Shown here one piece after another: positions 1 through 22,853 of a DNA stretch of 22,853 nucleotides; position 1 is the stretch's first letter; the number at the start of each line of letters is the position of its first letter. The translations under genes were made by a program, and so were the position numbers. Origin of the DNA: a virus; the IMG/VR virus record IMGVR_UViG_3300012835_000001, positions 1 to 22,853 of that record, one strand, 5' to 3'. The notes beneath the pieces are model-generated. The model did not search any database, had not been told where the DNA came from, and saw only the letters and a program-made list of their open reading frames with translations.

Positions 1-123
1 CCATCGCGCCCCGAGCCCGATGACGAGCCGCCTCTGGGCACTCGCGACCGGGGTACCTGAGTCGTGGATCCTGACGGGCGTGGTGCCGGTGGAGGAAGGC
101 CCTGATCCCGTTACACATCGTTA
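1..123. repeat. Terminal direct repeat, copy 1 (identical to 22731..22853)
   Basis: Compared base by base: 1..123 equals 22731..22853 (123/123). The repeat lies inside a coding frame, so it looks like a circular-assembly overlap rather than a biological repeat. Confidence 0.97.
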
Positions 124-184
124 TCCCAACCCGGTCGTCTCGATCGACTTCGCTCGTAGCGTGCGAGAGCTGGTCAGCGCATGA
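1..184 (+). CDS. XRE-family HTH repressor, C-terminal part (continuation of 22567..22853 across the circular junction; 115 aa in total)
   Basis: The frame entering from 22567 continues at base 2 (HRAPSPMTSRLWALATGVPESWILTGVVPVEEGPDPVTHRYPNPVVSIDFARSVRELVSA) to TGA 182..184. Bases 1..123 duplicate the window end. The stop overlaps the next ATG (ATGA at 181..184). Confidence 0.75.
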   Translation, partial: HRAPSPMTSRLWALATGVPESWILTGVVPVEEGPDPVTHRYPNPVVSIDFARSVRELVSA

Positions 185-567
185 CCGCCCTGAGCAGGAC
201 CGCGCGCGAGACGATCAAGTGGTCGGGTGCGACGATCGCCGGCTACACCCGCTACTACTCCGGATCCGATGAGTGGCGCGGCGATACGTGCGGCTGCGTC
301 GACGACCGATGCATCGGCTACCACCACGATGTCGATGACGAATGCGGATGCCTCGCCGCCTGGCTCGACGACATGCTCACCGAACAGCGGGTCCAGCGGA
401 TCCTCGGAGACATCGCGGTCTTGCGCGGCCGCGCGACAGCGGTGTACCCGACAGGTCTGCGCGACATTCCGCGCGACGAGCTCGTGCAGCTGCTCGACGC
501 GTTCGCGGCCGCGGTCGACGAGCATGATGCCATGCACGCGCGCATGACGGCGCGGCGCGCAGAGTAG
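181..567 (+). CDS. Hypothetical Cys/His-rich protein (128 aa), translationally coupled to the repressor
   Basis: Track ORF with high third-position GC and an ATGA overlap with the repressor stop. Carries the metal-binding-like cluster TCGCVDDRCIGYHHDVDDECGC. I recognise no family. Confidence 0.7.
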   Translation: MTALSRTARETIKWSGATIAGYTRYYSGSDEWRGDTCGCVDDRCIGYHHDVDDECGCLAAWLDDMLTEQRVQRILGDIAVLRGRATAVYPTGLRDIPRDELVQLLDAFAAAVDEHDAMHARMTARRAE

Positions 568-597
568 CGACGGCCGGACTTCTCCGCACGCCGCGCG

Positions 598-658
598 CGT
601 CATGTGACAGAGAGCGCCCGTCATATGACGCCGTCATGTGACAGACCAGTTGTCACAG
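598..658. promoter_or_regulatory. Cluster of CGTCA[T/C]RTGAC(AG) sites upstream of the first recombinase (candidate attP / recombinase or regulator binding sites)
   Basis: CGTCATGTGACAG occurs at 598..610 and 632..644. The perfect palindrome CGTCATATGACG is at 619..630, and an inverted TGTCAC at 651..656. All lie in the 175-bp non-coding gap 568..741. Confidence 0.45.
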
Positions 659-741
659 CAACCCGAAATCGTCTCGGAATAGGACTCAGGCCACCGAGAA
701 TCACCGGTGGTCAGGCATTTAAGAACAACGAGGTCCCCCCA

Positions 742-1545
742 ATGCTCATTGACGACTATCTCGCCTACCTCTCGACCGTCCGGCGCTGCAGCGCGAACAC
801 GGTCCGGCAGCGCTCCAGCTATCTCACGCGGCTCGCCGCCGAGGTTGATCTGGTGACCGCGACCGCCGTTCAGCTGCAGACCTGGATCGCCGCGCGGCCG
901 CAGTGGGCGCCGCGCACGGTGAACGCCGTCACGGCCGCGTTCCGGTCCTTCTATCGCTGGGCGCTCGAGTCGGGCGCCGTCTCTCGCGATCCGTCGACGT
1001 GGCTTCGGCCGGTGAAGCTCGTCAACCTCCCTGAAGCGCGGATCGCGTCACCCGACCAGATCGACGCCGGCCTTGCATCCGAACGCGTCGAGGTGCGAGT
1101 GCTCACGCTGCTGGGCGCCGAGGGCGGACTGCGCGTGCACGAGATCGCGAAGCTGCACGACCGCGATCGCCGCGGCGCGTGGCTCACGATCGTCGGCAAG
1201 GGCGGTCACACTCGTCGCATCCACATCTCGCCCGAGCTCGGCGCCGAGCTCGACATGCTGCGCGCCCAGCATCCCGACGCCGGATGGTACTTCCCGTCGA
1301 GAGCGTCGGGCAGCGGGCACCTGACGACCGAGACGCTGCGCAAGTGGACGCGCTGCGAGCTCGGCACGAATCCGCACTCGCTGCGCCATCGTGCGGGGAC
1401 GACGGTCTATCGAGGGACCGGGAACAACCTCCGCGTCACGCAGGTGTTCCTCGGCCACCGCTACCCGGCGACGACGGCGATCTACGTGCACGTCGAGGAC
1501 GACGACCTGGTCGCGGCATCCGCCGCTTCGCGCCTCGCGGCGTAG
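742..1545 (+). CDS. Tyrosine recombinase / integrase 1, short Xer-like (267 aa)
   Basis: Catalytic motifs GLRVHEIAK (Arg), VGKGGHTR (Lys), HSLRHRAG (His-x-x-Arg) and LGHRYPATTAIYVHV (His, Tyr). SAM-like N-terminal domain (YLAYLSTVRRCSANTV). I chose ATG 742, with GAGG 8 nt upstream, over the track GTG 604, whose extension has poor coding character and covers the repeat cluster. Confidence 0.85.
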   Translation: MLIDDYLAYLSTVRRCSANTVRQRSSYLTRLAAEVDLVTATAVQLQTWIAARPQWAPRTVNAVTAAFRSFYRWALESGAVSRDPSTWLRPVKLVNLPEARIASPDQIDAGLASERVEVRVLTLLGAEGGLRVHEIAKLHDRDRRGAWLTIVGKGGHTRRIHISPELGAELDMLRAQHPDAGWYFPSRASGSGHLTTETLRKWTRCELGTNPHSLRHRAGTTVYRGTGNNLRVTQVFLGHRYPATTAIYVHVEDDDLVAASAASRLAA

Positions 1546-1555
1546 CGGATTCTGA

Positions 1556-1587
1556 ACCGCCGGACTTTCGCTTGAAGGTCCGGCGGT
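1556..1587 (+). promoter_or_regulatory. Perfect 10-bp GC-rich stem-loop between the two recombinase genes (attenuator or RNA-processing element candidate)
   Basis: ACCGCCGGAC (1556..1565) pairs with GTCCGGCGGT (1578..1587). The loop can pair further (TTC/GAA around GCTT). No U-tract follows. Confidence 0.4.
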
Positions 1588-1607
1588 CCGGTGAGTAGGT
1601 TTCACGC

Positions 1608-2486
1608 ATGGATTGGGACGACGCGATCGCCCGCTTTGCGACGTCGCAGCGCTCGCGCGGCTACTCGCCCCGCACGGTCGACAACCGGATCGAGCTCGCC
1701 CGCCGGCTGCAGCGACTGCTCGACGACAAGCCGCTCGACCAGGTGGTCAAGCTCGACCTGCAGCAGGTGCTCGGCCGCGGCATCGCGCGCTCGTCGATGA
1801 TGCGCGAGCGCACCGACATGCAGGCGCTGTTCCGATTCCTGCACGTCGAGGGGATCATCGCCACCGACCCGGCCGCGCTCCTGGACCGCGTCAAGGGCGC
1901 CCGGCGTGGCAAGCCTCGGCCATTCACGATCGACGAGATCTCCGGAATGCTCACCTCCGGCGCCTACCGGCGCACCCGGATCATGATCGTGCTCGGCTAC
2001 TTCCACGGGCTCCGCGCGCACGAGATCGCGAAGGTGCGATCACGCGACTTCGATCTCGACGCCGGGATCCTCACCGTCGTCGGCAAGGGCGGCGTCGAGC
2101 GCGAGATCCCGATCCACTCGGTGCTGCTCGACGAGATCCCGACCATGCCGGCCGACGGGTGGTGGTTCCCCGCGCGCGGCGGCCGCGAGGGTCACATCCA
2201 CTGGAAGAGCGTCTCGGACCTGATGACGAAGGCGAAGAAACGCGCCGGCATCACTGCGCGCCGCAAGACCGGCCACTCGCTGCGCCACAGCTTCGGCACC
2301 GAGCTCGTCAAGGGTGGCGCCGATCTGCGCACGACGCAGGAGCTGCTCGGACACGCATCGCTCGCCACGACGCAGATCTACGTCGAGGTCGACCAGGACC
2401 GCATGGCCGCGGCATCCGCAGCGCTTCCTGTCCCGACGATCCCCCTACGATCCGGGCGTCGACCGCGGCAGGATGTTGTCCTATGA
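1608..2486 (+). CDS. Tyrosine recombinase / integrase 2, short Xer-like (292 aa), paralogue of integrase 1
   Basis: Catalytic motifs GLRAHEIAK, VGKGGVER, HSLRHSFG and LGHASLATTQIYVEV (full R-K-H-R-H-Y set). N-terminal core-binding domain (FATSQRSRGYSPRTV). Confidence 0.88.
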   Translation: MDWDDAIARFATSQRSRGYSPRTVDNRIELARRLQRLLDDKPLDQVVKLDLQQVLGRGIARSSMMRERTDMQALFRFLHVEGIIATDPAALLDRVKGARRGKPRPFTIDEISGMLTSGAYRRTRIMIVLGYFHGLRAHEIAKVRSRDFDLDAGILTVVGKGGVEREIPIHSVLLDEIPTMPADGWWFPARGGREGHIHWKSVSDLMTKAKKRAGITARRKTGHSLRHSFGTELVKGGADLRTTQELLGHASLATTQIYVEVDQDRMAAASAALPVPTIPLRSGRRPRQDVVL

Positions 2487-2863
2487 AACGTCACGTGACA
2501 GCTGTCGGGGGCGTCGCACTGCTCGCGGTCGCGCTGGCGGGCTGCGCGACCGGGCCATCGCTCGAGGACGTGTCCGAACGGTTCGTGATCGAGTACGCCG
2601 GCGCCGCCGGGCTGACCGATGATGCAGCTCGAATGATTCTCCCCAACCTCGACGAGATCGCGCAGAGCGCCATCGACGGCAAATGCGGTGACGAGGAATA
2701 TCGGGACTCGCTCGTCGATGTCAACGACTACGAGCTCGTCTACGCCTGGGACAGCACGTGTCTGATGTACTTCGAAGACGATATGTCGACGGCCCAGACC
2801 GAACGCGCCAAGAAGTCGATCGTCGACGAAGCCACCAGGCGGATCGAGGAGTCGGACGAGTAG
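2483..2863 (+). CDS. Secreted lipoprotein (126 aa), coupled to integrase 2; candidate superinfection-exclusion / lysogenic-conversion protein
   Basis: ATG 2483 overlaps the integrase-2 stop (ATGA). MKRHVTAVGGVALLAVALAGC is a signal peptide with the lipobox L-A-G-C. It occupies the downstream part of track ORF 1613..2863. Confidence 0.7.
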   Translation: MKRHVTAVGGVALLAVALAGCATGPSLEDVSERFVIEYAGAAGLTDDAARMILPNLDEIAQSAIDGKCGDEEYRDSLVDVNDYELVYAWDSTCLMYFEDDMSTAQTERAKKSIVDEATRRIEESDE

Positions 2864-2889
2864 CCGCCACACCCACCCACGCTGACGAC

Positions 2890-3186
2890 CTATGACATGT
2901 CGTGTGACGTGTCCTGTGACGCGCGGGCGTGGCTGGCGCCGGAGGTGTAGCCGAACACGGTGCCGAGGATGCCGATGATGCCGCCGCCCCAGCCGGTGAG
3001 GATCTGGGTGGCGTTCTCGCTGAGTCCGGGGCCGGCGCTGGAGATCGCGTCCCAGAGCACGGCGACGCAGAACAGGTTGAGCGCGGTTGCCATGCCGACG
3101 GCCAGGACGAGGGCGACGAGGGTCGCTCCCGTCTTGGCCGCGCGCGCGAGGGGGCTGCGTTGCGGTGGCAGGGTGGGTTCACTCAC
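2890..3186 (-). CDS. Holin candidate (98 aa, two hydrophobic helices)
   Basis: Membrane segments TLVALVLAVGMATALNLFCVAVLW and GWGGGIIGILGTVFGY with a charged C-terminal tail. Lies directly after the endolysin with an 8-nt overlap, and is the last gene of the - strand operon. Confidence 0.55.
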   Translation of the reverse strand: MSEPTLPPQRSPLARAAKTGATLVALVLAVGMATALNLFCVAVLWDAISSAGPGLSENATQILTGWGGGIIGILGTVFGYTSGASHARASQDTSHDMS

Positions 3187-3817
3187 CGGTGATGGTGAGG
3201 CCGTCGAGCACGCTGGCCGGCTGCGGGCCGGCGACCTGGTCGACGGTAGGGTCGCGGCGGATGAGGTCCAGCTGCAGCCCGTTGTGGATGCGCTGCGCGG
3301 TGCCGGCGCCGAAGTTGATGAGGAACCAGCGTCCGTCGACGTCGGGGTCGATCTGCAGCAGGTGGTTCATGGCGTTCTCCTCGATCGGGGTGGGTGTGGG
3401 TGTGGGGCCGGTGATCGGGCAGTCGAGAACGTGGTCGGACCAGCCGAGGTACTCGCGGCCGGTCAGCGCCATGCGGCCGGCGATCGAGGTGAGCCCGGTC
3501 TGTCCCCAGGAGGGCTGGTCGGTCGCGGCGTGGTCGCCGTCGTGCGCGCCGGCGATGAACACGTCGCCGTCGGTGTTGCCGTCGTAGCGGGTGCCGAGCC
3601 AGATCGCCGCGCCCGGGGGTGGGTTCATGTCGCCCGGGTGGCGCCCTTCGGTGGCCTCCCACGCCAGGAACGCGGTCGGAATGGCGCCGTGGGCCGTGCT
3701 GGCGCCCGCATCCGCGTATGCCTGCCACACGTAGTACCAGCAGGCGCCGTGGCGTGAGAGCGGCTCGTAGCCGAGCAGCAGGTCGTGGGCGAGCTGCCCG
3801 TCGGTCGCGGTGCCCAT
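3179..3817 (-). CDS. Endolysin, papain-like (NlpC/P60 or CHAP-type) cysteine peptidase with a C-terminal domain behind a TPTPTP linker
   Basis: Candidate nucleophile in HGACWYYVWQAY and candidate His in DVFIAGAHDGDH. Linker GPTPTPTP precedes a domain of about 70 aa. Sits between the tail fibre and the holin. Confidence 0.6.
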   Translation of the reverse strand: MGTATDGQLAHDLLLGYEPLSRHGACWYYVWQAYADAGASTAHGAIPTAFLAWEATEGRHPGDMNPPPGAAIWLGTRYDGNTDGDVFIAGAHDGDHAATDQPSWGQTGLTSIAGRMALTGREYLGWSDHVLDCPITGPTPTPTPIEENAMNHLLQIDPDVDGRWFLINFGAGTAQRIHNGLQLDLIRRDPTVDQVAGPQPASVLDGLTITGE

Positions 3818-4569
3818 CAGCGTGCCCCTTCGAGCTCGGCGACGCGATCACGCAGCTGCTGCACCTCGGCGTGCAGCTGCACGGTCTGCGCGAGCAGCAG
3901 CTGAATGTGGTCGATGCCCTCGACGCGGCCCTTCGCGTCGTGGATCACGAACCGGGCCAGGTCGGGGATCTCGGCCATGTCGTCGGCGATGTACCCGAGG
4001 ATGCGGGTGCCGTCGCCGCCGCGCAGCTCGAACTCGGACAGCGGGATGCCGAACGCGTTGACGAGCGGGCGGGCCGCGCGGATGTTCTTCTTGAATCGGC
4101 GGGCGGATGCGCCGCGGCAGAGCCGGCCGTCGTTGTTGATGTACGCGACGGTGTATCCGGCCGACGCGGGGGTGGAGTTGGGCACGTAGATGTGGCCGCC
4201 GACGTTCACGTCGCCGCCGAACACGGCCGCGGCCGCGGCGATGCTCTCGTTGGTGTTCCACCGGTTCAGGCCGCTGTTCCATCCGAACGACACCGGCCCG
4301 GTGCTCAGCGAGTCGTGGGTGTGCGCGGACGGAGGGAACGACGACGGCTTGCCCGACAGGTTCGCCCAGGTGATGCCGAGGTTCGTGCGTGCCTGCGCTG
4401 CTGTCGTGGCGCCGGTGCCGCCCTTGTTGACGGGCAGGCCGGTCGCGGGGACACCGAACGCGAGGATGTAGTCGCGGGTCTTGTTGATCTCGTCGTAGCC
4501 GAGCTTCAGCTTTGCCGTCGACGGGACCACGTCCATGCCGGCTGCGCCTGCAGCGTCACCATTCGCCAT
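3817..4569 (-). CDS. Tail fibre protein with C-terminal intramolecular-chaperone (peptidase S74-type) domain
   Basis: GGTGATTAAQARTNLG fibre motif. The SARRFKKNI motif followed by FGIPLSEFEL...GYIADDM...IDHIQLLLAQTVQLHAEVQQLRDRVAELE matches the auto-cleaving chaperone layout. Strong SD (GAGAGGAGA) upstream. Confidence 0.75.
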   Translation of the reverse strand: MANGDAAGAAGMDVVPSTAKLKLGYDEINKTRDYILAFGVPATGLPVNKGGTGATTAAQARTNLGITWANLSGKPSSFPPSAHTHDSLSTGPVSFGWNSGLNRWNTNESIAAAAAVFGGDVNVGGHIYVPNSTPASAGYTVAYINNDGRLCRGASARRFKKNIRAARPLVNAFGIPLSEFELRGGDGTRILGYIADDMAEIPDLARFVIHDAKGRVEGIDHIQLLLAQTVQLHAEVQQLRDRVAELEGAR

Positions 4570-4582
4570 CGTCGGTCTCCTC

Positions 4583-6772
4583 TCAGGGGGTGTAGGTCGC
4601 CCAGGTGACCGAGTCGGCGACGTCGGCCCAGGTCGTGTCGGCTGCGCCGGCCCACGAGTCGGCGGGGATCTCCTGCTGCCCCTTGGACGCGACCTGCATG
4701 AGCCCGGTCGCGGTGTCGAACTGGACGGATCGGACCGTGCCGACGACCTGGCCGGATCCGGGCATCGACGCCCGCGACTGCATGCCCGGGGTCGCCCGGT
4801 AGTCGGTGAGCGACGTCACGCCCTGCACGCGGCCGCGAGCGGTCATGGCCGCCAGGATCGCCGCGGCCGCGCCCGGACCCGGATACGGGGTGTCGCGGTA
4901 CTCGACGAGCAGCACCTTGCCGGCAGCGCCGGCGGTGTCGTCCTTGGTGCGCGAGATCCCGTCCGCGTCGGTCCACGTGTAGCGGACGACCACGCCCTGC
5001 GCCCACACCTGCGCATCCTCACGGCTGATCAGGTCGTCGCCGGCGGTCGCGTTGCCGGCGGTGAGCACGACGCTGCCATCGACGGTGTAGTCGGGCTTCA
5101 CGAGCCGCCAGACACGCAGCTCGTCGCAGAACAGCCGCAGCCCGGCCGCGGTGACCAGCGCTTCCAGGAAGTCCCACGCGGTGGTGCCGGCGGACCAGAT
5201 CAGCGAGTCAGGGTCGATGCCGGGCTGTTTCGGCTTGCGGGTCGTGGCCGACGCGTGCGCGGGACCGAGGACCTCGTAGGTGTACTTCGAGTCGGCCGGG
5301 GTCGCACCGTCGAACCAGGTGATCGTGGTCGGGTAGACGCCCTCGTGCGCCATCCACGCCGTCGTGCGCAGCGTGTTCCCGTTCGCCCACTGCACACCGT
5401 CATCCGCATACACGAACGGGCCCAGGCGGGCGCCCACGGCGGGGATCTCAATCGTCCCCTTGACGAGCGTCCACGTGTTCACGGGCAGGTTGACGGTGGC
5501 GAGCTTGACACCGGTCTGCAGCAGCTGCCCGTCAGCGCCGAAGATCTGACAGGACAGCTTGACCTGCTTCGCCACCTGGGCGGACAGCGCCCAGCAGTAC
5601 ACCGTGTAGGTCTTGCCAGGCGTGACCGGAACGTAGGGCACGAGCGTCGCGGTCTGCCCGAACGCGCCGCCCTGACCGTTGCCGCTGTTGCCGCTGAAGG
5701 TGGTCAGCGTCGCCGTGGTGAGGTCCGCGGCCGCGGGGATCGACCCGGCCGCCCAGCCGGTCTCACGCGACAGGTTGCCGTTGGATCCGCCGGCGATCCA
5801 GTTGCCGACGATCGAGCGCACCGCCGGGTTCGGGAACAGCTGCGTCAACTCCCACACCGGCGTCACGTCCGCGTCGTCGGTCGGCATCGTGTTGTCGATG
5901 ATCGCGACGTCATCCCAGCGCAAGGCATTCGCTGTGCCAGATCCAGAGGTGGTGCCCTGGACCCGGATGTTGTGCTGCGTCGACGTCGCCGTGAAACCCT
6001 TCGTCAGCATGACGTACCCGTCGTCCTTGCTGACAGTGCGCGATGATCCCGCGCCGATGCCGTCGACGGCGACGGCGACACCGGTGACCGGGTTCGTCGC
6101 GGCCTGGGCGTAAGCGACGAGCGTGTAGGAGCGGCCGACGACGAGCCCAGTGACCAGCCGACGCACCTGGTACGACCCGCCGGCGGTCGTCGTGAACACG
6201 ACGAGGGTCTGGTTCCCCGAGCGTGCCGAGCTTGTGCCCACCCGGAACGTGGCATCCGCGGAGTTCGTCGACCAGGGGCCGACGCCGTCCTCGAACGAGT
6301 CGCTGAAGAATGCGTTGAGCGTCGCGCCGGGGATGACCTTGCTCAGCACGTAGTTGCATACCGACCGGAGTGAGCTCGCGAGACTCCAGGGACCGGTGTC
6401 GTCGACGAGGGGCGCGTAGTCCTGCAGCAGCGCCTCGTCGGATGCGAGCTCGAGCGTGACGGTGCGGTCCTCGAACTGGACGCGCCTCGATCTGACGCCG
6501 AGGTCGAATCGGCGGCCGGCGTCGGGGACCCAGACGGTGTCGCCGGCACCGTTGACGGCGAACGCGCCGGTGACGGTCGGTGCGAGCGTCGCACGCAATG
6601 GTGTGCGCGGGTCGATGTCGATCGCGGCCTCGAAGTCGTCGAGGTGCAGCACGACCGTCGACTGGGCGTACGGGGACCAGGACGAGTCGATCGTGACCGG
6701 ACCCTCGATCGCCGCCGCGCTCTCGCTGCCGAGCGTGACAGCGCAGTACGGGCGCAGCAGCTGCGTGCTCAC
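4583..6772 (-). CDS. Large tail-tip / minor tail protein with two CBM-like beta-sandwich domains (729 aa from GTG 6772; the track ORF starts at 6808)
   Basis: Located after the tape measure. Has two segments resembling carbohydrate-binding modules (FEDGVGPWSTNSADATF...RWDDVAII and NPAVRSIVGNWIAGG...NTWTLVKGTIEIP) and a hub-like C-terminal region. GTG 6772 gives a GTGA overlap with the upstream stop. Confidence 0.7.
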   Translation of the reverse strand: MSTQLLRPYCAVTLGSESAAAIEGPVTIDSSWSPYAQSTVVLHLDDFEAAIDIDPRTPLRATLAPTVTGAFAVNGAGDTVWVPDAGRRFDLGVRSRRVQFEDRTVTLELASDEALLQDYAPLVDDTGPWSLASSLRSVCNYVLSKVIPGATLNAFFSDSFEDGVGPWSTNSADATFRVGTSSARSGNQTLVVFTTTAGGSYQVRRLVTGLVVGRSYTLVAYAQAATNPVTGVAVAVDGIGAGSSRTVSKDDGYVMLTKGFTATSTQHNIRVQGTTSGSGTANALRWDDVAIIDNTMPTDDADVTPVWELTQLFPNPAVRSIVGNWIAGGSNGNLSRETGWAAGSIPAAADLTTATLTTFSGNSGNGQGGAFGQTATLVPYVPVTPGKTYTVYCWALSAQVAKQVKLSCQIFGADGQLLQTGVKLATVNLPVNTWTLVKGTIEIPAVGARLGPFVYADDGVQWANGNTLRTTAWMAHEGVYPTTITWFDGATPADSKYTYEVLGPAHASATTRKPKQPGIDPDSLIWSAGTTAWDFLEALVTAAGLRLFCDELRVWRLVKPDYTVDGSVVLTAGNATAGDDLISREDAQVWAQGVVVRYTWTDADGISRTKDDTAGAAGKVLLVEYRDTPYPGPGAAAAILAAMTARGRVQGVTSLTDYRATPGMQSRASMPGSGQVVGTVRSVQFDTATGLMQVASKGQQEIPADSWAGAADTTWADVADSVTWATYTP

Positions 6773-7140
6773 GGCACGATCTCCTGGAAGTCGACGTACA
6801 CGAGCCACAGGTGCCGGGTCTCGGGGTCCAGCTGGTAGGTCGCGCTGCCTCGGTCAGCGATGACGTAGGTCATCGACACGGTCGAGCTCTCGTCGGAGAC
6901 GAGCGAGAACGACGCCGGCGCGGCGTGCAGGTTCACACACGTCGCGGCGGATCCCTCGTCAACGAAATACAGCTGCAGGCGACCCTTGCGGGGTGCTGCG
7001 GCGACGAGCGCGGTCGCGATCGTGCCGTCGAGCAGCTCGTGCACGATGTTCCGCGACTGTCGGGCGGGCGCCCACGCCTGATGGATGAGCTCGGGGCTCA
7101 TCTGCCGGCCGGAGCCGTCGAGAATCGTGATCGTGTTCAT
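6769..7140 (-). CDS. Small tail protein (123 aa), in the distal-tail position after the tape measure
   Basis: Track ORF with 4-nt overlaps on both sides. The function is inferred from position only. Confidence 0.5.
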   Translation of the reverse strand: MNTITILDGSGRQMSPELIHQAWAPARQSRNIVHELLDGTIATALVAAAPRKGRLQLYFVDEGSAATCVNLHAAPASFSLVSDESSTVSMTYVIADRGSATYQLDPETRHLWLVYVDFQEIVP

Positions 7141-8330
7141 CCTGTGAGCTGCGCCGTTCCTGGTCGCTTCTCGACGTAGTTGACCGGAATGGTCACGCCG
7201 GCGAACCTCCTGGTCGTGAGCGCGTACATGTCGCGGTAGAACGCGCTGGTGTCGGCGCTGACTGCGACCGTCTTGTTGTGCAGCTCGTAGTCCTGCACCG
7301 TTGTGATGTCGCTGATTGCCTGCCCGGTTTCGGCGTCGACGACGACGACCTTCCCGTCGGGCAGCTGGTAGACGGTGTTGCCGAATTCATCGACCGACTT
7401 CGTCGCCTCGCCCGCAGCCACGGATGCTTCGGCGCTGGCGATCGCGACACGCGACAGCGCTTCGGCCTGAGCGTCGGCGATCGCGGGTCCTTCCGCGAGC
7501 CCCTGGTTCAGGCCGTCCATCGTGGCCTTGAGCGCCTCCCAGTCATCGATCCGGACGTTGCCGGGTGCGTCAGCGATCGCCTTCGAGGCCTCGGACGCGC
7601 TGATTCCCGCGGTGTCGAAGTCGCCGGCAAGAACGAGGAGCGCGGTGGGTAGATCCGTGCCCAGGAGGTCCTTGAGCAACATCGCCTGCCGGCGGGTGTC
7701 CTCGCCGCCGAGGATCTCTTTCATGCGGCGGTCGACCGCGGCCTGATCGAGCCCGTCGCCGAGCTCGACGAAGTCGTTGATGACGCCTTCCTTGACCTGC
7801 TTCGACATCTCGGCGAACTTCGTGAGTTCGTCGACCATCGCGCCGACCAGACCGCTCAGTGCGCTGACGATCGCGCTGCCGGCTGCCCCGCCGATGCCTG
7901 CTGCAGTCGCGATCGAGCCGAGCGCGTCGACGGCCCCGGTGGCAGCCGAGCCGATATCACCGGACAGGACGTCCTTCGCGATCGAGCCAAGCTCGGTGAG
8001 GCTGCCCCCGGCCTTGGTCGCTCCGCCCTCGATGCCGGACGCGATATCGTCGCCGGCGGCTTCGGCGGACTTGCCGGCGTCGGCGAGATCCTCGGTCGAG
8101 CTGGTGACCTCGTCGACGGCGCGCTTCGCACGGTCGAGGGGAACCCCGAACGCGTCGGAGAAGTCAGAGGCGATCTCGTCGGCGGTCTTGCCGGCCTGGG
8201 TGCCGAGCTCGACCGCTTGCTTCATCAGGTCGGCGAGGGCGTCGGCGTTGTCGTCGACCGCGGCCTCGGACTTGTCGAGCCCTGAGAGCCAGTTGACGAC
8301 GTCAGCGATGAAGCGGACGGTTACTGCCAT
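7137..8330 (-). CDS. Tape measure protein (397 aa, short)
   Basis: Ala/Gly/Asp-rich helical sequence with a glycine-zipper hydrophobic patch (GSIATAAGIGGAAGSAIVSALSGLVGAMV). Located upstream of the tail-tip genes. I chose ATG 8330 (AGGTGG 8 nt upstream); the track extension to 8414 is Arg-rich and overlaps the previous gene. Confidence 0.7.
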   Translation of the reverse strand: MAVTVRFIADVVNWLSGLDKSEAAVDDNADALADLMKQAVELGTQAGKTADEIASDFSDAFGVPLDRAKRAVDEVTSSTEDLADAGKSAEAAGDDIASGIEGGATKAGGSLTELGSIAKDVLSGDIGSAATGAVDALGSIATAAGIGGAAGSAIVSALSGLVGAMVDELTKFAEMSKQVKEGVINDFVELGDGLDQAAVDRRMKEILGGEDTRRQAMLLKDLLGTDLPTALLVLAGDFDTAGISASEASKAIADAPGNVRIDDWEALKATMDGLNQGLAEGPAIADAQAEALSRVAIASAEASVAAGEATKSVDEFGNTVYQLPDGKVVVVDAETGQAISDITTVQDYELHNKTVAVSADTSAFYRDMYALTTRRFAGVTIPVNYVEKRPGTAQLTG

Positions 8331-8878
8331 GAGCCGGCCACCTGACTCTGCACGTCGCCGGCGTCGGCGTCGAACACGGGGTCGTCGAACTGCCCCATCA
8401 GCCCGTCGACCCACGCGGTGACGTAGTCCTGCGACTGGGTGCCGATCGTCGGGTAGATGACGCGGCCCTTCGCGTTGCGGGGCGGTAGGTTCCGGCCGAC
8501 CCAGATCAGCGTCGCGGCCTGGAACTCGCGGCCGCCGCCGAGACGGATCGTGCGGCGCCGGTTCGGCGCGGCGATCCGCCGCGGATTCATGCCGTAATCC
8601 ACGGCGTACCAGTGCGAACTGTCGAGTCCGCCCGACAGTGCCGGGCCGACGCCGGCGGTGAGGCTGAACCCGAGGTCGTCGACGTCGGCGTGCGCACCTG
8701 AGACGAGCAGCTTGGTCTGCTGCGCGCCGGATGCCGCGGCCTGCAGCGCCGGCACCCAGGACGACTCGATCGCCGAGTCGGCGGCATCCCGCATCTCGTC
8801 CTGGGTGTCGGTCTGCGCACGCTGCAGCGTCAGCAGGACATCGCCCATGCTGTCGTTGACGTCGACGATCTTCAGCAT
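8321..8878 (-). CDS. Structural protein (185 aa) in the tail-assembly-chaperone position; faint HK97 gp10-like character
   Basis: ATG 8878 abuts the upstream stop (TGATG). The downstream part of track ORF 8321..9133 has good coding character, while the first 85 aa of that ORF are Arg-rich junk. The motif HWYAVDYGMNPRR faintly resembles the gp10 family. Confidence 0.4.
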   Translation of the reverse strand: MLKIVDVNDSMGDVLLTLQRAQTDTQDEMRDAADSAIESSWVPALQAAASGAQQTKLLVSGAHADVDDLGFSLTAGVGPALSGGLDSSHWYAVDYGMNPRRIAAPNRRRTIRLGGGREFQAATLIWVGRNLPPRNAKGRVIYPTIGTQSQDYVTAWVDGLMGQFDDPVFDADAGDVQSQVAGSWQ

Positions 8879-9336
8879 CAGCCGGCCGGTACCTCTTCGG
8901 CCTCGGCGACGGGCGCGGCGAGCCCTTCGGGCGGCGTCGGCGCCGGGACGATCGTGGGGCGTGCGACGAGGGTCAGGGTGATGTCGAACGTGCCGTGCTG
9001 GTTCGCGGCGCCGCCGACGGACGGGTCGGGGATCGACGCGATCAGGCCGGCGAAGTAGACCTCTCCGTCGCCCATCGGCGACCAGGTGACGGGCACGTCG
9101 GTGTCGTTGAAGTTGTCCCACAGGTAGCGCCACAGGGTGCCGTCGTCGAGGGTCTCCTGCACGCCGGTGAGGGTGATGGTGTAGCCGCGGGTCGGGCTGT
9201 CCGAGTAGTCGCGGTTGATCGCGGGCAGCACGATCGGCTGCGGCGCGTTCTGGACGATGTTGGTGACGAAGTCGCCGTAGTCGATCGCGGTGGCGGCGTC
9301 ACCCAGCAGCAGGACGCAGGGTCCAACAAGGGTCAT
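8878..9336 (-). CDS. Major tail (tube) protein candidate (152 aa)
   Basis: Position between the neck genes and the tape measure. Strong SD (GAGGAG 8 nt upstream) suggests a highly expressed protein. Pro/Ala/Glu-rich C-terminal tail. No family recognised. Confidence 0.4.
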   Translation of the reverse strand: MTLVGPCVLLLGDAATAIDYGDFVTNIVQNAPQPIVLPAINRDYSDSPTRGYTITLTGVQETLDDGTLWRYLWDNFNDTDVPVTWSPMGDGEVYFAGLIASIPDPSVGGAANQHGTFDITLTLVARPTIVPAPTPPEGLAAPVAEAEEVPAG

Positions 9337-9752
9337 GACAGGTACTCCTCTGTGATGGTGATCGCCCAGCCGGGGATCTTCGGGGCCTTCGGGTCTTCGC
9401 TGATCGCGAAGTCGGTGGGGTCGACGGTCGCCGCCGCGGCACGCCAGGAGACGATGCCGGCGCCGGTGATGACGTCGAGCAGCTCGGCGCAGCGGTCCGC
9501 GGCCTCCACGGCGGGACCGCCGGCGACCAGGCCGATCGTCCAGACGAGACGGCGGATGCCGCGCGGTGCGGGGATCTGGATCTTCGGGAACGGGTACACG
9601 ATGATGCCGCCGGCGGCCGGCGAGCGGGACTGCATGAAGTCCATGCCGTTGTTCGAGACGGTCACGAGCTCGGCGTCGTCGAGGCCGCTGGAACGGATCG
9701 CAGCCGTTACCGCTGCGGTGAGCTCGACGCGCCGGTCGGTGATCTGGCTCAT
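9333..9752 (-). CDS. Neck / tail-terminator-position protein (139 aa)
   Basis: ATG 9752 overlaps the upstream stop (ATGA). This is the downstream part of track ORF 9333..9962. Function inferred from position only. Confidence 0.45.
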   Translation of the reverse strand: MSQITDRRVELTAAVTAAIRSSGLDDAELVTVSNNGMDFMQSRSPAAGGIIVYPFPKIQIPAPRGIRRLVWTIGLVAGGPAVEAADRCAELLDVITGAGIVSWRAAAATVDPTDFAISEDPKAPKIPGWAITITEEYLS

Positions 9753-10141
9753 GCCATCACCGGCCCGATATACGGGGCGAGGATCGGATACGCCGCGGTG
9801 TACGGGTTCGACCGCACCGGTGGCACCGCGGGCGCCTCCATCGGGTCGATGTTCGACCAGGTGCGGCGCCGGCGGAACAGTTGCGCGCCGACCTCCAGGA
9901 ACGCCCGCTGATACGCGGTGACCGGCACGTTCGTCGCGGTGCCGATCGTGTCGGTGAGCCACTGGATCGCCTCGTCGGTGCAGTCGCCGACGTACTCGGC
10001 GTCCGCGGAGCTGTCGCCGAGGCGCACGTCGACGTACACGGCGAGTTTCTGCTCGAGCGTGTCCCGATCCGGGTAGACGGGCGCGGCCGCGCCGAACGCG
10101 CGGCTGTAGGCGGCGTCGAACGGCGACCCGGGGGTGCTCAT
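9749..10141 (-). CDS. Head-tail connector (phage gp6-like adaptor), 130 aa
   Basis: ATG 10141 overlaps the upstream stop. The pattern YVDVRLGDSSADAEYVGDCTDEAIQWLTDTIG...AYQRAFLEVGAQLFRRR resembles the gp6-like connector family. Located after the capsid gene. Confidence 0.55.
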   Translation of the reverse strand: MSTPGSPFDAAYSRAFGAAAPVYPDRDTLEQKLAVYVDVRLGDSSADAEYVGDCTDEAIQWLTDTIGTATNVPVTAYQRAFLEVGAQLFRRRRTWSNIDPMEAPAVPPVRSNPYTAAYPILAPYIGPVMA

Positions 10142-10347
10142 TCGTTCTCCAGCGCGGTCACCCGCACGTCGAGCTCGTCGATCGCGGCCTGCACGGCGGG
10201 CACGGCGGTCACGACGACCTCGTTGAGGGTGCTCTGCACCGACGCGGTGTAGTCCCATAGGCCAGTGACGATCTGGCGCAGATCGTCGGCGGAGATCTGC
10301 CCGGTGGTGTTGTCGGGCAGCAGCGCGAGCATGTCGTCGAGGTTCAC
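10138..10347 (-). CDS. Small head-associated hypothetical protein (69 aa)
   Basis: Track ORF with a GTG start and GAGGGGA just upstream, lying between the capsid and connector genes. Helical, acidic sequence. Confidence 0.5.
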   Translation of the reverse strand: MNLDDMLALLPDNTTGQISADDLRQIVTGLWDYTASVQSTLNEVVVTAVPAVQAAIDELDVRVTALENE

Positions 10348-10372
10348 AGCATCCCCTCTCGTGGATGCCGGT

Positions 10373-10408
10373 TCCCCGCGCGCCGCGATCGGAGTCGGCG
10401 CGCGGGGA
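10373..10408 (-). terminator. GC-rich perfect stem-loop directly after the capsid stop (I-shaped terminator / attenuator candidate)
   Basis: CCCCGCGCGCCG (10374..10385) pairs perfectly with CGGCGCGCGGGG (10396..10407), with a flanking T-A pair. The 10-nt loop has no U-tract. It starts 10 nt after the TAG of the capsid gene. Confidence 0.5.
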
Positions 10409-10417
10409 TCCGGGGTC

Positions 10418-11656
10418 CTACTTCGAGCTCGTCTTCGCGAGGGCGGGGGCCTCGACGGGCGCGGTGAGGGTGAGCGGCGTGAACAGGTCGGGCTTCGTGT
10501 TCAGGAACGCGCCGAAGCCGGCGTAGCCGACGAGCTGGCCGAGCACGTCGGGCTCGGCGACCTGCATGAGACCGTCGACGTCCTCGTACCACTCCAGGAA
10601 CCGGGCGGGGCCGACGACCGCGGTGCCGGGCGGGAACCACGGGTCGACCACGAGCTTGATGCCCAGCACGTTGCCGGCAGCGGAGGTCGGGGTGACCGAC
10701 GGGAACACCAGGGTGCCGTTGTTGTTGACCAGGCCACCGAGCGAGCCCCAGATGTCGGGGGCCGCCCACAGCGTGTCGGGCAGCGGCGCGCCCTCGGCGA
10801 CCAGCATCGTCGCCGACGCGGCCTGGAAGAGCGCACCGGTCACGCCGGCCGCGGTCAGGTCGCCCGCGATGGGGTCGTTGGTCAGCGACGCGACGAACTG
10901 GTCGACGGCGTCGTTGTCGGTTTCGACCGCGTAGCGGTGCACGAAGTCCTCGGCGACGATCTGCATGATCCCCGGCTGGGACCACTTGATGTCCTGCCGG
11001 GAGATGTTCAGGTGGCCGGCGTAGGTGGCCGCGGCGACGGGCAGCTTGCCGACGATCAGCTTCTGCGACGCGGTGAGGTCCTTCTCCGCGGCCTGCTTGC
11101 CGATCGCGACGTGCTGGGTGATCACGGGTCGGTCGAAGCTGCCGGTGGGCAGTCGCTTCTGGCTGATCGACGAGATGAACGGGCGGTCGTTGGCGACCGC
11201 GGTGATCACCGGGCCGACGATCGGCCGCGGGATCAGGCCGGGGTTGTCGGCGGTGGTCTGGTGGGCGGTGGCGCGCTCGATCAGCTGCGCCGCCTCCTGG
11301 TCACCGCGCAGCGCCCGCCCGACGGTGACGATGTAGTCGCCCATCGTGGGGAACGCGTCGAGCAGCTCCTTGTCGGGGTCCTTCTCGCGCTCGACGACGA
11401 CGGTCGTCGAGGACTGCCGTGGCTGCTGCGGCACGCGGCCGCGCGCTTCGGCGACCTTGCTGCGGGTGACTTCGAGCTCGCTGTAGTAGTCGATCGACTT
11501 CTTGAGCTCGTCGGCCTTCGTGCGGTCGCGGTTGACGAGTTCCTGCTCGTCCTTCGTGACGTCGCGGCCCTCGTCGGCCGCGCGATCGAGGATCTCATCG
11601 ATCCCCGTCGTGATTTCCTCGAACTGCGCAGTGAGCGCGTCCAGATAGCGTCCCAT
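10418..11656 (-). CDS. Major capsid protein, HK97 fold, with N-terminal delta/scaffold domain (412 aa)
   Basis: Coiled-coil N-terminus (EEITTGIDEILDRAADEGRDVTKDEQELV...) followed by ATAHQTTADNPGLIPRPIVGPVI and the rest of a typical HK97-family capsid body. Follows the prohead protease. Confidence 0.85.
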   Translation of the reverse strand: MGRYLDALTAQFEEITTGIDEILDRAADEGRDVTKDEQELVNRDRTKADELKKSIDYYSELEVTRSKVAEARGRVPQQPRQSSTTVVVEREKDPDKELLDAFPTMGDYIVTVGRALRGDQEAAQLIERATAHQTTADNPGLIPRPIVGPVITAVANDRPFISSISQKRLPTGSFDRPVITQHVAIGKQAAEKDLTASQKLIVGKLPVAAATYAGHLNISRQDIKWSQPGIMQIVAEDFVHRYAVETDNDAVDQFVASLTNDPIAGDLTAAGVTGALFQAASATMLVAEGAPLPDTLWAAPDIWGSLGGLVNNNGTLVFPSVTPTSAAGNVLGIKLVVDPWFPPGTAVVGPARFLEWYEDVDGLMQVAEPDVLGQLVGYAGFGAFLNTKPDLFTPLTLTAPVEAPALAKTSSK

Positions 11657-11794
11657 GACGGGAGACCTCCCAGGTCAGATGTTGGATTCATCTGGCCGGG
11701 TGGCCGGTCTCGTCGTCCCAGGGTGGCCGCTCGACGGGCGGGGTGTCTGGTGGCGACCGCCGGGGTGGCGGCTCCTACTTGCGGCCCATAGTAC

Positions 11795-12370
11795 TCAGCT
11801 GCGCATGCTCTCGCGCCAGGCGCGCAGCTCGTCGAGAACCGGTGTCGGCTCCTGCCCGATCACCTCGTGCTCGCGCGCCACGAGCACGCCGGCGCCGGCG
11901 TACTGCGGTTGCGGGGTGGCGGCGACGTGGTTCAACCCGGCGAGCTCACGCACACGCCGCTCGCGACCGGCGGCGCGGTCCTCGCGGGTGCGGAAGATCT
12001 TCGCGCCGACCGACCAGCCCTGCAGCTCGCCCGAGCGCGCCTCCTCGGCGAGCGGGTGCGCGCGGTTCAGCCGGAAGTCGACATACAGCCCGTCGGATGC
12101 CTCGGCCATGCCGACGCAGCGGCCGAGGAACCGGTCGCCGTCGTCGCCACGGTGCCCGACGAACAGGTTCACCCAGCGGCCGCCCTTGGCCGCGTCACGT
12201 GCGAACGCGCCGGCGGCGAACCGTTCCAGGTAGGTTGTCTTCCCGCCGTCGTCGCTGACGACCTGGTCGCGGTCGTAGGGCACGGCCAGGCCGTGCAGGG
12301 TCCACCCGTCACCGACCGGCTCCAGGACGTCGGCGGCGAGGGATCGTTCGATAAGCAATTCGCTCATCAT
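11795..12370 (-). CDS. Prohead maturation protease, HK97 / peptidase S78 type (191 aa)
   Basis: LHGLAVPYDRDQVV...ERFAAGAF...VNLFVGHRGDD...GLYVDFRL...GELQGWSVGAKI (conserved His and Ser context). ATG 12370 abuts the portal stop. The upstream part of track ORF 11795..12997 is portal sequence in another frame. Confidence 0.85.
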   Translation of the reverse strand: MMSELLIERSLAADVLEPVGDGWTLHGLAVPYDRDQVVSDDGGKTTYLERFAAGAFARDAAKGGRWVNLFVGHRGDDGDRFLGRCVGMAEASDGLYVDFRLNRAHPLAEEARSGELQGWSVGAKIFRTREDRAAGRERRVRELAGLNHVAATPQPQYAGAGVLVAREHEVIGQEPTPVLDELRAWRESMRS

Positions 12371-13626
12371 CCGACTCCAATCGTGTTGAGCTCCGCTGCA
12401 GCTGCGGCGGCCGCGTCGGCCGTCGCGTCGGTGTTCTCCGCCGCCGGTGGTGCCGCCGACTGCCCGGTCGCCGGCAGCGGGCCGCGACCGAGACGTGCGC
12501 GCGCCTCGTCGATGGTGAGGATGCCCGCGGCCGTGTAGGCGACGAGGACCTCGGCGACGGATTTCTGGTCGGCGCGCATCCGGGAGTCGTAGTCCCAGAC
12601 GACGTCGGTCCCGGCCGGCAGCTGCCACTTCGACACGGCCTCGGTGATCGGCCGCGCGAACCGGTCGACCGAGTCGCGTACGAAGTCGATGTCTCCGGTT
12701 TCGACGTTCTGGTAGGTCATCGTCGGGCCCTCGAGCCCGAGTTTCCACACCGGCACGCCCACAGCGTTCGCCACGGCCGTCGCGTTCCACTTGCGCGCCT
12801 CGATCAGTTGCGACGTCTGCGCGTTGCCGACGATTGGGGTGAGCGTCGTCCCTTCGGGAAGCACGACCGGTTCGCGGACCGACGTGATGTCGCGCCACTT
12901 CGCTTTGATGTCGTCGAGCTGCGTCTGATTCGGCACCGCCCGCACCGACAGCACCGCCGGCGGGAGCGCGCCGGCCGCGAAAGCGTCGCGAGACCACTGC
13001 TCGGCCGCCTCCACGCCGGATAGCCAGTCGAGGTGCTGCTGCAGCACGCCGCGGCCGAGGATCTCGCCCGAGCGAGCGCCGAACGCGACATGGAAGATCT
13101 CGTCAGGGTCGAACGCTTCGCCGCCGATCACCCACTGGTACCAGCCCGGGAATGCCGGGTCGGTCATGATCCAGACCTCGTCGGCCGGCAGCGGCACGAT
13201 CCATCCCGGCCGGCCCGTGCGCCAGTCGAGCTCGCCCTGCAGCGCGAAGTGGTTGCCGTAGAGGATCCCGTCCTCCGCTGCAGCCCACCGGTAGTTCCAC
13301 AGCGGCTGCAGCGGCGACGGGTCGGTGACGATGTTGGGCTGGTCAGGCAGCGGTGCCCGGATGCCGAGCGCCGGGTCGTAGCGGCGGGCGTACCACTCGG
13401 TGCCGGCGACCGCGTTGCACAGCAGGTCGACCGCGCGCCCGAAGAACGGGTTGCCCATCGCGACCTGCTCGGTCACCTCTGGCGCGCCGGGCACCTGCGG
13501 ACCGTACAGGATGTCGGCGCGGGTCGTCTTGCCCAGCGTCGACGTCGACGAAGTGATGCGATGGACGATCTGCTTATCGCGGAGTCGCCTGGCGGCGTAT
13601 GACAGGGCGACTGCGCGGGATGCCAC
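12367..13626 (-). CDS. Portal protein, HK97 family (419 aa)
   Basis: Size and position directly after TerL. GTG start with GAGGAG 8 nt upstream. Sequence pattern typical of phage portals (GNPFFGRAVDLLCNAVAGTEWY..., ...WNATAVANAVGVP...). Confidence 0.8.
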   Translation of the reverse strand: MASRAVALSYAARRLRDKQIVHRITSSTSTLGKTTRADILYGPQVPGAPEVTEQVAMGNPFFGRAVDLLCNAVAGTEWYARRYDPALGIRAPLPDQPNIVTDPSPLQPLWNYRWAAAEDGILYGNHFALQGELDWRTGRPGWIVPLPADEVWIMTDPAFPGWYQWVIGGEAFDPDEIFHVAFGARSGEILGRGVLQQHLDWLSGVEAAEQWSRDAFAAGALPPAVLSVRAVPNQTQLDDIKAKWRDITSVREPVVLPEGTTLTPIVGNAQTSQLIEARKWNATAVANAVGVPVWKLGLEGPTMTYQNVETGDIDFVRDSVDRFARPITEAVSKWQLPAGTDVVWDYDSRMRADQKSVAEVLVAYTAAGILTIDEARARLGRGPLPATGQSAAPPAAENTDATADAAAAAAAELNTIGVG

Positions 13627-13638
13627 GGCCTGAGCTCC

Positions 13639-15183
13639 TCAGTACACGAAGAAAGTCTCTGGTTCTGGCGCGCGTCCCAACGCCCATGCGGCGAGGGTAG
13701 CACTCACGATCGGCGTCTGCGGGACAGGCAGTCGGCGTTCCCACTGCCACGCCTTCCCGCTGGTGCGCTGCGCGGCGCCGGCGGCCTGGGTGGCCTTCGC
13801 GTAGGTGTCGGACTTGCGGATCCGCAGCCCGCCGGCGCGCAGCCTCGAGTCCCACGCGAAGCACGCCGCCACGATGTCCTGCGCGGTCGTCTTGACGAGC
13901 TTGCGGGCGATCGCCGGCTCGTCGCGCTCGATGTCGAGGATCAGGTCATGGCCGGGCCCGTAGTCGTCGATGCCGATCGCGTTGACCGTGGGCTCGAGCT
14001 GGCGGAGCCGGTCGAGCACCCACGACGAGCCGGGCCGGTCGTCGATGATCTCCTGCACCAGGCCGTCACGGTCGGGATCGACCGACGTCGCGGTGATCGA
14101 CGCGGACCTGTCGAACGGGTCGATGTCCACGCCGAGCGCAGCCGGCACGTCATCGGGCATGTGCAGCTCGTCGGCGCCGACGCCGGCGTTCTCCCAGCTG
14201 CTGCGCGCGATCGTTTCCCACAGCTTCACGATCGCGCCGGCGCCCGGCCACAGTCCGAAGTACTCGGCGCCGAACGACTCGGGCCCGAGCCGCTTGAGGT
14301 CCTCGCGCAGCTCTTCGATGCGGATCAGACCGTCACGGATGCCCGGATACCACTCGGCCCAGAGGTGCTCGTCGGTGACGTCGGACCCCTCTGGGATCGT
14401 GAACTCGAAGTATGCCGTCCCGGAGGTGTGGCCGGCGTCGACCGCGGCGCGGCCGGCTTCCTTCGTCTCCCACACGGCGGTCTGCTCGTTGTTCAGCACC
14501 GAGATGTTCGTGCACCGCCAGATCTGGCCGTGGCCGCGCGCGTCGCCGAGCGTCGGACCCGCCGCGGCGAGCAGCTCCTGCCCGAGCAGCCTGGTGAACA
14601 CCAGCCACTCGTCGAACGTCAGGTGCATCAGCCCGTCGCCGCGGACGCTCGAGCGGGTCGGGGCGAACACCTGGATCTGCGACGACCGCCGCAGCCGCCA
14701 GTCCTTCCCGGCCGTGGCCGGATCGATCGTCAGCGACGTGTCGCCGATCGCCTCGCGCAGCTTCACCCCGGACCGCCACACGTCCGAGCTCATCGACTCC
14801 CGGTACGGCTCGACGAGATCCTTGAGGAACCGCTGCCGCGCCTTGACGAGGTTCTGCGCGGTGTGCGCGCCGAGGAACGGCATCACCCGGCCGGTGTCGA
14901 GCACGACGGGGCCGGCGAGCGACCGGGCGAGCGGGACGCCCATCGTCGTGACCGATTTCCCGCAACGTCGGCCGACGATCAGGTCGACGTTCGCGTAGGC
15001 GAACGGGGACCCGGGACCGTCGACGCGCTCCAGGCCGACGTCGAGGACGTACTGCTGCCACCTGGTCGGACGCCGGCCGAGCTTCGCGGCGATGATCGCG
15101 CCGACCAGGCGCCCGTCGCTATAGCGGTGCGGAGATCTCGACGTCCTGATCGTCGGCAGCAGCGGCGGCGGTGTCGAGGCCAC
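13639..15183 (-). CDS. terL: Terminase large subunit (514 aa from GTG 15183)
   Basis: Walker A VGRRCGKS, Walker B-like MHLTFDEW and nuclease-domain acidic motif ALGVDIDPFD. The first ~70 codons of track ORF 13639..15393 lie in an alternate frame of the upstream gene. GTG 15183 has GGAGGAG 7 nt upstream and keeps Walker A. Confidence 0.82.
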   Translation of the reverse strand: MASTPPPLLPTIRTSRSPHRYSDGRLVGAIIAAKLGRRPTRWQQYVLDVGLERVDGPGSPFAYANVDLIVGRRCGKSVTTMGVPLARSLAGPVVLDTGRVMPFLGAHTAQNLVKARQRFLKDLVEPYRESMSSDVWRSGVKLREAIGDTSLTIDPATAGKDWRLRRSSQIQVFAPTRSSVRGDGLMHLTFDEWLVFTRLLGQELLAAAGPTLGDARGHGQIWRCTNISVLNNEQTAVWETKEAGRAAVDAGHTSGTAYFEFTIPEGSDVTDEHLWAEWYPGIRDGLIRIEELREDLKRLGPESFGAEYFGLWPGAGAIVKLWETIARSSWENAGVGADELHMPDDVPAALGVDIDPFDRSASITATSVDPDRDGLVQEIIDDRPGSSWVLDRLRQLEPTVNAIGIDDYGPGHDLILDIERDEPAIARKLVKTTAQDIVAACFAWDSRLRAGGLRIRKSDTYAKATQAAGAAQRTSGKAWQWERRLPVPQTPIVSATLAAWALGRAPEPETFFVY

Positions 15184-15502
15184 GGTCGAACTCCTCCAGG
15201 TAGGCGCGGATCCGGTCGGCCTCGTACTCGAGCACTTCGCCCTTCTCTTCGACGACCGGCTCGGGCAGCCGCGACTCGGCCGCGAGCATCTGCGCGTACA
15301 GCTGCGCTTTCGCGATGCCCTTCGCGTGCTGCGCTTCCTCGGCGAGCTCCAGCACCGCAGCGGCGATGCCCTCATGCCACGGCTGGATCGCACCCGACCT
15401 GCGCCGTGCCTCGATCGCGTCGCTCATCCGCTGCACAAGATCCGACGGTGGGCGCACTCCTCCCCACGCCTCGGCGCCGGGAAGAGTGCTCATGCCGCCC
15501 AT
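15119..15502 (-). CDS. Terminase small subunit candidate (127 aa)
   Basis: First gene after the 220-bp non-coding region and immediately upstream of, and overlapping, TerL. Helical, acidic C-terminus. Function inferred from position only. Confidence 0.45.
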   Translation of the reverse strand: MGGMSTLPGAEAWGGVRPPSDLVQRMSDAIEARRRSGAIQPWHEGIAAAVLELAEEAQHAKGIAKAQLYAQMLAAESRLPEPVVEEKGEVLEYEADRIRAYLEEFDRGLDTAAAAADDQDVEISAPL

Positions 15503-15570
15503 TATCCGCCCGGATCCACTCTCCCGGCTGGTGCGCGCGGGCGTAGCCGACTACAGTCGAGCTCACCCGG

Positions 15571-15609
15571 CCCGGCTCGCGCGATTCTCCGCGCGATCCG
15601 GGTTTTTTT
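15571..15609 (+). terminator. Canonical intrinsic terminator oriented for + strand transcripts
   Basis: CCCGG-c-TCGCGCG (15571..15583), loop ATTCTC, then CGCGCGA-t-CCGGG (15590..15602), followed directly by seven T (15603..15609). All neighbouring genes are on the - strand. Confidence 0.6.
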
Positions 15610-15670
15610 CTGAGCGTTCAGGGTAAATATCCACAGGTCGCGGGGTGTCCAAGCATCAAAGCCTCACTCA

Positions 15671-15699
15671 GAAACCGAAGCATCGAACTCGCGATGCTC
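15671..15699 (-). terminator. Weaker intrinsic terminator candidate for - strand (early operon) transcripts
   Basis: On the - strand, GAGCATCG / CGATGCTT forms 7 bp plus a G-U pair (15678..15699) with a 6-nt loop, followed by CGGTTTCTG. It lies about 25 nt after the stop of the 78-aa gene. Confidence 0.3.
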
Positions 15700-15722
15700 C
15701 TCCTCGGTCGCGCGCCCCGGTA

Positions 15723-15959
15723 TCACCACTGGTGTTGCCAGCACCGAGCGGGAGGTGTATCACCACGTCGCTTCCACACCAAGCGCTCGCACGGCCAGGG
15801 GTTCCGGGTCGCCGCACCGCACTCATTCCATGCCCAGGCCCAATCCTCAATGCAGTGGGTGCAAAGGTCCTCCGGCCCCGTCGTGTCCCAGCCCTGCGCG
15901 TCGTCCTCCTGCTCCTCTCGTTGGCAGCGATCGCAGATGAACCGAACGATCTGCATCAC
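15723..15959 (-). CDS. Small Cys-rich (zinc-ribbon-like) protein, 78 aa
   Basis: Track ORF with CDRC...CTHC pairs and a GTGA overlap with the upstream gene. Confidence 0.6.
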   Translation of the reverse strand: MMQIVRFICDRCQREEQEDDAQGWDTTGPEDLCTHCIEDWAWAWNECGAATRNPWPCERLVWKRRGDTPPARCWQHQW

Positions 15960-16282
15960 TCGCTCGGCAGATCTTGGATGCGCTGCCGGATCAGCTGGTC
16001 GAGCTGCTCGACGTAAGCCGGACCCATCCGCTGCGCCAGGCCGAGCAGCTCGGACACGATGCCGGCTACGCCGTCCATGCTCAGCAGGTACAGGGTGTCG
16101 CTGCGTTCGGTGCTCTTGTTCACGCGGCCGGTGATCTCCAGCCCGAGCATCCGCTCGACGCCCGAATCGCGCAGCCCACCGAGGGCGACGACCGTCGTCC
16201 CGTCGACGAGCACGGCGCGGCGCACGTCGACGAGTGCGTCACCGATCCCGAACGCAGAGCCGCCGATGATCTTGTCGCTCAT
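15956..16282 (-). CDS. Hypothetical protein, 108 aa
   Basis: Track ORF with 4-nt overlaps on both sides and high GC3. Confidence 0.6.
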   Translation of the reverse strand: MSDKIIGGSAFGIGDALVDVRRAVLVDGTTVVALGGLRDSGVERMLGLEITGRVNKSTERSDTLYLLSMDGVAGIVSELLGLAQRMGPAYVEQLDQLIRQRIQDLPSE

Positions 16283-16533
16283 CGGTCGCTCCGGTCGACG
16301 ACTTCGATCGCTGCGACGATGAGAGCTGCGGCCTTCACGAGCTCGACACGATCTACGCCGTGCCCGCCGGCATCGTCGCCAGCGGCATCAAGGTGTCCGT
16401 ATGCGAGGGCGAGCAGGTGGCCGGCGCCGTGCTCATCGTCATGGTCTGGTGTCCAGCTGAGCTCGGCGAGTTGGCGATCGCGCTCGAGCGTGATCGCAGC
16501 GAGCACGGGCAAGGCTTCAGGTGTCAGTGTCAT
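16279..16533 (-). CDS. Hypothetical helical protein, 84 aa (faint resemblance to the dATP/dGTP pyrophosphohydrolase-type N-terminal domain)
   Basis: Track ORF with AGGA 9 nt upstream of the ATG. The pattern ERDRQLAELSWTPDHDDEHGAGHLLALAYGHL resembles the ER.RQ...HDD.H..G.L..A.Y pattern as I recall it. Confidence 0.55.
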   Translation of the reverse strand: MTLTPEALPVLAAITLERDRQLAELSWTPDHDDEHGAGHLLALAYGHLDAAGDDAGGHGVDRVELVKAAALIVAAIEVVDRSDR

Positions 16534-16548
16534 GTGTCGTGTCCTATG

Positions 16549-17310
16549 TCATCGGTAGCGGGAGCTCACGGGTTCGCCGTTGCCGGCGACGGGTGGCAGG
16601 TTCCCGTACGGGTTGGTGGTGCGGTTGCTCTTCACCCGGTTACAGCGCGGGCAGGCGGGGATCAGGTTGTCGAGGTCGTCGGTGCCGCCGCGCGACCTGG
16701 CGGTGAGGTGGTCGGCGGTGGTCGCGCGGATCTTGCAGCCGGGTAGGCCGAGCTGGCAGCGCCGGCCCTTGATGCGCAGCACGAGCTCGCGCTTGTCTTG
16801 GGCGTAGCGGCCGGCCCAGCACGGCAGCGACACCAGGTGCCGGGACTTGCAGCGGTCGCACAGCGGCGCGAGCGGCGCGCCCCGCGCGGCACGGTCGACG
16901 CGCGCGGCGTCGAGGTCGACCACGCCGGACCAGGCCGGGATGCTCGCGGCCGGTTCGTAGCTGCGCCACCAGGCTTCGATCGCGGGATGCTCGCGGCGCG
17001 GGTCGCGGCCGCGGTCGTCGACGCGCTGGTGACACACGTCGCGCGGGGTGAGCAGCATCCAGGCGTGCGTCGCCCCGGTGAGCGACAGCGCCCGCTGCCG
17101 GGCTGTCTCGGTCGCGCCGGTGCGGACGACGATCGCGCGTGCGTCGGCGCGGCCGCCGAGCTGCTCCAGCGCCGCGGTGAACGCCGACTCGGTGCGGCCG
17201 GCCCACGGGTCGAGATCCCGGTCGTACACGGGCACGTCGAACTCGCGGCGTGCGACGGTGGACTTGCCGGCGCCGGGCGGGCCGAACAGCACGCCGACGA
17301 ACCTGGTCAT
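16549..17310 (-). CDS. Fusion protein: N-terminal P-loop NTPase/kinase-like domain + C-terminal HNH endonuclease (253 aa)
   Basis: Walker A GPPGAGKST at residues 10-18. The C-terminus CQLGLPGCKIRATTADHLTARSRGGTDDLDNLIPACPRCNRVKSN is a classic HNH with flanking Cys pairs. Confidence 0.8.
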   Translation of the reverse strand: MTRFVGVLFGPPGAGKSTVARREFDVPVYDRDLDPWAGRTESAFTAALEQLGGRADARAIVVRTGATETARQRALSLTGATHAWMLLTPRDVCHQRVDDRGRDPRREHPAIEAWWRSYEPAASIPAWSGVVDLDAARVDRAARGAPLAPLCDRCKSRHLVSLPCWAGRYAQDKRELVLRIKGRRCQLGLPGCKIRATTADHLTARSRGGTDDLDNLIPACPRCNRVKSNRTTNPYGNLPPVAGNGEPVSSRYR

Positions 17311-17498
17311 GCGGGGGCCCGTCCGCCCTGGCCGTAGGGACGCGCCGGGGCGGACGGGGGTTCAGGGGTGGTGTGGCACGGGCATCCGCACTCCACCCAA
17401 TCGTCTCGGTCGTCCGACCAGGTCGTGCCGGGACACGCGCGATGCTTCCCGACCTGGCAGTCGGGATCGACCGGCAGCGCTTCGTGATCACCAGCCAT
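17307..17498 (-). CDS. Small Cys/His-rich protein, 63 aa
   Basis: Track ORF containing CQVGKHRAC...ECGCPCH. ATGA overlap with the P-loop::HNH gene. Confidence 0.6.
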   Translation of the reverse strand: MAGDHEALPVDPDCQVGKHRACPGTTWSDDRDDWVECGCPCHTTPEPPSAPARPYGQGGRAPA

Positions 17499-17766
17499 CG
17501 CGCATCAACTCATCAGGGTCGTCGGGAACGCGCTCGTCGGTTGCGCGCGCCGGCATGACGACGCCGTACGGGACCAGCGCGCACGTGAGCGCGTGAGCCA
17601 GCTGCGCGACTTGGTCAAGGTCCAGCCGCACGATCCCGCGGGAGAAGTACGGGATGCCGATCACCACCTTGCGGGTCAGGTCGTCGCGATCGACGACGAC
17701 GCCACCGATCTCGGCGTGCACGAGGTCGCCGCCGGTCGTCTCCAACAGTGCGCCCGTCTCACTCAT
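17488..17766 (-). CDS. Hypothetical protein, 92 aa
   Basis: Track ORF that overlaps its neighbours by 8-11 nt and has high GC3. Confidence 0.6.
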   Translation of the reverse strand: MSETGALLETTGGDLVHAEIGGVVVDRDDLTRKVVIGIPYFSRGIVRLDLDQVAQLAHALTCALVPYGVVMPARATDERVPDDPDELMRDGW

Positions 17767-17947
17767 CGGCGTTCTCGCTCTCTGAGCCGACCACCGTGAG
17801 GCGAATGCCGGGCACGACCATCGCGTTCCCGGCTGCGTTCATGAGCTCGTCGTACGCGTCGCAGTGCTTCGGGTCGTCGGGGTTCCAGGCGAGCACGATC
17901 CCGACCGTGCGATGCCGAGCGAACTCGGCGGGGGTGTCATAGGTCAT
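17759..17947 (-). CDS. Hypothetical protein (62 aa from ATG 17947; the track ORF starts at GTG 17959)
   Basis: ATG 17947 has AGGAAG 11 nt upstream, whereas GTG 17959 has no usable spacing. Confidence 0.55.
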   Translation of the reverse strand: MTYDTPAEFARHRTVGIVLAWNPDDPKHCDAYDELMNAAGNAMVVPGIRLTVVGSESENADE

Positions 17948-18242
17948 GTCGTGTGTCACTTCCTGCTGAGATTGGGGGGGTGAGGATGATCTTGAAGAAT
18001 CGGCGGGTGCCCTCGATGTGTCCGGCGAGCAGCCGTGCGGCGTCGGCGTAGCCGGTGAGCGTCTCGATGTTCGACTGCGACCAGAGCGCGACGCGCGAGA
18101 GCTCCATCAGGTGCCGGGCGGTGCGCTCGCACTCCTCGCGCGCGCTCGGCTCGCGCCACAGGCTCGCCTCGATCGTGAACCGCTCGGCGAGGTTCGCGAG
18201 CTCGCTGGACAGTGCGAGCCGGTCGACGTCGACCTCGGTCAT
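17937..18242 (-). CDS. Hypothetical helical protein, 101 aa
   Basis: Track ORF with a 4-nt overlap with the upstream gene. Confidence 0.6.
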   Translation of the reverse strand: MTEVDVDRLALSSELANLAERFTIEASLWREPSAREECERTARHLMELSRVALWSQSNIETLTGYADAARLLAGHIEGTRRFFKIILTPPISAGSDTRHDL

Positions 18243-18424
18243 GAGTGGGCCCAGTCCTCGGGTGCGGCGAGCTCACGGATGGTCCACGACCCGTACAGCG
18301 GCAGCTGGTCGTTCATGAACGCCTCCGCCTCGACCCGCGACACGAACGGGCCCGTGAACCTCGGCAGCAGCTGGTGCCCCTCCGGGTCGCGGGTGACCGT
18401 CGCGTTGATCACGAAGCCGGTCAT
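18239..18424 (-). CDS. Hypothetical protein, 61 aa
   Basis: ATG 18424 overlaps the upstream stop (ATGA). The rest of track ORF 18239..18721 is Arg-rich and overlaps better-supported genes. Confidence 0.5.
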   Translation of the reverse strand: MTGFVINATVTRDPEGHQLLPRFTGPFVSRVEAEAFMNDQLPLYGSWTIRELAAPEDWAHS

Positions 18425-18588
18425 GACGGCCTCCGCTTGCAGAGTGCTTCGGCGCCGTGCGCGCGGCGCGCGTAGTCGACCGAGGCCTTCACCCGCGAGG
18501 GCATCGACTGCCACCCGCACGTACGACAGTCTGCGACCCACCGGCCGTCGATCAGCTGCGTCAGCTGCGGGAACGACAGTGGGCTCAC
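18421..18588 (-). CDS. Small CxxC protein, 55 aa
   Basis: GTG 18588 overlaps the stop of the upstream gene (GTGA). Contains the motif DCRTCGW. This is the downstream part of track ORF 18421..18696. Confidence 0.45.
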   Translation of the reverse strand: MSPLSFPQLTQLIDGRWVADCRTCGWQSMPSRVKASVDYARRAHGAEALCKRRPS

Positions 18589-18815
18589 GATTCCGCTTCC
18601 ACGCACGCCGAGCAGAGGTAGCCGTCGGCGTTCTCCTCGACCCACCAGCAGCCGCCGATGCACGCCTCGTCCTCGGTGCATCCGCACACACGGCACGTCG
18701 CGTCGACGTAAACCTCGACATTGTCGAGACCCGCGACTCGCTGCTCTAGATCCTCGATGAGCTCGGCCGGTGCCGTCGACGGGACGTGGATCGTGATCGC
18801 GAGCTCGACGGTCAT
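18585..18815 (-). CDS. Small Cys-rich protein, 76 aa (CxxCGCT...C....C...C..C type)
   Basis: ATG 18815 overlaps the upstream stop. The pattern CRVCGCTEDEACIGGCWWVEENADGYLCSAC is recurrent in phage small proteins. The rest of track ORF 18585..19388 is an alternate frame of the HTH gene. Confidence 0.6.
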   Translation of the reverse strand: MTVELAITIHVPSTAPAELIEDLEQRVAGLDNVEVYVDATCRVCGCTEDEACIGGCWWVEENADGYLCSACVEAES

Positions 18816-19234
18816 CCGCGGATCCTCTTGATCGTGGCGAGCGGGATCACGAGGGATCCGTTGGGGCCGAACGGGACGACGCCGAAGTAGTCGCGGTGGG
18901 TGGCGATCGCGTGCCGGCTGATGCCGAGCACGCTGGCGGCGACGTCGAGCGGGAGGAACGACGGCAGCGTGTCGAGGGCCGCGTCGAGTGCCTGCGCGAC
19001 GGAGACCGCGAGCTCGTCGACGGACTGCCGTCGTTGCTGCAGCTGCACGACGTCGCCGGTGCGGGGGGTGCGTTGCGCGTCGGTCGGGATCATCCAGCGG
19101 CCGCGTTCGTCCTGGTACGCGCCGGGCAGTTCGCCATCGTCGAGGTAGCGCTGCACGGTGCGGTCGGTCTTGCCGATGAGTGCGGCGTACTGCGTCTTCG
19201 TCACATACTGGGTGGTGTCGTAGGAAAGCGTCAT
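18812..19234 (-). CDS. DNA-binding protein with two excisionase/MerR-type HTH repeats (140 aa); RDF or regulator candidate
   Basis: Repeat 1 is KTQYAALIGKTDRTVQRYLDDGELPGAYQDERGRWMIP. Repeat 2 is LDVAASVLGISRHAIATHRDYFGVVPFGPNGSLVIP. Confidence 0.65.
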   Translation of the reverse strand: MTLSYDTTQYVTKTQYAALIGKTDRTVQRYLDDGELPGAYQDERGRWMIPTDAQRTPRTGDVVQLQQRRQSVDELAVSVAQALDAALDTLPSFLPLDVAASVLGISRHAIATHRDYFGVVPFGPNGSLVIPLATIKRIRG

Positions 19235-19237
19235 AGG

Positions 19238-19420
19238 TCACTTCTTTCTGTGTTGTGAGGAGAGGAGGGCTTGGTATCCGCAGCGGCCGTGGATCTCGAA
19301 TCGGTGTCGGTGGATGCGTCGGGCTTTCTCGGCGGTGCCCTTGTCGCCCGCGGCCCGGTATCCGCAGCCGCGGCAGAGGTAGACCCATTGGCCGGCTGCA
19401 GGTGCGAGCTCGTCGTTCAT
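19238..19420 (-). CDS. Small zinc-ribbon-like protein, 60 aa
   Basis: Track ORF containing CRGCGY...HRH...H.RCGY. ATGA overlap with the upstream gene. Confidence 0.55.
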   Translation of the reverse strand: MNDELAPAAGQWVYLCRGCGYRAAGDKGTAEKARRIHRHRFEIHGRCGYQALLSSQHRKK

Positions 19421-19557
19421 CGGATCGTGGGGTCGAGCGCGGTCGGTGCGCCCTCGTCGTGGCGGTTGGTGATGTGCCAGCTGAGCATCCGGGCTGTGAT
19501 CAGCGCCTTGCAGATCGGGCAGCGTGCTCGCCGGTTGCTGGATCGGTGTTTCGGCAT
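19417..19557 (-). CDS. Small CxxC/H..H protein, 46 aa
   Basis: ATG 19557 is preceded by AGGAGGAG at 9-nt spacing. The protein MPKHRSSNRRARCPICKAL...HITNRH looks zinc-binding. The longer track version (to 19749) starts at a GTG without an SD and has lower GC3. Confidence 0.6.
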   Translation of the reverse strand: MPKHRSSNRRARCPICKALITARMLSWHITNRHDEGAPTALDPTIR

Positions 19558-19920
19558 CTGGATGCTCCTCCTGGCATCGGGTGTCACTGGGAGGGCGGGA
19601 GCTGAGCGGGAGAGGGCAGGGGGACCCCAGGACGTCCTGAAAGACGCCCCACGATCTGCCTTCACCGGTCGGTTGGTCGCCTCGCAGGTGTCGGTATAGG
19701 TGAGACCACTCCGGGGATTATTCGGAGCACAGGGCCGGGTTGTGAACACCAGGGGCTGCAGCGGCCACGCTGCTCCCGCCCAGGCCTGCCTTCACCGGGT
19801 GCCCTGGATGTTCTTGGGGTTGGTTGACTGATGCGGCTCTAACCCGCGACGGCACCGGGGGCTAGCCGGCCCACCCGAATATCAAGAGCGCTCGGGCGCA
19901 CACGCAGAACTCGCGCGATG
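19558..19920. other. 363-bp non-coding island inside the early operon (repeats, palindrome, G-runs; candidate promoter / ori / attP / ncRNA)
   Basis: CTGCCTTCACCGG occurs at 19656..19668 and 19786..19798. Palindrome AGGACGTCCT at 19629..19638, hairpin GCAGCG-gcca-CGCTGC at about 19757..19772, and six G-runs in 19589..19623. No convincing ORF. Confidence 0.6.
19717..19746 (-). promoter_or_regulatory. Sigma70-like promoter candidate for the downstream early/middle genes
   Basis: On the - strand, TTCACA (19746..19741), an 18-nt spacer, then AATAAT (19722..19717). It is flanked on each side by one copy of the 13-bp repeat. Confidence 0.25.
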
Positions 19921-20178
19921 TCAGCTGGCGGGCCCTCCCTCCGCCGGTGACGTGGGATTGCGCCGGGCGTAGAGCACCCGGAAACCTGACTCCTGCCGGA
20001 AGAACGCCTCATAGCCGGCGCGGTCGAGGCCGCGGCCGATGACGCGCAGCAGATCGGCGGCGACGTCGAGCGGCAGACCGCCCAACGTGAGCGCTGCGAC
20101 CGCCCACTCGGTGTCGGCCGGCGCCGGCCGTTCAACGGCCATGTTCCGCACTTCGAGCTCGTCGACGTCGAACCTCAT
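19921..20178 (-). CDS. Hypothetical protein, 85 aa
   Basis: ATG 20178 overlaps the upstream stop (ATGA). This is the downstream part of track ORF 19921..20247. Confidence 0.5.
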   Translation of the reverse strand: MRFDVDELEVRNMAVERPAPADTEWAVAALTLGGLPLDVAADLLRVIGRGLDRAGYEAFFRQESGFRVLYARRNPTSPAEGGPAS

Positions 20179-20402
20179 CGTGTGGGCCACGACGGCCTCC
20201 TCTCGGTATGCCGGCAGCCACAGCAACGGCCACCACACGCACTGCAATCACGCAGCCGTGCATCACACCAGGCGCGGCCACCGATGAACGTGTTCGGCGA
20301 CCACCAGTCGTCACGCAGCTGCACCAGGCGAAACTCACCCGCGGGGATCGGGTCACGATGCCCGAGACCGAACGCGGCACGGAACCGTTCAGACCGCATC
20401 AT
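20175..20402 (-). CDS. Small Cys-rich protein, 75 aa
   Basis: ATG 20402 overlaps the end of the upstream gene (ATGATGCGGTCTGA). Contains WCDARLRDCSACGGRCCGC. This is the downstream part of track ORF 20175..20540. Confidence 0.5.
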   Translation of the reverse strand: MMRSERFRAAFGLGHRDPIPAGEFRLVQLRDDWWSPNTFIGGRAWCDARLRDCSACGGRCCGCRHTERRPSWPTR

Positions 20403-20577
20403 GCGGACCCTCCTCGTCGACCGGGTCGATCGCGGCGAGAACCTCGTCGCGCAGCGCTTCCAGCTCCGCGACGAGCGGGCTGTGCTGCAGCTGCTCAGCA
20501 CGCGCGATGCGGCGAGCGAACACGACCGCGACACGGGCACGCGCCGTCAGATACGGGGGAACGATCGGCGCCGTCAC
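20389..20577 (-). CDS. Hypothetical helical protein, 62 aa
   Basis: Track ORF with a 4-nt overlap with the upstream gene. Confidence 0.5.
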   Translation of the reverse strand: MTAPIVPPYLTARARVAVVFARRIARAEQLQHSPLVAELEALRDEVLAAIDPVDEEGPHDAV

Positions 20578-20867
20578 GATGCGACCACCTCGAGCGCGGG
20601 GTCGCCGCCAGCGCGTCGGCGACCGGACGAGGGGTGACGGTGCCAGCCGGTCGGCTCAGCCTCGGTCGCAGGGTCCCAGACCACGGCCGCGACGATCGCG
20701 AGCTCGCGCGTCGCGTAGCACCAGCGGTCGTCGTAGTAGCCGGCGCCCTGCTGGCCGATGATGATCGCGTGCGTGTACAGGAACGGCACGACCCAGATGC
20801 CGCGGCCGTCCGGCAGCTCGTCGATGAACCAGCCCTCGACGACGTCGTCCCAGTCGCCCGGCTTCAC
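20574..20867 (-). CDS. Hypothetical protein, 97 aa
   Basis: Track ORF with a GTG start overlapping the stop of the small membrane ORF (GTGA) and high GC3. Confidence 0.6.
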   Translation of the reverse strand: MKPGDWDDVVEGWFIDELPDGRGIWVVPFLYTHAIIIGQQGAGYYDDRWCYATRELAIVAAVVWDPATEAEPTGWHRHPSSGRRRAGGDPALEVVAS

Positions 20868-20995
20868 AGCTCACCCCCTGCACCGAGGAAGATCGCCAAC
20901 AGCAGCCCGCCAACAGCGATCGCGCCGACAAACGCCGTCGCGGCGATCGCGATCGCCGCCCGCGGATCCCGCCGCGCCCAGTCCGGCCGGCTCAC
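20864..20995 (-). CDS. Small single-pass membrane protein, 43 aa (below the ORF-track cutoff)
   Basis: GTG 20995 overlaps the upstream stop (GTGA) with GGAGG 6 nt upstream. The protein is VSRPDWARRDPRAAIAIAATAFVGAIAVGGLLLAIFLGAGGEL. Its stop overlaps the next GTG, and GC3 is high. Confidence 0.55.
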   Translation of the reverse strand: MSRPDWARRDPRAAIAIAATAFVGAIAVGGLLLAIFLGAGGEL

Positions 20996-21726
20996 GACGT
21001 CGCCTCCGGGATGGATAGCTGCATCGCGTCGAGCAGCTCGCGCAGCGCGTCGACGAGGCGCCCGGTTGTGTCGGTGTTGGCGTAGGCCTCAGCGGCGTGC
21101 CGGCGATACACGCGGCCGTAGGCGCCGCCGGCGAGATCGACTGCGATCGCCGACACGTACTCGTAGCCGGCCGGGTCGTCCGCGATGCGGTGCGTCTCCC
21201 AGTACCCGGCTGGCCGAGCGTCGCCGTCGATGCCGTACCCCTCGCTCACGAGGACCAGGCCGAGCGGGGTGAGCTCCTCGGGGAACTGCATGATCCCGAT
21301 CTGCCTGACCGCGCCCGCGAGTGTGCGCAGCACGGCGAACGGTGAGGCGAAGCTCCAGACGGAGTCCGGGAACGCGAGAACGCCGCGCAGAGCGCCCTCG
21401 CGGTCCTGACACAGCACGGCCAGCGTCGGCGCCTCGTCCCACACGTTGGTGCGCCGGAAGTCGTCGATCACGGCCGTCAGGAAGTCGTCGATGCTCTCGT
21501 CGGGCTCATCGTCGGCGCGCCGGTGGCAGGCACACACGCATGATGCGTCGTTGCACCATGCGTGCGCGCCCACGTCGCAGGACGACGAGATCTCCTCGCG
21601 GTCCCGCGGCCGCGTCCAGTCGTGGCAGTGGCCGCAATAGCCTTCCCGGACGTCGCTCGGGTTGTACGACGTCCGCCCGCACGACGGACACGTGAACGAC
21701 GGCTGCCCCCCAGGTGCCGCGCCCAC
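20992..21726 (-). CDS. Zinc-ribbon-containing protein of unknown function, 244 aa (largest early protein)
   Basis: N-terminal CPSCG...GYCGHCHDWT ribbon, then CDVGAHAWCNDASCVCACH, then a globular domain of about 170 aa. GTG start. Confidence 0.65.
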   Translation of the reverse strand: MGAAPGGQPSFTCPSCGRTSYNPSDVREGYCGHCHDWTRPRDREEISSSCDVGAHAWCNDASCVCACHRRADDEPDESIDDFLTAVIDDFRRTNVWDEAPTLAVLCQDREGALRGVLAFPDSVWSFASPFAVLRTLAGAVRQIGIMQFPEELTPLGLVLVSEGYGIDGDARPAGYWETHRIADDPAGYEYVSAIAVDLAGGAYGRVYRRHAAEAYANTDTTGRLVDALRELLDAMQLSIPEATS

Positions 21727-21729
21727 GCC

Positions 21730-21909
21730 TCAGCCCTGCTCCCTGCGCGCCGCGATCCAGTCGCGCACTGCACGCTGCAGCGCCGACGTCTCCAGCGCAC
21801 GAACCCGCTCCTCGAGGTACGAGATCCGCCTGCCCTGCAGCAGGTTCGCGGCCACCAGGAACACGACCGTCAGCACGTAGAGGATGCTCTGCACGATGTC
21901 GACCGTCAT
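21730..21909 (-). CDS. Small membrane-anchored protein, 59 aa (below the ORF-track cutoff)
   Basis: ATG 21909 with GGAGG 7 nt upstream. The protein is MTVDIVQSILYVLTVVFLVAANLLQGRRISYLEERVRALETSALQRAVRDWIAARREQG. High GC3. Confidence 0.6.
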   Translation of the reverse strand: MTVDIVQSILYVLTVVFLVAANLLQGRRISYLEERVRALETSALQRAVRDWIAARREQG

Positions 21910-21927
21910 CCCGCCGCCTCCATGGTG

Positions 21928-21962
21928 TCGGCGGGCCCCGAGGGGGTTTCGGGGCCCGCCGA
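21928..21962 (-). terminator. 14-bp perfect GC-rich stem-loop in the early operon (I-shaped terminator / antitermination target candidate)
   Basis: TCGGCGGGCCCCGA (21928..21941) pairs perfectly with TCGGGGCCCGCCGA (21949..21962) around a 7-nt loop. No U-tract on either strand. It lies in the 85-nt gap between two early genes. Confidence 0.5.
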
Positions 21963-21994
21963 GTCTGTGTCAGGCACCGACGGCCGCACGCCGG

Positions 21995-22261
21995 TCATCG
22001 CTTCGCCTCCGCGCCGAAGTAGAGCTCGACGATCCCGCGCGCCGTGACGTAGGCATCCTTCGCCGTCGCGAGACGCTGGTCAGCGACCAGCAGCGGCATC
22101 ACGATCGACTTGGCCTCGTCGGATTGCATCTTGTGGCCGGCCTCGAGGCGCGCCCTGAGCTCCTCGCCAGCTGCGCGGCAGCTCTCGTACTCGAAAAGCG
22201 CGTCGAGCAGCTGGTTGCCCAGCTGGATCACCCGCTCGCGCGGATCCGTCGACGAGCTCAC
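21995..22261 (-). CDS. Hypothetical helical protein, 88 aa
   Basis: Track ORF with a 4-nt overlap with the Cro-position gene. Confidence 0.6.
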   Translation of the reverse strand: MSSSTDPRERVIQLGNQLLDALFEYESCRAAGEELRARLEAGHKMQSDEAKSIVMPLLVADQRLATAKDAYVTARGIVELYFGAEAKR

Positions 22262-22482
22262 GACGCCGCCTTCATCTGCTCGAGGCGCTCCTGTAGCGAT
22301 CGCGCGGCGCGTTCGACGAGTTCGTCGACGTCGTCGGTGTGGAACAGGAAGGCACCGCGCGAGCCGGGTGCTCGTAGCGCGGGCGTGAGCTCGCCTCGCT
22401 CGACGAGGCGGGCGACGGATCGAGTGGTCATGCCAAGACGCTCCGCCACCTGTCGGGTTGATTCAAGTCGCGAGTTAGACAT
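22258..22482 (-). CDS. Excisionase/MerR-type HTH DNA-binding protein, 74 aa, in the Cro position (first gene of the leftward operon)
   Basis: STRQVAERLGMTTRSVARLVERGELTPALRAPGSRGAFLF is a typical HTH_17-style domain. It is divergent from the XRE gene across an 84-bp gap. Confidence 0.7.
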   Translation of the reverse strand: MSNSRLESTRQVAERLGMTTRSVARLVERGELTPALRAPGSRGAFLFHTDDVDELVERAARSLQERLEQMKAAS

Positions 22483-22566
22483 ATGCCTAAGTCAAGACTG
22501 AGAGTTAGACGTATGTCAAGGACGACACACTCGACAACACCTAGAAGCCCGTCTAACGTTGGTCAC
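22472..22566. promoter_or_regulatory. Divergent switch region with repeated operator-like sites
   Basis: GAGTTAGAC[A/G]TATG occurs at 22472..22485 and 22502..22515, each followed by (G)TCAAG. The half-site is inverted as GTCTAAC at 22551..22557. The region has markedly lower GC than its surroundings. Confidence 0.5.
22531..22559 (+). promoter_or_regulatory. Promoter candidate for a leaderless repressor transcript
   Basis: TCGACA (22531..22536), a 17-nt spacer, then TAACGT (22554..22559, TANNNT type), ending 7 nt before ATG 22567. The GTCTAAC site overlaps the -10 element. Confidence 0.35.
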
Positions 22567-22853
22567 ATGGCGAAGGTGAATGTGTTCATGAACCCCGAGG
22601 CCGGCCAGATCCCCGAGTGGACGATCTTCGACCGGCTGAGGAAGGCGCGTGAGTGGGCCGGCTTCGAGCAGTCCGAGCTCGCCGCCGCGTCGGGGATCTC
22701 GCGTGCGACGATCTCATCCGCGGAGAACGGCCATCGCGCCCCGAGCCCGATGACGAGCCGCCTCTGGGCACTCGCGACCGGGGTACCTGAGTCGTGGATC
22801 CTGACGGGCGTGGTGCCGGTGGAGGAAGGCCCTGATCCCGTTACACATCGTTA
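22567..22853 (+). CDS. XRE-family (CI-like) HTH repressor, N-terminal part; continues at 1..184
   Basis: The protein MAKVNVFMNPEAGQIPEWTIFDRLRKAREWAGFEQSELAAASGISRATISSAENGHRAP is a classic XRE helix-turn-helix. GC3 is high from 22567 onward and low upstream. The frame runs off the window end without a stop. Confidence 0.8.
   Translation, partial: MAKVNVFMNPEAGQIPEWTIFDRLRKAREWAGFEQSELAAASGISRATISSAENGHRAPSPMTSRLWALATGVPESWILTGVVPVEEGPDPVTHR
22731..22853. repeat. Terminal direct repeat, copy 2 (identical to 1..123)
   Basis: 123/123 identity with the window start. Confidence 0.97.

Follow-up and report, generated by a model that had tools for sequence, protein, structure and literature searches.

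The product of one gene at positions 16549 to 17310 (minus strand) of a small actinophage genome combines two enzyme-like parts, an N-terminal P-loop domain and a C-terminal HNH nuclease module. The N-terminal domain belongs with the lidded P-loops of the kinase type rather than with motor ATPases, and the protein represents a P-loop/HNH family that sequence databases contain without characterization. That the two parts are paired in many uncultivated phages suggests that the DNA-packaging machine has a further component that has not been described. The occurrence of both domain orders, the adjacent-gene form, and matched C-terminal tails are observations that go beyond the preliminary description of this DNA, an initial reading of its sequence.

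The fusion gene and its two domains

The gene and the parts of its product are as follows.

16549..17310 (-): whole fusion gene, 253 aa plus stop codon; the kinase-like P-loop part comes first, followed by the linker, the HNH module, and the tail
16927..17310 (-): P-loop kinase-like domain, residues 1 to 128, placed by Pfam AAA_33, the AlphaFold2 (AF2) model, and fold and profile matches
17260..17283 (-): Walker A P-loop, residues 10 to 17, with Gly10, Pro11, Gly15, and Lys16 kept by at least 90% of family members
17215..17223 (-): Asp30-Arg31-Asp32 after strand 2, at least 90% conserved, with Asp32 aligning with the general-base Asp of a polynucleotide kinase (9drz)
17011..17025 (-): lid motif Arg96-x3-Arg100, aligning with NTP-contacting lid arginines of fungal kinases
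16876..16950 (-): inter-domain linker, residues 121 to 145, pLDDT of about 55
16591..16875 (-): HNH module, residues 146 to 240, placed by alignment with stand-alone HNH proteins, conservation, and pLDDT of 92 to 97
16639..16758 (-): HNH catalytic core, residues 185 to 224, placed by Pfam HNH and HNH_5, PHROG HNH families, and column conservation
16552..16575 (-): C-terminal tail, residues 246 to 253, predicted to be disordered, with a Ser-x-Arg-aromatic motif

The preliminary description had named a sequencing frameshift, which would make these really two genes, as a ground for refuting the fusion. In-frame third-position GC (GC3) is 0.85 to 1.0 in all 60-nt windows from codon 0 to codon 230, drops to 0.7 over the last codons, and reaches 0.55 once the 60-nt window passes the stop codon. 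Homologous proteins that agree with it in length and domain order are found at 99% (L002, also 253 aa), 77%, 50%, and 48% identity. As GC3 is even and full-length homologues exist, 16549-17310 is one gene, a single uninterrupted 253-aa open reading frame, and the reading as two genes joined by a sequencing error is rejected. The domain calls, boundaries, and genomic context of the fusion given earlier are likewise right, and all of the motifs quoted at that time are present (Walker A at 10 to 17, Asp30-Arg-Asp32, Arg96-x3-Arg100, and the HNH core). The AF2 model, built with a 108-row alignment, has a mean pLDDT of 87 and is confident for residues 1 to 120 and 146 to 230, with a weak linker (121 to 145) and a disordered tail. 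Its pTM is low, at 0.58, which fits two domains that have no fixed mutual orientation.

In the model, the P-loop domain consists of four parallel strands and a two-helix lid (helices 90-99 and 104-117) at pLDDT 90 to 97. The lid is followed by a low-confidence stretch and then a helix at 133-142, and a fifth strand cannot be excluded from the predicted model. Pfam AAA_33 matches residues 7 to 110 with an E value of 2e-6, a marginal hit at 28.5 bits, 1.5 bits above the cut-off of 27; the same family is matched by 54 of the 63 longer family members, with a best E value of 7.8e-12. The Walker A motif has the required Lys followed by Ser/Thr (Lys16-Ser17). Thirteen residues are kept in at least 90% of the family, namely, Gly10, Pro11, Gly15, Lys16, Asp30, Asp32, Trp36, Arg63, Arg71, Thr81, Arg96, Arg100, and Trp114. 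In this kinase group, the Asp-x-Asp motif does the job of Walker B. The suspicion that the domain might lack a Walker B element or a lid is thus disproved by family conservation and by the 9drz alignment, as Asp-x-Asp and Arg-x3-Arg are both present.

When the P-loop family profile was searched against PDB sequences, the best natural match over the full domain was the RNA 5'-OH kinase of Lichtheimia (Mucorales), 9drz, with an E value of 1.7e-6, followed by the Rhizopus enzyme 9d8a. In the 9drz alignment, Asp32 corresponds to the Asp of an Asn-Gln-Asp motif, and Arg96 and Arg100 correspond to the lid arginines. The equivalent Asp in the Mucorales kinases (Asp36 in MciKIN) is essential, and the two arginines of their lid contact the NTP by stacking on its base and binding its phosphates (PMC11571804). 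Foldseek places PSTK, mammalian PNKP, fungal kinases, and the Clostridium thermocellum polynucleotide kinase in its top ranks. VIA-align gives a Z score of 10.8 and an rmsd of 3.2 A over 134 residues for the C. thermocellum enzyme and PSTK, with mammalian PNKP next. The likeness to small nucleotide or polynucleotide kinases proposed at the outset is therefore upheld, the nearest sequence and fold matches being polynucleotide 5'-kinases and PSTK. As adenylate kinases and PFK-2 score nearly as high as the polynucleotide kinases (Z of about 10 in VIA-align), fold alone leaves the substrate unsettled. In our reading of the sequence and the model, the domain is probably a genuine phosphotransferase of the Asp-x-Asp type, resembling polynucleotide kinases, and its substrate is a prediction.

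With polynucleotide 5'-kinases, the domain has in common the Walker A motif, an Asp after strand 2 at the general-base position, the Arg-x3-Arg lid, and the core fold (Z of 10 to 10.8, rmsd of about 3.2 A over about 134 residues). It differs in being about 125 aa long, about 40 residues shorter than the canonical 160 to 170, and in being modeled without the fifth strand and the base-specificity loop. Identity to these enzymes is 16 to 21%, and the domain here is joined to a nuclease, with neither a phosphatase nor a ligase as partner among the ORFs scanned. Fold scores are equally good (Z of 9.8 to 10.8) for PSTK and further P-loop kinases of the Asp-x-Asp type (shikimate, gluconate, and chloramphenicol kinases), which have the same motif layout. 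However, their substrate-binding extensions are absent here, and, unlike this domain, they have no genomic link to nucleases or packaging genes.

The C-terminal part matches Pfam HNH (PF01844) at residues 194 to 230 (E value of 2e-10; score of 41 bits, cut-off 21.4) and 23 HNH or endonuclease VII families in PHROGs. The zinc ligands Cys185, Cys192, Cys220, and Cys223 are present, and the core also contains Asp200-His201, Asn215, and Asn224. Across 65 aligned HNH modules, the zinc-ligand columns are well kept (Cys185 in 64, Cys192 in 63, Cys or His at 220 in 64, and Cys223 in 60), as are His201 (63/65) and Asn224 (63/65), with Asn215 in 44. Since the alignment of the fusion with stand-alone HNH proteins of 100 to 120 aa starts at residue 145 and continues to the C terminus, the C-terminal part amounts to one whole small terminase-type HNH protein. 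An upstream knuckle (Cys151/Cys154/His158/Cys164, 16817-16860, minus strand), followed by a helix at 167-181, lies within the module; this Cys/Cys/His/Cys knuckle (residues 151 to 164) is seen in only 23 to 28 of the 65 aligned modules, about a third to two-fifths.

Terminase-associated HNH proteins of the HK97 gp74 type are the subject of Kala et al. 2014, PNAS, as cited in PMC9410871, and HK97 gp74 promotes TerL cos cleavage in vitro (PMC9410871). Small HNH proteins of this terminase-neighbor type are also found at the genome end of 14- to 17-kb Gordonia and Curtobacterium phages. Shared with the gp74 type are a small zinc-bound HNH encoded beside the genes for the small (terS) and large (TerL) terminase subunits, an HK97-type portal and capsid, and a presumed aid to cos cleavage. 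In contrast to gp74, the HNH here sits C-terminally in a larger protein that also has a P-loop kinase-like domain, it has the additional Cys/His knuckle and ends in a conserved Ser-x-Arg-aromatic tail not found in gp74, and three small genes stand between its gene and the putative terS.

Genome setting and recurrence of the pairing

The window, which is the whole stretch of DNA analyzed (22,853 bp), is a complete genome record that includes a 123-bp terminal repeat (22.7-kb genome) and has 69% G+C, with nearly all genes on the minus strand. The phage is a temperate siphovirus of the actinophage type; that it is temperate follows from its tyrosine integrase gene. No polymerase or other recognized replication gene is found among the ORFs scanned in the 22.7-kb genome. 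The features that bear on the setting of the fusion gene are as follows.

1608-2486 (+): tyrosine integrase, phrog_1, E value of 4e-43, the only clear plus-strand gene
16279..16533 (-): small gene downstream of the fusion, 84 aa, similar to segments, internal or C-terminal, of much larger PHROG families without a known function
15956..16282 (-): small downstream gene, 108 aa, with no family matches in Pfam or PHROGs
15723..15959 (-): small Cys-rich downstream ORF, 78 aa
15503..15722: noncoding stretch of 220 nt between the small genes and putative terS
15119..15502 (-): putative terS, 127-aa ORF, assigned by position only, with GC3 of 0.84 and only a weak PHROG match, to a family without a known function
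13639..15183 (-): TerL, phrog_2, E value of 9e-142 with a local TerL profile
12367..13626 (-): HK97-family portal protein, PF04860 E value of 1e-43, phrog_12 E value of 1.5e-50
10418..11656 (-): major capsid protein, phrog_2263 E value of 3.5e-44, about 30% identity to Mycobacterium phage capsids

Read along the minus strand, the order is fusion, three small ORFs, the 220-nt gap, putative terS, TerL, portal, and capsid, which is the layout in which HK97 gp74-type HNH proteins occur. The ORF list bears out that three small genes separate the fusion from terS, as had been noted, and adds the 220-nt noncoding stretch between them. That stretch (15503-15722) contains a 13-bp hairpin (15571-15583/15590-15602) followed by a run of seven T's on the plus strand, as well as several short repeats, and could be a candidate cos, a terminator, a late promoter, or another regulatory region. 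The likely start of TerL is the GTG at 15183, which is preceded by GGAGGAG, in an open frame that extends to 15393. Taken in full, the open frame shares about 275 nt with the putative terS ORF; counted from the GTG at 15183, the overlap is 65 nt. The 84-aa ORF at 16279-16533 matches phrog_9763 and phrog_6628 with E values of 1e-9 to 1e-10. Elsewhere in the genome, 18812-19234 (minus strand) encodes a 140-aa helix-turn-helix DNA-binding protein (phrog_22141, E value of 5e-18), the N terminus of which also matches the small-terminase family phrog_57 (E value of 1.6e-5). This protein could be the real DNA-recognition subunit, or it could be excisionase-like.

When 1.8 billion cluster representatives were searched exhaustively with HMMER, 1312 proteins matched at E values up to 0.001, and the P-loop domain is present in 108 of the best 150 of these matches. 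With separate profiles for the two halves, the 108 divide into 28 P-loop-first fusions, 28 HNH-first fusions, 45 stand-alone proteins, and 7 with other extensions. The tree of the P-loop domain is poorly resolved; its well-supported branches force at least two P-loop-first and at least six HNH-first state changes. Two scans of IMG/VR yielded about 42 distinct close-family loci, and in about 35 of these the HNH is either fused, in one order or the other, or encoded by the neighboring gene, in which case the stop codon of one gene often overlaps the start codon of the next. Where large downstream ORFs were tested with PHROGs, all 10 proved to be TerL of phrog_9. By the local TerL profile, most loci that extend far enough have TerL on the same strand, 0.3 to 1.8 kb downstream; the exceptions are L013, at 4.4 kb, and L006, in which this profile does not detect TerL. 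Two HNH-only loci are among the matches listed from a profile scan of genome contigs. Three distant relatives of the P-loop (L019:422-1411, L020:7995-8942, and L021:7995-8945; E values of 1e-13 to 1e-15) open 315- to 329-aa proteins that have a different C-terminal part and no HNH, and those of L020 and L021 are preceded by three large ORFs (about 564, 498, and 332 aa).

In the ESM Atlas, clusters of 54 to 106 members commonly contain both AAA_33 and HNH; they come from Actinomycetota and tailed phages and bear automatic names only. A cluster look-up returned only metagenome singletons with uninformative names. Three different queries found no P-loop family member in 50,697 isolated phage genomes. 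Against isolated phages, whole-protein tblastn gave matches to the HNH part only, while the N-terminal domain and two other family members gave either nothing or an E value of 0.2 over 45 residues to rV5-type polynucleotide kinases. NCBIfam and PADLOC contain no family-level match to the fusion protein, a whole-protein search of PDB sequences gave only weak matches, to HNH domains of IscB-type proteins, and a BFVD fold search retrieved no protein spanning both domains. Among 301 genomes of one phylum there were zero matches at 1e-8, a weak negative with 13 candidates scored per genome. Our literature searches found no paper describing the P-loop kinase/HNH architecture. The suspicion that this architecture is undescribed is thus confirmed for the papers searched: it recurs in metagenomes and prophages under automatic names only.

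Matched C-terminal tails

The fusion protein has a single tail with Arg251 and Tyr252, and the same motif ends many stand-alone HNH proteins. Among the 65 aligned HNH modules, Arg251 is found in 48 and an aromatic residue at 252 in at least 50. In phages that encode the two parts as separate genes, the HNH and P-loop proteins share 6 to 9 near-identical terminal residues, which differ from phage to phage while following a common pattern, a hydrophobic/Ser-Thr stretch and then usually Arg-x-Trp. Matched tails are seen in L006, L008, L009, L011, L013, L016, L030, L041, L044-L049, and L059, and no third ORF with the same tail is present in the matched-tail loci. Over 18 loci, the two proteins of one phage agree on average at 4.1 of the last eight residues, compared to 1.4 for proteins of different phages, and the observed identity total is not reached by any of 100,000 random pairings; as some of these loci are mutually related, the independent cases number fewer than 18. 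An exact pairing test on the first seven loci gives 1/5040.

The tail-coding stretches of L006 differ at synonymous third positions only, and those of L008 carry both synonymous and nonsynonymous differences. A fresh DNA duplication or a ribosome-binding signal as the main cause of the matched tails was considered and rejected, given the synonymous-only differences in L006 and the variation of the middle residues. The simplest reading suggests that the matched tails are a docking peptide that would bring both enzymes to one shared partner. From the gene neighborhood and, by analogy, the HK97 literature, our first guess is that this partner may be TerL. Where P-loop and HNH are fused, one tail would then be enough for both activities. 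Several HNH-first fusions (P0018, P0019, P0030, P0038, and P0066) end directly after the Tyr-Glu-Pro motif in their P-loop domain, without any tail, and a tail is therefore not a universal requirement. In the HNH protein of Gordonia phage Schiebs, a Ser-Arg-Asp-Trp motif lies near, not at, the C-terminal end.

Proposed role in DNA packaging

On balance, we favor a role for the protein as an accessory of the packaging module, in which the HNH would aid TerL at cos and the kinase-like domain would carry out an NTP-dependent step in the same complex. It would then combine two enzymes in one accessory of a DNA-packaging module of the cos type (HK97-like). The HNH part would help TerL to cut concatemers at cos. 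The N-terminal part would be a minimal P-loop phosphotransferase of the Asp-x-Asp type that has an arginine lid and most resembles polynucleotide 5'-kinases, and it would probably act during or just after cos cleavage. Its NTP-dependent step may be 5'-end phosphorylation of nucleic acid or nucleotide-gated control of the nuclease. In the fused form, the single tail would carry both activities to the site of DNA cleavage. A more specific version, which we offer tentatively and consider rather doubtful, is that a minimal polynucleotide-kinase-like enzyme, docked via a shared and co-evolving tail, acts on newly cut ends in many uncultivated actinophages. The main weakness of the packaging reading is that, as HNH and TerL nucleases are both expected to leave 5'-phosphates, a 5'-kinase has no obvious task at cos. 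Gene position by itself cannot prove a packaging role. Other points against this reading are the fold scores, which do not set polynucleotide kinases apart, the marginal AAA_33 hit, the modeled lack of a fifth strand and base-specificity loop, the tailless HNH-first fusions and gp74, and the three small genes and 220 nt before the putative terS.

The weakness just named is one of the points in favor of a P-loop that serves as an NTP-gated switch, with binding or hydrolysis of ATP or GTP licensing or timing HNH nicking in the terminase complex: the need for a 5'-kinase at cos cleavage is not evident. Such a switch would have an analogy in the ATP control of cos cleavage in lambda terminase, regulation in cis fits the tight and repeated fusion to a nuclease, and the domain is cut down, lacking the acceptor-side fifth strand in the AF2 model. 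The lid and Asp-x-Asp motifs are, however, those of true phosphotransferases, and a second substrate is suggested by conservation of at least 90% at Asp32, Trp36, Arg63, Arg71, Thr81, and Trp114. We regard a switch as possible but unlikely. It is less probable still that the protein is an end-healing or anti-defense kinase that works outside packaging, repairing 5'-OH ends made by host nucleases or toxins, with the HNH as a co-passenger in the late module. Phage polynucleotide kinases are known as counter-defense tools, and the nearest characterized relatives are RNA/DNA repair kinases (T4 Pnk, C. thermocellum Pnkp, and the Mucorales tRNA-splicing kinase). Yet no ligase or 3'-phosphatase partner is found among the genome ORFs scanned, and this explanation does not account for the matched tails, the repeated fusion to HNH, or the fixed place before TerL.

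We give little credence to a selfish mobile HNH cassette, a homing endonuclease that has acquired a P-loop and contributes nothing to the phage life cycle. Mobility is common among HNH genes, and the P-loop tree has many changes of architecture, but the same site upstream of TerL is occupied in dozens of diverged phages, the HNH is of the small terminase-neighbor type, as in the 14- to 17-kb Gordonia/Curtobacterium phages, and both catalytic sites and the tails are conserved, the L006 tail-coding differences being synonymous only. Hardly credible at all is a prophage-encoded, Septu-like ATPase plus HNH defense that excludes other phages. An NTPase paired with an HNH nuclease is common to Septu (PtuA plus PtuB) and the fusion, which thus resembles PtuA/PtuB in outline, the phage is temperate, and there are weak PADLOC matches; these have E values of 0.003 or worse and cover just 17 to 38 residues of the HNH motif. 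The PtuA and PtuB profiles give no significant match (best E value for PtuB of 0.0094 over 38 residues; for PtuA, 0.094), and the likeness to PtuB is at the motif level only. Moreover, the P-loop here is a 125-aa kinase type and neither a large ABC ATPase, as PtuA is, nor a large AAA ATPase, and the gene lies among same-strand late packaging genes, whereas PtuA and PtuB are separate genes in defense islands.

Terminase-associated HNH proteins are an accepted yet poorly understood third component of HK97-like packaging machines. If a second enzyme with the same tail belongs there, cos cleavage would involve an NTP-dependent step that has gone unexamined. The matched tails offer a handle for finding the binding partner and for studying how accessory enzymes are recruited to the terminase. 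As it is undetected in the isolated phage genomes searched, the family marks small temperate actinophages that are known only from metagenomes and prophages.
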